Numbered from the stretch's first letter, positions 1 through 64,000 are shown. The stretch: 64,000 nt of DNA from an uncultured beta proteobacterium (GCA_903864505.1 CAIPGC010000103.1:97-64096); one strand, 5' to 3'. Translations and numbers: made by a program. The notes: a model not told the origin generated them from the letters alone.

Positions 1-2
1 CC

Positions 3-1355
3 CGCACCGTCCGCACCCCAGACAACAGCCCCGTGTCGTTCCCCAACGGCATCATGATCGGCACCGCCGTGGGTGCCGGGGCCATCAACCACATCGGCAC
101 GCCTGGCCAGCAAGGCTTTGGCGTGGGCATTGCGCCCAGCATCCCGGCCAACTTTGCCAAGCTGTATGGCACGGATGACCCCTCAGCCGACACATACGGA
201 AATTATCAGTACAGTGATGGCAGCATCATGTGCTACCAGCCCGTAAGCTGTTACAAATACGGCACCGGTGCCAATGGCCTGGCAATCAACAATTGCGACA
301 TCAAGCCGTTCAGCTATTTTGAGAACTCGCTCACGATAGCCAATGCAGCCGGTTACGCCCTGCACCGCACGTTTTATAACAACGGCAGCATCCGTCCGGG
401 CTTCATGCACGACAAATACAAGTGCTCGCTCAACGGGACAATTGCCAGCTCCATCAAAAACGGAGTTGTGCTGACCAGTGCCCAGCGCGGCAGCCTCAGC
501 ACTGCAGTATTTTCAAGCTGCACCGGCAACGGGCAAACGCCATCCAACAACTTTTCCGGGGCGATCGCTGCAGCCAAGAGCCGCGGCAACCAATTCTTCC
601 CACACACGCAATTCATGCGCGCTTGGCTCGCGCTGGTCAGCCTTGCGCACGGTAAAGCATCCACTGGTACAACCTATAACGCTTGGTACGACGCCACAGG
701 CGTAAACAATTTTCCCAAGGGAAACAATAACAACGCGCTCGGGGATATCAATGACGCGACGATTGCATATGTGTACGACGGCAACGGCACCTACCTGGGT
801 TGCGGCAAAACAGGGTCTGCCAACTTTTTCGCCAAGACCACTCATAACGGTCAAGGTAACGGGGTGTGTGACACAAATGGCCTAGTTTGGGACATCGAAC
901 CCTTCGGCATTACGAGCGACGGTGCCAACTTCTACCTGCTAAACACTGCCGCAGACGTCAGCGCCATGACTGGCGGCAACACCCTGGCGACTGATGCGTG
1001 GGGCGCGACCGGCCTTGCCGCGCTGTACACCAGCATCGGTGCCACCTACGGGTCAATGACAGCCAGCTCTACAAACAAAACGTTCGGCGCAGCCGCGCAG
1101 GTGCTGTCTGAGGCCACCAGCGGCACGCCGTGGGCCATGGCTGGTGCGGGCATACCGCTACTCGGTGGCGTTGGGGGCTCCAATCAGTTTGGTAACGATT
1201 ATTTCTATGACGGCCCGCGCCCAAATGAGTTGTGCGTCGTCGGCGGCGCGTATTGGGACAATGGCTCGATCGCCGGGTGCTGGGCCCGGTATTTCAGCTT
1301 TGTCCGTTCCGTCTCGAGCGTTTACTACGGCTTTTCCTCCGCCTGTTATTTGTAG
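3..1355 (+). CDS. DGR target protein, Mtd-like receptor-binding/tail fibre with C-terminal CLec-type variable region (5'-truncated)
   Basis: The frame is open from nt 3 (RTVRTPDNSPV...), so the GTG at 33 is probably not the start. The C-terminus GGAYWDNGSIAGCW...YYGFSSACYL is encoded by the VR. Confidence 0.9.
   Translation, partial: RTVRTPDNSPVSFPNGIMIGTAVGAGAINHIGTPGQQGFGVGIAPSIPANFAKLYGTDDPSADTYGNYQYSDGSIMCYQPVSCYKYGTGANGLAINNCDIKPFSYFENSLTIANAAGYALHRTFYNNGSIRPGFMHDKYKCSLNGTIASSIKNGVVLTSAQRGSLSTAVFSSCTGNGQTPSNNFSGAIAAAKSRGNQFFPHTQFMRAWLALVSLAHGKASTGTTYNAWYDATGVNNFPKGNNNNALGDINDATIAYVYDGNGTYLGCGKTGSANFFAKTTHNGQGNGVCDTNGLVWDIEPFGITSDGANFYLLNTAADVSAMTGGNTLATDAWGATGLAALYTSIGATYGSMTASSTNKTFGAAAQVLSEATSGTPWAMAGAGIPLLGGVGGSNQFGNDYFYDGPRPNELCVVGGAYWDNGSIAGCWARYFSFVRSVSSVYYGFSSACYL
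1229..1344 (+). repeat. DGR variable region (VR), including 3' IMH
   Basis: Identical to 1806-1921 except 14 positions, all A in TR. Confidence 0.97.
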
Positions 1356-1370
1356 GCCTGAGCGATAGCG

Positions 1371-1802
1371 ATGGGCCACCATGACGAAGCCAAACTCGAT
1401 GTCAAGTTCATTGACTTTGCCCGCCAAATGAACCTGTATTTGAATCACTTCCCCAAGCACGAAAAGTATGGTTTGTCGCAGCAAATCAGAAATTCGGCTT
1501 ACGAAGTCTATGGCTATATCGTGGAATCGCAAAAGCGGTATTTAAAGAAAACCTCGCTCACAAGCCTAGACATCGCACACGAACAACTGCGCATGTTCAT
1601 TCGGTTAGCGTTTGAGTTGGGCTATTTCAAGTTCAAGGATGGTGCCCAATGCATTGACAAAGACCACGAAAAAACCGCCACCCACCGTTACCTGGTACTT
1701 AGCCGAATGGTTGACGAACTCGGGCGAATGGTAGGCGGCTGGATACAGGCCGAAAGGGCCAAACAGAATCCCGAGGGCGGGCATAAAAGGGAGGCGTCTT
1801 AA
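1371..1802 (+). CDS. avd: DGR accessory variability determinant (Avd, four-helix bundle)
   Basis: FPKHEKYGLSQQIRN...LRMFIRLA...DELGRMVGGW pattern; lies between VR and TR. Confidence 0.9.
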   Translation: MGHHDEAKLDVKFIDFARQMNLYLNHFPKHEKYGLSQQIRNSAYEVYGYIVESQKRYLKKTSLTSLDIAHEQLRMFIRLAFELGYFKFKDGAQCIDKDHEKTATHRYLVLSRMVDELGRMVGGWIQAERAKQNPEGGHKREAS

Positions 1803-1805
1803 CAT

Positions 1806-2060
1806 GTTGTGCGTCATCAGCGGCGCGAATTGGAACAATGGCTCGATCGCCGGGTGCTGGGCCCGGAATTTCAACAATGTCCGTTCCAACTCGAACGATA
1901 ACTACGGCTTTTCCTCCGACTCAAGGCCTCACGCCGCGCAAGCGGTGAGTGGAATTCAGGGAGGCGCTTTCCTGCGTTTGGCGCAAGCCTTCGCAAAATC
2001 TGCTGCACACCACCATCCTAGTAGGCGCCATGTTGTGTTCGACCGCCTGGAGGTGTCACC
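1806..2060 (+). ncRNA. DGR template repeat (TR 1806-1921) plus TR-RT spacer RNA
   Basis: TR has nine AAY codons in the target frame. The spacer has a hairpin with a GCAA tetraloop at 1928-1949. Confidence 0.92.
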
Positions 2061-3128
2061 ATGAAGCGCGCTGGATTTTTGTTTGAAAAAGCCTTCGCTC
2101 CAGAGTCTTTATACCAAGCCTGGATAGATGCCAGCAAGGGCAAAAACAACAAGCGCGCCACCCTTGAATTTGCCCGCAATCTTGGCCCCAACCTTGACGC
2201 ACTGCACCGCGAATTGCACGCAGGCAATTACCGCCCGCAACCCTACACAGAATTCACGGTGTACGAACCCAAGCAACGCATCATTTACGCCCCCGCGTTC
2301 CGCGACCTGGTGGTGCAGCACGCCATTTACCGCCTGATCTACCCGCTGTTCAACGCCAGCTTTATCGACCAGAGCTTTGCCTGCCGGGTAGCCAAAGGCA
2401 CCCATGCCGCCGCCGACTACGCACAGGCCGCATTGCGCGCCTGCCACCCCGAGAGCTACCTGCTGCAGCTTGACGTGCGCAAATTCTTCTACAGCATCGA
2501 CCGCAGCATTTTGCAAACCCTGATAGAGCGCAAAGTGAAAGACGCCCGCTTTGTGGGCGTGATGATGCAGTTTGCCAACTACGGCCCCGTTGTGGGCATC
2601 CCGATCGGCAACCTGCTCAGCCAGCTTTACGCGCTGATCTACCTCAACCCGCTGGACCACTTCATCAAGCGCACCCTGGGCGCGCAGCACTACTGCCGCT
2701 ATGTGGACGACTTCGTGCTCTTTGGCTGCAGCCGTGCGCAATGTATGGAGGCGCTGGCAGCCATCAAGGCGTTTCTGGCAAGCGCGCTGCACCTGGAGCT
2801 ATCGCGCTACACCCTGCACAAGGTGCGCCGGGGTCTGAACTTTGTGGGCTATCGCACCTGGCGCAGCACCCGCTACCTGCGCAAGCACAGCCTTTACACA
2901 TTCACCAAGTCGGCCTGCAAGGGCAGGCTGCAAAGCGTTATCTCCATCCTGGGCCACGCCCGCCACACGGGCAGCCACGCCCACCTCTTGAAAACCCTGA
3001 AAGGAAAACACCATGACCTCTTTAATCGCCTACCGCAAAGTTATCGACAGCGTTACCACCCACAGCTTGAAGCTGCCCACCGCGCAAGCCAGCCAGCAAG
3101 CCGGGCAAGAGCTTGCCACCCTGCCTGA
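2061..3128 (+). CDS. brt: DGR reverse transcriptase
   Basis: RT motifs: APAFRDLVVQHA, GIPIGNLLSQ, catalytic YVDD, LNFVGY. No maturase or endonuclease extension. Confidence 0.96.
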   Translation: MKRAGFLFEKAFAPESLYQAWIDASKGKNNKRATLEFARNLGPNLDALHRELHAGNYRPQPYTEFTVYEPKQRIIYAPAFRDLVVQHAIYRLIYPLFNASFIDQSFACRVAKGTHAAADYAQAALRACHPESYLLQLDVRKFFYSIDRSILQTLIERKVKDARFVGVMMQFANYGPVVGIPIGNLLSQLYALIYLNPLDHFIKRTLGAQHYCRYVDDFVLFGCSRAQCMEALAAIKAFLASALHLELSRYTLHKVRRGLNFVGYRTWRSTRYLRKHSLYTFTKSACKGRLQSVISILGHARHTGSHAHLLKTLKGKHHDLFNRLPQSYRQRYHPQLEAAHRASQPASRARACHPA

Positions 3129-3477
3129 TGGCCGCACGGTGGTGGTGCTGTTTGACGGCTTCACGCTGCCAACCGACCAGCCCGCCGCTATTGCCAACAG
3201 CATCGAAACCCTGGCCACCCCCTTGCCAGACTTGCTCAAAGAGCAGATCAAGGCCGCCAGCCCGCACGTGGCGCTGATTAGCAAAAACATGATCGACACC
3301 ATCCGCAAGAGCTACAGCATTGATGACGAGATGTTCTTTGCGCGTATTGGCGTGGGTGCCGCCACCGGCCTGTACACCCCGACCAGCGATGAGATGAACG
3401 AGCTGACGGTGTTTGGCGAGTTTGTAGAAAGCGTGCGCCAGTGGGGTCGCACCGAGCGGGCCAAGCTGGGCTTGTAA
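3013..3477 (+). CDS. Hypothetical protein overlapping the RT 3' end
   Basis: 154-aa ORF with ordinary protein composition; overlaps RT by 116 nt. Confidence 0.7.
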   Translation: MTSLIAYRKVIDSVTTHSLKLPTAQASQQAGQELATLPDGRTVVVLFDGFTLPTDQPAAIANSIETLATPLPDLLKEQIKAASPHVALISKNMIDTIRKSYSIDDEMFFARIGVGAATGLYTPTSDEMNELTVFGEFVESVRQWGRTERAKLGL

Positions 3478-3532
3478 ATGTGCAACCAGGATTGTCAGCA
3501 GGGACGTTCCTGCGTTTGTAGAAAGACCCAAA

Positions 3533-4306
3533 ATGAAACACCTATTCGCCGCTCTCTTTTTGATAGCCTCACTCACTGGATGCGCGACCGCAGACTACAA
3601 AGCCTATGCGGAAGCACAGAGCAATGTGGCAGCAGCCAAAGCCAGCGCGGAAACGGCCCGGTACAACGCTCTCTCCAAGATCGCCGAAACGGGGACCGAC
3701 GCCAGCAAGATCGCCGCCGTGATGGCGCTGGCCCTGGGTAACCAGGGAGCAGGGCAGGTGCAGCAGATTGCCGCACCGCCGCAGAATGAGGCGCTGCAGT
3801 GGGCCAGCATCCTGGTGCCGGGCATCACCAACATCGCGGGCATGGCGCTCAACGCGAAAGTAGCCATCACCAACGCAGAGCACAGCGCCCGTGTGGCCGA
3901 GTCCACGAACGCGGCGTTTGTTGGCATAGCCAGCAAGATTCAAGCGCCAGTGACGGTAGTTCCATCAGCACCTGTCACCGTAGTCCCGCAAGCAAACGTG
4001 TCAACAGTTACCACAACCACTACGACTGACAACCATGCTACTTCCACGGACAACCACGCATCTACTGTTTCAACAGCTACAACGTCAACGTCAACTGCTA
4101 ACCCTGTCAACACCACATCGACCAGCATCGGCGGCGCAGGAGTCATCGGCAACGGAACCTACTCAACCCAGGCCAACCCCGTTACCACCACAGCCAACCC
4201 GGTGACGACTACAACGACGGCCAACCCGGTTACCACCACCACAACGACGAACCCACCAGGAAAGACGTGTGCGACCAGTGCAGCGGGCATTGTGAACTGC
4301 ATATGA
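3533..4306 (+). CDS. Lipoprotein with Thr-rich ANPV(T)n tail
   Basis: Signal peptide with lipobox LTG-C17; four ANPV repeats. Confidence 0.85.
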   Translation: MKHLFAALFLIASLTGCATADYKAYAEAQSNVAAAKASAETARYNALSKIAETGTDASKIAAVMALALGNQGAGQVQQIAAPPQNEALQWASILVPGITNIAGMALNAKVAITNAEHSARVAESTNAAFVGIASKIQAPVTVVPSAPVTVVPQANVSTVTTTTTTDNHATSTDNHASTVSTATTSTSTANPVNTTSTSIGGAGVIGNGTYSTQANPVTTTANPVTTTTTANPVTTTTTTNPPGKTCATSAAGIVNCI

Positions 4307-4551
4307 AGCAGCGCATCCTGAACATCCTTGTGGCGCTGGACAGCTTTGTCTTTGTGCTGCTGACCCTGGGCGTTGGGCATCCGGGAGAAACCATTTCTTC
4401 TGCCGCCTACCGCTCCGAGTTGATAGGTGGGTACTTCAGGTTCGCTAGACCCGTGATTGATTTTCTGTTTGCATGGCTAGAGGACAAGCACTGCTTTGAA
4501 AGCTGGCTTTACGCAATGACAAAACGAAATTTACCTGAGGATATGAGATGA
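4303..4551 (+). CDS. Small membrane-associated phage protein (82 aa)
   Basis: ATGA overlap with the previous gene; hydrophobic N-terminus ILNILVALDSFVFVLLTLG. Confidence 0.7.
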   Translation: MKQRILNILVALDSFVFVLLTLGVGHPGETISSAAYRSELIGGYFRFARPVIDFLFAWLEDKHCFESWLYAMTKRNLPEDMR

Positions 4552-4892
4552 GCGACCCAATAGACCGCCGAGCGCCAAGCCAAGAACTTCTGGAGCTTGT
4601 GCGGATCATCCACGCCAACCAACTGGAGATGGATCGCAAACTCACGGATCACATGAAGAATGAAACTCAGGAGCTTGCAGAGGCAATCACAAAGCTGATG
4701 GCTGACGCATTCCCGCAGGGTGACTTGTACGGTCATCGCAAAGCGCATGTGGCTTGGATCGAGGAAGTAGAGCAGCGCACTGACTTTTACAGAACCCTGA
4801 AAAAGAAACTTGTGGAGTGGGGTTTACTAGGTTTCTTGGGTTGGGCAATCTATGCACTGTGGACCGCCTTTCTGCAAGGACCGAACAGGTGA
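4548..4892 (+). CDS. Putative holin/antiholin-like protein with C-terminal TM helix
   Basis: C-terminal WGLLGFLGWAIYALWTAFL segment; lies in the lysis cluster; ATGA-coupled. Confidence 0.6.
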   Translation: MSDPIDRRAPSQELLELVRIIHANQLEMDRKLTDHMKNETQELAEAITKLMADAFPQGDLYGHRKAHVAWIEEVEQRTDFYRTLKKKLVEWGLLGFLGWAIYALWTAFLQGPNR

Positions 4893-4984
4893 TGGAATGG
4901 CTTGTCGGTCTGGTGGTGACTGTCGCTGCGCTCATCTTTTTGGTGATGTGGGTTGTTGGCTTTTTCATGGGAGATGACGAATGA
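4892..4984 (+). CDS. 30-aa single-TM peptide (not in ORF track)
   Basis: MEWLVGLVVTVAALIFLVMWVVGFFMGDDE; overlaps the upstream stop (TGATG) and the endolysin start (ATGA). Confidence 0.7.
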   Translation: MEWLVGLVVTVAALIFLVMWVVGFFMGDDE

Positions 4985-5436
4985 CTGAACTTGACAAGCT
5001 CTCGCCAAACTTCACGCTGGAGGAATTCATCCACAGCGATACGGCGATGCGCCTATCCATCGATCAGACACCTAGCCCGTTGGTGCTTCAGGCACTGACC
5101 GCCACAGCAAAGCAGCTTGAAGGCGTGCGTGACCTACTGGGCAATGCGCCGATCTACATCAGCAGCGGCTACCGCAGCTACGCATTGAACAAAGCCATCG
5201 GTGGCTCCCCCAACTCGGATCATCTGGATGGTTGGGCTGTTGACTTCACTGCTCCGCGCTACGGCAACCCGCAACAGATTTGCAAGGCAATCGCCAACGC
5301 CTACAGCTTGAGCTTCAGTCAGTGCATCTACGAAGGGCGGTGGGTACACATCAGCTTCCGTCCAACAGGTAAGCGTCAGGTGCTTACAGCGCACTTTGCG
5401 CCCGGCAAAACAACTTATTCTGAGGGGATAGCATGA
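4981..5436 (+). CDS. Endolysin, peptidase M15 family
   Basis: NFTLEEF, SGYRS..LN..IGG...SDH..GWAVD and WVHIS Zn-peptidase motifs. Confidence 0.9.
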   Translation: MTELDKLSPNFTLEEFIHSDTAMRLSIDQTPSPLVLQALTATAKQLEGVRDLLGNAPIYISSGYRSYALNKAIGGSPNSDHLDGWAVDFTAPRYGNPQQICKAIANAYSLSFSQCIYEGRWVHISFRPTGKRQVLTAHFAPGKTTYSEGIA

Positions 5437-5948
5437 ACTGGTTAGAAACATTGAAGCAGCTTGCACCTACAGTCGCAAGTGCCCTCGGAGGCCCGTTAGC
5501 AGGCGCTGCCGTCACTGCGCTTGGCGGCATCTTCGGGCTGAGTGAACCCAACCAAGACACGATTGCCCGGCTGTTCAAGGACGGTCAACTGTCAGCAGAC
5601 AACCTCGCCGCAATCCGCAAGCTGGAACTGGACTACCAGAACCAAGAGCGTGAGCGCAACTTCAAATACTCAGAGTTGGAGTTTAAGGACAAGGACTCTG
5701 CGCGTCAGATGCAGATGGCGACCCACTCCAAGATGCCTGCCATCCTGACCATCCTAGTCACTGTTGGGTTCTTCGGAATCCTCGGCTTGCTGTTCTTTCA
5801 TCCTGAGTTGAAGGGAAATGAGATTGTGATGTTGATGGTAGGGCAACTGTCGGCTGTGTGGGCCGCGTGCGTATCGTTTTACGTGGGCACAACTTACGGC
5901 TCGGCAAACAAGAACGCCATGTTGGCTAACTCGCAACCGAGTAAATAA
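5433..5948 (+). CDS. Holin, 3TM (GTA-holin-like) family
   Basis: APTVASALGGPLAGAA N-terminus, DKDSARQMQ, two C-terminal TM helices ending FYVGTTYGS. Confidence 0.75.
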   Translation: MNWLETLKQLAPTVASALGGPLAGAAVTALGGIFGLSEPNQDTIARLFKDGQLSADNLAAIRKLELDYQNQERERNFKYSELEFKDKDSARQMQMATHSKMPAILTILVTVGFFGILGLLFFHPELKGNEIVMLMVGQLSAVWAACVSFYVGTTYGSANKNAMLANSQPSK

Positions 5949-8905
5949 TGGCCATCATAAAGATAGAGAACTTCTTTGGCGAACAGCCAAGCACTGCACC
6001 GCGCTCTCTGGGTGATGCTGCCGCTGTGAGTCGGAACCTGTACGCAGGAACGCCTGACTTCAAGCCGCTTCCTGCTGGTTTGAGCAACATCAGAAGCACA
6101 GTCGATCCGTACAACGCAACGATCACCAACCCAAAGTCGCTGTATCGGTTCGATCATGATGCCGCTGGAAATCTTCAGTCAAACTACATGGCCGGGTGGG
6201 TTGTACGCGCCCAGAACATCAGCTACGTCAAGAGCCAACTGAACGACGCAGAGCACGACCGGACCTACTACACGTTCGACAACAACGCTGACATTTCAAA
6301 CAGAGCAACGGTAGGCGCTGCATCGCCATCGGCCGAGTCACCGACATTCGCAGTAGCCCCAAAGGTAATGGCGAACGACGGTGCAGGATGGCTGTACGAC
6401 AACATTCTTGGAGTCCCTGCTCCAACAGTAGCCCCGCGGGTGACCTTGAGTGAAGTGGATGAGTTCTCCAATGAGGATGCTACCGCAGCAGAGTCTACGG
6501 TGACCGTGCAGATTGCAGACGCAATGCGTGAGGCGTTCGTCAAGAACTATTACGGCAACTCAATCCCGATAGCAGCGCCAAACACATCCACGATTGGATG
6601 GGTGAACCATGGCGACCCAACTGTTGCGAACCTCCCGAGTAAGGATGAGCGGTACTCGAACCTGCTGATCCCAATGCCGGGTAATGTCGTTCACCCCGAC
6701 TTTGCGTACCTGATGGATTCATCCTTCAATGGCAACTCTGTCATGTACGCTGGGAATCAGTATTACGCCATAGCTATCCGGCTGTACTCGCCCATGTGGT
6801 TGCCGTATGACGTGGCAATGACCCAGCACTTGACTGCACTGAAGTCGCCTTACGACACCAGCGTTGCATTGTTCGACCCAGCAGAAGTAACCAGCATCGT
6901 GGCATCCTCGCTTTCATACTGGGGGTATGACGTTGGATCACTGACGGACCCGGCCAAGAAGTTCGTGGCAGACGCGATGGCTAAAACAAAGCTGATTCAG
7001 CAAGCTATAGATGCGTCCGTAGTCCCTTCCGCTGCCAAGACAACCACCTACACCTCCGCGCTGAGTACGTTCTTTGGAACGGCTGCGCACCCTGGTTCTG
7101 CAATGGGCGCGATTCTGGATAAGGCAAATTACTACGGGACGGCGGGTATCCCTCCCGTGTCCGCGACAGCGACCAAGTATTACAGCAATGCAGCAGCTTT
7201 CGCCAATCTGGAATCTCAGGTACGCGCCTCGACAACAGCCAAGGGAAACGGGGTTGAGATAAACACTGACATTCTGCGCAACGATCTGTATGAGGACTTC
7301 AAACTCATCATCAACCAGCGCACAGGCTCATGGACTCAGACGGTCCACGGGGACGAAGTTACCTACTATCAGTACCAGGACTTTCTTCCCGGTCTTGTGG
7401 CGGCGTTGGACGAACTGATGGTGCCGTTCAAAAACTTCTTTGATCCGGGAAACCTGTCTACTTTCTCGGAAGCACCCAACACGGACAGGCAGAAGATCGC
7501 CATCCTGCAAGCTGCAATCAAGGATGCTGAAACGTCCCTGAAAGCATTGCAGGCACTGGACGAAGAACTGTACTACCAGATCAAAACGGCAGCTACCAAC
7601 GCCTACAACCTCGGACCCGCAGCACGGATAGCAAGCAAGGGTGTAACCCGCATCAAGGACACCCGCTACTACATCTATACCTATGTGACCAACTGGGGAG
7701 AGGAATCAGCACCTTCACCTGTGAGCAAGATGGTTGAACCAGATCAGAACGACTTGGTATGGATTGAGGCCACTCCACCACCTACAGACAGGAACATTGT
7801 CGGATGGCGAGTCTATCGGTCTGTGTCTGGATCAAGCAACTCTGCTTTTCAGTTGATTTACAACCTGTATGGGCTGACTGCCAACGTGGTGCAGGATGGC
7901 TCTGGTGGATTCGATTACCTGAACATTACGCTGCGCAATGGCGATGGGTTCATGTACTACCAGGACGCTCCAAAACCAAACCTTGACGCCGCGATTCTTG
8001 GTGAAGTGTGCCCATCGATGACATGGGCGGAACCACCTGAGAGACTGGCAGGCCTTGTCGGCATGCCAAACGGCATCATGGCAGGGTTTGTTGACAACTA
8101 TGTGGCATTCTGTGAGCCGTACGTGCCATACGCATGGCCTGTTGAGTATCAGGTGCCAATCGACCACCCTATTGTCGGATTGGGGGTGTTTGGGCAGACG
8201 CTGTTCGTTGGGACACGGGCGAACCCGTACCTAATCTCTGGGTCGGACTCCGCAACCATGTCGGCTGTGAAGCTGCCAGATAACCAAGCCTGTGTAGCCC
8301 GTAGGTCTATTGCATCAGTGTCAGGCGGGATCATGTATGCCTCTCCTGATGGATTGTGCCTTGTCAACGAGTCTGGGGTGAAGGTCATCTCCAAGGGATT
8401 GTGGAGCCGTGAGGACTGGCAGAAAATTGTCCCGTCATCCATCGTCGCTGTTGAGTACGAGGGGATGTATGTCTTTACCTGTGATAACGGGACGAAGGCT
8501 TTTATCCTTGGTGATGGAAAGCTGGTCAGTGTGGACATCGAGGCTTCGGCGTTCTTTGTTGACCGTGTGAATGACGCGCTTTACGCAGCAAGCGATACCA
8601 GTGTCCGCAGGTTGTTTAACGGTGGCGCTCGGATGACGGGCGTGTACAAAACAGGTGTTATCACTCTACCGAAACAAGAACCGCTGGCTTGGGTGCAGGT
8701 TTTCAGTGACGCAACCCTATCAACACCTGTTACTTTAAAGTGGTATGGGGATGGCACGCTCCGCCACACAGCAACTATCACCAGCATTAACCCGCAACGA
8801 CTTCCGCCAGGGCGCTACCTTGAACATGAGATAGAGGTTTCCTCGCAGGCAAACATCACCAGCGTCATCCTCGCAGGTTCAACGCAAGAGCTTCAATCCG
8901 CATGA
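5948..8905 (+). CDS. Tail tubular B / nozzle-like protein (P22 gp10-like) with large internal insert
   Basis: MAIIKIENFFGEQP N-terminus; YIYTYVTNWGEESAPSP and FCEPYVPYAWP motifs of podoviral tail stabilisation proteins. Confidence 0.75.
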   Translation: MAIIKIENFFGEQPSTAPRSLGDAAAVSRNLYAGTPDFKPLPAGLSNIRSTVDPYNATITNPKSLYRFDHDAAGNLQSNYMAGWVVRAQNISYVKSQLNDAEHDRTYYTFDNNADISNRATVGAASPSAESPTFAVAPKVMANDGAGWLYDNILGVPAPTVAPRVTLSEVDEFSNEDATAAESTVTVQIADAMREAFVKNYYGNSIPIAAPNTSTIGWVNHGDPTVANLPSKDERYSNLLIPMPGNVVHPDFAYLMDSSFNGNSVMYAGNQYYAIAIRLYSPMWLPYDVAMTQHLTALKSPYDTSVALFDPAEVTSIVASSLSYWGYDVGSLTDPAKKFVADAMAKTKLIQQAIDASVVPSAAKTTTYTSALSTFFGTAAHPGSAMGAILDKANYYGTAGIPPVSATATKYYSNAAAFANLESQVRASTTAKGNGVEINTDILRNDLYEDFKLIINQRTGSWTQTVHGDEVTYYQYQDFLPGLVAALDELMVPFKNFFDPGNLSTFSEAPNTDRQKIAILQAAIKDAETSLKALQALDEELYYQIKTAATNAYNLGPAARIASKGVTRIKDTRYYIYTYVTNWGEESAPSPVSKMVEPDQNDLVWIEATPPPTDRNIVGWRVYRSVSGSSNSAFQLIYNLYGLTANVVQDGSGGFDYLNITLRNGDGFMYYQDAPKPNLDAAILGEVCPSMTWAEPPERLAGLVGMPNGIMAGFVDNYVAFCEPYVPYAWPVEYQVPIDHPIVGLGVFGQTLFVGTRANPYLISGSDSATMSAVKLPDNQACVARRSIASVSGGIMYASPDGLCLVNESGVKVISKGLWSREDWQKIVPSSIVAVEYEGMYVFTCDNGTKAFILGDGKLVSVDIEASAFFVDRVNDALYAASDTSVRRLFNGGARMTGVYKTGVITLPKQEPLAWVQVFSDATLSTPVTLKWYGDGTLRHTATITSINPQRLPPGRYLEHEIEVSSQANITSVILAGSTQELQSA

Positions 8906-11900
8906 CCGATCGCAAAGTATCCCTCCCGGCTCTACCAAGAGTCACCACAGGAAACCCGGCGCTGGATCGACTTCTACAGGCAATATGTGAGCGATTGGAA
9001 GTGCGCGAAGGTGCGCGTGGGGATGCTCTGGAACAGGTGGTGACGTTCAAGGACTTGGAAGCATCTGGTCTTGCCAATCTGCGCTTCGGTACTCGGGGCA
9101 GGATGAACACAGGGGGGGTGCTTGTCCAACAGGCTGACGGAAGCTACCTGTCCATGCCGATTGACGAGTTTGCCGACAGTATCCGCAAGACAAAGCTGTA
9201 CGGCGATCTGATGAAACGTCTGGATGATCCGACACGGTTTGACGATTACCCTGAAGCCATCAAGAAGATTCTCCTGAACAGCATTGCTGACGAAGCCGCC
9301 AAGCGCGGGGCTGATATTCAACGTCTGGACTACAAGATTCAGAGCGAAGTTGAAAGCCTTGCCTACACGGTTCAGGAAGTGACCGCTGCAGTACAAGGAG
9401 CAGCTTCTGGTGTGAGAGAGGTTACTTTCGCCAGTGCCACAGCGAACCGGGCTACCGCAGGGCAGGTTACACAGATTCAAGCCCGATTGGATGATGTTGG
9501 TGGTGTGACCATCGAAGAATCCATGATTGCCACGGCTGACCGGGTGCAGGGTTTGGCTGGCGAGTACATGGTGAAGATCAACGCTGGTGGGGCAGTTGCA
9601 GGTTTCGGGCTTGCTGCCAGTGAGGACCCACAGGGAAACACAGAATCCTCATTCATTGTCCAAGCTGACAAGTTCGCCATCGTAACGAGTAGTGCTTCCG
9701 AGACTCCGCACATCCCATTCGGCGTCGATGCCAACGGGGTTTATATCAACGGCACAGTGCGTATCAATGCGGCCGGCGCTACCCTGAATGACCTTGCTGC
9801 AGCTACTGGGGTCTATATCTCCTACGACACGCAGTTCTTCAAGTACACATCGACAGGTGCGGTGGTCAACTCAACCCTGACCATGACTGCCAACTTGACG
9901 GGAGATATTCCGCAGACATCGAAGGTCACATGGTCAGTTCTTGGTGGTTATTCCGGCACCCCTCCGGCAGCCGCCACGACAAACAACTGGACGATTGACG
10001 AAAACAAGATGCTGGCGGACTCCGCCTCTTTCCAGATCACTATCGTTGATGACTTCGTAACCTACACAGACACGATCACAGTCGCAAAACTGCGCGATGG
10101 CACAGACTCTATTACCGGGATGCTGACCAACGATCCGCATCAACTCACTGCAACAGACGCTGGCGTGGTTTCATCATTCGCTGGTGCTGTCGGAACGTTC
10201 GATATGTACCGTGGGTTTACCAAGATAACCACCGGAAATGCGATCACCTACAGCGTTTTATCCAACCCAAGCGCATTGGATGTGACGATTAACAGCGCGA
10301 CCGGGGTTTACGCGGTTACCGGTGGTGCGACATGGGCAGCATCGGGGTCAACACCAGCGATAGTGACGTTTCGCGCTAATTACAAAGGCGCGGATCTGGA
10401 TAAGACATTTACCTTATCCAAAGCGATGGGTGGGGTCAAAGGATCTGACGGGTCTAGTGCGCGCACTGTAATACTCTCAATGCCACGGGACGGCGCGGCG
10501 ATCACCTACAACTCTGACAACACGCGCGACAGCACCGTAAGCAGCGACGGGTACATCAGATTCTTCGCTACCAAGGCAAACACCGTGCTTGATGCGTTTT
10601 ATGAGTTTCAGGTGGATGGGTCAACGGTCCAGACTGGAAGCAGTCAAATATACGATTACACGAAACCCAGCGCATACTTTGGATCACCAAAGAAGATCAC
10701 GGTCAACCTGCGTGAAGGCTCTGCAATTGGCGCCGTTGTGGCCTCTGACGTGGTGAATGTGTTTGGCGTCATCAAGGGAAGCTCCGCAATCAACGTCATC
10801 CTGACCAATGAGACGCACACCCTACCGGCAGACTCCAGCGGAACCGTGACCAGCTACGCCAACTCTGGAACTGACATCCGGGTGTATGAAGGCGCAACCG
10901 AGCTTACCTATGATGAATCCGGAACAACGGCTGGAAAGTGGAGGATTGCAACCTCTTCTGGTGGAATTGGAGTAGGCGCCATTTCTGCCGCAAACGTGTC
11001 GGTGTCTAGGGCGATAGTCGGTGTGCACAACACCATGACCTCTGATGCTGCTGTGATCACCTACACGGTATCAGGCAAAACCATGGCGGGCAACAATTTC
11101 TCCATGGTCAAGACGCAGACGTTTGCAAAGGCACGGGCGGGGGTAACTCCGGCAGCCGCCGCAAACGGCAAGCGTGGGTCGCTAATTGCTTACGTCACCG
11201 CGACATCCGAGTTTCAAGTATGGGCAGCAAGAACAGGGGGGCGCGCCCGTTGGTGCGGCGATGGCGCGCTCAATGAGACAAACGCGGCATTTCCTGACAA
11301 CCTAGCCACAAGCACTATCTGCTCCATTGCCGGGGTCAGCGCAAACACTGCCAACCTGACGATCGGTGACACGGTAACCATCACTAGGACGAACCTTACT
11401 CCAAACAGGGTCGCTACCGGGTATTGGGATGGCTATAAATGGGCGCACCCAGGTGTCGTGATTGACGGAAACCTATTGGTATCTGGCAGTGTCGCTGCTG
11501 ATGCTATTGCTGGCGGGACGATCACAGCGGACATAAAACTTGCTGCGACAAAGTATCTTGCCGCTTCTGGTGCCGGTGACGGCGCTATAACTGCGTACCC
11601 AACGGAAAGCACCGGTCCGCTGGCTGGAGCTAGGCCTACTGTGGTTCACATTGTGGCGAACAGCGGGGCCAACGCGATCACTGCGTCAGCGAATAGCACA
11701 GACACTTCTGCGATCATAGGAAACAATGTCGGAGGCGGTCCAGGAATACTGGCTGCATCTACCGGAGGTTCCCCAATCAGGCTGCAGGTCACAAGCGCAC
11801 AGCCAAACCCGGCAGCAGTCCCAGTAAGGGCTGGCGATCTATGTGTAGTTGGATCGGCAGGCAGCGCGACCCTTTACTTCTACAACGGCTCCGCATGGAA

Positions 11901-11919
11901 AACAGTGCTGATGTCCTGA
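8902..11919 (+). CDS. Tail fibre / host-specificity protein with DUF1983-like (TipJ C-terminal) segment
   Basis: GEYMVKINAGGAVAGFGLA...SSFIVQADKFAI motif, followed by beta-rich repeats (LTNDPHQL / LTNETHTL). Confidence 0.75.
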   Translation: MTDRKVSLPALPRVTTGNPALDRLLQAICERLEVREGARGDALEQVVTFKDLEASGLANLRFGTRGRMNTGGVLVQQADGSYLSMPIDEFADSIRKTKLYGDLMKRLDDPTRFDDYPEAIKKILLNSIADEAAKRGADIQRLDYKIQSEVESLAYTVQEVTAAVQGAASGVREVTFASATANRATAGQVTQIQARLDDVGGVTIEESMIATADRVQGLAGEYMVKINAGGAVAGFGLAASEDPQGNTESSFIVQADKFAIVTSSASETPHIPFGVDANGVYINGTVRINAAGATLNDLAAATGVYISYDTQFFKYTSTGAVVNSTLTMTANLTGDIPQTSKVTWSVLGGYSGTPPAAATTNNWTIDENKMLADSASFQITIVDDFVTYTDTITVAKLRDGTDSITGMLTNDPHQLTATDAGVVSSFAGAVGTFDMYRGFTKITTGNAITYSVLSNPSALDVTINSATGVYAVTGGATWAASGSTPAIVTFRANYKGADLDKTFTLSKAMGGVKGSDGSSARTVILSMPRDGAAITYNSDNTRDSTVSSDGYIRFFATKANTVLDAFYEFQVDGSTVQTGSSQIYDYTKPSAYFGSPKKITVNLREGSAIGAVVASDVVNVFGVIKGSSAINVILTNETHTLPADSSGTVTSYANSGTDIRVYEGATELTYDESGTTAGKWRIATSSGGIGVGAISAANVSVSRAIVGVHNTMTSDAAVITYTVSGKTMAGNNFSMVKTQTFAKARAGVTPAAAANGKRGSLIAYVTATSEFQVWAARTGGRARWCGDGALNETNAAFPDNLATSTICSIAGVSANTANLTIGDTVTITRTNLTPNRVATGYWDGYKWAHPGVVIDGNLLVSGSVAADAIAGGTITADIKLAATKYLAASGAGDGAITAYPTESTGPLAGARPTVVHIVANSGANAITASANSTDTSAIIGNNVGGGPGILAASTGGSPIRLQVTSAQPNPAAVPVRAGDLCVVGSAGSATLYFYNGSAWKTVLMS

Positions 11920-11975
11920 TTTGGGCATAGAATCGCATCGGTCGCCTTGCTGCGCCCAAAATTTCAGTTGTCACT

Positions 11976-12006
11976 AAGCCCTTGGTTCATAGCCCGGGGC
12001 TTTTTT
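11976..12006 (+). terminator. Rho-independent terminator
   Basis: GC hairpin GCCCTTGG...CCCGGGGC followed by T6. Confidence 0.7.
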
Positions 12007-12019
12007 ATTGGGCGGATGA

Positions 12020-12460
12020 ATGACGACACTGGTTGCAAACCACGGGGCAGCACTTGAACACATCGAGGGCGCCATGCTGAAGATGCCGCAAGTTGAGTGC
12101 GCGGTGATAAACCGGTTTGGACCTGGTATCTACATTCGTGAGTTGCATATTCCAGCAGGTACTACGCTTATTGGGCATGCTCACAAGACGCCGCACTCGT
12201 TCATGGTTCTGTCCGGGCGGCTGCAGATGTTCAATGATGATGGGTCAAGCTACGAGATTGTCGCGCCAGCCTTTCTGGTTGCCGACACCGGAAGGAAAGT
12301 GGCCTTTGCGCCAGAAGACACGATAGTCCAAAACATCCACGCAACGGATGAGACGGACATTCAAAAGCTCGAAGAACTTTTGATTGAGAAGAGCCAAACA
12401 TTTCTCGATCACTCCAAAGGAGAACGCTATGTCATGGATGGCAGCAGCAGTAGTAGGTAG
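12020..12460 (+). CDS. Cupin-fold phage protein
   Basis: GIYIRELHIPAG..LIGHAHKTPH..MVLSG cupin motif. Confidence 0.7.
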   Translation: MTTLVANHGAALEHIEGAMLKMPQVECAVINRFGPGIYIRELHIPAGTTLIGHAHKTPHSFMVLSGRLQMFNDDGSSYEIVAPAFLVADTGRKVAFAPEDTIVQNIHATDETDIQKLEELLIEKSQTFLDHSKGERYVMDGSSSSR

Positions 12461-13316
12461 CGCCGTCGTCGGCGGGATAGCCGCGGACAAAGCGTCTTCG
12501 CGTGCAGCAGACGCAAATAGAGAGGCTACCGACGCCGCAGGGCAGGCAACGGCCGACAGACTTGCTTTTGATAAGCAGGTTTATGCAGAAGGCGGGGTCG
12601 ACAGGAAGTTTGCATCCGACACCGCTCGGCAAATGTCCCTTTGGCAAGGTGAAGACCGCGCCCGGTACAACGCTCTGCAGGATGAGCAGATCGCCCGCGG
12701 ACGTAAGTACCAAGGCGCAGAGGACCGCATGCTGGCTGAGGCTGAGAGCTTCAACACCGATGCGAAGCGCGAACAGTTGGCAGGACTTGCATCCGCGGAT
12801 GTGAACCAAGCGTTTGCAAACGCAATAGGGCAGAACACAAGAGCGCAGCAGCGCATGGGCGTAAATCCGAATTCTGGCCGATCGCTTGCGATGGGAAACC
12901 AGATGGCGATTGCTCAAGCAGCAGCACTGGCCCAAGGTTCAAACGGCGCGCGCACCCAAGCGGAAATACAGGACTATGCGCGCAAGATGGATGCACTTGG
13001 CCTTGGCAAAGGAATCATTGGCAACCAGGCTACCCAGGCGACGCTTGGGCTTAGTTCCGGAAACTCATCGGTGAACAACAGCCTCGTCCCGCTCAATGTC
13101 GCCGGATCTGCCAATTCCGCAATGAGCCAGGGTTACGGGAATGCTGCTTTGGGATTCACCAATCAAGCAAACCTGCAGGCCAATAACTTCTACGGATCGC
13201 AGGCATACGGCAGCCGTGCCGGTCAAGCTGTCGGATCGCTTTTTGGAAGCATCGCAAACAGGTTCATCCCAACGCCAAACGGCGTTATTCCAATGCAGCC
13301 AGGTGGCGGGTACTAA
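12429..13316 (+). CDS. DNA ejection / internal virion protein (P22 gp7-like)
   Basis: MSWMAAAVVGSAVVGG hydrophobic start; A/Q/G-rich; first of three ejection-type genes. Confidence 0.75.
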   Translation: MSWMAAAVVGSAVVGGIAADKASSRAADANREATDAAGQATADRLAFDKQVYAEGGVDRKFASDTARQMSLWQGEDRARYNALQDEQIARGRKYQGAEDRMLAEAESFNTDAKREQLAGLASADVNQAFANAIGQNTRAQQRMGVNPNSGRSLAMGNQMAIAQAAALAQGSNGARTQAEIQDYARKMDALGLGKGIIGNQATQATLGLSSGNSSVNNSLVPLNVAGSANSAMSQGYGNAALGFTNQANLQANNFYGSQAYGSRAGQAVGSLFGSIANRFIPTPNGVIPMQPGGGY

Positions 13317-13327
13317 GGAGAATCGAC

Positions 13328-14557
13328 ATGGGCTTCCCATCACTTGAGAATTTTGCAGATGGCTATCAGGGGTATTTGCAGGGTGAAAAGACTGAACTCG
13401 CTCGCCAACAAGGCTTGAAGGACCAGGCCTACACCAATGAACAGCGCGCTTTTCAGGCAAGCCAACAACGCAGGACGCAAGACGAGCAATCCCGTGCGGA
13501 TCAGTTGCGCCTTGACAATGCTGCGATACCTCTCACACGCACGCAATCACAGGTCACCAATCCGGACAGGGGCTTGTACCTTCCATTGGTTGACGATAAC
13601 GGCGAGCCGTCGGCGGCACAGCTTGAGGTGCGCGGCCCGGAAACCACCAGAAAGGCCACTGAGAGCGAGGTGTATCGCGATATGGCCAAGAACCATCAGA
13701 AGGCTGGTGACGTTGCCAACTACTTGCGCTACACGTCCATGGCGGATAAGTCCGATTGGGACAATTCCGCAAAAGCCATTTCCGAGATTGAGGCAACATC
13801 GACAGGCAAGAACCTGAAAGACGTGATGGCCCAGGTTGGGCAGGTTTTCACCAATGACCCGTATGCAGGGAAGGTGGAGAACATCAAGCAAAACCCGGAT
13901 GGAACGGTTTCGTTTGACGCCATCAACCAGTCGACCAATCAGCGTGTCAAGCGCACTGTCAATTCCACTGCACAGCTATTTGACACCTTGCGCGCGCATT
14001 ACAGCCCGGACTCTTGGGAGGCATTGCGCGCGGCCAAGGCAAAGCACCTGATGGAAATGGAGAACGAGGCGTTCAAGGCTGGAGTCAAGGGCAACGAAGA
14101 CCGCAAGACGGAGGGCGTAAAGAATCAGGGCGCTATTGGGCTTGAGAATATCAAGAGCGGGCACAAACTCAGCCAGATCAAGACTGAAAAAAGCATGGAA
14201 GGCGGAAACGCCATTTCATTGGAGAACGTCAAGCAGCTTGCGCCGCGCCAGCTTTCGACTGGAATGTCTTTGGCCATACCGCAGAAGAACAAGGATGGGT
14301 CGATCACTTATGTGACGGCGGCAGAGAATAAAGATCAAAAGACCGCGCCAGCCGCAACCGATTCACAAATGAGCGCCATCGCTATCGCAAACTATGGAAC
14401 GTTGGACCCTGGAACTGGACGAATGGCAGGCAACCAGAAGACCGGTCGTATTGCTGCCGCAGCGCGCGTCATCCAAAAGGCAAACCCGGGCCTGGACGCA
14501 AACCAAGCCATAGAAGCGGCCGCTCGGGAGATCAATAAACCGGCTGGAGCTAAATAA
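13328..14557 (+). CDS. DNA ejection / internal virion protein
   Basis: Helical low-complexity protein between the gp7-like and large ejection genes. Confidence 0.6.
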   Translation: MGFPSLENFADGYQGYLQGEKTELARQQGLKDQAYTNEQRAFQASQQRRTQDEQSRADQLRLDNAAIPLTRTQSQVTNPDRGLYLPLVDDNGEPSAAQLEVRGPETTRKATESEVYRDMAKNHQKAGDVANYLRYTSMADKSDWDNSAKAISEIEATSTGKNLKDVMAQVGQVFTNDPYAGKVENIKQNPDGTVSFDAINQSTNQRVKRTVNSTAQLFDTLRAHYSPDSWEALRAAKAKHLMEMENEAFKAGVKGNEDRKTEGVKNQGAIGLENIKSGHKLSQIKTEKSMEGGNAISLENVKQLAPRQLSTGMSLAIPQKNKDGSITYVTAAENKDQKTAPAATDSQMSAIAIANYGTLDPGTGRMAGNQKTGRIAAAARVIQKANPGLDANQAIEAAAREINKPAGAK

Positions 14558-17500
14558 TGGCAGGACTGGCGGACATCCGAGTCAATCCGGTTGCCAAAGC
14601 TGCGCCAGCGGCTACGGGCGTGAGGCCTATCGTTATTCCGTCAGAGATCGACCAGTACCGCGATCCGGCGCCAGCGGACGTTCCGCAATCATCGCTTGCA
14701 GACTTCCTTCCATCATTCTCAAGCAGCACACCAGAAGTCGTCACGACAGATGTTCCGAGCGGACCATCGCTTGCTGACAGCATTGGCTCTGCCATGAATG
14801 GCGTTCGGGATTGGGCCACTGGCGCACGCATTGATGGAGAAGCCAAAAGCGGCAGTGTTTTAGAGACTGCTCGCCCGGTTCCCGTTGACCCATTGGACCA
14901 GACTGGCGGAGCGCCATTCAATGCCGACACGGTAAAGGCCGTCACGATGCAGCTTGCAGGCATGACGCCGCAAGAACGATTGAAAGCTGGATCTATACCG
15001 GGCGCCTATGGGACGCTTGCAAGGAAAGTTACCGCGAGGATCGATGCAAATGCAGGATCACCGGTCGACAGAGTGATTGGCGGGCAATCTCTCGAAGAGC
15101 GCACGCGGTTCTATTTGAACCAGGGCGCAGGGCCAGAGACTGCACAAAACCTTGCTGCACAAGATATTCATGGAGGGTACGATGCGAGATCGCTTGACCA
15201 GGCAAGGCCAACATCAGGAGATGCGCAGGCCATGGCGGATGGCAGGGCAGAAGGATTGCCACTGCAGAAGTACGGCGTTGCGACACGCGGGGTCATTGGT
15301 GGTGTTGAGGGGTTGAAACAAGGCGGTCTCGGTGTTGCGGCTGCCGCGCTTCGACTCGTTGGAGACGACAAGACGGCCGAAGAATTGGAGAAATCTGCGT
15401 TCAAGTCAAAGTCCAAAACGGATGCGATGAACGAACTCACTGCCATGCGCAGGAAGGCGCAGGAGGCGGGCATCGTTTCAAGCGGACCCGGGATCATGGA
15501 TGCCACCTACCTGGAAGACATGGCAACCGGTGGCGTTGCATCGGCGGCGCAGAATATTCCGGGCATGGCGGCTGGAGCGGCAACGGCGATTGCCACCAAG
15601 AACCCAATGTTGGGCGGCCGGGTAGCCATGGGGTTGATGACGACGCAAGCCTTCGGAAGCTCATTCATTGACGGACGCCAGCGCGGATACACGCCAGGGC
15701 ATGCTGCTTCGTATGCCGGGGCGATGGCTGCGTTTGAATTCCTTGGAGAGCGCTACGGCCTGATTCCAGCGGCGATGAATGCATTCAAAGCCAAGGCAGG
15801 ACAGATGCCTTTGGCAGAGATCCCAGCGTTTATGGAGCGATTCATCGGCAAGGCCGAGGAGAAAGGGCTTTTCACCAAGTCAGCAGGATCCCTCATTCGC
15901 GAGCAGCTTGGCGAGCAAGTTGGCGAACAGTTGACTGGCGCTGGCCAATACCTCATTGAAGGCTCTGCATTGGGCATGGACAAGCCGATGAGCGTTCGCG
16001 ACTTCATTGGTAACGCTGTAGACACGTCAGTTCAAACCCTCATTGCGACTGGGTTGCTGCAGGGCGGAGGAAGGGCGGGGCGCGCGGCGATCGACTCCAT
16101 GAAGAGCGGTACGGTTACAAAGCCCGCCAAAGAGCAGGCGACCTTGGCTACGTCTCCCGGACTTCCTGAAACGAAACAGGCCACAACTGAAACGACAACG
16201 GCAGTTCCTGCAACGGAATCGCCAATACCTGCAACGCAAAAGACAGAAACCGCTCCAGCAGATGCAGCAGTACCAGCGGAAGACGTTCTTGGATCCGTTG
16301 ATCCTGATTCTCCAGTTCGCCAGGACATCGAGCAGGCAGCCCACGAAGCCGCAACGAGCCCGCTGAACGATCTTCCTGAGCCGACACAGGCGCAGAAGGA
16401 GGCAGGCAACTACAAGGTCGGCAGAGTCAAGCTGCACGGCTTGGACATCAGCATTGAGAACCCACGCGGATCTGAGCGCAGCGGCACCAGCCCGGACGGC
16501 ACCGAGTGGAGCAATACGCTCGCTGCCCACTATGGCTATGTCCGCGGAACAGAGGGGAATGACGGTGACCACGTAGACACGTTCATTGGCCCGAACCCGG
16601 ACAGCGAGAAGGTGTTTGTGGTCGACCAGGTGAATGAAGACGGAAGTTTTGATGAGCACAAGGTATTGCTCGGAGCGGACTCACTACAGCAAGCCGATGA
16701 TCTTTACCACGCGAACTACCACGCAGGGTGGACCGGCCGCGGCGCCATCACCGAGATGCCGCTTGACCAGTTCAAGCAGTGGGTGAAAGATGGCCCGAAG
16801 ACCGAGCCAGTAGGCAAGTTGCCAAAACCACAGCAAGCCCCGGTTCAATCCGGGGTTTCTACTTCTGATACAAAACAGCCTGTAGCGCCCGTACAGCAAG
16901 CGCAGCCCGCTACTAAACCAGTAGCGGAAAAGCCGCTTTCCATAGGCACCACGCCAAACTCTTCTGACCCGATCACCGTGAAAGACGGAGTTGTGCACAT
17001 CGGTAAGTACCCGGCGCAGAACTTCGAGACTGGCGACGATGTAACCGTTCCAGAAGGCGCTACCCGGGCGCAGATCAAGCAAGCGCTCAAGGATGCCGGA
17101 GCAATCGGTAACCATCAGAAAGTTTTCAACGTCGACGAACCGCAGGAGAACGTCAATGGCAACCAAGCCGATCAAACCAAGCAAGCAGAACCGCAACAAC
17201 AAGAAGCGCCAGCAGCCCCAGTAGCCGTTCACTACGGCAGGGACAATGTTCCTTTGTCCGAAGGTGGCAAGCCATTCACAACACGCAAAGAAGCTGGAGA
17301 CGCCCGCAGGCTGCAGCCGCACATGCGCGTTGTGTCGGTTAAAGGCGGGCATGCTCTTGCAGAAAAAACCGCAGCCCAACTGGCCGCAGAAGAGAAAGCA
17401 GCCAAGCGCCTACGCAATGCCGGCGCCAGTGAAGCCAATGCACCAATCCCCGCCCATGCATTCATTGCTGACGCTGGCGGATTGAGCAAAGATGCAATGT

Positions 17501-18522
17501 CTGACGCCGGGTTCGATCGGAACGTGAAGATCAGAACCAAGTGGCTGTTTGGTGCACAAGGCAGGGGAATGACAATCGAGCAGGCGACCGAGCGCCTGAA
17601 GGAAGCTGGCTATCTGAAGCAAGGCGATGGCCAGAAAGAAGCGCTGGACCTGATTCGCAAGAGTGTCACCAACCCGCAGTACACGCCGGAAGGTTGGGAG
17701 AGGCTTGCAGAAGCCGAGCAGCAGACCCAATATGCGGATCACCTTGCGGCGCAGCAAGAGGCTGCACAAGACGACGATTACGATCCATTTGTGTCCGATG
17801 GCGCGACAAGTTTTGAGGCAGACGATCTTGATGTCTCTGGCCATGCGAAAGCAAGCAAAGAGATTCAACTGGAAGTTGCAGCGCTGCATGCACAAATGGA
17901 GTCGCTTGGACTTGACCCGGACGCCGTAAAGTACGACATTGCTACACAGTACCCGAATTACACCGATCAAGAGTTTTATGAGCATGTCAAATCAGAATCA
18001 CAAGCCGCCCTTGAAGCCCATTCCGCTGGACGCCAAGCCGAGCAAGGAGGCGATAGAAATACTGGCAAAGATGTACGCCAACCGAGCGACCCGGGAACGG
18101 GCCAACGAGAAGAAGGCCCAAGCCAAGTAACCAAGACCCCCTCAACCGAGGGGGTTTCTACTTCTGGCCCAGAGATTAATCGAAGTGCGTTTGACCGCGG
18201 CGATGCAGTAGACCGAGCATGGCGCGCATCCATCGGCGACCGGGTTGGGCGCTATGGGGTGGCTGTTGATTCCGATAACGGCCGCGTTGTGCTGGTCAAA
18301 GGCAATTCCACAGTTACCTTCAAGTTCGACAAGAACGATGCGGACGCCAGATCCAAAGCGGTAGCCGACGCCAAGACGTGGGCGCGCGAGAACAAAGAGA
18401 TTCCAGCCGAACAGGCAGCCCATCAGCCAGAGCCCGTTGCTGAAGAAAAACCAACCGCCCTCATTGAACTGCGCAAGCGCGAGAGCGTATTGAAGGCGCT
18501 TCGTAAATGTCTGGAGTCGTGA
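14557..18522 (+). CDS. Large ejection protein with polyvalent-protein InPase (inorganic-pyrophosphatase-like) domain
   Basis: PTQAQKEAGNYK...ISIENPRGSERSG...HYGYVRGTEGNDGDHVDTFIG...FDEHKVLLG at ~16380-16800; central hydrophobic helices. Confidence 0.8.
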   Translation: MAGLADIRVNPVAKAAPAATGVRPIVIPSEIDQYRDPAPADVPQSSLADFLPSFSSSTPEVVTTDVPSGPSLADSIGSAMNGVRDWATGARIDGEAKSGSVLETARPVPVDPLDQTGGAPFNADTVKAVTMQLAGMTPQERLKAGSIPGAYGTLARKVTARIDANAGSPVDRVIGGQSLEERTRFYLNQGAGPETAQNLAAQDIHGGYDARSLDQARPTSGDAQAMADGRAEGLPLQKYGVATRGVIGGVEGLKQGGLGVAAAALRLVGDDKTAEELEKSAFKSKSKTDAMNELTAMRRKAQEAGIVSSGPGIMDATYLEDMATGGVASAAQNIPGMAAGAATAIATKNPMLGGRVAMGLMTTQAFGSSFIDGRQRGYTPGHAASYAGAMAAFEFLGERYGLIPAAMNAFKAKAGQMPLAEIPAFMERFIGKAEEKGLFTKSAGSLIREQLGEQVGEQLTGAGQYLIEGSALGMDKPMSVRDFIGNAVDTSVQTLIATGLLQGGGRAGRAAIDSMKSGTVTKPAKEQATLATSPGLPETKQATTETTTAVPATESPIPATQKTETAPADAAVPAEDVLGSVDPDSPVRQDIEQAAHEAATSPLNDLPEPTQAQKEAGNYKVGRVKLHGLDISIENPRGSERSGTSPDGTEWSNTLAAHYGYVRGTEGNDGDHVDTFIGPNPDSEKVFVVDQVNEDGSFDEHKVLLGADSLQQADDLYHANYHAGWTGRGAITEMPLDQFKQWVKDGPKTEPVGKLPKPQQAPVQSGVSTSDTKQPVAPVQQAQPATKPVAEKPLSIGTTPNSSDPITVKDGVVHIGKYPAQNFETGDDVTVPEGATRAQIKQALKDAGAIGNHQKVFNVDEPQENVNGNQADQTKQAEPQQQEAPAAPVAVHYGRDNVPLSEGGKPFTTRKEAGDARRLQPHMRVVSVKGGHALAEKTAAQLAAEEKAAKRLRNAGASEANAPIPAHAFIADAGGLSKDAMSDAGFDRNVKIRTKWLFGAQGRGMTIEQATERLKEAGYLKQGDGQKEALDLIRKSVTNPQYTPEGWERLAEAEQQTQYADHLAAQQEAAQDDDYDPFVSDGATSFEADDLDVSGHAKASKEIQLEVAALHAQMESLGLDPDAVKYDIATQYPNYTDQEFYEHVKSESQAALEAHSAGRQAEQGGDRNTGKDVRQPSDPGTGQREEGPSQVTKTPSTEGVSTSGPEINRSAFDRGDAVDRAWRASIGDRVGRYGVAVDSDNGRVVLVKGNSTVTFKFDKNDADARSKAVADAKTWARENKEIPAEQAAHQPEPVAEEKPTALIELRKRESVLKALRKCLES

Positions 18523-18887
18523 TGGAAGCAAAGATGCAAGCCTTCGAAGACTTGATGGCAGAGGTAAGCGGAGCGCTGGCCGACATCGTTGTATCTCTTC
18601 AAGAAGGAAAGAGCGGTACCGACGAGATTTGCGCCACTCTGGTGGATCTGGCTCAAGTGATTGGAGCCAAGCCAAAGGATGGATCCATGGAGTCGATCGC
18701 TCAAGCCATCAAAGGCATCCGAATCGATTCACCAGTCACCGTAAACGTGAGCCCGACACCCATCACCGTCACTCCGACCGTTCAGATCCTTGAGCGCTCA
18801 GGTGACTACAAGCTGACCGTGAAGTACGACAACCACGACCGTATTACTGAAGCATTCATTTCACGAGTAACCAAGGAAACCCAATGA
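18522..18887 (+). CDS. Hypothetical protein (module gene 1)
   Basis: TGATG-coupled start; helical N-terminus, PVTVNVSPTPITV linker. Confidence 0.7.
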   Translation: MEAKMQAFEDLMAEVSGALADIVVSLQEGKSGTDEICATLVDLAQVIGAKPKDGSMESIAQAIKGIRIDSPVTVNVSPTPITVTPTVQILERSGDYKLTVKYDNHDRITEAFISRVTKETQ

Positions 18888-19108
18888 CCCAAATCACCCA
18901 AGGCTCACTCACCATGGTGGGCCTCAACACCAACACCCCCCAGGTATTCTGGAACGGCAGAGAAGTGCCCAACATCATCAGCATCCGAGTGGACTGGGAG
19001 CACGACGAAAACCGCGTGAAGATCAAAGTAACCGATATTGACCCCGCCTTGCAAGCAGAAATGCTCATGGGTGGCGTGTCGGTCAAGATGGAGAAACGCC
19101 ATGAGTGA
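18884..19108 (+). CDS. Hypothetical protein (module gene 2)
   Basis: 74 aa; ATGA-coupled. Confidence 0.65.
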   Translation: MTQITQGSLTMVGLNTNTPQVFWNGREVPNIISIRVDWEHDENRVKIKVTDIDPALQAEMLMGGVSVKMEKRHE

Positions 19109-19328
19109 ATTCGTAATGGTCATCCCCCCAAGCTGGACCCGGCTCGACCTTGAGGCCGCGTGCCTAATTCCAGGCGTCAGCATCCCCGCCATTGAAAACT
19201 GGATCGCCTCGCAGTATCTGGAAATCATGGCCACGGAGCTGATGAACGGCGGCGTTCTGCCAGTGGGCAGCATCATCCTTGAAGCGCAAATCTTCAACGG
19301 TGAAATGCTTTTGGTCCGACTGGGGTAA
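19101..19328 (+). CDS. Hypothetical protein (module gene 3)
   Basis: 75 aa starting MSEFVMVIPP; 8-nt overlap with the upstream gene. Confidence 0.6.
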   Translation: MSEFVMVIPPSWTRLDLEAACLIPGVSIPAIENWIASQYLEIMATELMNGGVLPVGSIILEAQIFNGEMLLVRLG

Positions 19329-19331
19329 TCG

Positions 19332-21968
19332 TTGACCACGTACACCGTAACGACCGGCACGGCAGGAGCGCCCACGGCCTATGCCAACCTGGGCATTCGG
19401 GCCACGGCAGATATTTTCAACGTCAACGGTGGATACCTGCGCGTGGACTGCGACTCGCGTTACGGCGTCAATGGTGCAGCTGCTGCGAGCTTTGGCAACA
19501 TCGTTCTGTCTGCTACCTTGGGTGGGACTATCGAATTTAATGCTACAAAAGTTCGCCTGATCCCATTCGCATCTGGCGCGGGCACCGTGCCTGCGGCGGA
19601 CACCGCTATCGGTACAGCAGGCGGCGCATCGGGCAAGCTGATCGGTGTTTACTCTGCCCTCAATGCAGCACCTACAGCAGCTGCAGCGGCCATGCCCGCA
19701 ACAGGCTACATCAAGGTGCGCGAATGGAACAGCACCACCTACGCCACCGCTACCGCGCTCACCGGCATATCAGCCACCACCTCCGCAGTAGACGGCCCTG
19801 GCTGGATCGAATGTGTGGGTGTGGACGCCAGCGGCGCCACCGTCAACCGCCTAAACAACTTCATCGTGCGTGGCGACTGGTACGACTTTCAGGGCGTCAC
19901 CACCACGGGCGCAAACACTGGCACCTACCAAATCCCCACCAACGGCTCGGGCGTCAATTACTTCCCTGGCGTATGGGTAGAGACCGCCGCAAGCTCTGGT
20001 GTGTACGAGTTCTACCCCTGCGCCGGATCGCTCGCGGCGCTGGTCGCCAACGTCGGTGTTGAAGCCACACGCGGTAAATTCTGCTGGATCGCAGCCGCCA
20101 CTGGCCTGCTGCGTTTCGGCAGCGACGGCACCAACGCCACAGGCGGATTCGTACCTGCAGCGGGTTTGAAGATTCGTATCCCCAACATCTTCTTTGTAAC
20201 CTGCGTTGCAGCCGCATCGGTCAACGTCATCCCAAACGCCACCCTCACCACCCGCTACAAATTCACCACGACGGGTGGCGGCGTGATAGATATTGACAAA
20301 TGCTGCTTTAACTGGGGCGCATTGTTCGCACAAGCATTCTCGGTGGCGTTGACCAATACCGCGATCATGTCCAACCTGACCGTGACTGAGTGCGCCCAGC
20401 CAGTTGCCTGGAGTCAGGTGGGTATCGGGCAAGAGGCCGCAGCCACCAACACCGCTTTGGTGCTGGGGCTCTGCTTTGCTGGCGGCACGGTCAGCAACTG
20501 CACTTTTACGCGGGCGGCGCTGGCCACTGCGGTATTCATTGCCACCCTGACAGACGTTACCGGCTTCACCTTCACCAGTTGCCGCATGCACACCATGGCC
20601 GTAAAGGCCAATGTGGGCGCAGGCTCATGGTGGCTCACGCGGTCGGTGAACTGCACCTGGACCAGCAACTACATCACAGGCGCAAAAGCCATGCTGATTG
20701 GTTGCAGCGGCCTGACCTGGACCAACACCCATTACAACGACGTATTGGGTGGAGTCACAGCCACCACGGCAGCTCAGAACAACTCGGTGTGGGAGCTTTC
20801 TGGCGCAGCATCGTCAAACCTCAAATTCGATGGTCTGGACTTCAATGGCATCGTCAACACCGCGCCCTACATATCGCTGTTGAGCATCGGCGTTGCCGGT
20901 TGTTCTGCGATCAAGCTGCGAAACATCGGCACCTACGCCGCACCACTCGCACTCGGCACGGCAACGGTATTCACGGGCGCTGTAATTCTGGGCCTTGCTG
21001 GTGGTGCGTGTTCTGACCTCAAGGTGCAGCGCGTCTACTGTGCCAATACCCGCTTGAACGGAATCTACTTTGGATCTTCCACGGTGCCTGACAACTCATC
21101 GTCCAAGTGGACGTTTGAGAATGTCTTCACAGACTACGCCGACAACGCCGACCTGGGTGTGATCCTGCAAATGAAATACAAGGGTTGTGGAGGCGTGCCT
21201 GCACTGGCTGCGTCTGCCTCGATCTACGGCACCCACTTTATGGACTTCTTCACCAGCACCACGGCTGGGCGGATTGCCATCCTGATGAACGAGTCCAACG
21301 CCAACACTACGGCACAGGTCACGCTCACGGGAGGCGCTGCGTTCACATCAGCAGGTGGGCTGTATATGCCTGTGATTGGGCAGACAGTTACGTTCGAGAC
21401 ACCCGAGTACATCATTGGGCATACCGGGTTCACTAACAGCGCAGCCATCATGGCGGGCGGTACGGCGACCAACTACACCTATGGGTTCCAAATCGACAAG
21501 AACGATGGTGCAGGCTGGAGTACGCTTACCTCTGGCTCGACTGCCACAACACTCGCAACTGCACTCAATGCGCTGACCGGAATCAGTGCAGTCAACGGCT
21601 TCAAGCTGCGTATCAAGATCACCACCGGCACTACCAACGCCACGGCGATCACATCGTTCTACATGCTCACCACCAGCACCACGACGACGCAGGCGTACCA
21701 GTACCCACTGGAGACATACACGGTCACCTTCACCGGGCTGCCAACGGGGAGTGATGTGGTGGTGCTCACCGCAGGCACCTCCACCGTGCTCGACATCAAA
21801 GACGCGCTCGCATCCACCAGCTACGGCTACACGTACTCAGGCGCGCAGACGGTGGACGTGGGCTTCATCAACCCAGGCTACGTGCCTTTTTACATTCGCA
21901 ACCTGTCACTCACCACGGCAGACTCCACCATCCCAGTCAGCCTAACCGTTGACCGCAATTACCAGTAG
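19332..21968 (+). CDS. 878-aa beta-helix-like structural/adhesin protein (module gene 4)
   Basis: T/A/G/N-rich with repeated xTFTxC / xTWTxN rungs typical of parallel beta-helices. Confidence 0.65.
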   Translation: MTTYTVTTGTAGAPTAYANLGIRATADIFNVNGGYLRVDCDSRYGVNGAAAASFGNIVLSATLGGTIEFNATKVRLIPFASGAGTVPAADTAIGTAGGASGKLIGVYSALNAAPTAAAAAMPATGYIKVREWNSTTYATATALTGISATTSAVDGPGWIECVGVDASGATVNRLNNFIVRGDWYDFQGVTTTGANTGTYQIPTNGSGVNYFPGVWVETAASSGVYEFYPCAGSLAALVANVGVEATRGKFCWIAAATGLLRFGSDGTNATGGFVPAAGLKIRIPNIFFVTCVAAASVNVIPNATLTTRYKFTTTGGGVIDIDKCCFNWGALFAQAFSVALTNTAIMSNLTVTECAQPVAWSQVGIGQEAAATNTALVLGLCFAGGTVSNCTFTRAALATAVFIATLTDVTGFTFTSCRMHTMAVKANVGAGSWWLTRSVNCTWTSNYITGAKAMLIGCSGLTWTNTHYNDVLGGVTATTAAQNNSVWELSGAASSNLKFDGLDFNGIVNTAPYISLLSIGVAGCSAIKLRNIGTYAAPLALGTATVFTGAVILGLAGGACSDLKVQRVYCANTRLNGIYFGSSTVPDNSSSKWTFENVFTDYADNADLGVILQMKYKGCGGVPALAASASIYGTHFMDFFTSTTAGRIAILMNESNANTTAQVTLTGGAAFTSAGGLYMPVIGQTVTFETPEYIIGHTGFTNSAAIMAGGTATNYTYGFQIDKNDGAGWSTLTSGSTATTLATALNALTGISAVNGFKLRIKITTGTTNATAITSFYMLTTSTTTTQAYQYPLETYTVTFTGLPTGSDVVVLTAGTSTVLDIKDALASTSYGYTYSGAQTVDVGFINPGYVPFYIRNLSLTTADSTIPVSLTVDRNYQ

Positions 21969-21979
21969 GACTAACCACC

Positions 21980-23368
21980 ATGGCAAAAATCACCAGCAAA
22001 GCAGGTCTTGTAGTCGGCACCAACCTCACCATTGACGAGCCAGGCCGCATCATCACATTGAATGTCGGCGGGTCGCTTATCGCCAAAGACGGCGTAACCC
22101 TCCAGGCGCTCTACTCCAAGCTAGTCGATTTGTGGGCCACCAGCACCTACCAAGACAGCCCATTCCCCATGTACGCAATCGATGCATTGTCTGGCCAGTT
22201 CCAGATCGGCACCGATGGCAGCACCTACAGCGGCTGGAAGTTCAGCGATGTGGACAGCGATGCTACCCGCAACATGCTGCGTGACGGCGGCTGGTCCGAG
22301 TGGTCCAGCGCGGGCGTCAAACTGCAAGAATACGCAGGCTTCATCGGTCTGGGCTCCATCACCCCAGCCACCACCGTGCAGCCCTACTACCACCTGGGCG
22401 CAACCGACGCGCCTATCAACTTCCCCTTCACTGACCAGTTCAACGTAGGCGTGCGCGTCTATGGCGATGCCAGCCACGGCAGTCTCGACAAACGCACCTA
22501 CGCCAAAGCCTTTGTGCGCGAGTATGGCAAGAAGTTCAAATCCTCCATCCTGGCAGACACAGGCGCCACCGCCACGGGCGCCAACAAAGTCAACTTCCTT
22601 GTCTCCAATGAAGACGACCTCAAAATCACCACCCTGCTGGGCTCTGTTGCAGCCACGGGCGACTCTGCCATGGCAGGCGCACCCTACAGCGGCATCACAG
22701 TGGCGTACTACACCGCCAACCAAAGCCGCACCATCAACAGCGTAGCGTGCAACTTCAAAACCATCATCGCTGGCAACGGCGCTACCCTTGAGCAAATCTA
22801 CGCCAAGATTCAATACCTGCTGCGCCAGGGAACCGACATCAACACCGGCGGTACCGCAGGCAGCAAGATCGGCAAGATTCAGTCCGACTTGCTCACCTTT
22901 GTTGGCGACACCCTGGTCACCAGCCAAAGCGTGTTTATCGACAACATCCTGGGCACCGACTCCAATCGCATCGAGTTTTACGACGACTCCAACACCAAGC
23001 GCACCAACCCCTACACCGCAGCGGGCACCATGTCATTCAACTCGGTGCTGGTGGGCGCAGGCTCCAGCTACCGTCTCATGTACTCCGCCCCTGCAGGCGC
23101 AGGCAACGACTATGGCGAGGCCGGTGCCATCACCGTCAAAGACTCCACCAACGCAGACATCACCGGCACCATCAGCGCAGCCAGCATCGGGTTTGACTTT
23201 GATTACGACAACAGCACCGCTGGTGGCACCGCGGGCACAGACAAGGCGGTAACCCTCATTGGCATTCGCCCCGGCTCTGGCAAGTTCGCCATGGCCACCG
23301 GCACCTTATCGCGCTCCAAGGGCATCAGCTTGTCGCTAGTCGCTGAGCAGGACCGCGTTTACGCATAA
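21980..23368 (+). CDS. 462-aa putative virion structural protein (module gene 5)
   Basis: DGVTLQALYSKL...FPM..I...QF...GW motif, recalled from phage structural proteins but not searched; RBS AGGA. Confidence 0.65.
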   Translation: MAKITSKAGLVVGTNLTIDEPGRIITLNVGGSLIAKDGVTLQALYSKLVDLWATSTYQDSPFPMYAIDALSGQFQIGTDGSTYSGWKFSDVDSDATRNMLRDGGWSEWSSAGVKLQEYAGFIGLGSITPATTVQPYYHLGATDAPINFPFTDQFNVGVRVYGDASHGSLDKRTYAKAFVREYGKKFKSSILADTGATATGANKVNFLVSNEDDLKITTLLGSVAATGDSAMAGAPYSGITVAYYTANQSRTINSVACNFKTIIAGNGATLEQIYAKIQYLLRQGTDINTGGTAGSKIGKIQSDLLTFVGDTLVTSQSVFIDNILGTDSNRIEFYDDSNTKRTNPYTAAGTMSFNSVLVGAGSSYRLMYSAPAGAGNDYGEAGAITVKDSTNADITGTISAASIGFDFDYDNSTAGGTAGTDKAVTLIGIRPGSGKFAMATGTLSRSKGISLSLVAEQDRVYA

Positions 23369-23371
23369 GGC

Positions 23372-23935
23372 TTGCCCGTGCCCATCACCTTCGATGCCGC
23401 TGCCAAGCGCATCATTCTCGACTCCGCCAGCGTCACCGCCACCGAGCTATACAGCCGCTCGGCAGACTGGCTCGCCACGTCAGACAACGCAAAGTATGGC
23501 GCCGTCTTTCGCCAGGTGGGCGGCGACGACCTGGGCGGCGGCCTATCCATCCCGCCTTACTTTTTCTTGCAAGGCGCATGGCGCGTGCGCCCCATGGAGT
23601 CTGCGCACAACCTCACCATCACCGGCAATTTATTCGTTGAGGGCGGCGGCGTGCCCGTGGTGTCCACGGTTGGCACCTACCAGGTCAACGTCAACTACAC
23701 CGTGCCCGTGCAGGCGCAAGGCATCAGCACATCGGGCAGCACAGGGCCGACGGCGGCGGATATTGCGGCAGCCGTGCGCGCCAGCATTGCCACGGAACTT
23801 GCCCAGATCACCAAGGTTTCCAAGATCCACGGCGTTGGTGTCGACCTGGTTGTCACGCCAACCAGTAGAACGGCCGGCGACTTGCTGCAAACCATCACCA
23901 CGACGAGCAATTCCACGACGGTATCGGCGGCATGA
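23372..23935 (+). CDS. 187-aa putative virion protein (module gene 6)
   Basis: ITFD....RIIL...ELYS..DW...VGGDDLGGG..IP.YFFL...WRVRP motif. Confidence 0.65.
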   Translation: MPVPITFDAAAKRIILDSASVTATELYSRSADWLATSDNAKYGAVFRQVGGDDLGGGLSIPPYFFLQGAWRVRPMESAHNLTITGNLFVEGGGVPVVSTVGTYQVNVNYTVPVQAQGISTSGSTGPTAADIAAAVRASIATELAQITKVSKIHGVGVDLVVTPTSRTAGDLLQTITTTSNSTTVSAA

Positions 23936-24132
23936 ACCCGCTTGTGCTTGCAGTCCAAGGCCTAGACTTTGGATTCGCGGCCATTGCCGTACTCGGTTTC
24001 ATTGCCTACGTCGCACAAAACACCGATCTGAACGGACCGGACGACGAAGAGCCCGACCGAATCCAAACACAAAACAACGCATTGCTGCAGATCATTGCAG
24101 CATTCGTAGCATCAGGAGCACTCGATGGGTAG
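23932..24132 (+). CDS. 66-aa hypothetical protein (module gene 7)
   Basis: ATGA-coupled; overlaps the start of the giant ORF. Confidence 0.6.
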   Translation: MNPLVLAVQGLDFGFAAIAVLGFIAYVAQNTDLNGPDDEEPDRIQTQNNALLQIIAAFVASGALDG

Positions 24133-27100
24133 CCTTACAGCTTGCTTGAAAAAGGCCGGAACAAGCCTGCGCGCAGAAGACAAGTCGGCCATCTTGGCGC
24201 TGTCTCGCCAGTACCGCTCAGAAGGGTTGAGCCCGAACGACGCAGCGATGAAGGCGATCGACACGCAACTCTCTGCCGTTGGGAAAATGATCGAGCAGGA
24301 GCAGGCACCCAAAAAAGTGGATCTGTTTGGCGAAGCTCCGAATGCATCGCAACAGGCCGCCGAAGACTTGCGCCAGAAGCAAAAGAAGAAGGAGCAAGCG
24401 CAGCGTGACAGGGCGCCGACAGCCAACGACTTTGATCTTGGCATGGTGGACCAGAAGACCGGAGACGAAGTAGCGCCTGGTCAAGCCGAGATAGCCGTGA
24501 ATGAGGATGAAGCCAAGGCCAAAGCCGACCTGATGAATGCGCTGGCGGACCTTGGAAGTCTGCTATCGGCACCAGGGCGCATGAACATTGCTCCAGAGCA
24601 GGAGCAGAAGCTGCTTCCCATCCTGACAAGGTTGTTCGATGCAGCGTTCCGCCTTGGGTACACCAAGTTCAAGGACGCGGCGAAGTTTGCTCTGGATCAG
24701 ATCAAGGCAGCACTGGGTCAGGAAACTGCAAACTCCATCGACCTGAATCACCTTCAAGGTGCGTACATCGCTATGTCTGGAGGGAAGACTGGCGCCGACA
24801 ACATTCGCACGGTCAGCACCATCGAGAGCAAATCAGAGGTTGAAAACCACACGGCGCAAACCGATAATCAACGCAAGGAGCAACTGAATGTACCAAGTGC
24901 CAACGCCAGTGTGGAACGACATAGCCCGCAGCCAGCCACTGAGCCAGCCGTGGGCCAAGCTGTTTCGGATGAACTACGAGCAACTGGTGGAGAACCTTCC
25001 CAAGCTGGTGGACGAACCGATAGAGGCGCTGGGAGCGGACAACTCGACGGTGTTGGCTTATCGTCTGGTGGCGCCGCTACTGCAAGAGAACGAGGCGATC
25101 AGCGCGTACATCGAAGAGACGGAGAACTTGAGCTTGCGAGCATCACTTCCGGAGATCAATTCGGTGAACGAGGCAGTGATGTTGGCATCCGAGGAATACC
25201 GCCTGAACCAATCTCAACAAAACAAGTTAGAGAAACTGCTGAATCGTTTGATGACCGAATAATCAAAGGCAGGGAGCAGAAGGCTGCGGCATCCATCAAG
25301 CCCATTGATGGCGACCTTCAGAACATTCGCGACACCCTCCCGCAACTTCTACCAGCACAACAGGACGACGTTCACAAGGCAGAGACGCGCTTTGCCAAGC
25401 CCAATGGCTTTGGCATGCTGTTTACCAACGGGACCGGAACAGGAAAGACTTTCAGCGGGCTTGGCATCATCAAGCGCTTCGAACTGAAGGGCAAGAAGAA
25501 CGCCATCATTCTGGCGCCTGATGACAAGATAGCTGCAGACTGGATCAAGGCCGGAAAGCTGCTGGGCCTGGACATCACCAAGCTGGCAGACACCAAGGAC
25601 TCCGGAAAAGGCATCGTCATCACGACCTATGCCAACTTCGGAGCCAACGACAAGACGGCATCGCGGCAATGGGATCTGGTTGTTGCCGACGAGGCGCACT
25701 CGCTTATGCAGGAAGCGCATGGGACTCCAACCGGGTACCTGCACAACCTCAGAGCCATTACCTACCATCCGGATGGCGTGCACACACGCCACAGCATGCT
25801 GCACCGCGAAGAGATCGAGCGCAGCGCCTTCCTGCACAGGGAGATCAAGGCGAACAACAAGATCATGAGCAACGACGACACCATGGATGCCATGGTTTCA
25901 TCGCTGCGCAGTGAGAATGAAAAGCTGGAAGCAGAGGTATCCAAGATCGACGCCAAGTTGCGCGCGGATCTGGACGCCTTGAAAGACGAGGTGCACAACC
26001 GCCAAAGCACGCGCCCGCGCCTGGTGGCATTGTCTGCAACCCCATTCGCCTACGAGAAGACGATTGACTGGGCCAATGGCTACCTGTTTGAGTACAACGA
26101 TGGCCAGCCTTCGGAAGAGCGCGAATTCAGAGGGTACAACTCCGGGTCGAACCGTGATCGGTACTTCATGCAGCACTTTGGCTACACGATGAGGTACAAC
26201 AAGCTCACCGAGCCCGATGGCAGCAAGGTGGACCGCGGGTTACTGCAGAGAAACTGGAACGCCAACCTCAAGAAGGCGGGATCTTTGTCCGGCCGCATGT
26301 TGGACGTAGTTCCTGACTACGACCGCAGGTTTGTAACGGTCGACTCTGCCATTGGCCATCGAATCGACGAAGCCCTTGAGTGGATCTCCAAGCAGCGCCA
26401 GGACGCACCCAAGGGAGACGAAGGTTTCTCAATGCTCAGTGAGGTGATCAACGACAAGTTCAAATACTTGCAAAAGCGTTACTTGCTGGAAGCGATCAAG
26501 GCGACCGAGGTGATTCCGATCGTCAAGCAGCACCTTGCACTCAATCGCAAAGTGGTGGTGTTCCACGACTACAAAAAGGGCGGAGGATTCAACCCGTTCT
26601 CCATCAGCATCGGTACGGCGAAGAGCGAAGAACCGAACCAGCAAGCACGCATCGAGAGCTTCAGAAAAGCTGTGACCGCCTTCAACACCGAGTTCAAAGA
26701 CTTGGTTGAAGCGCCACTCGGAGACATGGATTCACCCATCGAAGTGTTTGCGCGCGAACTGCCTCAGACCATGTTCATCAATGGGGATGAGAAAAAGAGC
26801 GACTTGCTCCAGCGATACGAGAAGTTTCAGGACGACGCCAGCGGCCCCCAAGTGATGCTGGTTCAATCGGCCAAGAACAAAGGCTGGAGCGGGCACGACA
26901 CCACCGGGAAACATCAGCGTGTCTTGATCAACCTGGGGCAACCCACGGCGCCCACGCTGGCGATCCAGCAGGAAGGCCGGATCTACCGCACCGGGCAGGC
27001 ATCAGACGCGATCATGCGCTACCTGAACACCGGAACCAATTGGGAGCGCTGGACATTCGCATCCACCATTGCCGGCCGCGCGAGCACCGCGGAGAACCTT

Positions 27101-30100
27101 GGCATGGGCGAGATGGCCAGGGCACTGAAGGACTCGTTCATTCAATCGTTTGATGAATCAGACGCCTACCCACCAGGCCATGAAGGCGAAGGCAAAGGCG
27201 GAAAAGAGCGCGACAAGGCGGCAAACGACGCTTTGACCGAGTACGACCGCGCCAAAACCTACTACTGGGCTACCCAGAAAAAGAACAGCAAGACCAAAGC
27301 CCAAGAGGGTGCGGACTACTTCGCAACCCCTGAGCCGGTGGGCTTGAAGATGGTCGAATGGTTGGATGCCAGGCCCGAGGAAGACACTCTTGAACCAAGC
27401 GCAGGACATGGCGCGATCTCCCGCTGGCTGCCGGATGTGACAAAGCGCACCGTGGTGGAGCCAAGCCTAGCCCTACGGTCCCGCCTTGCGTTGGTGATGA
27501 ACCCCAATGAGGACCGCATCATTGCCGGCACCTTTGAGGAACTGGGCGTCAACAACAAGTACGACGGCATTGTGATGAACCCGCCGTTCGGATCTGGCGG
27601 AAAGACGGCTATTGACCATCTGGCCAAGGCGGCAACGCACTTGCGTGACGGCGGCCGCATTGTTGCGCTGATCCCCACCGGGCCAGCGGCTGACAAGAAG
27701 TTCGAGAAGTGGTTCTACGAGGAATCAGAGCGCAAGGCTGCGCCTTTGTATGTGGACCCCAACCATGGGCCAATCTACAAAGGCGACACGCTGACACTGA
27801 CGGGATTCGGAACGCTCAAGAAGATTGTTGTCGACAAGGTTGATGGATCTGGCGCGGCGAAGTATGTGCGCGATGCAAACACACCTCCCAATGGCGCGAT
27901 CAACATCACCGCAATCAACAAGGTTGATCCTACCGGCAAGCGCACCGAGCAAGTAAAGATGGCCGAAGGCTTGTCCCTGGTGGCCGACATCAAACTACCG
28001 CAAGTGACGTTCGAGCGCGCGGGCACAGGCGTTGCGACTCGCATTGTGGTGATCGAGAAGTCAAACGAATGGAACACGGGCGGCGTCTACAACCGGGACT
28101 TTACCGGCATCACGACCGTTGCTGATCTGTTTGATTCCTTGGAGCACATGGCATTGCCAGACAGAGCAAAGAAGGAAGCCGCTTCAGAGGTGAAGGCGGA
28201 ACCCTCAAAACCTGAACCAAAACCGGAAGCGCCGAGCGTAAAGCTGGGCGACATGGTGACGCTCATGGGCAAGAAGTACGAGGTAACCACGTACACGACC
28301 AATGCCGGTAAAGAATTGAAGGGAGCATGGGTCCCCACCAAGGCGGTTGCCTTGTACAACGGCGCCCGGTCGACGTTCCAAGTCAAGGGCAAGGGTTTCT
28401 TTGTCCGTGAGCGCGACTTCCCGAAGGATGCCGACAGCATTGATTCGCCAATGATGGCGCGCGGCGGACAGACTTCAGAACCGTTCTACAGCGCACTCTC
28501 AAAAGGTATCGAAGGCATCAAATCAAACTCTGCACCTGGGCTCGGGTGGCTGGACGCGATCAAAGGACTGGTGAACAAGGGCCAAGTGAAAGCCGATGAG
28601 GTTGAATGGTCTGGCGTTGGAGACTGGCTGAAGCTGCAAACCGGGAAAGTCTCCAAGGCGCAAGTGCTGGAGTATCTGGCTGCCAACGGGGTTCAGATCA
28701 AGGAGGTGACGCTTGGCGAGGTAGATGAGGGCCTGCTAGAGGCGTTTCTCGGAGATGAGGCAGGAGAGGGGTTTACAAGGGAAGAGGCAATTGAGGTCCT
28801 AAAAGGTGAAGAGGGGGCAACTCCTACTAAATACGACCGCTACCAACTCCCAGGCGGGACCAACTACCGCGAAGTGTTGTTGACGCTGCCAGTGCAGGGA
28901 CCGAAGTTTGACCCTTCAAAAGTCGTGGTCAAACGTATCCGCCAATCTGTTACTCAAGGCAGCGTGCAAATTTATTACGATGGCGAAAAGATTGGTAGGC
29001 AGTATGCCGACGAAGGTACGCCAAAAACCAACTACATGCGCCCGGAGTCGGAGTGGGTTGACACAGCGAAACGCCTATTTGAATCCGGAGAGACATTGCC
29101 TGATGGCCGCGTCGTGTCAAAGGGGAAAACAGGCGCATACAAATCCTCCCATTGGGACCAGCCCAACGTGCTCGCCCACATCCGCGTCAATGACCGTACC
29201 GACGCTGAAGGTAAGCGCGTGCTCTTCGTGGAAGAGATCCAGAGCGACTGGGGTCAGGATGGTAAGAAAACAGGGTTCAGGCAGAAGTTAGATGTTGCTG
29301 GCATAGAGTCACGCACACAAGCCATTACAGCCCGTCTGCGCGAGATTGCAAAGACAGTCGAAGGAAACCCTGCGCTTGAAGAGGAATGGAATCGCCTGTC
29401 CGATGAAAAGTCAAAACTGACAGACTCACTGGTTCGCAGCAACGATGGAGCGCCAGTAGCCCCATTCGTTCAGAAGACCGAAGGCTGGCTCAACCTAGCC
29501 CTGAAGCGCATCATCAAGATCGCCGTGGACGAGGGCTACGACAAGGTGGCATTCATCAATGGCGACCAAAGCGCAGAGCGCTATGACCTTAGCAAACACA
29601 TCAAGGAATTCCGCTACGAGCCCATCAAAGGCACGGACAAGTACGAGATAGGCGCCGTTGACATCAATGGCCAGAACGTACTTGACGAGGACGAAGTAAC
29701 CCTTGCGCGCATCGAGGAACTTGTCGGAAAAGAGATTGCTTCGAAGGTTGAGCGCAAAGAAGGCGCCAAAGACAAGGACGGCTATCGCGACTGGCATTAC
29801 CTGCGCGGACTGGATCTGAAGGTGGGCGGCACTGGAATGAAAGCCTTCTACGACCAGATCGTTCCGAGCGTTGCCAAGGACGTGCTCAAGAAGGTTGGCG
29901 GCGGAGCGCTGGAGACGGTTCAGATTGGATCAAAAGAATCTGGCAAATGGGGCGTTTACGACGCTACCGATGAGGACAACCAGGGACTTATTGAATCGTT
30001 TCCCTCCAAAGCGCAAGCAGAGGAATTTGCAAAAGAGCAGGACGGAGGCGTTGAAGTTCGGCAAGTTCCAGAGTACGGCGCCCAAACAGGCTTCACCATC

Positions 30101-33100
30101 ACCCCGGCCATGCGAGACAAAGCGGCCAATGGGTTGCCAATGTTCAACCGTGGCCAAAACGACTTGCTCACGAACTACGACCGTGAAGAGGCGCTGAAGA
30201 AGCAGCAATCCGAAGCCGACGCACTCAAGCAAGAGAACAAGCCAGCGTCCAAGCCACGGCAGCCGGTCTACACGGCAGACCAGATTGACCTCTTCAACCC
30301 TCAGAGTTCGCTGTTTGCCAAAGGCTTGCAGATGGACGAAGAGGCATTCCGCAAGGCTTTTGGATCTTCTGGACCGGTGCAAATGACGGTCGACCAGGTG
30401 CAGCGCATTACGAACAGCCTGACGAAGGATTGGACGAACGGGCCAAAGATCGTTGTCGTCAACTCGACCGCAGACCTTCCCGTCAAGTCTCCAGCGGACG
30501 CCCGGGGTCTGTACTGGCGCGGCACGGTGTACTTGGTGGCCAGTGCACATGCCTCCACTGGGATGCTTGCAAGAACGCTGGCCCATGAATCAGTGGCCCA
30601 TTACGGGCTCAGGAAGATGCTTGGGGATGCCGGCTGGTACAAGCTGATGACCAATGTTCAATTGGCTCTGGCTTCTGGAAACAAACCTTTGAACGCGATT
30701 CGCGCGGAAGTGCGCAAAGCCTACGCCGACAAAGACGGTGTTTTCAGGCTTGGAAAGAACCAGGAAGCCGACGAAGTTGCGGCGCGCGCAGTGGAAAACG
30801 CGATTGATGCAGCAACTGGAGAATTCAGGCCCGGGTATTCATTCCTAAAAGAAGCCTATGCAAAGATTGCGCAATTCCTGCGTGACCATGGAATCCCGGT
30901 CAAGTTCACGAACCTCGAACTGCAGGGCATGCTGGTTGCATCGTCGAAGTGGCTGAAGGAAGGTAGTCCAACCCAAGTTGCAAATGGAGCCGCAGTCCCC
31001 GCCTACGCGCTTGGGGAGAAAACAAAATCCAATAATGTGTCTGGCGTACTCAGCGACCGAGAGTTGGCTGACCTTCACAGCAGGATCATGGCTACTCCAG
31101 AAATCGAGGTAACGACATCCGGCCTGCTTGCGGATGGTTCATACAAAGAACTGCGAAAGAATTCAGTTGAGTCCTACACTGGCCCGCAAGTTATCGTGAA
31201 CTACGAAACAGGGGAGAGCATAAAGATTGCCAAGAGCGGAATAGAGAACGCATTGCAGCATGGCATGAACCTAGAGAAGCGCGCTGTAGTCAGGGTTTTG
31301 GATAAATTGATCGAGAATGCTGCGCTTGTGGTGCGCGACACAAAAAACATGAAGCAGGGCGTAAAGTCGATCGAGACGTTCGCGTCGCGTGTGTCTGTAG
31401 ATGGGAAGCCCTATGTCGCGCGTATCGTTGTCCGAGAGCTTGCAGACGGCAGAAGGTTCTATGACCATGAACTTTCGAACCTAGAAAGCGAAAGGCTCGC
31501 TGGTAACTCCGGGGGATCGATCGAATCATTCTCCGACCGTCATTCTGAACCCCAGCCCACAGCAAGCCTTGGGCGAATTGTGCTGCAACAGGCATTGGAA
31601 GTCAACAACGGCACCTTCGCCCGCAGCGCACCCACCGGTGAACTTCGCCCGAGCACGGCGCCCCTGGACACCATCCTCCGCGTATTCGGCGGCAATCTGG
31701 CCGCGCGCATCACTTCGCCGGCTTATGGATGGTTGGCTCGCACGCTTGACGCAATCACTCCAGAAACCCTGAAAGCAGGCCTTGTGTCGGACTACGGACT
31801 CCGAAATGAGTACCTGGACCGCAAGCAGGAAATGAAGACGGCGCAGCGCCAGCACGCGCGCCACCTGGGTGATGTGATTGATGGCCTCCAGAACCTCGAC
31901 CGCCAGCAATCCCGCGTTGCGTACTTCTGGATGCAGGAGCACCCAAGCCACGAGGCAGAGGCCAAGCTGATGGAGCAACTGCCCCAAGAGAGCAGGGCGA
32001 CGCTGGAAGCACTGAAAGACCAGATCGACAAGCTGGGCCAGGAAGCCGTCAAACTTGGGTTGATCACCGCAGAAACCATAGACCGCAACCGATTTGCATA
32101 TTTGCATAGGTCCTACAAGCGCTACGAAATGGAAGACGGATCTTCGGTCAAGGGCGCCCGGTCACGCGCAATCAAGATCCTGGGAGACCAATTTAAAGGC
32201 CGCGGGCTCAGAGACGATGCCGACATGGCCAAGATCGCCGCGCTGGACTGGTACAAGCGCAAGACCCAAGAAGGCAAGGCTGATGTGAGCCTGAAAGGCA
32301 TCATGTTCCACCGGCTGGAGCGCCGGTCGACGCCGGATCTGTCAACGCCGGACATGATTGGCGACGCATCAAGAAAACTCGGGAAGCTGCGCGAAATCAA
32401 GTATTGGCCAGTGAGCGAGCCTATTCCCCTGCACTTGTCCGACTGGAGAAACGATGGCCAGTGGGAGGCCAGGTTCTTCGACAAGTCTGGCAAAGTGGGG
32501 ATGTGGCGCGACTTCACGCTGGAAGAGCGCACCGCCATGGGCGAGATTCAGGAAGTGCGATACGGCGTGGCAAAGACCATCATGCAGATGTCGCGCGACG
32601 TTGAAACGGCCAGGTTCCTCGACTGGATTGCAAGAAATGAGGCTGTCGGCCATGAATCCATGTTGCCGGAAGACGCTATTGCCTTGGAAAGCGCCAGCAC
32701 CAGCCTTGGGCGAGCCTACAAGACGAACGAATGGGTTCAGGTGCCCGCCAGTGCCATACCCGGTACTGCAGGGCTTAAACGCTTCGGGAACCTTGCCGGC
32801 CGCTGGGTGCCCGGGCCGGTGTGGAATGACCTACGGCAGATCGCGACCATCAACGACCAGGACGTTATTAGCAAGGTGTATGGCCCCATGCTCAGGGCTT
32901 GGAAGATCTCCAAGACTGCACTGAGCCCCGCCACGCACATGAACAACGTGATGGCGAACTTTGTGATGGCCGACGCCCACGACATCCAAGCCAAGCACAT
33001 GCTGACTGCGCTCAGGACGTACCGCAGCTACAAGACCAACGAAGTCGGAAAAGAACTGATGGATGCGTTTTTGGACAACGGTGGAGACGCCGGCATGTTC

Positions 33101-34300
33101 AACACGGAAGAGATCAAGAGCGAGATCTTCGAGCCATTGCTGAAACAGTTGGAAGACGATCTCAACTCGAACGCCAACAAGACGACCCGGTTGATGATGG
33201 CAACGCACGTAATTGGCTTGCTCAAAGCGAAGGAGTTCCGCCAAGCCTTTGCGATGATTGGGGAAACCAAGACAGCAAAACAGGCCGGAGTCCCATTCAA
33301 GAAGCTGATCAAGCTCTATGGCCAGGAAGACGAAATGTTCCGCCTTGCCGCCTTCATCAAGGCCCGCGAAGATGGATTGAGCGACCACGACGCCGGGAAG
33401 TTTGCCAGGGAGTCGTTCCTGAACTACGAGATCAACGCTCCATGGATTGCTGCTTTACGCAAATCGGCAATGCCATTCATTGCATTCACGTACCGTGCGG
33501 CGCCAATGATGGCAAAGGTGGCTTCCGAGCGCCCATGGAAACTCGCCAAGTGGATGATGGTGGCCGGCGCCTTGAATGCACTGGGCTACCTGATGTCAGG
33601 CGGTGACGAGGACAAAGAGCGCGCCTTCATGCCTGACGAGAAGAGCGGCCGGGTATGGGGGATCGTGCCGAAGTTGATCCGCATGCCGTGGAACGACACC
33701 AATAAGCAGCCGGTGTTTCTGGACATCCGGCGCTGGATACCGGTGGGCGATATGGTTGACACAGGCCAAAGCCACGCAGCGGTACCGGTGCCGCCGCCAT
33801 TGATGCCGGGTGGGCCTGTTGTGATCCTGGGCGAACTGATAGCCAACACATCACTTTTCACCGGCCAGAACATCACCAAGGCGACGGATACGCTTTCCGA
33901 GAAATGGGGTAAGGCAGTGGGGTACTTGTGGAAAGCGGCCATGCCAAACATGCTGGGACTTCCAGGAACGTATGCCTCCGATGCAGTGATGAACGCTGGA
34001 TCCGGTAAAACCGACACCTTTGGCCGGGAACAGTCTTTGCCCATGGCTGTAAGTTCATCCTTTGGCGTGAAGCTGGCAAGCTACCCGCAAGATGTGTTGA
34101 TCCAGAACGAAGCCCGGAAACTGTCAGCAGAAATCGGGGAGCTTCGCCGCGGATTGCGTAGCGACTCACGCCAGTTGGCCCGAAAAGGCATCGACCAGGA
34201 AGACATGGACAAGAAGACCGCCACAATGCAAGAAAAGATCAAAGAGCGCACCGACGAGTTCAACAAGAAAAAGAAGGCAGCAGGGATGGTGCAGGATTGA
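24125..34300 (+). CDS. Giant polyvalent DarB-like virion protein: SF2 helicase + N6-adenine methyltransferase + zincin + LPD-type domains
   Basis: Walker A NGTGTGKT (~25430), DEAH (25688), SATP, QQEGRIYR; MTase YFATP / LEPSAGHG / NPPF (27578); EEIQSD (~29230); HESVAH (30584). Confidence 0.88.
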   Translation: MGSLTACLKKAGTSLRAEDKSAILALSRQYRSEGLSPNDAAMKAIDTQLSAVGKMIEQEQAPKKVDLFGEAPNASQQAAEDLRQKQKKKEQAQRDRAPTANDFDLGMVDQKTGDEVAPGQAEIAVNEDEAKAKADLMNALADLGSLLSAPGRMNIAPEQEQKLLPILTRLFDAAFRLGYTKFKDAAKFALDQIKAALGQETANSIDLNHLQGAYIAMSGGKTGADNIRTVSTIESKSEVENHTAQTDNQRKEQLNVPSANASVERHSPQPATEPAVGQAVSDELRATGGEPSQAGGRTDRGAGSGQLDGVGLSSGGAATARERGDQRVHRRDGELELASITSGDQFGERGSDVGIRGIPPEPISTKQVRETAESFDDRIIKGREQKAAASIKPIDGDLQNIRDTLPQLLPAQQDDVHKAETRFAKPNGFGMLFTNGTGTGKTFSGLGIIKRFELKGKKNAIILAPDDKIAADWIKAGKLLGLDITKLADTKDSGKGIVITTYANFGANDKTASRQWDLVVADEAHSLMQEAHGTPTGYLHNLRAITYHPDGVHTRHSMLHREEIERSAFLHREIKANNKIMSNDDTMDAMVSSLRSENEKLEAEVSKIDAKLRADLDALKDEVHNRQSTRPRLVALSATPFAYEKTIDWANGYLFEYNDGQPSEEREFRGYNSGSNRDRYFMQHFGYTMRYNKLTEPDGSKVDRGLLQRNWNANLKKAGSLSGRMLDVVPDYDRRFVTVDSAIGHRIDEALEWISKQRQDAPKGDEGFSMLSEVINDKFKYLQKRYLLEAIKATEVIPIVKQHLALNRKVVVFHDYKKGGGFNPFSISIGTAKSEEPNQQARIESFRKAVTAFNTEFKDLVEAPLGDMDSPIEVFARELPQTMFINGDEKKSDLLQRYEKFQDDASGPQVMLVQSAKNKGWSGHDTTGKHQRVLINLGQPTAPTLAIQQEGRIYRTGQASDAIMRYLNTGTNWERWTFASTIAGRASTAENLGMGEMARALKDSFIQSFDESDAYPPGHEGEGKGGKERDKAANDALTEYDRAKTYYWATQKKNSKTKAQEGADYFATPEPVGLKMVEWLDARPEEDTLEPSAGHGAISRWLPDVTKRTVVEPSLALRSRLALVMNPNEDRIIAGTFEELGVNNKYDGIVMNPPFGSGGKTAIDHLAKAATHLRDGGRIVALIPTGPAADKKFEKWFYEESERKAAPLYVDPNHGPIYKGDTLTLTGFGTLKKIVVDKVDGSGAAKYVRDANTPPNGAINITAINKVDPTGKRTEQVKMAEGLSLVADIKLPQVTFERAGTGVATRIVVIEKSNEWNTGGVYNRDFTGITTVADLFDSLEHMALPDRAKKEAASEVKAEPSKPEPKPEAPSVKLGDMVTLMGKKYEVTTYTTNAGKELKGAWVPTKAVALYNGARSTFQVKGKGFFVRERDFPKDADSIDSPMMARGGQTSEPFYSALSKGIEGIKSNSAPGLGWLDAIKGLVNKGQVKADEVEWSGVGDWLKLQTGKVSKAQVLEYLAANGVQIKEVTLGEVDEGLLEAFLGDEAGEGFTREEAIEVLKGEEGATPTKYDRYQLPGGTNYREVLLTLPVQGPKFDPSKVVVKRIRQSVTQGSVQIYYDGEKIGRQYADEGTPKTNYMRPESEWVDTAKRLFESGETLPDGRVVSKGKTGAYKSSHWDQPNVLAHIRVNDRTDAEGKRVLFVEEIQSDWGQDGKKTGFRQKLDVAGIESRTQAITARLREIAKTVEGNPALEEEWNRLSDEKSKLTDSLVRSNDGAPVAPFVQKTEGWLNLALKRIIKIAVDEGYDKVAFINGDQSAERYDLSKHIKEFRYEPIKGTDKYEIGAVDINGQNVLDEDEVTLARIEELVGKEIASKVERKEGAKDKDGYRDWHYLRGLDLKVGGTGMKAFYDQIVPSVAKDVLKKVGGGALETVQIGSKESGKWGVYDATDEDNQGLIESFPSKAQAEEFAKEQDGGVEVRQVPEYGAQTGFTITPAMRDKAANGLPMFNRGQNDLLTNYDREEALKKQQSEADALKQENKPASKPRQPVYTADQIDLFNPQSSLFAKGLQMDEEAFRKAFGSSGPVQMTVDQVQRITNSLTKDWTNGPKIVVVNSTADLPVKSPADARGLYWRGTVYLVASAHASTGMLARTLAHESVAHYGLRKMLGDAGWYKLMTNVQLALASGNKPLNAIRAEVRKAYADKDGVFRLGKNQEADEVAARAVENAIDAATGEFRPGYSFLKEAYAKIAQFLRDHGIPVKFTNLELQGMLVASSKWLKEGSPTQVANGAAVPAYALGEKTKSNNVSGVLSDRELADLHSRIMATPEIEVTTSGLLADGSYKELRKNSVESYTGPQVIVNYETGESIKIAKSGIENALQHGMNLEKRAVVRVLDKLIENAALVVRDTKNMKQGVKSIETFASRVSVDGKPYVARIVVRELADGRRFYDHELSNLESERLAGNSGGSIESFSDRHSEPQPTASLGRIVLQQALEVNNGTFARSAPTGELRPSTAPLDTILRVFGGNLAARITSPAYGWLARTLDAITPETLKAGLVSDYGLRNEYLDRKQEMKTAQRQHARHLGDVIDGLQNLDRQQSRVAYFWMQEHPSHEAEAKLMEQLPQESRATLEALKDQIDKLGQEAVKLGLITAETIDRNRFAYLHRSYKRYEMEDGSSVKGARSRAIKILGDQFKGRGLRDDADMAKIAALDWYKRKTQEGKADVSLKGIMFHRLERRSTPDLSTPDMIGDASRKLGKLREIKYWPVSEPIPLHLSDWRNDGQWEARFFDKSGKVGMWRDFTLEERTAMGEIQEVRYGVAKTIMQMSRDVETARFLDWIARNEAVGHESMLPEDAIALESASTSLGRAYKTNEWVQVPASAIPGTAGLKRFGNLAGRWVPGPVWNDLRQIATINDQDVISKVYGPMLRAWKISKTALSPATHMNNVMANFVMADAHDIQAKHMLTALRTYRSYKTNEVGKELMDAFLDNGGDAGMFNTEEIKSEIFEPLLKQLEDDLNSNANKTTRLMMATHVIGLLKAKEFRQAFAMIGETKTAKQAGVPFKKLIKLYGQEDEMFRLAAFIKAREDGLSDHDAGKFARESFLNYEINAPWIAALRKSAMPFIAFTYRAAPMMAKVASERPWKLAKWMMVAGALNALGYLMSGGDEDKERAFMPDEKSGRVWGIVPKLIRMPWNDTNKQPVFLDIRRWIPVGDMVDTGQSHAAVPVPPPLMPGGPVVILGELIANTSLFTGQNITKATDTLSEKWGKAVGYLWKAAMPNMLGLPGTYASDAVMNAGSGKTDTFGREQSLPMAVSSSFGVKLASYPQDVLIQNEARKLSAEIGELRRGLRSDSRQLARKGIDQEDMDKKTATMQEKIKERTDEFNKKKKAAGMVQD

Positions 34301-34343
34301 TCAGATACGGTTGGCGATCGTCTCCGGCGCCTGGAAACACGTC

Positions 34344-35309
34344 CTATAGCCGATTTGCTATATTTTCTGGAGATTCTCTAAAATACCGCATCAACATATT
34401 CACGTCCTTGTGCTGGCTGATTCTGGCCAGCGTCTTTAAGTCCACCCGGGCGGCGAGCATCGTCAACGCGAACGCCCGGGAGTCATGGAAAGTGAAGTCT
34501 CCCGCCATGGTCCCGTCGCGCGCCTTGCGGAACAATGCATCAAGATTCGCAGCGTCGATTGTGAAGTTCGCCAGCCTGCACACCTTCAGCGCCCTGCGGG
34601 TGATGGGGATCTGAGCGAGCTTCATGGTCTTTGTCTTGACTCGAATCACGCGAGTTTCGACATTCAGGGTTTCCGTGTTCACACGCAGGATCTCGGACGC
34701 TCGCAAGCTGGTATGCAGGCCAATCATGAATGCCAGGGCTACTTGCTGGTAATCAGTCTCTGGCGCCTTGCCAGGGCGGTATCCAAGGAAACGCAGGATT
34801 GCAACGATCCTTTTCCAGCCCCATAGCGCGGTTCTTGCGTCGTTTTCCTTTGGCATTTCCACCCCCTTAAATGGGTCGTGGTCCATCCATTTCCACTCGT
34901 CCCTTGCTTTGGTGAACACGTTGCGCAATAAATTGCGCTCTCTCTGCACGGTGCTACCGATGACCGACCGGTGATCTTTGTCGCCATTGATGCGAAAGTC
35001 TCGCCATGCAGCTATTTCTGGTTGGCGTATGTCAGACAAACGAACGTCCCCAAAGTGGGTAAGCATGGCATCCAGGCGCAGCCTCTCCCATTTCTCCCCG
35101 TCCTTCTTGCTGGAGACTTCCGATAGGTAGCGTGCTATCGCCTGGGAGAACAGCTTCCCTCCCACGAAACTCCCATTGCGCATTTCAGTCTCGCGCATTG
35201 CAGCCCACTGCTGCGCTTCGCGCTTGGATTCGAACACTTTTGAGTCGCGCTCACCCTTCACAGTGAGTTGGACGCGCCATCCCTTTGGATGGGGAAGAAT
35301 AGATGCCAT
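34344..35309 (-). CDS. int: Tyrosine integrase
   Basis: Catalytic R (SLRASE), HDSR, H (SQHK) and Y (MRYF); N-terminal arm-binding-like segment. Confidence 0.93.
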   Translation of the reverse strand: MASILPHPKGWRVQLTVKGERDSKVFESKREAQQWAAMRETEMRNGSFVGGKLFSQAIARYLSEVSSKKDGEKWERLRLDAMLTHFGDVRLSDIRQPEIAAWRDFRINGDKDHRSVIGSTVQRERNLLRNVFTKARDEWKWMDHDPFKGVEMPKENDARTALWGWKRIVAILRFLGYRPGKAPETDYQQVALAFMIGLHTSLRASEILRVNTETLNVETRVIRVKTKTMKLAQIPITRRALKVCRLANFTIDAANLDALFRKARDGTMAGDFTFHDSRAFALTMLAARVDLKTLARISQHKDVNMLMRYFRESPENIANRL

Positions 35310-35535
35310 GGGAGAACCAGTGCGTTGACCGTGGGAGAAAGTTTTTCCGAATTTTCCCGCTTCATTGGGAAATCACAGAAATCATTCTGCTCTAGGTTTG
35401 CTCTGTATTTCTTACGTTTTCCCTCTGAAAAGGAAAAATAAAGCAGAAAATCTGAGAAATTCTGGTGCCCGAGGCCGGAATCGCGTAGCTATAGAAATCG
35501 AAAGTTTGGGAGAGTTATGCGTTTTTCTGCTCCCA
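35309..35535. repeat. Putative integrase arm-type sites TGGGAG(A)
   Basis: TGGGAGAA at 35309 and 35332, TGGGAGAG at 35507, inverted copy ~35530-35535, flanking the core. Confidence 0.6.
35463..35483 (-). other. attP core identical to a tRNA 3' end (Leu-type, CGATTCCGGCCTCGGGCACCA)
   Basis: T-arm half, acceptor stem and ACCA end, 154 bp upstream of int. The rest of the tRNA is absent. Confidence 0.88.
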
Positions 35536-35736
35536 CTTCACCAGTTCGATTCGATTCCACTTTCCGGAACGTCGAAACGGAATCCGACCATCGCGCTCCA
35601 TGTTATTCAGCGTCTTGGGAGTGCATGCGTACCGCGCGCACATTTCGCTTGTGGTAACCCATGGGGATAGATTGGCGATAAGCATTGCGAATTCGTGCCG
35701 CAAGCTGCGCAGTTCTGTTATTGCTTCGTCAGTCAT
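35515..35736 (-). CDS. xis: Excisionase / AlpA-like HTH protein
   Basis: WVTTSEMCARYACTPKTLNNMERDGRIP winged-HTH, next to attP. Confidence 0.65.
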   Translation of the reverse strand: MTDEAITELRSLRHEFAMLIANLSPWVTTSEMCARYACTPKTLNNMERDGRIPFRRSGKWNRIELVKWEQKNA

Positions 35737-36005
35737 GTTGGCTCCTTGCGAGACCTTGGTTCCGGAACATTCTTGAATGCTGTGATTCCTGCCTTGGCGT
35801 ATATCCTCTTTGCAGCATCTGGAACACTCTGGTGCACTTGACGCGGGAATCGTTCAAGAAGCCATTCCTTGCACTTTGAAAGGCTGTACGATTTGCGTCG
35901 AGACCCATCATTAGATACCGGCAATCCATTGATCTCCAGCCGCCTTATGGTGGACTCGCTGACGCCCAGTGCGGCACAGAGTTGCTGACGATTCATGTCG
36001 CTCAC
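35733..36005 (-). CDS. MerR/Nu1-like HTH DNA-binding protein
   Basis: MNRQQLCAALGVSESTIRRLEINGLP...YSLSKCKEW. Start is at 36005 (GTG) or 35996. Confidence 0.65.
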   Translation of the reverse strand: MSDMNRQQLCAALGVSESTIRRLEINGLPVSNDGSRRKSYSLSKCKEWLLERFPRQVHQSVPDAAKRIYAKAGITAFKNVPEPRSRKEPT

Positions 36006-36208
36006 ACAGCCTCCCGATGCTTTATTGTCTTGCCCGCCAGAGACTTCAGCCAAAGCCTCTCGTTGCGGTACTGATTCAGCAGGATCTCCCGCTGGTCAAT
36101 ATCTTGTTTCATTTCTCGCATGATCTGGCGTAGCGCATCTGAATGCTCAGGAAGCCCTTTATCTTCAAGTGCGAGGTGAATTTCCTCTAGCGTTGGTTCC
36201 TGCTTCAT
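36002..36208 (-). CDS. Hypothetical early protein
   Basis: Coupled 68-aa ORF in the early-left operon. Confidence 0.6.
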   Translation of the reverse strand: MKQEPTLEEIHLALEDKGLPEHSDALRQIMREMKQDIDQREILLNQYRNERLWLKSLAGKTIKHREAV

Positions 36209-36471
36209 GGTTCTATTTCCAATGCTCTGATAGCTCTTTCAATCATCGCCGGGGCTTGTCCCCAGTTGTGTTTCTCACACTCAGCAGCACACGCCTCGCG
36301 CATCTTCTCAGCGCACATCTCGCCGTAAACCTTCAGCGACTCCATTGATCGCTGCTGATCCTCTGCATCCAAGCAAAACAGTTCAATGATTTCCTCAAGC
36401 TCTTCGCAGCGGTTGTAGTAACGCACTGCAAGCTCAAGTGCTTTTGTTGCGTGTTCTTCAATAGGTGTCAT
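36205..36471 (-). CDS. Hypothetical early protein
   Basis: Coupled ORF; shares YGExCAEKMREACA with its neighbour. Confidence 0.6.
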   Translation of the reverse strand: MTPIEEHATKALELAVRYYNRCEELEEIIELFCLDAEDQQRSMESLKVYGEMCAEKMREACAAECEKHNWGQAPAMIERAIRALEIEP

Positions 36472-36722
36472 ACCTCAATCTCCAACAACTTAATGCACTT
36501 ACCAAACGTATGCAGCAACTCTGCGGTGTAAAGCTGTAACGCTCTATCCCCATTGATGCAGCTTAGATCAGCAGTAAGAATCAGGTCAGCACACGCCTCG
36601 CGCATCTTCTCAGCGCACAATTCCCCGTACTCGATCAACTGTGTCTCGTTGTGGCAGCGGGTTAATTGGTGCGTACCGTTGATGTAGACCATTGCTGGTT
36701 CTGGTAGTGGTGGCAAGGTCAT
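36468..36722 (-). CDS. Hypothetical early protein
   Basis: MTLPPLPEP start with ATGA overlap; shares a repeat with its neighbour. Confidence 0.6.
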   Translation of the reverse strand: MTLPPLPEPAMVYINGTHQLTRCHNETQLIEYGELCAEKMREACADLILTADLSCINGDRALQLYTAELLHTFGKCIKLLEIEV

Positions 36723-36931
36723 GCTTCTTTCCACTCCTGAGAAAGCGTGTCCCAGTAGACACGAACAAGATTTTCAATATGCCAACCTTGAATAATCTCA
36801 TCGTGTGGGTAGTTCAGTTTGTAATAGGCATCGCTCTTAACTGGCGCTACTGGAAACGCCTCCGTCGCACCAAGTTCTATCAACACATGAATGCGTCCAT
36901 CTTTCAGAACTCTTGTGTGTTTTAGTTTCAT
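36719..36931 (-). CDS. Hypothetical early protein
   Basis: Coupled 70-aa ORF. Confidence 0.6.
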   Translation of the reverse strand: MKLKHTRVLKDGRIHVLIELGATEAFPVAPVKSDAYYKLNYPHDEIIQGWHIENLVRVYWDTLSQEWKEA

Positions 36932-37809
36932 TTCGTCCCCCTCACATGGCGCTCAACTTCTTGCGGTAATCCACCGGGGCGATATGCAGTGTCTTCAGCG
37001 TTCCATTCGTCTGACCTACGCATACGAAACTGCGCTTGTGTATCAACGTCATTGACTACTTCAAAGTCATCTCCTGCGTACTTCACAACACGGTACTGCG
37101 CCTCATGCACCAATCCGCAGTCGCAGCACTTGATGAGGTACTTCTGTGGGTCAGGGCACACCCAATCAGACCAATCGCCTGCCGCATCAACTTCGTGCTT
37201 GGTGAAGGTGGGGTGCTCCACTGGCTCACCAGTCGTATGTGCAGCAGGACCAGCCACTGAAGGCTGCGCTTGTGCAGTGGAGACACCCCGAATGTGTTGC
37301 TCAATGTTCCGAGCAAATTCAATCACCTGTTCGTACTCAGCGTACTCGTCAAAGTGACCTGCTGCAATCTGCCATATCTGCGTATTGCTCAGTGGCGCGG
37401 GTGCTGCAAGAGTGGTGCAGGTAACAACGTCACCCGGTCCAGCTTCGATACGCAGAATAGTGCCGGGTTCAGACAGGAAGCCTTTGGTGCCAAACAGTTC
37501 TTCAGCGTAGTGTTTGCCGTTGATAGTGATAACGCCTTCTTGCGGCGCTGCTTCTTTCATCGCCACCATCTGCTTGTAGCTGTCCATGACGATGTTGCCT
37601 GTGGTCTCCTGCGGCGCGGCAAGTGCTTCTTTAATTGCGGCGATTGCTTTCTCGCACCGTTCCACATCTTCACGCTCTACCCTTGTCTTACGGGCTTTCA
37701 AGTCAATGTAGCCATCGTACAAATTCTCAAGGTCTTGCAGTGCATGTTGAGCGTATGGCAGTGTTTCCTCCAAAGCCTCCAGCGCCAGTTTCAATGCTTC
37801 TTTAGTCAT
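36928..37809 (-). CDS. Mosaic early protein (Eaa/Ead-like architecture)
   Basis: MTKEALKLALEAL start; segments separated by AAPQ-type linkers; CCDCGLVH motif. Confidence 0.6.
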   Translation of the reverse strand: MTKEALKLALEALEETLPYAQHALQDLENLYDGYIDLKARKTRVEREDVERCEKAIAAIKEALAAPQETTGNIVMDSYKQMVAMKEAAPQEGVITINGKHYAEELFGTKGFLSEPGTILRIEAGPGDVVTCTTLAAPAPLSNTQIWQIAAGHFDEYAEYEQVIEFARNIEQHIRGVSTAQAQPSVAGPAAHTTGEPVEHPTFTKHEVDAAGDWSDWVCPDPQKYLIKCCDCGLVHEAQYRVVKYAGDDFEVVNDVDTQAQFRMRRSDEWNAEDTAYRPGGLPQEVERHVRGTK

Positions 37810-38294
37810 GGCTGCACCACCCGTGAAAGTGTTGTCCTGATAATGTCCATTTGCCACAGCATAAACACTCTGTCGTTGCGTAAGGTTGCGACTTCTTCAC
37901 GCAGTAGCTTGTTCTCTGCCATGACTTGCTTTACGGTTTCAGAAGGCACATCACTTAACAAAAAAGTCTTGTCTGTGATGAGTGGCGAGCACTTCTTTAG
38001 CCCAACAATGTCAGACTTTAGTGACCTGTAGAAAGATACGTCGTCAATGTAAAACTCAAGCAACTTGAATGTTTCATCAATGTTTGCAAGCAAGTCTCCT
38101 AGACTTTTTGAAGATGATGCTTTCTTCTGGCGTTTTGTCTTAGCTTTAACAATGTTCGCGTCGTTGCACACTGAAACGGCGATTGGTTTTTGATCTTCTT
38201 CATACCCAAAGAAATCCACCATCCACGCATTTATTTCCGCACGGAATGCATCGGAAACATAGTCACCAGGGGAGAGTTGCATTTTAGGTTTCAT
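37806..38294 (-). CDS. Hypothetical early protein
   Basis: 162 aa; ATGA-coupled; AT-richer. Confidence 0.55.
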   Translation of the reverse strand: MKPKMQLSPGDYVSDAFRAEINAWMVDFFGYEEDQKPIAVSVCNDANIVKAKTKRQKKASSSKSLGDLLANIDETFKLLEFYIDDVSFYRSLKSDIVGLKKCSPLITDKTFLLSDVPSETVKQVMAENKLLREEVATLRNDRVFMLWQMDIIRTTLSRVVQP

Positions 38295-38728
38295 GCTGCC
38301 TCCCGGAATGTCTGCAACCGTTTTGCCTGCTCCTGGAAAGCGGCGTTCATTTCCAGCGGGTTGCTCAGGGAAATAATCTGTTCATGCAAATCAAGCATTG
38401 GCAATATCTCGCCAAGTGCAGGGCCATCAAAGCCCCATCTACCCGTGCGTGTGTAGCGTTCACGGCATCTCAGTAAGGCTTCTTGTGCGATCTGGCAGGT
38501 TTGCACGCACAGATCGTCAATCTTCTCGCTGCGAACCATGGTCGCATTGCAGGCGTAGCAGAGTTCGTTGAATGCGCCCTCACTGCCAATGCCGGTTTTG
38601 ATTTGCTCAAACGCCATGCGGGCGGGTAATGCGACTTCGGCCATTTGCTCATCGGTGAAGGGTTGCAGTTTGCTTATCAAGCGAAAAGCGGCCAATGGGT
38701 CGGCTTGGTATTTGCGGTGGTGTTTCAT
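38291..38728 (-). CDS. Hypothetical early protein
   Basis: MKHHRKYQADPL start with RBS GAGAG. Confidence 0.65.
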   Translation of the reverse strand: MKHHRKYQADPLAAFRLISKLQPFTDEQMAEVALPARMAFEQIKTGIGSEGAFNELCYACNATMVRSEKIDDLCVQTCQIAQEALLRCRERYTRTGRWGFDGPALGEILPMLDLHEQIISLSNPLEMNAAFQEQAKRLQTFREAA

Positions 38729-38825
38729 TTCAATCTCTCGAATATTGGTGGGGGAAAACCGCGCTGGTGTCTTAGAAATGGCCTTTACCGCCTGCACAAA
38801 CCAAGCGGCGGCTTTCCCCCGTAAA

Positions 38826-40541
38826 TCAGGCTGCTTGGCTCGCTTGCACTTTGTTGATGTGGTCCACGATGGCGGCGCAAATGTGTGTGAACTGGTACTC
38901 ATGGAACAGCTTGGAATTCTTGTCGGTCGCCGCAGGTTCGAACCCAAGGTGCTTCAAGAAGTCGGCAGTGATTCCAAGCCCCAAGCGCTCTCCGATCTGG
39001 CCCAAGCGCAATGTCGGCGGCGTTGACGGTGCTGGCGCACGCGATGGCATTGCGACCACGGTCGGCTTGACCGGCGCAATAGCAGGAACATTAAAGATCC
39101 GCTCTACTCGCTCTTCGGCAACACTGGTGCTTTGAACTTGCGGCGCTGGGCGGGCTGCTGCAGCTTCAGCATCTGCGCGAGCCTTGGCGGCTGCTTCGGC
39201 CTTGATTCGTTCCTGTTCTGCAATACGGGCGCGATCAGCCTCGATGCGGGCTGACTCTTTGGCTTCGTGAGCGCTGATTCGGTTTTGAATAACTGCCGCC
39301 AGGTCATCACTTGCCTTGAGTACCAGTTGCGCAGTGTCAGCAAAGAGAAACGCATAGTCCTGAGCCTTGTTGAGCGTGTTGAGGTTGATCTGGATGCGGT
39401 CAGCGATGGCGTTGGATTCGATCTTCACGCGCGCCAGTTCGTTGCTCACGGCTTCTCGGATGGAATCCACAGAGCGCTTGCCTTTGATGACTCCACCAAA
39501 GTCTGCGTGCACTGGTGGCATCAGCTTGCCGCCGATGCGGCTGTTTAGGTTCGCAATGTGCATGTTGAAGTCTGCAACTCCGCCGGCAACGATCTCGCCA
39601 CGGATGGTTTCCTTGCGCGCGGCCACTGCCTTTTCGCTTGCAAGCCTTGTCTGCCTTGCCAAATTGCGCAAATCGGCAATCGTGCGACGGAGTTCATTCA
39701 CATCCGACATTTGCGCCAGTGCATGTTCTTCGGACGATTCGAGCGCATCTTCTGCGCGCTTCAAAGCCTTGCATGCTGATTCGCAGTCCGCAAACTCTTG
39801 GTCGGTGCTTGGTGTAGCGGGAATGCGGGAAATGAATGTGCGCAGCGCAGCGCCGAATTCTGGCAAGTTGGATGCGACAACCAGTTCACCGGCCAAGCTG
39901 ACGGATACAGCGGGTAGGGATTCCATCGGTGCGGCAACTACTTTGGCGATAACTGGATCTGGCTTGAATTCTGCGAGATCAATCAAGAACTGTTTCCAGC
40001 CCGCAAGAATGCGCTGGCTAAGCTCTGGGTTGCTGGTGTACCAGACGTGCTCCATTGCGGTCTTGTCGCTGCTTGTGGCCATGAATAGCGCCTTCTCTGC
40101 GCCAATGATCATCAACTGCTGCTCAAGTTGTGGGTGATATTGCTCTGGGATGACTCCAAGCGACAGGCTTTCCAGCAACGACACGTTGGCCAACTTGTGT
40201 TCCCAGACAATATCCTCTCCAATAGTCGCCCCGTCGTAGCTGGCGGACAAGTGCATTCCATCAACTTCCAGAGTCGCAGTGATTGGGTACAACTCTTGGT
40301 CGATGATGCGTTCAGCCTCAGGTCGGGCGGCTGCCTCTGCAGCATGGCCCGCATCGAACAGGCGCTGCTTTGCCCCGTCAACTTCCGGAGTGATGCCGGT
40401 TGACTTCGCCTTGAGCAGATCCGTGCGGGTCTGGTACGGGCTGATTCCAAGCATTGCGCTGGCTTCGCTGGCGTTGAAATGTTTGGCCCGGTGCGCATGC
40501 CACTCGGTAGAGCCTTGGGTAAGTTGCGTGATGGTGTGCAT
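38826..40541 (-). CDS. YqaJ-like (lambda exo family) recombination exonuclease with coiled-coil extension
   Basis: QGSTEWHAHR...ASEASAMLG.SPY, SASYDG, WEHK and QLEQQL motifs. Confidence 0.88.
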   Translation of the reverse strand: MHTITQLTQGSTEWHAHRAKHFNASEASAMLGISPYQTRTDLLKAKSTGITPEVDGAKQRLFDAGHAAEAAARPEAERIIDQELYPITATLEVDGMHLSASYDGATIGEDIVWEHKLANVSLLESLSLGVIPEQYHPQLEQQLMIIGAEKALFMATSSDKTAMEHVWYTSNPELSQRILAGWKQFLIDLAEFKPDPVIAKVVAAPMESLPAVSVSLAGELVVASNLPEFGAALRTFISRIPATPSTDQEFADCESACKALKRAEDALESSEEHALAQMSDVNELRRTIADLRNLARQTRLASEKAVAARKETIRGEIVAGGVADFNMHIANLNSRIGGKLMPPVHADFGGVIKGKRSVDSIREAVSNELARVKIESNAIADRIQINLNTLNKAQDYAFLFADTAQLVLKASDDLAAVIQNRISAHEAKESARIEADRARIAEQERIKAEAAAKARADAEAAAARPAPQVQSTSVAEERVERIFNVPAIAPVKPTVVAMPSRAPAPSTPPTLRLGQIGERLGLGITADFLKHLGFEPAATDKNSKLFHEYQFTHICAAIVDHINKVQASQAA

Positions 40542-40543
40542 GA

Positions 40544-41293
40544 TTACTCCGCGTTGATAGTGTTTGCGTCCACCACAGTGGCTTTCACCATGGCGACTTG
40601 TTCCTCAGTCATGACGGCTTTGCTGCTGACCATGGCGATGATTTGCTCGGCGGTCCGTTTTCCTGCTTCAATCAATCCACGCCACGCTGGCAAGTTCTTT
40701 TGAAATGCGTCGTCGGAGTAGGGTGGAAGTCCCTTCGGCGTGATCTCTCCGGTTTCCGGGTTGATCTGCTTCATTGCGGGCGCGCCGTTTTCAATGATTC
40801 GCTCGGCTTCGTCAGCGTCATAGATACCGCCGAACCCGAAAGCAATGCGGGCGCACTGAATCATGGCCTTATGGCGCAACATGCGGTAAGGATGGCTTTC
40901 CCATGGCTTCACGCCAGGGCGCTTGCACTCTGCCATCCACTCGGTCAGTTTGGTCGGATGCGCGCGGTCCTTGCGGTAGATCGTGCAAGTGCAAGAGTCG
41001 GCGTCCTGCTCGAAGTCCATCCCGTCAAACTGCGGGTTGCTGTTGATGATGCGACTCCAGCCGTCAACACCGACAACCGGGACAATGCCGCCCTTGTCCG
41101 GAAACGCATAAATTTCCTTTGTCCAGGGGTTCAGCTTGTACTGGCCGGCGACAATCAGAAGGGCGCTCAACTGTGCGTCAGACACATCGCCCTTGAATGC
41201 TGTTGACTTCAAGACTTGATAGAGTTCTTCACTCTGCGGGAGATCAAAGCGAGTTGCTAGCTCGTTGATCTGGGTGGTAATGAGGTTGCTCAT
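40544..41293 (-). CDS. bet: Single-strand annealing protein Bet
   Basis: LNPWTKEIYAFPDKGGIVPVVGVDGWSRIIN and HPYRMLRHKAMIQCAR motifs. Confidence 0.92.
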   Translation of the reverse strand: MSNLITTQINELATRFDLPQSEELYQVLKSTAFKGDVSDAQLSALLIVAGQYKLNPWTKEIYAFPDKGGIVPVVGVDGWSRIINSNPQFDGMDFEQDADSCTCTIYRKDRAHPTKLTEWMAECKRPGVKPWESHPYRMLRHKAMIQCARIAFGFGGIYDADEAERIIENGAPAMKQINPETGEITPKGLPPYSDDAFQKNLPAWRGLIEAGKRTAEQIIAMVSSKAVMTEEQVAMVKATVVDANTINAE

Positions 41294-41304
41294 TTCTTCT
41301 CCAG

Positions 41305-41421
41305 TTAGTAAGTAAATTTCATGGTTTCCAGCGTCAGCGAGATTGCCGTGATGGGGTTGTTTGCACTGCGGTACAGCCGGTACAGTGCGAGTGCTTCTTT
41401 GATCTTGCGAATGGATTTCAT
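41305..41421 (-). CDS. 38-aa small protein (not in ORF track)
   Basis: MKSIRKIKEALALYRLYRSANNPITAISLTLETMKFTY; ATGA overlap with the upstream gene. Confidence 0.5.
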   Translation of the reverse strand: MKSIRKIKEALALYRLYRSANNPITAISLTLETMKFTY

Positions 41422-41717
41422 AGCTTCGCAGTCACCACAGAGCGGCCCTTGCGCGCCTTGCATTGCAGAGTGGTGTCATCAATCCACATGGCATTGCCAT
41501 TGCCGCAAATCTGAATAGCTGCTGCGTTGCGGCGTTGCTGTACTTCCTGATCTTTGAAGTGGCGCTGATCGCTCTCGAATAACTCTCGGTCGAACTTGGA
41601 AGCAGCGGCAAGCCACAGACCAATGATCGTCAGGGCAACAATCGCGCATATGCAGAAGTCAATGAACAGCACCTGTAAATCGCTCAGTGCGCATGTGTCG
41701 TTGAAGTAGTTGCGCAT
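41418..41717 (-). CDS. Membrane-anchored hypothetical protein
   Basis: TM segment LFIDFCICAIVALTIIGLWLAAA. Confidence 0.6.
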   Translation of the reverse strand: MRNYFNDTCALSDLQVLFIDFCICAIVALTIIGLWLAAASKFDRELFESDQRHFKDQEVQQRRNAAAIQICGNGNAMWIDDTTLQCKARKGRSVVTAKL

Positions 41718-41719
41718 GG

Positions 41720-42052
41720 TCAGACTCCGCAGCAGAGGTCATCACGCGATGACAGGTGGCGATCTATTGCCATGTCGTCGTTGTGTTCTTTTGCTTGGAT
41801 CAGATAGCTGTCGTAGCACTCGCATTCGAGTTCTTCTATCTGCGTGAAATGCAGGAAACCTGTTACCTCGCAGTGATCTCCAAACACTCGCAGGTTTTCC
41901 ACGTCACCATCGTCTGACATATCGAAATGGCATTCGACGGACTCATTTCCTTCGCCAATGATTGCGATATGCATCCAGTTGCCCATGGTTGGCTTTGCAG
42001 GCTCTATTTGTTTCAACGCTTCTTGAAGGATTGCGTGTATTGCTGCGCTCAT
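41720..42052 (-). CDS. Hypothetical early protein
   Basis: Acidic 110-aa ORF, coupled. Confidence 0.6.
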   Translation of the reverse strand: MSAAIHAILQEALKQIEPAKPTMGNWMHIAIIGEGNESVECHFDMSDDGDVENLRVFGDHCEVTGFLHFTQIEELECECYDSYLIQAKEHNDDMAIDRHLSSRDDLCCGV

Positions 42053-42252
42053 TGCGACACCTCAACGCGCCGTGGTGTGTGGCGCAAGTCAACCAGATCG
42101 ATCGCTGCCTGCGCTTGGACTCGCGCTGGGTGCAAGGGGTTGGGGAAATAGCCAACCATGGTCTTGGTTGCCTCAAGCAAGTCCAATGCTGCTATCGGGT
42201 AGTCTTGAAAGAACCTTGCGGCAGATCCAGGCGCATACAGTTTGATTTCCAT
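42049..42252 (-). CDS. First gene of the pL operon (67 aa)
   Basis: ATG at 42252 preceded by RBS GGAG. Confidence 0.6.
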   Translation of the reverse strand: MEIKLYAPGSAARFFQDYPIAALDLLEATKTMVGYFPNPLHPARVQAQAAIDLVDLRHTPRRVEVSQ

Positions 42253-42547
42253 GCCAACTCCATCGGTTTGATGAACAGATCGAATAAGGCGGGACTCTGG
42301 TGACTGGCCAGATGACCCTAAGGGCTTTGTGCTACCGCGCCACGATTCCAATGGCACCCCTTCGACGGCCCTGCTTTGCTACCTGCTGTCACACATTCAC
42401 AGGAACCCGCCTTATTCGATCTACCTTGTCGCTTCAAACACATCGGAGCTAGCTCCTAGACCGCAGGTAGTGATTTGCCCGCTTTGCTCTCCCGTTGCGT
42501 ACTGGATCGCTCTGGGAATGTCGTCTCGCGTTTGATTGCGATGAGTT

Positions 42548-42576
42548 AATGTAGCAAAAGGCTAAATTAAAGTCAA
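42548..42576 (-). promoter_or_regulatory. pL promoter overlapped by OL operators
   Basis: TTGACT-17-TACATT on the minus strand; TAGC-N5-GCTA boxes at 42552-42564 and 42575-42587. Confidence 0.85.
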
Positions 42577-42618
42577 GCATAAAGCTAATGTAAGAGCTAA
42601 AATATTTCCACGAGGCGT

Positions 42619-42642
42619 AAAAAAACCCGCACATGGCGGGTT
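42619..42642 (-). terminator. Terminator of the cI operon
   Basis: AACCCGC-loop-GCGGGTT hairpin with a T7 run on the minus strand. Confidence 0.8.
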
Positions 42643-42662
42643 GTTGGTAAATTGTCCGTGGT

Positions 42663-43007
42663 CTAGTCGGGCTTCTTTGCGATCGCTATTTTTGCCAGAT
42701 CAAAGAGCAAAGTAATGATAGTTGCCAGCACCAGCACTGACGATCCCAAGATTATCAAAATGTCTTTTCCGCTGATTGACTTGTCCGTCCACCCCGTTGA
42801 TATGATCAAGTAGGAGTAAAACCCAATGAGCAACAACTCTGTGAGAATTGCGCGATTTTCGGGACTGAATGCAACTTTGATCTTCGCCCTGGTGGTCTCT
42901 GCGACTGCAAATTTCTTAGCCGTTGCCCAGAGCCAAATGATTACCTCTTTGGCTATCACGCTGACAACAGCAGTGACTGCAATCGTGGTTAGCTGGTTAG
43001 TTTCCAA
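42663..43007 (-). CDS. 3-TM membrane protein in the immunity region
   Basis: Three hydrophobic segments; downstream of cI. Confidence 0.7.
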   Translation of the reverse strand: METNQLTTIAVTAVVSVIAKEVIIWLWATAKKFAVAETTRAKIKVAFSPENRAILTELLLIGFYSYLIISTGWTDKSISGKDILIILGSSVLVLATIITLLFDLAKIAIAKKPD

Positions 43008-43080
43008 AGTACGCTCCTAAATCAGCATCCATAGATTGCGGGCAGTCGCTCACATTCTTCATGCGCCCCAAGGGGCGAGC

Positions 43081-43512
43081 TTATTTTGGACACCACTTTT
43101 CACCCGGGCAATGGCGACTCTCCAGTGCTTCCGCAGATGCGCGGTTCAATCTGAAGATTTCCGCGTTGGCTTGTGCCGTGATCTTGAAAGCATCCCAGCA
43201 TGCCTTCGAGATCTCCGGAGCATTGGGAAACTCAACGGCGTCCGCTTGGCACTCTGCACGATCTCGAATCATTGTCGCTGTAATCTCGCGGGCGGCCCCC
43301 GTTGCTTCTGCGTACTGTGATGCAATTCGCTCTTTCTCGTTGGGAGAATTCCACCATGCTACAAAAAACGATACAAACAAAATAATCCCCCAAAGCCTCC
43401 AAACGCCCCAATCCTTTTGGTTTTTCTTTTCTGGGCGTTTTGTACTTCGAAGTTCACTAAGGAGCTTTTCAACATCCGCTGCTTGGTCAGTGGGGCGGTG
43501 TATTTCGCTCAT
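43081..43512 (-). CDS. Single-TM protein with Cys-containing C-terminal domain
   Basis: WRLWGIILFVSFFVAWW TM and four Cys; starts 2 nt after the cI stop. Confidence 0.7.
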   Translation of the reverse strand: MSEIHRPTDQAADVEKLLSELRSTKRPEKKNQKDWGVWRLWGIILFVSFFVAWWNSPNEKERIASQYAEATGAAREITATMIRDRAECQADAVEFPNAPEISKACWDAFKITAQANAEIFRLNRASAEALESRHCPGEKWCPK

Positions 43513-43514
43513 CG

Positions 43515-44213
43515 TTAATCATCCTCCCACTTCCCAATCACGGTTCCAAGCACTCTAAATGGCTCAATGATGGGAGGGTGTGAGGTGTTCAGCGGGGCAA
43601 GCCACTTTCGACCATCCTCTTCCTTGTATACCTTAAATGTCACAGCGTCAGAGCCAACCAGCTTCGCAATGATTCGATCACCGTTGGCCGGCATGTTCTT
43701 GCTTGGGTCAACGATTATGTAACACCCGGCAGGATAAGACTTTCCGAATGGAGCTGTCATCGAGTCTCCATTCACGCGCAGCGCATAAGTGCATGTGCTG
43801 TGACCTCGAATGATTGGCAGGTAACGCTCTGCGTCACCCGGCTGGAATAGGTCCTGGGCTTCATGCCACGACCCCGCTTGCACCCAAGAAATCACTGGAA
43901 CCTCCCCGGTGAACGCTCTTGCGGCATCCACGTTCCCAACATTAATTTTTGATTTGCTCATCCTTGCTTCTACGTCAAGGGAATGATCGGCATCCATCCA
44001 ACCAAGTTGCTTGCCCATTTTGCCTTCAATGTAGCGAGCGGTCTTTGTGCTCATGCCGCGCTGCTTCCCAGTCCCGGAATTTATCGACCCAAGTTTCCAT
44101 TGGCTCACCTGGGAGTCGCTTCGTTCGAGACGTGCACTCAACTTTGACAAGCCGCCGCATTCCGCCTCAAGGGCTGCAATGTTTTCACGGCGGATTTCAT
44201 CAATTGGCTTCAT
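43515..44213 (-). CDS. cI: CI-like repressor (HTH + S24 peptidase)
   Basis: N-terminal HTH; VPVISWVQAG, YALRVNGDSM and VTFK autoproteolysis motifs. Confidence 0.93.
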   Translation of the reverse strand: MKPIDEIRRENIAALEAECGGLSKLSARLERSDSQVSQWKLGSINSGTGKQRGMSTKTARYIEGKMGKQLGWMDADHSLDVEARMSKSKINVGNVDAARAFTGEVPVISWVQAGSWHEAQDLFQPGDAERYLPIIRGHSTCTYALRVNGDSMTAPFGKSYPAGCYIIVDPSKNMPANGDRIIAKLVGSDAVTFKVYKEEDGRKWLAPLNTSHPPIIEPFRVLGTVIGKWEDD

Positions 44214-44227
44214 GAAATGGCATTGTG

Positions 44228-44291
44228 TAGCGTAAAGCTAAGAAAAAGAATTAGCGAAAGGCTTGCGTTAGCGTTAGCTTTAGGCTAAAGT
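44228..44291. promoter_or_regulatory. OR1-3 operators and pR
   Basis: TAGC-N5-GCT(A/T) at 44228, 44252 and 44275; pR TTGCGT(44263)-17-TAAAGT(44286). Confidence 0.82.
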
Positions 44292-44298
44292 GACGCAC

Positions 44299-44574
44299 AT
44301 GAACCTTTATGACTATTTCCAGCAAGAGGGCCGGGGCGTAGCGACAAGAGTCGCGAAATCGATTGGAGCCCACGTGCCCGATGTATCCGACTGGGCTAAT
44401 GGCAATCGCCCAATACCAATCAAATTCGGAGCGCCAATTGAGTTGGCAACCAACAAAGCTGTGACCAGGCAAGAGATGTTTCCAGAGGATTGGAAGCAGA
44501 TTTGGCCAGAGCTGATCGGCATTGACGGGTCTCCCGCAACCACCCCTCAACCAGAAGGAGTGGCGAATGTCTGA
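44299..44574 (+). CDS. cro: Cro / YdaS-like regulator
   Basis: Divergent from cI; VAKSIGAHVPDVSDWANGNRPIP...IELAT..AVTRQEMFPEDW..IWPEL. Confidence 0.88.
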   Translation: MNLYDYFQQEGRGVATRVAKSIGAHVPDVSDWANGNRPIPIKFGAPIELATNKAVTRQEMFPEDWKQIWPELIGIDGSPATTPQPEGVANV

Positions 44575-44842
44575 TCTACCCCTTATCGCAGCAACAGAGT
44601 GGGCGCGTGCGCATTCCGGCCGCTCATTCGACCCAATTGCATTTGGCAAGGATGTAGCCCTTGTGTACTGCGCTTGTGAAAAGACGCTGTTCAACGCAGG
44701 CGACGAAAAGGCTATGGCTGCGGCGTTAGCTTCGTTATCAGTTCCGAGCGAAGTGTGGCAATCGCTTGCGCAGCTTTCTTCGCTGCTTCGTCGCTCGACA
44801 ACGGAGCAACAGCCAACGCATTCGGACAGTGCTGAATCATGA
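44567..44842 (+). CDS. Hypothetical protein after cro
   Basis: RBS AGGAG; 8-nt overlap with cro. Confidence 0.55.
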   Translation: MSDLPLIAATEWARAHSGRSFDPIAFGKDVALVYCACEKTLFNAGDEKAMAAALASLSVPSEVWQSLAQLSSLLRRSTTEQQPTHSDSAES

Positions 44843-44888
44843 GTTTGATGATGTCCGTTGCCAAGCTGGCAGCATTTACTTCTTGCAT
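44712..44888 (-). CDS. 58-aa antisense protein
   Basis: RBS AAGGGA 5 nt before ATG; helical sequence MQEVNAASLATDIIKLMIQ... Confidence 0.5.
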   Translation of the reverse strand: MQEVNAASLATDIIKLMIQHCPNALAVAPLSSDEAAKKAAQAIATLRSELITKLTPQP

Positions 44889-44976
44889 GGTGTTCCCTTT
44901 CGGTAGCGTGTTGTGGAACTCGCAGTTTATGCCGATTGGGAACACCGCCAATCAAAACAGCCAAGGAGTCTGACCC

Positions 44977-45249
44977 ATGGACTCCATTGACGACTGTTCG
45001 TTCGCGCGCTCCAGTTCGAGCGACGTATTCGGAAAACTTGATGCCGAACTCCCGCCAGTTCGCATCAGCGCCGATGTCCTCTCTGAAGTGCACAAGCTGG
45101 CCAGCGCTGCAGGGATGAACTTGAGCGAGTACCTGCGCACCATGGTTCACGTCAGAGTGTTTGGCATTGAGCATGTTCTAACTCTACAAGCTGATCGCCT
45201 TCGCCGCGCCATGGGCAATGCAGAGCAATTGCAAAGCGAGAAGCAATGA
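44977..45249 (+). CDS. CII-position regulator (RHH-like)
   Basis: VRISADVLSEVHKLASAAGMNLSEYLR pattern; RBS AAGGAG. Confidence 0.6.
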   Translation: MDSIDDCSFARSSSSDVFGKLDAELPPVRISADVLSEVHKLASAAGMNLSEYLRTMVHVRVFGIEHVLTLQADRLRRAMGNAEQLQSEKQ

Positions 45250-45566
45250 GCGAATACGACCACCCACGGTTTGGAATTCCAAATCAAAGCCCGTTCGATG
45301 TGCAATGGAGCAAGCCAAGTCCGGTGCTCACGCAAAAAGAACAGCGTGCTGTAGCCACTATCGAGCGTAATCGCGCATCAGCAAGAAAGCGTTCCGCAGA
45401 GATTCTGGCGGCAAAGAAAGCAGCCAAAGAGCATGTGAATCTTGCGCTGGATTCCCGCGGAAGGGCAACGGTAGGAATGGCACCACGTAGCAGAGCGGCA
45501 ATAAGCATCGGCACTCAGAGCGATGCAGACAAGTTTCAGAAGATCAAACGAGGAACTTCGTCATGA
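45246..45566 (+). CDS. Basic hypothetical protein
   Basis: Coupled ORF. Confidence 0.6.
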   Translation: MSEYDHPRFGIPNQSPFDVQWSKPSPVLTQKEQRAVATIERNRASARKRSAEILAAKKAAKEHVNLALDSRGRATVGMAPRSRAAISIGTQSDADKFQKIKRGTSS

Positions 45567-45796
45567 CTTCTGCAGCACTTCAAAAGTTGGTTGATGAATC
45601 GCTTGAGCTTGAGATAGTTATGGCGGGAAAGAACATCGAAATCGCCAATTTGCAGATGAAATTGGGTACTGAGCCGTATATGTACTTCGCCGGCCAGCGG
45701 GACTACTGGGCGGGTGTTTTGAGAGATTGTGTGGCTATGCGGAGTCCGGAGCAGGTGGCGATGATGGAGAGCGAAAGGGGGCTTTCCTGTGCGTGA
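45563..45796 (+). CDS. Hypothetical protein
   Basis: Coupled ORF. Confidence 0.6.
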   Translation: MTSAALQKLVDESLELEIVMAGKNIEIANLQMKLGTEPYMYFAGQRDYWAGVLRDCVAMRSPEQVAMMESERGLSCA

Positions 45797-46688
45797 TTAC
45801 GCGAAAGTTGAGCCAAAGATGTGGCACGGTAAAACGTGTAAGGACTTGCGCAAGAAGGGTCCGAAGGCCCTTGTAGTGGGCTTGTATTTGATGACTTCGC
45901 CATCGTCAAACATGCTCGGACTGTTCAACCAGCCAGTTTTGTACATGGCCCATGAAACAGGGCTAGGCATCGAAGGGGCTATGGAGGGGCTTAGTGCATG
46001 CATTGAAGTCGGATTTTGCAGCTACGACGAAGAATCTGAAACCGTTTGGGTGCACGAAATGGCGCGCTACCAAATTGCACCATTTCTCAAGGCGTCAGAC
46101 CTCAGATGCAAGGGTGTTCAGAAGGACTACGAGGCATTGCACGATAACCCGTTCCTAGGGCAATTCTTTGACCGGTACGAACAATCATTTCACCTTACAT
46201 CGCGTAGAGATTTTCCTGAAATAAAACAAGCCCCTACCAAGCCCCTACCAAGCCAAGAGCAAGAGCAAGAGCAAGAGCAAGAGCAAGAGCAAGAGCAAGA
46301 GCAAGAGCAGAAGAAGCCTACGGCTACGTCAGCAGCCAAGCTGCCGACCTGCCAGACGCAGGCTGTGATCGACCTGTATCACGACATCCTGCCAAACCTG
46401 CCAAAGGTTCGGTTGCACACCAAGGACCGGGTGAAGGCAATTCGCAAAGTCTGGGAATGGGTTTTGACCAGCACGAAACCCGACCATGCACGCCGCGCCG
46501 AAACCGCAGAGCAGGCGCTAGCCTGGTTCCGAAGCTACTTCGAACGCGCAACTGAAAACGATTTTTTGATGGGTCGCACGCAGCGCGGTGCAGAGCACTC
46601 GAACTGGAAATGCGACCTTGATTTCCTGCTGACCGACCGCGGTATGAAGCACGTAATTGAAAAAACCCAGACAGGTGATGGCCAATGA
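45789..46688 (+). CDS. Replication initiator (O-like)
   Basis: Directly upstream of DnaB; internal direct repeats and a (QE)9 linker. Confidence 0.75.
   Translation: MRDYAKVEPKMWHGKTCKDLRKKGPKALVVGLYLMTSPSSNMLGLFNQPVLYMAHETGLGIEGAMEGLSACIEVGFCSYDEESETVWVHEMARYQIAPFLKASDLRCKGVQKDYEALHDNPFLGQFFDRYEQSFHLTSRRDFPEIKQAPTKPLPSQEQEQEQEQEQEQEQEQEQKKPTATSAAKLPTCQTQAVIDLYHDILPNLPKVRLHTKDRVKAIRKVWEWVLTSTKPDHARRAETAEQALAWFRSYFERATENDFLMGRTQRGAEHSNWKCDLDFLLTDRGMKHVIEKTQTGDGQ
46227..46307 (+). repeat. Iteron-like repeat (CAAGCCCCTAC x2.5) plus (CAAGAG)x9 microsatellite
   Basis: Read directly from the sequence; preceded by an AT-rich tract at 46211-46226. Confidence 0.9.
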
Positions 46689-48103
46689 ATCCCCACGACG
46701 ATCCTGGCATTGGCATGCTGCGCATTCCACCTCACAGCACTGAATCAGAAACCGGTGTAATTGGGGCGCTTTTACTGGACAACCGGGCATGGGACAGAGT
46801 TGGTGACATCCTGACAGCCGGTGACTTCTACCGCCATCAGCACCAGGTGATATTTGAAGCGATAGCAGTGCTGGTCAATTCTTCGAAAGCGGCTGACGTA
46901 TTGACCGTTTTTGCACATTTGCAAAGATCTGGGAAAGCTGAGGATGCAGGCGGTCTTGAATATCTGAATTCGGTTGCGCAGTTCGTGCCAAGCGCGGCCA
47001 ATATCCGTCGCTATGCGGAGGCTGTCCGTGAGCGCTCCATTCTGCGCAAGTTGATTACTGTCAGCGATGAAATTTCCGCCAGCGCCTTCAACACCGAAGG
47101 TAAAGCGATTGCAACAATTCTGGACAGTGCAGAGCGCCAGATTTTCAATATTGGCCAGCACAGCGGCCGTCAATCGGATGACTGGAAGAGCCTTGACCAG
47201 GGCGCTATAAAGCTGCTGGACTGGTTGCAAGAGGCCACGAACGGCAATTACAAGCCAGACTACACCCAGACCGGTTTCAAAGAGCTTGACGAGAGGCTAG
47301 ACGGCGGTTTGCGTGGCGGTGAGTTGGTTGTTTTGGGCGCCCGCCCAAGCATGGGTAAAACCGCCATGGGTATGAATATCGTGAAGCACATTGCTTTGCA
47401 CGAAGGCATGCCATGCGGCGTGTTTTCCATGGAAATGCCAGACATCCAAATCACTCGCCGATTGATGTCCACCGTAGGGAGTATTCGACTTGACAAAGTG
47501 CGCCGGCCAGAGCGGCTGAACGATTTTGATTGGTCGAATGTTTCCAAAGCCGTCGAGTCTATGCGAAACATGGATATCAGCTTTGTGGACCAGGGCGGTT
47601 TGAATATCAACCAGATCCGTAGCAAGGCGAGAGCGCTGGCCCGCCGCAAGGGTAAGTTGGGCGTGATCATGTTGGACTACTTCAGCCTGATCACTGGAAC
47701 CGACCCAAAGATTCCCCGCGCCTACCAGTTGCAGGAAGCCAGCATGGGCCTGAAGTCGCTGGCAAAGGAATTGAACTGTCCGGTCATCGTATTGCAGCAG
47801 GTGAAGCGCGATGTAGAAGGCCGTGCCGACCAGATGCCAGTGATGTCCGACCTCAAGGACTCTGGCTCGTTGGAGCAGGATGCCGACGCAATCATTTTTG
47901 TGCACCGGCCGGCCAAAGCAGATGCCAAGTTGGGTGATGAATGGAAGCACCTGGCGCAGGTGTCGGTGCCCAAGCTGCGCGACGGCGAAACCGGATTCTT
48001 CAATCTCTATTGGGCTGGAGAACACCAAGTATTTGTTGATTGGCCTGCCACCATGGAAGTGCCAAGCAATAGGGTCCGCACATCCCGCGGAGGTGACCTG
48101 TGA
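46685..48103 (+). CDS. dnaB: DnaB-like replicative helicase
   Basis: PPHSTESE, GARPSMGKT, FSMEM, IMLDY, DLKDSGSLEQDAD and KLRDGETG motifs. Confidence 0.96.
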   Translation: MNPHDDPGIGMLRIPPHSTESETGVIGALLLDNRAWDRVGDILTAGDFYRHQHQVIFEAIAVLVNSSKAADVLTVFAHLQRSGKAEDAGGLEYLNSVAQFVPSAANIRRYAEAVRERSILRKLITVSDEISASAFNTEGKAIATILDSAERQIFNIGQHSGRQSDDWKSLDQGAIKLLDWLQEATNGNYKPDYTQTGFKELDERLDGGLRGGELVVLGARPSMGKTAMGMNIVKHIALHEGMPCGVFSMEMPDIQITRRLMSTVGSIRLDKVRRPERLNDFDWSNVSKAVESMRNMDISFVDQGGLNINQIRSKARALARRKGKLGVIMLDYFSLITGTDPKIPRAYQLQEASMGLKSLAKELNCPVIVLQQVKRDVEGRADQMPVMSDLKDSGSLEQDADAIIFVHRPAKADAKLGDEWKHLAQVSVPKLRDGETGFFNLYWAGEHQVFVDWPATMEVPSNRVRTSRGGDL

Positions 48104-48678
48104 CCTATCTACAAAACGACTGGAAACGCATTCGCGCGTTCTATTCCAGCATTAATCCTGAAATCATGGCTGCACCTGCAGATGAATGGTCCGTCGATCC
48201 TTATTTATGGGAAGAGCACCGGGGGATGATAAATTTCACGCCCATTGAGAGTTGGCTGTGGGCTGACATTCGGCAATGTGGTGCAGTGCTGTACCCGCAG
48301 TACCCGGTGTTGAACTTCTTTTTGGACTTCGCCAACCCGGTCGCAAAAGTCGCCATTGAGTGCGACGGATTTGCCTTTCATCAAGACAAGGAAAAGGACG
48401 CATCGCGCGACCAGCGCCTTATGGATGCCGGATGGACCGTGTATCGCATCAGCGGAAGGCATTGCCGAATTGAATGCGACGAGGAAACGGGAAAAGCGAG
48501 TCTGCCACTCTTGTTCATCCGTCGAATCTGCAATCTGCACAGCATCAGCAAGTTTGTCCAAACGCAATCGGAAATGCCACTGGAGACATTCAGGAGCGCA
48601 GACGATCTTGACGACTGGTGGAAGTTCATCCTACGCAACCGAGAAGAGGCTGCAGCGCGCAAAAGGGGCGAGCTTTGA
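48100..48678 (+). CDS. DUF559/Vsr-like PD-(D/E)XK endonuclease
   Basis: QYPVLNFFLDF...AIECDG..FH...D..RD..L...GWTVYR. Confidence 0.8.
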   Translation: MTYLQNDWKRIRAFYSSINPEIMAAPADEWSVDPYLWEEHRGMINFTPIESWLWADIRQCGAVLYPQYPVLNFFLDFANPVAKVAIECDGFAFHQDKEKDASRDQRLMDAGWTVYRISGRHCRIECDEETGKASLPLLFIRRICNLHSISKFVQTQSEMPLETFRSADDLDDWWKFILRNREEAAARKRGEL

Positions 48679-48888
48679 ATGCCATTCACCCAGCACAGAA
48701 AGAAGATGGTCGACCACTTCCTGTGGTTGCAGGCGCATGCGCCAATCGACTATGCCAGGGGCGCGTACTACACGTACACAAGGAACCCCGATTGCCCTTG
48801 CCCGGACATTTTGAAGGACATCAAAGCAGCCATGCAGTTGTCCTCTCAGTCGTCACAAACAAGCAGTTTGGATTCAGAGAAATCGTGA
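48679..48888 (+). CDS. Hypothetical protein
   Basis: 69-aa ORF directly after the previous stop. Confidence 0.45.
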   Translation: MPFTQHRKKMVDHFLWLQAHAPIDYARGAYYTYTRNPDCPCPDILKDIKAAMQLSSQSSQTSSLDSEKS

Positions 48889-48947
48889 TTGAAGACCGAC
48901 TTATACATGCATTTGATTTTTACCCACCAACCCAAGGAGCCTAGCGA

Positions 48948-49565
48948 ATGACATTTCAGTTAACCCAGTACACAGCAGTCAAGATGACGAACCTGAACAC
49001 CCGTATCGAAAAGCACGGGCCTGAATCTGTGCCGGCCGTGGATCTGACGTTCACCATGGACGCACAAAACCAGATCCTCGATGAGTTTCACAGCGATCTC
49101 TTGTGCTCGATCTATACCAAGCGCGACCCCGCTGTTGATCCTCAATCAGGGCTCGAAGGCGTTGAAGAAGTCGCGTACCTACCGAACCTGCGTTTCATGA
49201 TGATGGACCCGATCAAATGGAATTGGAACGGCAGCGGATACGAATTCAGCGTTGACTACGGCCTTGGCGATGACCGCGCCCTGGTGCTGGATTGCGTCGA
49301 AGTTGGAAAGATCGTTATCGACCCGAAAGAGGGCGGTACCGTTGAATTGAAATTCCGCGTGCAGTGCAACTCAGGATTGACCGAAGCCATCATCGGCAAG
49401 CTGGCCATGATGAACGGCCAGGAAGTGAAGATCATGCTGCGCGCGCCGACTCCGGTCGATGTTGTTGAACACACTACGTTCGACCCGCTGTTTCCCGACT
49501 ACAAGCCGGACCCGAAGCTGACGGCCGAGGACGTGTTCATCGGTACGGCTGACGCGGTGCATTGA
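48948..49565 (+). CDS. Conserved-type phage hypothetical protein
   Basis: RBS AAGGAG; 205 aa, acidic. Confidence 0.7.
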   Translation: MTFQLTQYTAVKMTNLNTRIEKHGPESVPAVDLTFTMDAQNQILDEFHSDLLCSIYTKRDPAVDPQSGLEGVEEVAYLPNLRFMMMDPIKWNWNGSGYEFSVDYGLGDDRALVLDCVEVGKIVIDPKEGGTVELKFRVQCNSGLTEAIIGKLAMMNGQEVKIMLRAPTPVDVVEHTTFDPLFPDYKPDPKLTAEDVFIGTADAVH

Positions 49566-50083
49566 TCGTGATAGTTGTGTCTTGTGATCCCGGTTTGACT
49601 GGTGCAGTCGCAATACTGGACCATAACGGCCTGCGTGCGGTGTTCGATCTGCCCACCATGCCAATCCCCGGCGTTGGTCCGACCGCCATGGTGCAGTCAA
49701 AGATCGACAGCAAGGCGCTTGTCGAACTGCTGCGCAAGCATATCCCTGCGGGTGAATCGGCCCGGGCGGTGATCGAAGCAGTTGGAGTGATGGGAGGGAA
49801 GAACAACTCCATCCAATCGCAAGGATCGCTTCTGCGGAGCCTTGGGGCTATCGAGGCAGTAATCGAGTGCTGCCGCATACCGCTGGAGTACGCGCACCCG
49901 CAGACATGGAAACGCCACTTTGGATTGATCGACCCTACCATCAAGCCCACCCAGCGCAAAGCCAAGTCGTTGGAATGCGCGCGCCGCCTGTACCCCGACT
50001 GCATGGCATTCGCCAGGGCTAAGGACCACAACCGGGCGGAAAGCGCGCTGCTCGGACATTGGGCGATGCGGGAGGCGGCATAA
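49562..50083 (+). CDS. RuvC-like Holliday junction resolvase
   Basis: SCDPGLTGA, VIE, PQTWK and DHNRAESAL acidic catalytic pattern. Confidence 0.85.
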   Translation: MIVIVVSCDPGLTGAVAILDHNGLRAVFDLPTMPIPGVGPTAMVQSKIDSKALVELLRKHIPAGESARAVIEAVGVMGGKNNSIQSQGSLLRSLGAIEAVIECCRIPLEYAHPQTWKRHFGLIDPTIKPTQRKAKSLECARRLYPDCMAFARAKDHNRAESALLGHWAMREAA

Positions 50084-50467
50084 ATGTCATTCAAAGTCCC
50101 AAACCAATACCGCATTACTCGCGGCCAGATGGCCAGCACTGCAGACGATGGGAACAACGGCGCATTCTTTGTGCGCGGCCCAAATCGCAAGGAGACGTGC
50201 CCGCTGATGGTGATCGCCACCGACGGGATGGGCTGGGAGCATGTGTCCGTCAGCCTGCCAGGCCGTTGCCCCACGTGGGCCGAAATGTGTTTCATCAAAG
50301 GCCTGTTTTGGGACGATGACGACTGCGTGATGCAGCTTCACCCACCAAAGTCTGACTGGGTGAATAACCACAGCTACTGCCTGCACTTGTGGCGCCCAGT
50401 GGACCAAGACATTCCAAGACCGATGTCCGAACTTGTTGGGTTCAAAGAATTGGGAGTGCTTGTGTGA
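50084..50467 (+). CDS. Conserved phage protein (WEHVSVS...CPTW.EM...HP motif)
   Basis: Motif recognised as a widespread phage family of unknown function. Confidence 0.7.
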   Translation: MSFKVPNQYRITRGQMASTADDGNNGAFFVRGPNRKETCPLMVIATDGMGWEHVSVSLPGRCPTWAEMCFIKGLFWDDDDCVMQLHPPKSDWVNNHSYCLHLWRPVDQDIPRPMSELVGFKELGVLV

Positions 50468-50634
50468 AATGCTCAAGGTGCTCACGCCCATTGAAGTTCG
50501 CCACAGTCACCAGTGGCGGCGTGGTGCTCGGACCGACTTGCGCGCGACTCCTGGGCATCCCAACAGCCAAGCGAATCGCTGCACCCGTTGTGCAGGATGG
50601 GCAGAAACCGTTGTTTGAAGAGGTGGCAAAGTGA
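50464..50634 (+). CDS. Small Zn-finger-like protein
   Basis: GTG start coupled to the upstream stop; CSRC...GPTC. Confidence 0.55.
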   Translation: MKCSRCSRPLKFATVTSGGVVLGPTCARLLGIPTAKRIAAPVVQDGQKPLFEEVAK

Positions 50635-51086
50635 ATCAAGACGCCTTGCAAACCGTGTTCATCAACCCAGCCCAAGCCAAAGCCGCCATTGCAGGCCAGA
50701 TAGCCCCGTATTGCAAAGCACAGTGGCAGAACGGCATAGAGCGCTTGCGCGTGACGATAGAACCCGAGGAAGACGCAAAGACGGTTCAACAAGGCCGCTT
50801 TTACTGGGGCGTCATCCTGGTGCAGATCAGCGAGCAAGCCAGGATCGAGGGCCAGCTCTACACCGTGGACGCATGGCACGAGTTATTCAAGCGTCAGCAT
50901 TTGCCGCGGGTGAAGCGCCGCGCCTACGTTGCCGGGAAGCCGCGGCCGGTCATTACAACAACGATTGGAACTACCAAAGGCTTGAGCGTGAAGAAGATGA
51001 GTGCCTTCATTGAAAAGGTGATTGCGTTCGGAGCGACAGAACTTGGCGTCAGGTTTTCCGAGACTCGATGGGAGAACTACCGGTGA
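50631..51086 (+). CDS. ninB: NinB-like recombination protein
   Basis: KT.QQ..FYWG.IL.QISEQ...WHE.FK motif. Confidence 0.75.
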   Translation: MNQDALQTVFINPAQAKAAIAGQIAPYCKAQWQNGIERLRVTIEPEEDAKTVQQGRFYWGVILVQISEQARIEGQLYTVDAWHELFKRQHLPRVKRRAYVAGKPRPVITTTIGTTKGLSVKKMSAFIEKVIAFGATELGVRFSETRWENYR

Positions 51087-51376
51087 TGTTCCCCAAGCAC
51101 AAGCACTTCCAAGGCGAATGGTTTCGCCGCCTGGTGACCACATTGCCATGCCAGCACTGCGGAGCCGAAGGAACGCAAGCGGCCCACCGCAACCAAGGTA
51201 AGGGATTGGCGCTCAAAACCAGCGATGCCCTGGTAGTGGCGTTGTGCCCCACATGCCACACCAGACTCGACCAAGGCAAAGACATGGACCGTGACGACCG
51301 GCGCGCGTATTGGGACGACGCCTACATCAGACAGATGCAGCACTTGGTGGAAACAGGATTACTCAAGAAGGCGTGA
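51086..51376 (+). CDS. HNH-like Zn-binding nuclease (nin region)
   Basis: LPCQHCG...QAAHRN.GKG..LK.SD...ALC..CH. Confidence 0.75.
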   Translation: MFPKHKHFQGEWFRRLVTTLPCQHCGAEGTQAAHRNQGKGLALKTSDALVVALCPTCHTRLDQGKDMDRDDRRAYWDDAYIRQMQHLVETGLLKKA

Positions 51377-51380
51377 ATGC

Positions 51381-51773
51381 ATGGCAGACAAACTCGATTC
51401 AATCCTCGACGACCTCCTGGAGCGCTGGCACCACTTCAAATCCGGCTACCAGTTGGCCAAGGGCTACGGATCCAGCGATGCCACGTGCCGAGACTTCAGC
51501 ACACCTACCCATTGGGACTGGCAAAACGGCGCAATGGACAAGCATGAAGAGAAAGTTCGCATGCAAGGCGTCGACCGTGCATTGACCCGGGTTCCAAACA
51601 CTCCAGAGCCCTGGAACACGGTACTGCAGTTCGAAGCCAGAAACCTCGCATCGGCAGCCATGGTGTGGACATCACCCAGACTCCCAAAGGGAGAAGAGCT
51701 AGAGATTCTGCGCATGGAGGCCAGGACTAGGGCGATTCTGGAATTGCAGCGGGAAGGGTGCATGTCGCGATGA
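51381..51773 (+). CDS. Putative late antiterminator (Q position)
   Basis: Last nin-region gene, immediately followed by a promoter plus terminator. Called by synteny only. Confidence 0.55.
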   Translation: MADKLDSILDDLLERWHHFKSGYQLAKGYGSSDATCRDFSTPTHWDWQNGAMDKHEEKVRMQGVDRALTRVPNTPEPWNTVLQFEARNLASAAMVWTSPRLPKGEELEILRMEARTRAILELQREGCMSR

Positions 51774-51776
51774 TTG

Positions 51777-51804
51777 TTGACGCGCTATGGAATTGTGGTA
51801 AATT
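51777..51804 (+). promoter_or_regulatory. Late promoter (pR'-like)
   Basis: TTGACG-16-TAAATT with extended -10 TG. Confidence 0.7.
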
Positions 51805-51862
51805 CCGTTTCGGTCGCACTCGCGCGCCTGAAAATAGCGAGTGACGGCAAGAAATATCGCAA

Positions 51863-51888
51863 AGCAACCCTAATCCGGTTGCTTTTTT
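51863..51888 (+). terminator. tR'-like terminator
   Basis: AGCAACC-loop-GGTTGCT followed by a T run. Confidence 0.8.
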
Positions 51889-51899
51889 CATTTCAAAAC

Positions 51900-52200
51900 C
51901 CGCTCAGCTAACTGACCAGCCGCATTCTCAAGCGCGGACTCTGGGAGGAACCGAGTGGCCGTAGCTGGCTTCCGGCGAAGCAGCCAGCACCAAGAAGGCC
52001 AGCGGCATAGCTCCTAACTCCTTGGGACGCCGCTGGCCGCTTGGACCAAACCAGGACCCGGAAATACCGCTAAACCTGATAGCGCCGGCCGCGGGTAAAC
52101 GGCTGGGTACATCCGCGTAGGCGCCACACGCGCAATCAGGAGGGGCGACAACAGCAGCAACCCAGCCGCGAAAGCGGTAAGCCTGATGGGTTTCGCACAA
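51900..52200 (+). ncRNA. Candidate structured RNA upstream of terS
   Basis: Several nested helices, including a perfect 10-bp stem and a GAAA tetraloop; no credible ORF. Confidence 0.55.
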
Positions 52201-52214
52201 GAAAGAGGTAAGCC

Positions 52215-52826
52215 ATGGCAACCACAAAGAAACCAGTGAGAAAGCCTGCGATACCCAAGAAATCAGTCAAAAAGCCTGTTATTGCTCAAAAAGTAAGCAA
52301 AACAGGCGCGCGTACAGCCGTAAAGAAGAAGGTTTCAAGGCCAGCACCCATTCAGGCGATTCCACAGCCAAAGAAGCAATTGGCAGCGCGAGTCGTGTAC
52401 TCAGAGAAGATCGTTGACGCGATTTGCACTCGGATCGCTCAAGGCGAAAGCCTGATCAAGATCTGCAAAGACACTGGAATGCCGAACCGAACGACGTTCA
52501 TGCGTTGGCTGCATGAAGGAACGCATGATGGGCTTCACGACAAATACGCGCGAGCCCGGGAATCGCAAGCCGATTTCTACGCTGAAGAGATCATTCAAAT
52601 AGCTGACACGCCCATTATTGGATCGAAGACAAAGATCAATGAGAAGGGCGAACTTGAGGTAACTAAGGGCGACATGATCGAACATCGCCGCCTGCAAGTT
52701 GATGCGCGCAAGTGGTACGCAAGCAAGGTAGCGCCGAAGAAGTACGGCGACAAGCTGGCAGTTGGCCAGGCCGATGACCTTCTACCGCTGGTGACCGTCA
52801 AGGATCTGACAGGGCGCAAAGATTGA
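52215..52826 (+). CDS. terS: Terminase small subunit
   Basis: IC.RIAQGESL..IC...GMP...TFMRW...YARARE...LQVDARKWYASK..PKKYGD. Confidence 0.9.
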   Translation: MATTKKPVRKPAIPKKSVKKPVIAQKVSKTGARTAVKKKVSRPAPIQAIPQPKKQLAARVVYSEKIVDAICTRIAQGESLIKICKDTGMPNRTTFMRWLHEGTHDGLHDKYARARESQADFYAEEIIQIADTPIIGSKTKINEKGELEVTKGDMIEHRRLQVDARKWYASKVAPKKYGDKLAVGQADDLLPLVTVKDLTGRKD

Positions 52827-52920
52827 GGTCTGTGGATAACTTTCAGGCCAAAGTGCCAGAAAACACGGGTTTAGACCGAGAAAATGCCCGTTTTGGCCTG
52901 TTTTGCTTAAAAAGTAAGCA

Positions 52921-54375
52921 ATGAGCCAAGGTTTCGAGTACGCCTACAAGCCGCAAGGCCCGGTACTTGAAGAATACATCCTGAGCGAATCGCAGCGGAC
53001 GATGATCATGGGTCCATTGGGATCCGGAAAGACAAACGCGAGTTGCTGGAAAGGTTTCAGGATCATTTGCGCGCAGGATCCTGACAGCCAGGGGATTCGA
53101 AAGAGCCGCGGCGTAGCGATCCGGAACACTTACCCGGATCTTTTTGGGACAACGATCAAGGATTGGCTCGACATGTTCGAGCCGCTGGGCAAGTTCAAGC
53201 AAGGCGGGATGGAGCCGCCGACCCATCACCTTCTGTTCAAGCTGGACGATGGGACCACGGTCGACGCTGAAATGGTGTTCTTGGCGTTGGACCGGGAAGA
53301 CCACATCAAGAAGCTGCGAGGGCTGCAAGCGACATTTGGGTGGCTGAACGAGGTCAAGGAACTGTCGTTCAGCGTGATCCAAATGCTGGACTTGCGCATG
53401 GGGCGCTATCCGAAGGACGTTCGGCCGACTTGGTACGGGATCTTTGGTGACACGAACGCACCAGACACCGACCATTTCTATTACCGCATGGCCGAAGAGG
53501 TGAAGCCTGAAGGCTGGAAGTTCCTCAAGCAACCAGGCGGAGTGAAGCGAAAGAACATTCAGGCGCCATGGGAAGTGAACCCGGACGCTGAAAACATCAA
53601 GAACTTGCCGCTGAACTATTACGCAAATGGCGTGCAAGGCAAGTCGGATGCTTGGGTAACGGTGAATCTTGCCAATGAATACGGCTATGTGAGCGACGGC
53701 AAGCCGGTGTACCCGGACTATCACGACCCAACGCATTGCCGAGAGTTTGAATTGGTTGAAGGTCTGCCAATCCACATCGGACTGGACTTTGGTTTGACGC
53801 CGGCCGCACAGATTGGCCAGCAGATGGTGAATGGCCAGTGGCGAATTCGGCACGAGCTGGTGACCACTGACACAGGCGTCATTCGCTTTGCCAATGAGTT
53901 GAAGCGGTTCATTGCCACGAAGTTGCGAGGCTTTGTGATCGCCACGATTACCGGTGACCCGGCAGGCGATCAGCGTCAGGCTGGAGACAACGAGGAAAGA
54001 ACGGTGTTCCAACTGTTGGACGCCAATGGCATCAAGGCAGTGCCTGCGCCATTCAACAACGATTTCACCATCAGGACGGAAGCAGTTGCCACACCGCTGC
54101 GCCGAATGATCGATGGCGAACCAGGATTCTTGCTTCACCCTGATTGCAAGGTGACACGCAAGGGCATGCAAGGTGGCTACAAGTTCCGTCGCGTCAAAGT
54201 GAGCGGAGATGAGAGGTACATGGACATGCCAGTAAAGAACGACTGCTCTCACCCGTGCGAGGCTGGCCAATACCTACTTTTGGGTGCTGGCGAGGGCGTT
54301 GCTGTGGTGCAAGGCTCTACCGTAGAACGCACCAAAGATGCTGAAGAGTACCGCAAGAGGCGAGGTTTAGCATGA
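52921..54375 (+). CDS. terL: Terminase large subunit
   Basis: Walker A GPLGSGKT, WLNE, nuclease GLDFG, GDPAG, SHPCEA. Confidence 0.92.
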   Translation: MSQGFEYAYKPQGPVLEEYILSESQRTMIMGPLGSGKTNASCWKGFRIICAQDPDSQGIRKSRGVAIRNTYPDLFGTTIKDWLDMFEPLGKFKQGGMEPPTHHLLFKLDDGTTVDAEMVFLALDREDHIKKLRGLQATFGWLNEVKELSFSVIQMLDLRMGRYPKDVRPTWYGIFGDTNAPDTDHFYYRMAEEVKPEGWKFLKQPGGVKRKNIQAPWEVNPDAENIKNLPLNYYANGVQGKSDAWVTVNLANEYGYVSDGKPVYPDYHDPTHCREFELVEGLPIHIGLDFGLTPAAQIGQQMVNGQWRIRHELVTTDTGVIRFANELKRFIATKLRGFVIATITGDPAGDQRQAGDNEERTVFQLLDANGIKAVPAPFNNDFTIRTEAVATPLRRMIDGEPGFLLHPDCKVTRKGMQGGYKFRRVKVSGDERYMDMPVKNDCSHPCEAGQYLLLGAGEGVAVVQGSTVERTKDAEEYRKRRGLA

Positions 54376-56513
54376 TCAAGCCGACCGCTCAGTACGATGA
54401 CAGAGTAGGCGATGAATCACGTGACTTCGCAGGCGCCGGAGCTTTCAGCCTTTACGCGCTCGAAAGAATGCTCAGAGATTGCACAGAGCAGCCGCAATGG
54501 AGAACCCGAGCAGCGCTTTGTAGCGCCTATTACGACGGCAAGCAACTGAGCGAACTTCAGAAGTACAACATCCGTCAGGAAGAGCTTGAAGAACGAGCTA
54601 TCAACTTGGTTCGCCCAGTCATCAACTCCGTGTTGGGCCAGGAAGCCAAGAGCCGTACCGATGTGAAGGTGGAGGCCGACGACGACTCTTATGCCGATGT
54701 GGCAGAAGTGGTCAGTTCGAAGCTGAAAGAAGCCGAGCGCGAAACCAGAGCCCACATGGCCGTGAGCGATGCCTATGCTTCGATGGTGAAGAAGGGCTTA
54801 GGCTGGGTGCACGTCAGCAAGAACGCCGACCCGTTGGCGTACGCCTATCGTGTGGAGTCCATCCCAATAGAGGAAATCTGGTGGGACTGGCGCGGCCAAC
54901 GTGGTGCGACATTGCTCGATGGCTGTCGCTGGCTTGTGAGAAAGCGCTTTATTGACCTGGACGAGATTGAAGCCGCCATGCCAGACAAGCGTGAAGTGCT
55001 TCGCAATAGCGTGAACGGTTGGGAGAACTACCTCGACACAACCGGTGTGCTGCTGGGAGAGCCGGAGACAATGGCGCTCTCAAGCGCATTCGACAACGAG
55101 CGTCGATTCGCATTGACGGTGAACAAGCATGATTGGCTTGACTCTGCGCGCAAGATGATCAAGCTGTTCGAGGTGTGGTACCGCGTGCCTGCTACCGTGG
55201 TGGTGCTGCACATGAGCCCCACCAAGAAGGTTCCGTACAACCCGAACGACCCAAGACACATCGAAGCAGTCTCCCGCGGCCTGGTGAAGGTAAGCAAGGG
55301 AATCACGTCGCAAATCCGTCGCGCTCTGTACGCTGGACCGCACCGATTGCTCGACGAAGCAACTGACAAGCGCAACTTCCCCTACTTCCCGTTCTTTGCT
55401 TTCCGCGATGACGCCGACAAGAGCCCGTACGGAATGATCGACGGAATGATTGCGCCGCAAGATGAGTACAACGAGCGCCGCCTTCGCATTCAATGGATGC
55501 TCAAGGCTCGGCAAGTGCAGATGGATAGCGATGCCTTGGACCCGGCTTACAACTCGATCTCAGACATTGCAGACGCAATCATGCGGCCTGATTTGGTTGC
55601 CATCACAAACCCCAACCGGGCGAGCAGAAATCAACAAGCGATCACCATACGCAATGACCTGAGCATGCAGCCAGAGCAGTTCGAGGTGATGGCTGACTCG
55701 AAGCAGTTGATTCAAGACACCGCAGGAAGGTATGCGTCGCAGCTTGGCAATCGGCCGGCCGGAGTGACATCAGGGATTGCTAATTCGCTACTGATTGAGC
55801 AAGGCGAACAGTCGATGGGCGAAATGAACGACAACTACACCTATGGTCGGCGCTCAACGTTCGAGGCATTGGTGGACGAGATTACAAGCGACTTCAAGGC
55901 GGAGCGCATGGAAGTTCCCATCGGCACTGGAAAGACTCGCCGCGTGGTGGTGCTCAACGACTGGGATCCGAATACCGCAATGCCAATCAACCAGGTCGCA
56001 GACGCAGACATCAAAACGGCTTTGGCAGAGACACCCAACACGCCAGCCTTCCGTCAACAGACGCAGCAGCAGATCGCAACCATCATCCAAGCACTCGGAA
56101 ACAACCCGCAAGCGATTGCAATCCTTGCACCAGCTTACTTGGAGAGCACCAACGTTGCAAACCGGCAGCAAATGGCCGACGACTTGCGAAAGATGGCAGG
56201 CGTTCCATTGCCTGGAGACAAGAACGCGCAAGCCCAGGCAGATCAACAGCAAGCGCAGCAAGTGCAAGCCAAGCAGCAATTGGAGCAAGCAGCAGCCCAA
56301 GCCGAAGTGGAAGAGCGAACTGCCACAACAGAGCAGAAGCGAGCAGCCGCACGACTGGCCAACGCCAACGCATTGCTGATCGAGCAACGCATGGCATCAG
56401 GGCTCGCAACCGCAGAGGTAAGCGAAGTCAATGCGCATGCAGAGCAAATGAAGGCGCAAGCCGCCAACGAAGACCAACTCATTAACGACGCTCTGGCTGA
56501 AGCAGCCGCATAG
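54372..56513 (+). CDS. Portal protein (P22-like, Q/A-rich C-terminal barrel)
   Basis: INLVRPVINSVLGQE and YFPFF...PYG motifs; follows terL. Confidence 0.9.
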   Translation: MIKPTAQYDDRVGDESRDFAGAGAFSLYALERMLRDCTEQPQWRTRAALCSAYYDGKQLSELQKYNIRQEELEERAINLVRPVINSVLGQEAKSRTDVKVEADDDSYADVAEVVSSKLKEAERETRAHMAVSDAYASMVKKGLGWVHVSKNADPLAYAYRVESIPIEEIWWDWRGQRGATLLDGCRWLVRKRFIDLDEIEAAMPDKREVLRNSVNGWENYLDTTGVLLGEPETMALSSAFDNERRFALTVNKHDWLDSARKMIKLFEVWYRVPATVVVLHMSPTKKVPYNPNDPRHIEAVSRGLVKVSKGITSQIRRALYAGPHRLLDEATDKRNFPYFPFFAFRDDADKSPYGMIDGMIAPQDEYNERRLRIQWMLKARQVQMDSDALDPAYNSISDIADAIMRPDLVAITNPNRASRNQQAITIRNDLSMQPEQFEVMADSKQLIQDTAGRYASQLGNRPAGVTSGIANSLLIEQGEQSMGEMNDNYTYGRRSTFEALVDEITSDFKAERMEVPIGTGKTRRVVVLNDWDPNTAMPINQVADADIKTALAETPNTPAFRQQTQQQIATIIQALGNNPQAIAILAPAYLESTNVANRQQMADDLRKMAGVPLPGDKNAQAQADQQQAQQVQAKQQLEQAAAQAEVEERTATTEQKRAAARLANANALLIEQRMASGLATAEVSEVNAHAEQMKAQAANEDQLINDALAEAAA

Positions 56514-56532
56514 AGCCAAGACAGCAACAACG

Positions 56533-56559
56533 AAGACCGCCCATCGAGGCGGTCTTTTT
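56533..56559 (+). terminator. Rho-independent terminator
   Basis: AAGACCGCC-loop-GGCGGTCTT followed by a T run. Confidence 0.8.
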
Positions 56560-56715
56560 ACGTCCAAAAGTTTTAGCCGCCCCACGGAACAGCAGCGCTG
56601 TGGGGTGCGTATTGCGCTGCAGCCGCCTGGATTGCCTCGTCAGCAAACCAGGTGCGTACCCAAGACGGTGGCCTTGTGCCTCGGTGGCCGACCGCAAACG
56701 GTGAAGGAGTGAAGA

Positions 56716-57600
56716 GTGGGACCAGAAGTAAGCAACCATGCCGCGTTCGACAAGGACGAACAGGCAATTCTGAGCGCGTTAGTGCCAGAGACTGAAGCCG
56801 TTGAAGAGGGCCAACAAGCCCAGCCGGTTGAAGTAGCAGCACCAGCAGCAGCACAACCAGCCGCAGACGCAACTGCCGCAGCCACTACAGAAGCGCAACC
56901 CGCTGAAGTAGCAACTACGACGGAAACCCAAGCCACGACAGAGCAGCCTCACGGAGATCCGCGAGCCGCCTTGCGTGCATCACGCCGCGCTGAAAAGCGA
57001 TTGCGCGATGACTTGGATAGGTTGCGTCAGGAAAACGAAGCCCTCAAAGCAGGCAAAGCAACTCCTTCGACCGACACGTCGGTCACGGATGCAGAGCTTG
57101 CAGAACTAGAGGTTGACTTTCCTTTGCAGGCAAAGATTGTGCGCAGGCAACGCGAACTTGAGCAGCAGTTGGCAAGTGCCAAGCCGCAAGAAGCTCAAGC
57201 AGAGTTTGAACCCGTTGTTTATGACCCGGCAGTTCAAGAAGTCATTGACAGCGTTCCTGATCTTCTTGCATGGCAATACGACCAGGCAAGCCAAGACAAG
57301 TTCGCCAGAGCCATTGACTACGACCGGGCTCTATCCGTTGATCCGGACTGGAAAGACCGCGGCATCACCGAGCGCTTCGCAGAGGCAGCACGGAGAACCA
57401 AGGCCGCGTTCGGCGTCACACCCACTCCTGCGGCATCAGCCGCACCAAGAAACGACCCAGCCGCAGTGATCGCAGCCGCCCCCTTAGCGGGACCACGCGG
57501 CATCAGCGACTTCCGCGGAGGGGCACCAGGCAATTCGCCAACTATCAACTACCAAGGCATGTCGGACGAACAAATCATGGCGTCCCTGCCGGCCAGTTGA
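56716..57600 (+). CDS. Scaffolding protein
   Basis: Acidic, Ala/Pro-rich, coiled-coil; lies between portal and capsid. Confidence 0.8.
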   Translation: MGPEVSNHAAFDKDEQAILSALVPETEAVEEGQQAQPVEVAAPAAAQPAADATAAATTEAQPAEVATTTETQATTEQPHGDPRAALRASRRAEKRLRDDLDRLRQENEALKAGKATPSTDTSVTDAELAELEVDFPLQAKIVRRQRELEQQLASAKPQEAQAEFEPVVYDPAVQEVIDSVPDLLAWQYDQASQDKFARAIDYDRALSVDPDWKDRGITERFAEAARRTKAAFGVTPTPAASAAPRNDPAAVIAAAPLAGPRGISDFRGGAPGNSPTINYQGMSDEQIMASLPAS

Positions 57601-57630
57601 TTGAAACACCTCCCTTTTTAGGAGACTTTC

Positions 57631-58929
57631 ATGTCACAAACTTCCGTTGCCCGAGGCTCTGCCCTGGCAAATAAGCAGTTCTCTACTGCACTCTCGGCCA
57701 TGGCCACACGCCAGCCGACTCCACTGGCCGCTTTGACCGGTCCCATGCCAACTCACGACGCTGCAATGCGCAAGCTCAAGCAGCAATCGACGACAGAAAT
57801 GCCGATCGTTCGCGTCGACGAGTTGAGCAAAGGCCCTGGCGATGTGGTTCAGGTCGACTGCGCACACGTGGTCAAGCTGCGCCCCATCATGGGCGACAAG
57901 AACGCCGAAGGTTTGGGCGCTGCCCTGAAGTATTCATCGAAGGACATCACGCTCGACATGGCAACCCTGCCTGTGTCGGCTGGTGGCAAGATGACTGCAC
58001 AGCGCACACCTCACTCGATGCGTTTGAACGCCCTGGCCCAACTCAAGCGCGCCATTCCGGCATTCCGTTGGCAGCGTTGCCTGACCCTGTTGGCCGGCAC
58101 TCGCGGCAAGCAGGACGGCACCGACTGGGTTCTTCCTCTGGCAACTGACCCGGACTTTGCAGAAATGATGGTCAACGTTGTCAAAGCACCTTCCTACAAC
58201 CGTCACTGGGTTGTGAACGGCGCAACTTTGACGCAGGGTGGCGCGCAGTTGGCGTCCATCGCGACAACGGACTCCATGAAGTTGTCGCACTTGGACGAGT
58301 TTGCTGCAATCTGGGATGAAATGAGCGTGAAAATGGCGCCCATTCAGATCCCGGGCGACCCGGCTGCAGGCGATGACCCTATCAAGGGCATCATGCTGGT
58401 GGATCCGCTGGTGTGGGATGCGATGATCACCGACACGACCGCTGGCAACAACATTCGTACTTTCGAGACGAATGCCATGCAGCGCGCAAAGTACGGCGAT
58501 TTGAATCGCCATCCGCTGTTCTCTGGATCTCCAATCCTGTGGAACGGTGTGTTGGTTCGCAAGATGCAGTACGCCATCCGCCACGACGCAAGCGATCTGA
58601 TCGCCCACGTCACATCGGCCAACAAGCTCGCTGGCACGGAAACCAACGTGACTCTGGCTGCCGGCTTGTCTACCACACACCAAATGGCTCGCTCGATCTT
58701 CTTGAGCGCGCAGGCCTTGGCCGTGGTTTCTGGTGCAAACCAGACCAGCGAGGAAACTTATTCCCTGCTGGAGAACAAGACCAACTTTGAGCGCAATCTG
58801 GAATTGGCCGGCGAGATCATGGGCACTGAGGACAAGCTGCGCTGGTCGTTGCCTAACTCTGCTGGCGATCTCGAAGCGACCGACTTCGGTGTGGCCGTCA
58901 TTGATTCCGTGGTGCGCAAGCGCGGGTAA
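57631..58929 (+). CDS. Major capsid protein (N4-gp56/DUF4043-like HK97 fold)
   Basis: DELSKGPGDVV.V...L...PIMGD..AEG and HPLFSGS..LWNGVLVR motifs; position in the head cluster. Confidence 0.88.
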   Translation: MSQTSVARGSALANKQFSTALSAMATRQPTPLAALTGPMPTHDAAMRKLKQQSTTEMPIVRVDELSKGPGDVVQVDCAHVVKLRPIMGDKNAEGLGAALKYSSKDITLDMATLPVSAGGKMTAQRTPHSMRLNALAQLKRAIPAFRWQRCLTLLAGTRGKQDGTDWVLPLATDPDFAEMMVNVVKAPSYNRHWVVNGATLTQGGAQLASIATTDSMKLSHLDEFAAIWDEMSVKMAPIQIPGDPAAGDDPIKGIMLVDPLVWDAMITDTTAGNNIRTFETNAMQRAKYGDLNRHPLFSGSPILWNGVLVRKMQYAIRHDASDLIAHVTSANKLAGTETNVTLAAGLSTTHQMARSIFLSAQALAVVSGANQTSEETYSLLENKTNFERNLELAGEIMGTEDKLRWSLPNSAGDLEATDFGVAVIDSVVRKRG

Positions 58930-59003
58930 TGGCTGATGGGGGCTTAGACCCCCATTCTTTCAGCTTCGGCTGATCTCTCAATTCACTTTTCAAGGAGCCA
59001 TAA

Positions 59004-59459
59004 ATGGCCTCAATCAAAGCTCAAAAGGCAGCCGCACCCAAGTACATGACGGGCGACGGCGATTTCGTAATGGAAACCGACAAGGTTGTTCTGGGTGCTT
59101 CGCCTGGCGTCGGTACTCCAGCAGCAGCCGACACGATCGACTTCCTGATTCCCGCTGGGGCTCAAGTGTGCGATCTGTCGTTCTATCTGGATGATTGCGA
59201 CACGGCAGCCACATTCGTGTTCGGCGTTGGTTACCGTGCGGCTACAACCGGAAGCTCTTTGGCGACCAATGCAACGTACTTCGCTGCAGCCGGCCAAACG
59301 ACCGGTCAAGCTGGTGGTCGCCTGGAGTGCGCATTCAAACCTATCAAGTTTGAAGAGGATGTGTACATCCAGTTGCTGGTGGGCACTGCGCCGACAGGCA
59401 TCACTGGCAACCCGGAGATTCACATCATCGCTGGGTACAACTGCCCTGGCGTGAAGTAA
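59004..59459 (+). CDS. Capsid decoration/cement-like protein
   Basis: Beta-rich 151-aa protein directly after the capsid gene. Confidence 0.6.
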   Translation: MASIKAQKAAAPKYMTGDGDFVMETDKVVLGASPGVGTPAAADTIDFLIPAGAQVCDLSFYLDDCDTAATFVFGVGYRAATTGSSLATNATYFAAAGQTTGQAGGRLECAFKPIKFEEDVYIQLLVGTAPTGITGNPEIHIIAGYNCPGVK

Positions 59460-59475
59460 GCATCGCAAACCTGAA

Positions 59476-59508
59476 GAGGGTCGGCCTGTTATGGGTCGGC
59501 CCTTTTTT
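59476..59508 (+). terminator. Rho-independent terminator
   Basis: AGGGTCGGCC...GGTCGGCCCT followed by T6. Confidence 0.7.
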
Positions 59509-59522
59509 ACTGGAGCACACAC

Positions 59523-59873
59523 ATGAAACTCAAATATGTTGGCCTCAAGCCTGACGGCGAGACGGCATTCCACGACAAAACGGGCGTCGTATGGTTTCCT
59601 GGCTCATGCCATGAAGTAAAAGACGAGATCGCAACGACCATGCTGCGTCACCCGGATGTCTTCGCATTGGACGTTGTAGCGGTCAAGCAGGAAGATCCAG
59701 TGGAAGAAAAGGCACCGAGCATCACACTTTCCGATGGCACGGTGAAGGAGCTTGATGGGTTGGATAAAGACCAACTGCACGACCTGGCTAAGGAGCTTGG
59801 CGTCACTGTTCACCATGCGTCTGGAGCGCAAAAAGTCATCGAGGCGCTGGTAGCAGCGTTCCAGCCGGTATGA
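59523..59873 (+). CDS. Hypothetical protein with C-terminal HeH/Rho-N-like motif
   Basis: LDKDQLHDLAKELGV...KVIEAL. Confidence 0.65.
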   Translation: MKLKYVGLKPDGETAFHDKTGVVWFPGSCHEVKDEIATTMLRHPDVFALDVVAVKQEDPVEEKAPSITLSDGTVKELDGLDKDQLHDLAKELGVTVHHASGAQKVIEALVAAFQPV

Positions 59874-60493
59874 AACTCTGGGAGCAGTTCCATCCGTTCG
59901 TTTTCCCGGATGTGATGGGCGCCCCTATTCCAGTTGTTGATAGAGCCCTGATGCTTGCATCAAGGGAGTTCTGCACGAACACCGGGATTTGGAGAGAGTG
60001 GAGCGATCCGGTCACGGTGAACGGGACGACGCAGCGCTTTGACTTCGACTTCCCTTCGTATTCAGAGTTGGTTGGCACGCTGCGCGCATCGGTTGACGGA
60101 GAACACATCAGGGTGCTTGGGGCTCAGTTCCTGCCCGCAGATTGGCAGCTACCCACGACGACATTTAACGAGAAGGCGCTGATTCACATCAGCATGTCCG
60201 AATACATGCTTTACCCAATGCCAAGCGCTGGGCAGGCGGTATCGGTCGAGTTGTCGTTGCAGCCTTCGATGAATGCCCCTGGCGTGGCAGATGACCTGTT
60301 CTTGAACTGGGTTGAAGAGCTCTCATCCGGAGCGCTGTACCGGCTGCAGTCCTCCCCATCGAAGCCGTACACAGATCTTGCAGCAGCAGCGCGCTCGAAG
60401 GCTGCATTTGATCGCGGCATTCACTTTGCCGCAAACGAACGATTCAGGCAGAGCGCCACAGCCGACAGACGAGTGAAGAAGGCTCGCATCTAG
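59870..60493 (+). CDS. Head-tail adaptor protein
   Basis: ASREFC..TGIW...GALYRL...KPYTD pattern; position. Confidence 0.7.
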   Translation: MKLWEQFHPFVFPDVMGAPIPVVDRALMLASREFCTNTGIWREWSDPVTVNGTTQRFDFDFPSYSELVGTLRASVDGEHIRVLGAQFLPADWQLPTTTFNEKALIHISMSEYMLYPMPSAGQAVSVELSLQPSMNAPGVADDLFLNWVEELSSGALYRLQSSPSKPYTDLAAAARSKAAFDRGIHFAANERFRQSATADRRVKKARI

Positions 60494-60512
60494 TTTCTTG
60501 ACAAGTCCCATG

Positions 60513-60537
60513 GAACCCGCATCAGGCGGGTTTTTTC
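60513..60537 (+). terminator. Rho-independent terminator
   Basis: AACCCGC-ATCAG-GCGGGTT followed by a T run. Confidence 0.75.
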
Positions 60538-60552
60538 ATTTCTGGAGCACCC

Positions 60553-61284
60553 ATGACCATCTATGCCCAATCCCTTGTCCGCCGCGCTGTGGACACCTCC
60601 CAGGACAACACATCCATTCGCTGGCCACTGCGAGAGTTTGTCCGCTACCTCAACGACGGGCAACGAGAAATCATCTTGTACCGCCCTGATGCGATGGCGA
60701 CCAACGCCAACATAACTTGCGTCTCCGGAACCAAGCAAACGCTACCAGCAAATGGAACCAAGCTGATCGAGGTAATCCGCAACAACCCAGCAGGAGCGGG
60801 CGGCCGAGTGGTGCGTTTGACCAACCGCGAGATCCTTGATGCTGGATCGCCTGGGTGGCACCTCAACACACCATCAGCCGAGATCCTGCACTTCATGTAC
60901 GACGCCAGAGATCCAAAGGTGTTCTACGTGTTCCCGCCCGCTACGACTGCGGCAAAGCTAGACATCGTTTATTCAGCCAATCCGACCGACATAGCACTGC
61001 CGGCAGAGGGCGCAAGCCTGCCAACAGATTCACTGTCAGACAACACATCGCCTTCCGTGGTTCTGGGGACTATTTCAGTCCCGGACATCTACGCGAATGC
61101 GCTGGTCGATTACATGCTGGCACGCAGCTACATGAAGGATGCCGACTACGCGGGTAACGCTCAACGAGCACAAAACCACTACGCGCTATTCGCCAATGCG
61201 TTGGGAATCGAGATCAAGGCAACGCTCTCTGTTGCTCCTACGTCGATGAGCAATCCCAACATCAACAAGAACCTTTCCGCTTAA
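60553..61284 (+). CDS. Second adaptor / tail tubular A-like protein
   Basis: RW...E..RYLNDGQREI...RPDA...ALVDYML.RSY.KDADY...RAQNHY. Confidence 0.7.
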   Translation: MTIYAQSLVRRAVDTSQDNTSIRWPLREFVRYLNDGQREIILYRPDAMATNANITCVSGTKQTLPANGTKLIEVIRNNPAGAGGRVVRLTNREILDAGSPGWHLNTPSAEILHFMYDARDPKVFYVFPPATTAAKLDIVYSANPTDIALPAEGASLPTDSLSDNTSPSVVLGTISVPDIYANALVDYMLARSYMKDADYAGNAQRAQNHYALFANALGIEIKATLSVAPTSMSNPNINKNLSA

Positions 61285-61300
61285 CTTTTAGGAGCAAACC

Positions 61301-61726
61301 ATGAGCAAATTTTCCAACTACACCGAAGGCAACATCGTAGAAACCACCTTGCGTGGCGCCGCCTTCCCAGTCCCCGCAAAGACCTATGTCGCACTGTTCA
61401 CCGCGGACCCTACGGACGCCAATGTGACGGCCAATGAAGTGGGTGTCGGCGCATGGCCTGCCTATGCCCGCAAAGACGCTGCCAATGGCGGCGCTATCGC
61501 TACTGGCTGGTCTGCCAATGCTGACGGTGTTTCATCAAACGCTCAGGTCATCACTTGGGCTGCCAACAACGGCGCCTCGACGGTGACTGTGACGCACATC
61601 GGCATCTATGACGCATTGACTGGCGGAAACCTGCTGTACCACTCTCCATTGGTGTCGAGCAAATCCCTGTTGGTGGGGGATGTGCTTTCGTTTGGCATTG
61701 GCGCTATCAGCGTAACTATCGCCTGA
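61301..61726 (+). CDS. Minor virion (fibre-associated) protein
   Basis: MSKFSNY.E...YVALFTADP...THIGIYDALTGGNLLY motif. Confidence 0.7.
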   Translation: MSKFSNYTEGNIVETTLRGAAFPVPAKTYVALFTADPTDANVTANEVGVGAWPAYARKDAANGGAIATGWSANADGVSSNAQVITWAANNGASTVTVTHIGIYDALTGGNLLYHSPLVSSKSLLVGDVLSFGIGAISVTIA

Positions 61727-61734
61727 GATAGCCC

Positions 61735-63168
61735 ATGAATCTCGGGGCCATTAACCGGTTTGGGCTGAATGGCTCAAGCAGCTTTGCACTGGTGCTCGCT
61801 ACGGCGAGTATCGTGTGCTCTGCTTCGGTTAGTGCTGCCGCGACCAGGGGACAGGACGCCAATGCCCCAGTATTTTCTGCTGCCTATGTAACGGCAACAG
61901 CGACCTATGTCCACGAAGGACTGGTCAATATTTCAGGGTCTGCAAACGTATATCAGACTCCAACGGTTCAACACGCAGCCGTTTCGCAGCCAATCACAGG
62001 TACTGCGGAAATAACAGCGTATGTGCTTCGCATTGTCGAAGGTCAGGTCAACATCACTTGCACTGCGGAAATAGTCGCAGTTGTCGCAAGCACCCAAGGT
62101 CAATCAACCCTCTCCAGCGGCGCAGAGGTCACGGCGGATGCCACACTGATTCAACCAGGGTATTCAAGCCCATCTGGTGTAGCGTCAGTCACCATCGTTT
62201 CAGAGCCGGTTGTAACCAGGTACGTAAAGGCTGCAATCTTAGGAACGGCGAACCTATACGTTGAAGTTGGCATCAACCATGTCTACGAGGCGCACGCCTA
62301 TCCGACTGGAACAGCTTCAATCATCGCTGACCCGCTCAATCTGGTCATGCATGGCGCTGATGTTGTTTGCACCGCTTCACTATCTCCGACACTGACGATG
62401 ACGCAGAATGCTTCCGCATTGACGGCAGGCAACGCTGTGATAGTTATGGCAGAGCCTACGGTGGAACAGCTTCCATTCGTGAGTGTGACAGCCACTGCGG
62501 ATGTTTCTGCGCTCTTGTGGGTGGTTAAGACCCCAACGGTTGCGATAGACAACAGTTGCTCGATCGTCGCTTCCGCTTCACAAGCCCATGCAGCATCCGT
62601 ATCCTTGACTGGGACTGCATCTGTCAATGCGCCCATTGAAATGACGAACCAGATTTTCGCTGTGTTCGTCGGTGGAGCAGAGACTTATGTTGAAGGCGTC
62701 AGAAACGTGATGCTTGAATGCCTTATCGACGCCAGCGCAGAGATTTATCCGGACGCTACCCGTGAGGTGTTACCCACCGTAACACTTGGAACTGTGGCGA
62801 CCATCGGCGCAAATGCGACCCGCGTGTTGACACCTAGCGCTGCGCTCACTGGAGCGGCAGATTTAGCTGTGGCAATGACAACCATCAAACTGGGGTTTGT
62901 GAATCTGCCTGGTGGAGCCACGATGACAACAAATGCCACCAGAACAGCGATGGGGCTTGTCGACTTGACTGGCACTGCCGAGATAACCGCTGACATGCTG
63001 CTAGCAAAAGCTGGTTACGTCGACATCCTTGGAACGGCCGAAATCTTTGCCGACACCGTAACCAATCCTGCGAGTTACGACCCAGACAACCGGACATTCC
63101 GCAGTCCCATGCGTGAAGTTGATTTTGCGCGGCCATTCGTCGAAACAGAGTTTAGGAGAGCCGCTTAA
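61735..63168 (+). CDS. A/T/V-rich repetitive beta-strand virion protein
   Basis: MNLGAINRFGLNG start; repeated G.A.(I/V).A units. Confidence 0.65.
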   Translation: MNLGAINRFGLNGSSSFALVLATASIVCSASVSAAATRGQDANAPVFSAAYVTATATYVHEGLVNISGSANVYQTPTVQHAAVSQPITGTAEITAYVLRIVEGQVNITCTAEIVAVVASTQGQSTLSSGAEVTADATLIQPGYSSPSGVASVTIVSEPVVTRYVKAAILGTANLYVEVGINHVYEAHAYPTGTASIIADPLNLVMHGADVVCTASLSPTLTMTQNASALTAGNAVIVMAEPTVEQLPFVSVTATADVSALLWVVKTPTVAIDNSCSIVASASQAHAASVSLTGTASVNAPIEMTNQIFAVFVGGAETYVEGVRNVMLECLIDASAEIYPDATREVLPTVTLGTVATIGANATRVLTPSAALTGAADLAVAMTTIKLGFVNLPGGATMTTNATRTAMGLVDLTGTAEITADMLLAKAGYVDILGTAEIFADTVTNPASYDPDNRTFRSPMREVDFARPFVETEFRRAA

Positions 63169-63446
63169 TGAAAGTCGGAACCACCACCAAGCAGCCAGGT
63201 GAACGCCTGAGCTACACCGTCGATTACACGGACGCACTCCCACTTGGAGACAACCTAAGTACGGCCACGGCCACGGTATCCCCGTCAGGACTCAACATTT
63301 TCAACGTAGGCGTCTATGACCCGCGAGTGAAGGTATGGCTGGACGGTGGGACTGATGGGGTTACTTACGTTGTGACTATCGAAGCGACATCCATAGATGG
63401 GCGCATCTACCAAGATGAATTGACCGTCAAGATCAAAGAGGTATAA
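63168..63446 (+). CDS. Fibre adaptor-like protein
   Basis: KQPGERLSYTVDY...VKVWLDGGTDGVTYVVT...GR..QDE. Confidence 0.65.
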   Translation: MKVGTTTKQPGERLSYTVDYTDALPLGDNLSTATATVSPSGLNIFNVGVYDPRVKVWLDGGTDGVTYVVTIEATSIDGRIYQDELTVKIKEV

Positions 63447-63449
63447 GCC

Positions 63450-64000
63450 GTGCAACTATTTTCCAACAACGCCAGCACGACCCTGAACGGGGTGATCAAC
63501 AACGTAGTCACATCCATCGTCGTTGCAAACGGCGCAGTGTTCCCATCCCCTGGAACAGACTACTTCCTCTTGACCATCATCGGCCTTGATGTCAACGGGA
63601 TCGAGAATGCTTGGGAGATCGTCAAGGTAACTGCAAGGTCCACAAACACCCTGACCGTAGTTCGTGGACAAGAGGGGACCGCGGCCGCATCATGGCCTCA
63701 CGCTGCAACGATTCAGCTTCGCATGACAGCAGGGGCTGAGAATGCCACCGAGGCTCACAAGAACAACACCAGCAACCCGCACAACGTCACAGCGTCACAA
63801 GTTGGTCTCGGAGCCGTCAACAACACATCCGACGCCAACAAGCCGGTCAGTTCCGCGCAGCAAACGGCGTTAGACCTCAAGGCAAATTTAGTCTCCCCAA
63901 GCTTTACCACTCCAAACCTTGGAGCGGCCACGGCAGATTCCATTGATGCGCCGATCTATCTTAACCCCCGCGAAATCACTGCCGACTTCACCGTGGGCAG
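63450..64000 (+). CDS. Tail fibre-like protein, 3'-truncated (not in ORF track)
   Basis: GTG start; QLFSNNASTTL...WEIVKVTARSTNTLTVVRGQEGT...HNVTASQVGLGAVNNTSDANKPVS; open to the window end. Confidence 0.8.
   Translation, partial: MQLFSNNASTTLNGVINNVVTSIVVANGAVFPSPGTDYFLLTIIGLDVNGIENAWEIVKVTARSTNTLTVVRGQEGTAAASWPHAATIQLRMTAGAENATEAHKNNTSNPHNVTASQVGLGAVNNTSDANKPVSSAQQTALDLKANLVSPSFTTPNLGAATADSIDAPIYLNPREITADFTVG

Follow-up and report, generated by a model that had tools for sequence, protein, structure and literature searches.

Two structured RNA families, one with two pseudoknots, between the late terminator and the small terminase gene of Burkholderiales phages

Introduction

Late-gene control in temperate phages is poorly known outside the E. 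coli models. The locus described here raises the question of what is encoded in the 441 nt that lie in total between the open reading frame (ORF) of a 130-aa protein and the small terminase gene terS in the DNA of an uncultured beta proteobacterium (GCA_903864505.1, CAIPGC010000103.1:97-64096; the whole analyzed stretch of 64,000 nucleotides is called the window below). An earlier note on this DNA had proposed that positions 51900-52200 fold into a single multi-domain RNA of ~300 nt, with more helices than a terminator needs, and had offered a novel phage ncRNA, a ribozyme, an antitermination element and a packaging-associated RNA as candidates. The region does encode a real, multi-domain structured RNA that the terminator does not account for and that is absent from Rfam, but what had been taken as one RNA is composed of two autonomous modules, A and B, each of which is found separately elsewhere. 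Each module defines a new RNA family that covaries strongly, and one of the two contains two pseudoknots; as conserved RNA structures both are almost certainly genuine.

Gene Order and Transcription Signals

The promoter-like site, the terminator and terS flank the region just as the earlier note had described, and terL is located after terS (Table 1). The order of regulator gene, promoter, short leader, intrinsic terminator and late genes is shared by the window and by relatives L003, L005, L006, L119, L088, and L111, and the upstream neighbors of the 130-aa gene encode NinB and a DUF968/HNH-like protein, a pair typical of the lambdoid nin region. Equivalent promoters are located at the matching place in L005, L006, L119, and L088, a hairpin followed by an A-rich linker occupies the position between promoter and terminator in every relative, and the terminators of relatives carry the U-run-CAUUUC signature of T1. 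The start of module A lies 13 nt past the T1 tail in the window, and the terS ATG begins 23 nt past the last paired base of P4, leaving 22 nt between. Since both modules are positioned downstream of the promoter and of the terminator, this layout suggests that they are probably expressed only when T1 is read through. Another intrinsic terminator with the same tail as T1 is located inside the late operon, so that the distal late genes need processive read-through.

Table 1. Features at the entry to the late operon in the window, numbered from its first nucleotide
Feature	Position	Strand	Remarks
130-aa protein, Q position	51381-51773	+	no Pfam or PHROG family
Candidate sigma-70-type late promoter	51777-51804	+	TTGACG-16-TAAATT, TG ahead of -10; from sequence
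Leader hairpin	51813-51846	+	core CACTCGC/GCGAGTG, then A-rich stretch; read from sequence
Intrinsic terminator T1 (tR'-like)	51861-51895	+	9-bp stem 51861-51885, then UUUUUUCAUUUC
Module A, five-helix conserved RNA	51908-52047	+	model R2 115 bits, covariation, RNAalifold consensus
Module B, doubly pseudoknotted conserved RNA	52070-52201	+	model R1 96 bits, covariation
P1	52075-80/52135-40	+	closes three-way junction
P2	52085-91/52100-06	+	conserved loop CGGGTAAA 52092-99
P3	52114-17/52129-32	+	
PK2	CGCC 52122-25 with GGCG 52144-47	+	P3 loop with 3' segment; AACAGCA linker after
PK1	C52152-G52185, A52153-T52184, G52154-C52183, C52155-G52181	+	C52182 bulged
P4	52159-64/52187-92	+	
P4a	52165-69/52174-78	+	GAAA loop
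Shine-Dalgarno AAGAGG and terS ATG	52201-52217	+	from sequence
terS, small terminase (Sf6-like), first late/packaging gene	52215-52826	+	Pfam PF20901 Sf6_terminase E 2.9e-39; phrog_1482 E 5e-45
terL	52921-54375		after terS
Intrinsic terminator within late operon	60512-60544	+	tail UUUUUUCAUUUC as in T1

Judging from gene order, the 130-aa protein is presumably a late-gene regulator that promotes read-through. It has no match in Pfam or PHROG and no similarity to known Q proteins, and its AlphaFold model of four helices (pLDDT 81) found no match in a fold search against the PDB at E<=0.001. Because no Q similarity is detectable in this protein, gene order is what the read-through step rests on. 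The protein has 22 homologues, one of them in Rhodoferax koreense, and the homologue contigs carry the 130-aa gene, a gap of 270-630 nt and then a small terminase gene. The gaps of these relatives share the promoter, the short hairpin leader, the terminator with its U-run-CAUUUC tail and a block of similarity adjacent to terS. Protein-based searching for further loci succeeded only with an alignment of the family as query, which led to two Variovorax genome loci and 25 viral loci, an earlier search having given no match. At the nucleotide level, a search of GenBank phages with the window and three module-B variants gave no match, and comparison among 61 relatives yielded one marginal match of 44 nt alone (E 9.4e-4).

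Known RNA families and coding sequence do not account for the interval. The whole 64-kb window gave 0 matches to Rfam 15 at the gathering score, and 51700-52300 gave, at E<10, unrelated matches alone (E 4.5-9.4). In 17 member loci searched in the same database, tRNAs were the sole matches, and thus the covariance-model search of the window and these loci bears out the earlier note in treating the RNA as one that no known family explains. An ARAGORN scan of the window for tRNA and tmRNA found 0 genes, and a tRNA-like reading was rejected on the results of ARAGORN and Rfam. A coding reading was likewise rejected, since member lengths are spread evenly over the residues modulo 3 (10/13/13); a 99-aa ORF on the minus strand across the region has no family match in Pfam or PHROG, and stop-free frames are uninformative at the GC content of the region. 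Neither module is accounted for by a coding signal.

Architecture and Covariation of Module B

Module B is a three-way junction (P1-P3) followed by a hairpin (P4/P4a), and two pseudoknots tie the two parts together (Table 1). This architecture was read from the alignment, from per-sequence folding, from a column read-out and from a mutual-information scan, and the R1 covariance model used to collect members was built from 10 seeds. Among members, P1 is formed by such different strands as CCUGAU/AUCAGG, CUUGA/UCAAG, CCAGC/GCUGG, CUGGC/GCCAG, GCAAGC/GCUUGC, and GCUCC/GGAGC. The P2 loop usually reads C/A-GGG-Y-AAA, and P2 is followed by a pyrimidine-rich J2/3 and then by the P3 hairpin, whereupon the 3' strand of P1 leads into the PK2 segment and a conserved (A/C)GAAC-N-GC(A) linker. 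P4 consists of CCCA/UGGG with one to two variable outer pairs and surrounds P4a, which is capped by GNRA or UUCG loops, and the 3' internal loop of P4 is conserved as (U)AAG-Y-C-N'-GA. PK1 pairs C-N-G-C of the linker with G-Y-C-N'-G of this internal loop, the Y being bulged.

All four sets of helices that the earlier note had drawn are present in the window sequence at the coordinates it gave, among them AACCCA (52159-64)/TGGGTT (52187-92) around GCCGC-GAAA-GCGG(T) at 52165-78, which corresponds to P4 and P4a. Its multibranch domain stands in part: CCTGAT (52075-80)/ATCAGG (52135-40) is the conserved P1, but GCGCC/GGCGC is not the conserved pairing, its place being taken by P2, P3 and PK2, the last of which joins CGCC (52122-25) to GGCG (52144-47).

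Compensatory changes, the check that the earlier note had looked to, are found in both modules across related phage contigs, and in module B every helix has them. For module B, 95.1% of the cells are paired against 70.2% in shuffles and 28-41% with slid partners (A4, 36 distinct sequences), and the covariation score of 0.51 compares with 0.13 in shuffles, 0/500 of which reach it, and with 0.03-0.10 for slid partners; the alignments behind the helix counts were fitted to the models, PK1 being the exception that was not modelled, so that the pairing of the modelled helices is inflated. All seven P2 pairs (7/7) and all five PK2 pairs (5/5) have changed on both sides; in P4 this holds for both outer pairs and one inner pair, and in P4a for both variable pairs. 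The pairs with the highest mutual information coincide exactly with the proposed helices, and in L016-type members the same measure identifies a CACUC/GAGUG helix as the P3-loop pseudoknot PK2. At the N/N' position of PK1, 15 sequences have C-G, 11 have G-C and 7 have A-U, the 2 exceptions being alignment slips, and since PK1 lies outside the search model, its covariation cannot be explained by model fitting. This was replicated in a scan of viral contigs that specified GAAC-N-GC, CCCAGC, and GAUGGG and left N' free, in which N/N' was a Watson-Crick pair (C-G, G-C, or A-U) in 18/18 new distinct members, one of which swaps the otherwise invariant CCCA/UGGG for ACCA/UGGU. Two further tertiary pairings were tried and rejected as not consistent across members, one between the GGG of the P2 loop and the pyrimidine-rich J2/3 and the other between the tail CAAGG and J2/3.

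The earlier note had read the helix density as more than a terminator requires and had named a folding energy not beyond that of shuffled controls as a result that would speak against the RNA. The energy is indeed not beyond the shuffles and lends the density no statistical support: against dinucleotide shuffles, the plus strand of 51890-52214 has z = -1.29 (11/100 shuffles as good), module A (51908-52047) z = -1.91 (6/200), and module B (52070-52201) z = -1.03 (27/200). Given that this DNA is GC-rich and that the modules and the whole of 51890-52214 fall within the shuffles, thermodynamic significance was set aside as evidence either way. It has been considered that the region is a site acting at the level of DNA, such as a pac, regulator-binding or recombination site, or a set of functionless GC-rich hairpins arisen by chance, and the adjacency to terS together with single-sequence folding energies within the range of shuffles would suit this idea. 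However, the compensatory changes are of the Watson-Crick and G-U-tolerant kind, and together with GNRA and UUCG tetraloops and two pseudoknots they are signatures of RNA, as is a strand-specific G-U pair at P4a that is kept in 31/33 distinct sequences. Moreover, module B is independent of the terminase family, and the minus strand of 51890-52214 folds no better than shuffles (z = -0.18) and gives no folding signal, which leaves a DNA-level or chance origin highly improbable.

Module A

The 5' hairpin of module A pairs CCAG and CCGC (51916-23) with GCGG (51934-37) and CTGG (51941-44). The remaining helices, all of which the earlier note had placed in its first two domains and all of which are present, are GCTGGC (51964-69)/GCCAGC (51983-88), CCAAG (51990-94)/CTTGG (52040-44), GGCCAGCGGC (51997-52006)/GCCGCTGGCC (52029-38), and TCCTAA (52012-17)/TTGGGA (52022-27). 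An RNAalifold consensus of eight sequences returned five helices, namely the hairpins of those two domains and the 5' hairpin, in which CCGC/GCGG covaries to CCGA/UCGG and CUGC/GCAG. On alignment A8, 90.4% of the cells are paired against 69.5% in shuffles and 27-44% in slid controls, the first value again being inflated by fitting to the model, and 28/32 pairs have changed on both sides, which was matched by 0/500 shuffles.

Members of module A were found with nhmmer, using 51893-52069 as query, in L007 (Rhodoferax koreense), L031, L014, L011, L015, and L024, and by motif search also in L012, L015, and L019. Compared with the score in the window, the R2 covariance model gives 49-142 bits in 8 other loci and 22-42 bits in 3 more; 12 loci lie at E<0.01, and two are marginal (E 0.12 and 0.87). 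All of these 12-14 loci had been reached through the 130-aa protein encoded just upstream, and R2 found module A in none of the module-B loci without this protein. Module A is followed by module B in the window, L014, L031, and L026, and module A occurs without module B in L007, L012, L015, and L019. Downstream of a module A that stands alone there is often a UUGUCUCC tract with an intrinsic terminator after it (L007, L011, L012, L015, and L019). Module A may be an accessory leader domain limited to phages with the 130-aa family.

A Possible Role as a Cis-Acting Leader and Its Alternatives

We propose that modules A and B would form the 5' leader of the late (packaging, structural) transcript of a prophage. 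Transcription would start at the candidate promoter (51777-51804) and normally stop at T1, and polymerase would enter the modules only once it had become terminator-resistant, presumably via the 130-aa protein. Module B would then fold as a compact three-way junction whose P3 loop joins the 3' linker (PK2), and PK1 would in turn link this segment to the internal loop within P4. The resulting structured 5' untranslated element, ~20-45 nt ahead of the first late start codon, would set the stability of the late mRNA and/or the access of ribosomes to it, possibly upon binding of a factor or small ligand, and in related phages module B appears to be joined to one of two different outputs, a ribosome-binding site that follows within ~18-45 nt or another terminator. 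We hold to this reading of module B, a cis leader setting stability and/or translation of the first late gene, tentatively and with somewhat less than even confidence.

The position of module B relative to its neighbors is what points to cis action. About two thirds of members have an ATG ~15-45 nt past P4, mostly with a Shine-Dalgarno-like sequence before it, and the genes that follow encode small terminases, which represent at least five families in PHROG (1482, 1889, 51, 1206, and 641), and also HTH-type proteins, terL and portal genes coming next. Such a narrow spacing to the start codon despite unrelated downstream genes argues for an action in cis on the 5' untranslated region. In L102, L130, L061, and L132, an intrinsic terminator is found instead, 13-20 nt past P4, and that the conserved domain can precede a ribosome-binding site in some phages and a terminator in others argues in the same direction. 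Pairing that would sequester the Shine-Dalgarno sequence or form an anti-terminator was sought for module B, and none was consistent. On the upstream side, the 130-aa family is present at 18/40 module-B matches (17 upstream, 1 downstream, the latter in L111), a count that includes distant homologues at loci picked up by pattern. Other module-B loci have zinc-finger proteins that weakly match PHROGs annotated as "antitermination protein Q-like", and in all the proteins encoded upstream of the module are of at least three unrelated kinds.

In at least 11 loci module B comes shortly after a strong intrinsic terminator, the T run of which starts 14-42 nt ahead of the module, with promoters further upstream. 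This placement would favor a processing element or self-cleaving ribozyme, whose cut would split the leader and terminator fragment from the late mRNA and leave the message with a structured, nuclease-resistant 5' end. In line with this, tRNA genes, whose transcripts are RNase P substrates and would mark a cut likewise, occupy the leader slot in place of or together with module B in L010, L019, L025, L031, L111, and L113, and in L132 a tRNA in the same slot ends 12 nt before module B. A compact, doubly pseudoknotted fold with many invariant unpaired nucleotides (the GGGYAAA loop, the GAAC-N-GC linker and AAG-Y-C-N-GAUGGG) is also typical of small ribozymes, and PK1 with its bulged pyrimidine and the preceding GAAC presumably resembles helix P4 of RNase P RNA. 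Against a ribozyme, module B has no Rfam match at E<10 to hammerhead, twister, twister-sister, pistol, hatchet, HDV, glmS, or RNase P RNA, its helix order is unlike the nested double pseudoknot of HDV, and no cleavage site can be inferred from the sequence, so that we consider this explanation unlikely. Two particular topologies were rejected: a hammerhead core, as CUGAUGG (52183-89) departs from CUGANGA and is not conserved (UCGGAUGG in relatives), and that of HDV, from which the helix order of module B differs.

Some loci break the usual arrangement. L363 carries two copies of module B, and in L111 the module precedes both a small ORF and the homologue of the 130-aa protein, which itself keeps a promoter and a terminator before terS. 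These two loci and the tRNAs that share the slot are as compatible with an RNA gene in its own right or a signal for processing as with a cis regulator. One or more stable ncRNAs might accordingly be released from the late read-through transcript, as the tRNAs of this slot would be, and act in trans on host or phage targets, for instance by serving as decoys, by sponging up a protein or by countering host defence; the two modules are found apart and are combined with different regulators and terminases, two terminators bracket module B in L102, L130, L061, and L132, and a terminator follows module A in the five loci listed above. For a free-standing gene, however, the short and narrow distance to the start codon in about two thirds of members is unexpected, and in the window no separate promoter can be made out in the interval from T1 to the modules. 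A trans-acting RNA is thus regarded as distinctly unlikely. A packaging RNA of the phi29 pRNA type was also tried and rejected, given that there is no Rfam match and that the neighboring terS, terL and portal genes are ordinary and of several families; the idea is unsupported because no pRNA match exists and the module is tied to the leader position and not to a terminase family.

Comparison with Known Systems

The layout resembles the Q/pR'/tR' late switch of lambda-type phages in having a regulator gene, a sigma-70-type promoter, a hairpin leader, a strong terminator and late genes. The late switch of lambda and Stx phages yields a short leader RNA, namely 6S RNA, and StxS in Stx phages, which also carry tRNAs after tR' (PMC7547250), and the possibility of tRNA genes between the terminator and the first late gene is thus common to both settings. 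On the other hand, the 130-aa protein resembles the Q families of the lambda, 21 and 82 type in neither sequence nor fold, the modules likewise have no homologue in the lambda-type system, a conserved structured RNA is missing from lambda downstream of tR' and ahead of its late genes, and the late operon is headed by terS in the window and by lysis genes in the lambda-type system.

Structured RNAs near the head of long operons are known from processive antitermination, and it may be asked whether the nascent RNA of the modules, alone or with the 130-aa protein, binds RNA polymerase like put, EAR, conAn2, or canT RNA and carries it through T2 and the internal terminators. The modules head a late operon of roughly 20 kb that has an internal terminator at 60512-60534, a terminator directly follows module A or B in at least nine loci, and module A occurs only alongside the 130-aa family. 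In the conAn system of Gram-positive conjugative plasmids, the ConAn1 protein and the large conAn2 RNA at the head of the operon are both needed for processive read-through (PMC8191782), and the order of a small protein gene, a large structured RNA and a long operon with internal terminators is echoed in the window, Tn916 canT and the EAR of B. subtilis being further systems for comparison; the window differs in that a promoter and a terminator part the protein gene from the RNA, and in belonging to Burkholderiales phages as opposed to Firmicutes plasmids. The cis-acting put RNA of HK022 (putL/putR) suppresses termination by binding to the beta' zinc-binding domain of RNA polymerase. It is ~70 nt with two stem-loops and is located upstream of the terminators that it suppresses (PMC9378689). 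The modules have in common with it that they are structured, phage-encoded RNAs near the 5' end of a long operon and could act on the polymerase that transcribes them. Neither module is like it in form or place, however: the modules measure 130-140 nt, with five helices in the 140 nt of module A and a three-way junction and two pseudoknots in the 132 nt of module B, they contain multi-helix junctions and pseudoknots, they lie downstream of T1, and no sequence similarity to put is seen. Antitermination is further weakened because both modules stand past the first terminator in the window and most relatives and so would be of no help in passing T1; it would be redundant should polymerase have been modified by a Q-like factor before leaving the promoter, and module B is found with unrelated upstream proteins. 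We therefore judge it very unlikely.

With respect to riboswitches and protein-binding leaders, the pseudoknotted domain, the invariant junction nucleotides and the ribosome-binding site or terminator downstream are alike, but no mutually exclusive pairing was identified in module B and it matches no Rfam riboswitch. A catalogue based on IMG/VR lists more than 10,000 predicted phage RNA structures (DNAVirus_N), some of them upstream of terminase genes (PMC10690425). As it draws on the same kind of contigs and includes such structures upstream of terminase genes, modules A and B may be among its entries, and the text of the catalogue describes no motif with the architecture of either module (PMC10690425).

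It is possible, though we entertain it with more doubt than conviction, that module B represents a new functional RNA class with a biochemical activity of its own. It could be a ribozyme trimming the late transcript just after the terminator, or a ligand- or polymerase-binding switch that licenses the late genes of Burkholderiales phages, which could act independently of terminase and regulator families. Taken together, the two modules and the fold-orphan 130-aa protein could amount to a previously undescribed protein-plus-RNA system of late control. Should the RNA turn out to cleave, to sense a ligand or to bind polymerase, the short list of such RNAs would gain a new class; if it merely stabilizes the leader, it would serve as an annotation marker for late-operon starts and offer a testable case of module swapping of leaders among phages. 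In either case, two well-defined RNA families with models at the level of base pairs have been gained, and an orphan protein family is now tied to the Q position.

Distribution among Phages and Hosts

The R1 model has 40 matches in A4 and 21 more in A10, and module B is carried by more than 50 distinct viral-contig sequences, in a collection that is biased by the patterns used for searching. In 118 viral loci picked by a degenerate pattern of the P4 hairpin, R1 found ~30 full-length matches, most of them in loci without a detectable copy of the 130-aa protein. A similar pattern applied to bulk metagenome contigs gave 2 weak R1 matches in 100 loci, the rest being chance, and this contrast indicates that module B is enriched in phage DNA and that R1 is specific. 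Most members have module B without module A. Among genomes of the host order, R1 matches 3/401, a count obtained, as in some of the other genome searches, through a coarse prefilter. In many uncultured phages the start of the late operon is marked by these modules. At least two hosts in culture have them at this place as well, module B being present in Variovorax sp. ZT5P49 (L008) and module A in Rhodoferax koreense (L007).

Upstream protein family and late control region

The 130-aa protein encoded just upstream of the late promoter belongs to a family for which comparison with Pfam and PHROG gave no match. Its AlphaFold model is a confident four-helix structure with no neighbour in the PDB, and its gene is always followed directly by the promoter-hairpin-terminator unit and the late genes. 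These proteins are candidate antiterminators or regulators of the late genes and would form a new family. The interval between late promoter and terminator carries a hairpin and then an A-rich stretch in every relative (L003, L005, L006, L010, L012, L015, L019, L024, L029, L030, L033, and L111), and this pair may be the recognition site, on RNA or DNA, of the upstream regulator. A second strong intrinsic terminator, sharing the UUUUUUCAUUUC tail with the late terminator at 51861-51895, lies within the late operon itself; its presence implies that the distal late genes are reached by processive read-through.

Variable content of the leader

In seven relatives (L010, L019, L025, L031, L111, L113, and L132), the leader slot, running from the late terminator to the first late gene, holds tRNA genes; in L132 only 12 nt separate the tRNA end from the start of module B, the doubly pseudoknotted RNA. 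One viral contig, L363, carries module B twice, with ~870 nt between the copies, and in one of them ACCA/UGGU replaces the otherwise invariant CCCA/UGGG helix of hairpin P4. Module A, the conserved five-helix RNA, is followed in L007, L010, L015, L019, and L025 by a conserved, anti-Shine-Dalgarno-like tract, (U)UGUCUCC(C/U); a terminator and the following start codon lie 3′ of this tract.

A putative third element that recurs in these leaders is a long hairpin that starts with CACCGCUCG, ends with GGCACCUAUUC, and lies directly 5′ of the Shine-Dalgarno sequence. Besides L119 and L130, it occurs in L025, L029, L030, and L033, 3′ of their terminators, and the loci sharing it have different upstream regulators. 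The leader of L111 contains an additional structured element, a ~125-nt long inverted repeat (AAGTTTATGATGGAATTTAACTAAGTGGTG ... CACCACTTAGTTAAGTTTCAC) around a GC-rich core.

Positions of features in the window and in related loci
Feature	Sequence	Position	Strand	Location
130-aa protein	window	51381-51773		
Hairpin, then A-rich stretch	window	51813-51855		between late promoter and terminator
Strong intrinsic terminator	window	60512-60544		within late operon
tRNA gene	L111	8786-8859	-	leader slot
tRNA gene	L113	3570-3643		leader slot
tRNA gene	L132	1135-1206	-	leader slot
Module B, two copies	L363	6002-6160; 7033-7173	both -	
Putative third leader element	L119	~4110-4225 (oriented extract, not locus coordinates)		
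Putative third leader element	L130	~4165-4250 (oriented extract, not locus coordinates)		
Inverted repeat	L111	1605-1730 (oriented extract)		between tRNA and module B
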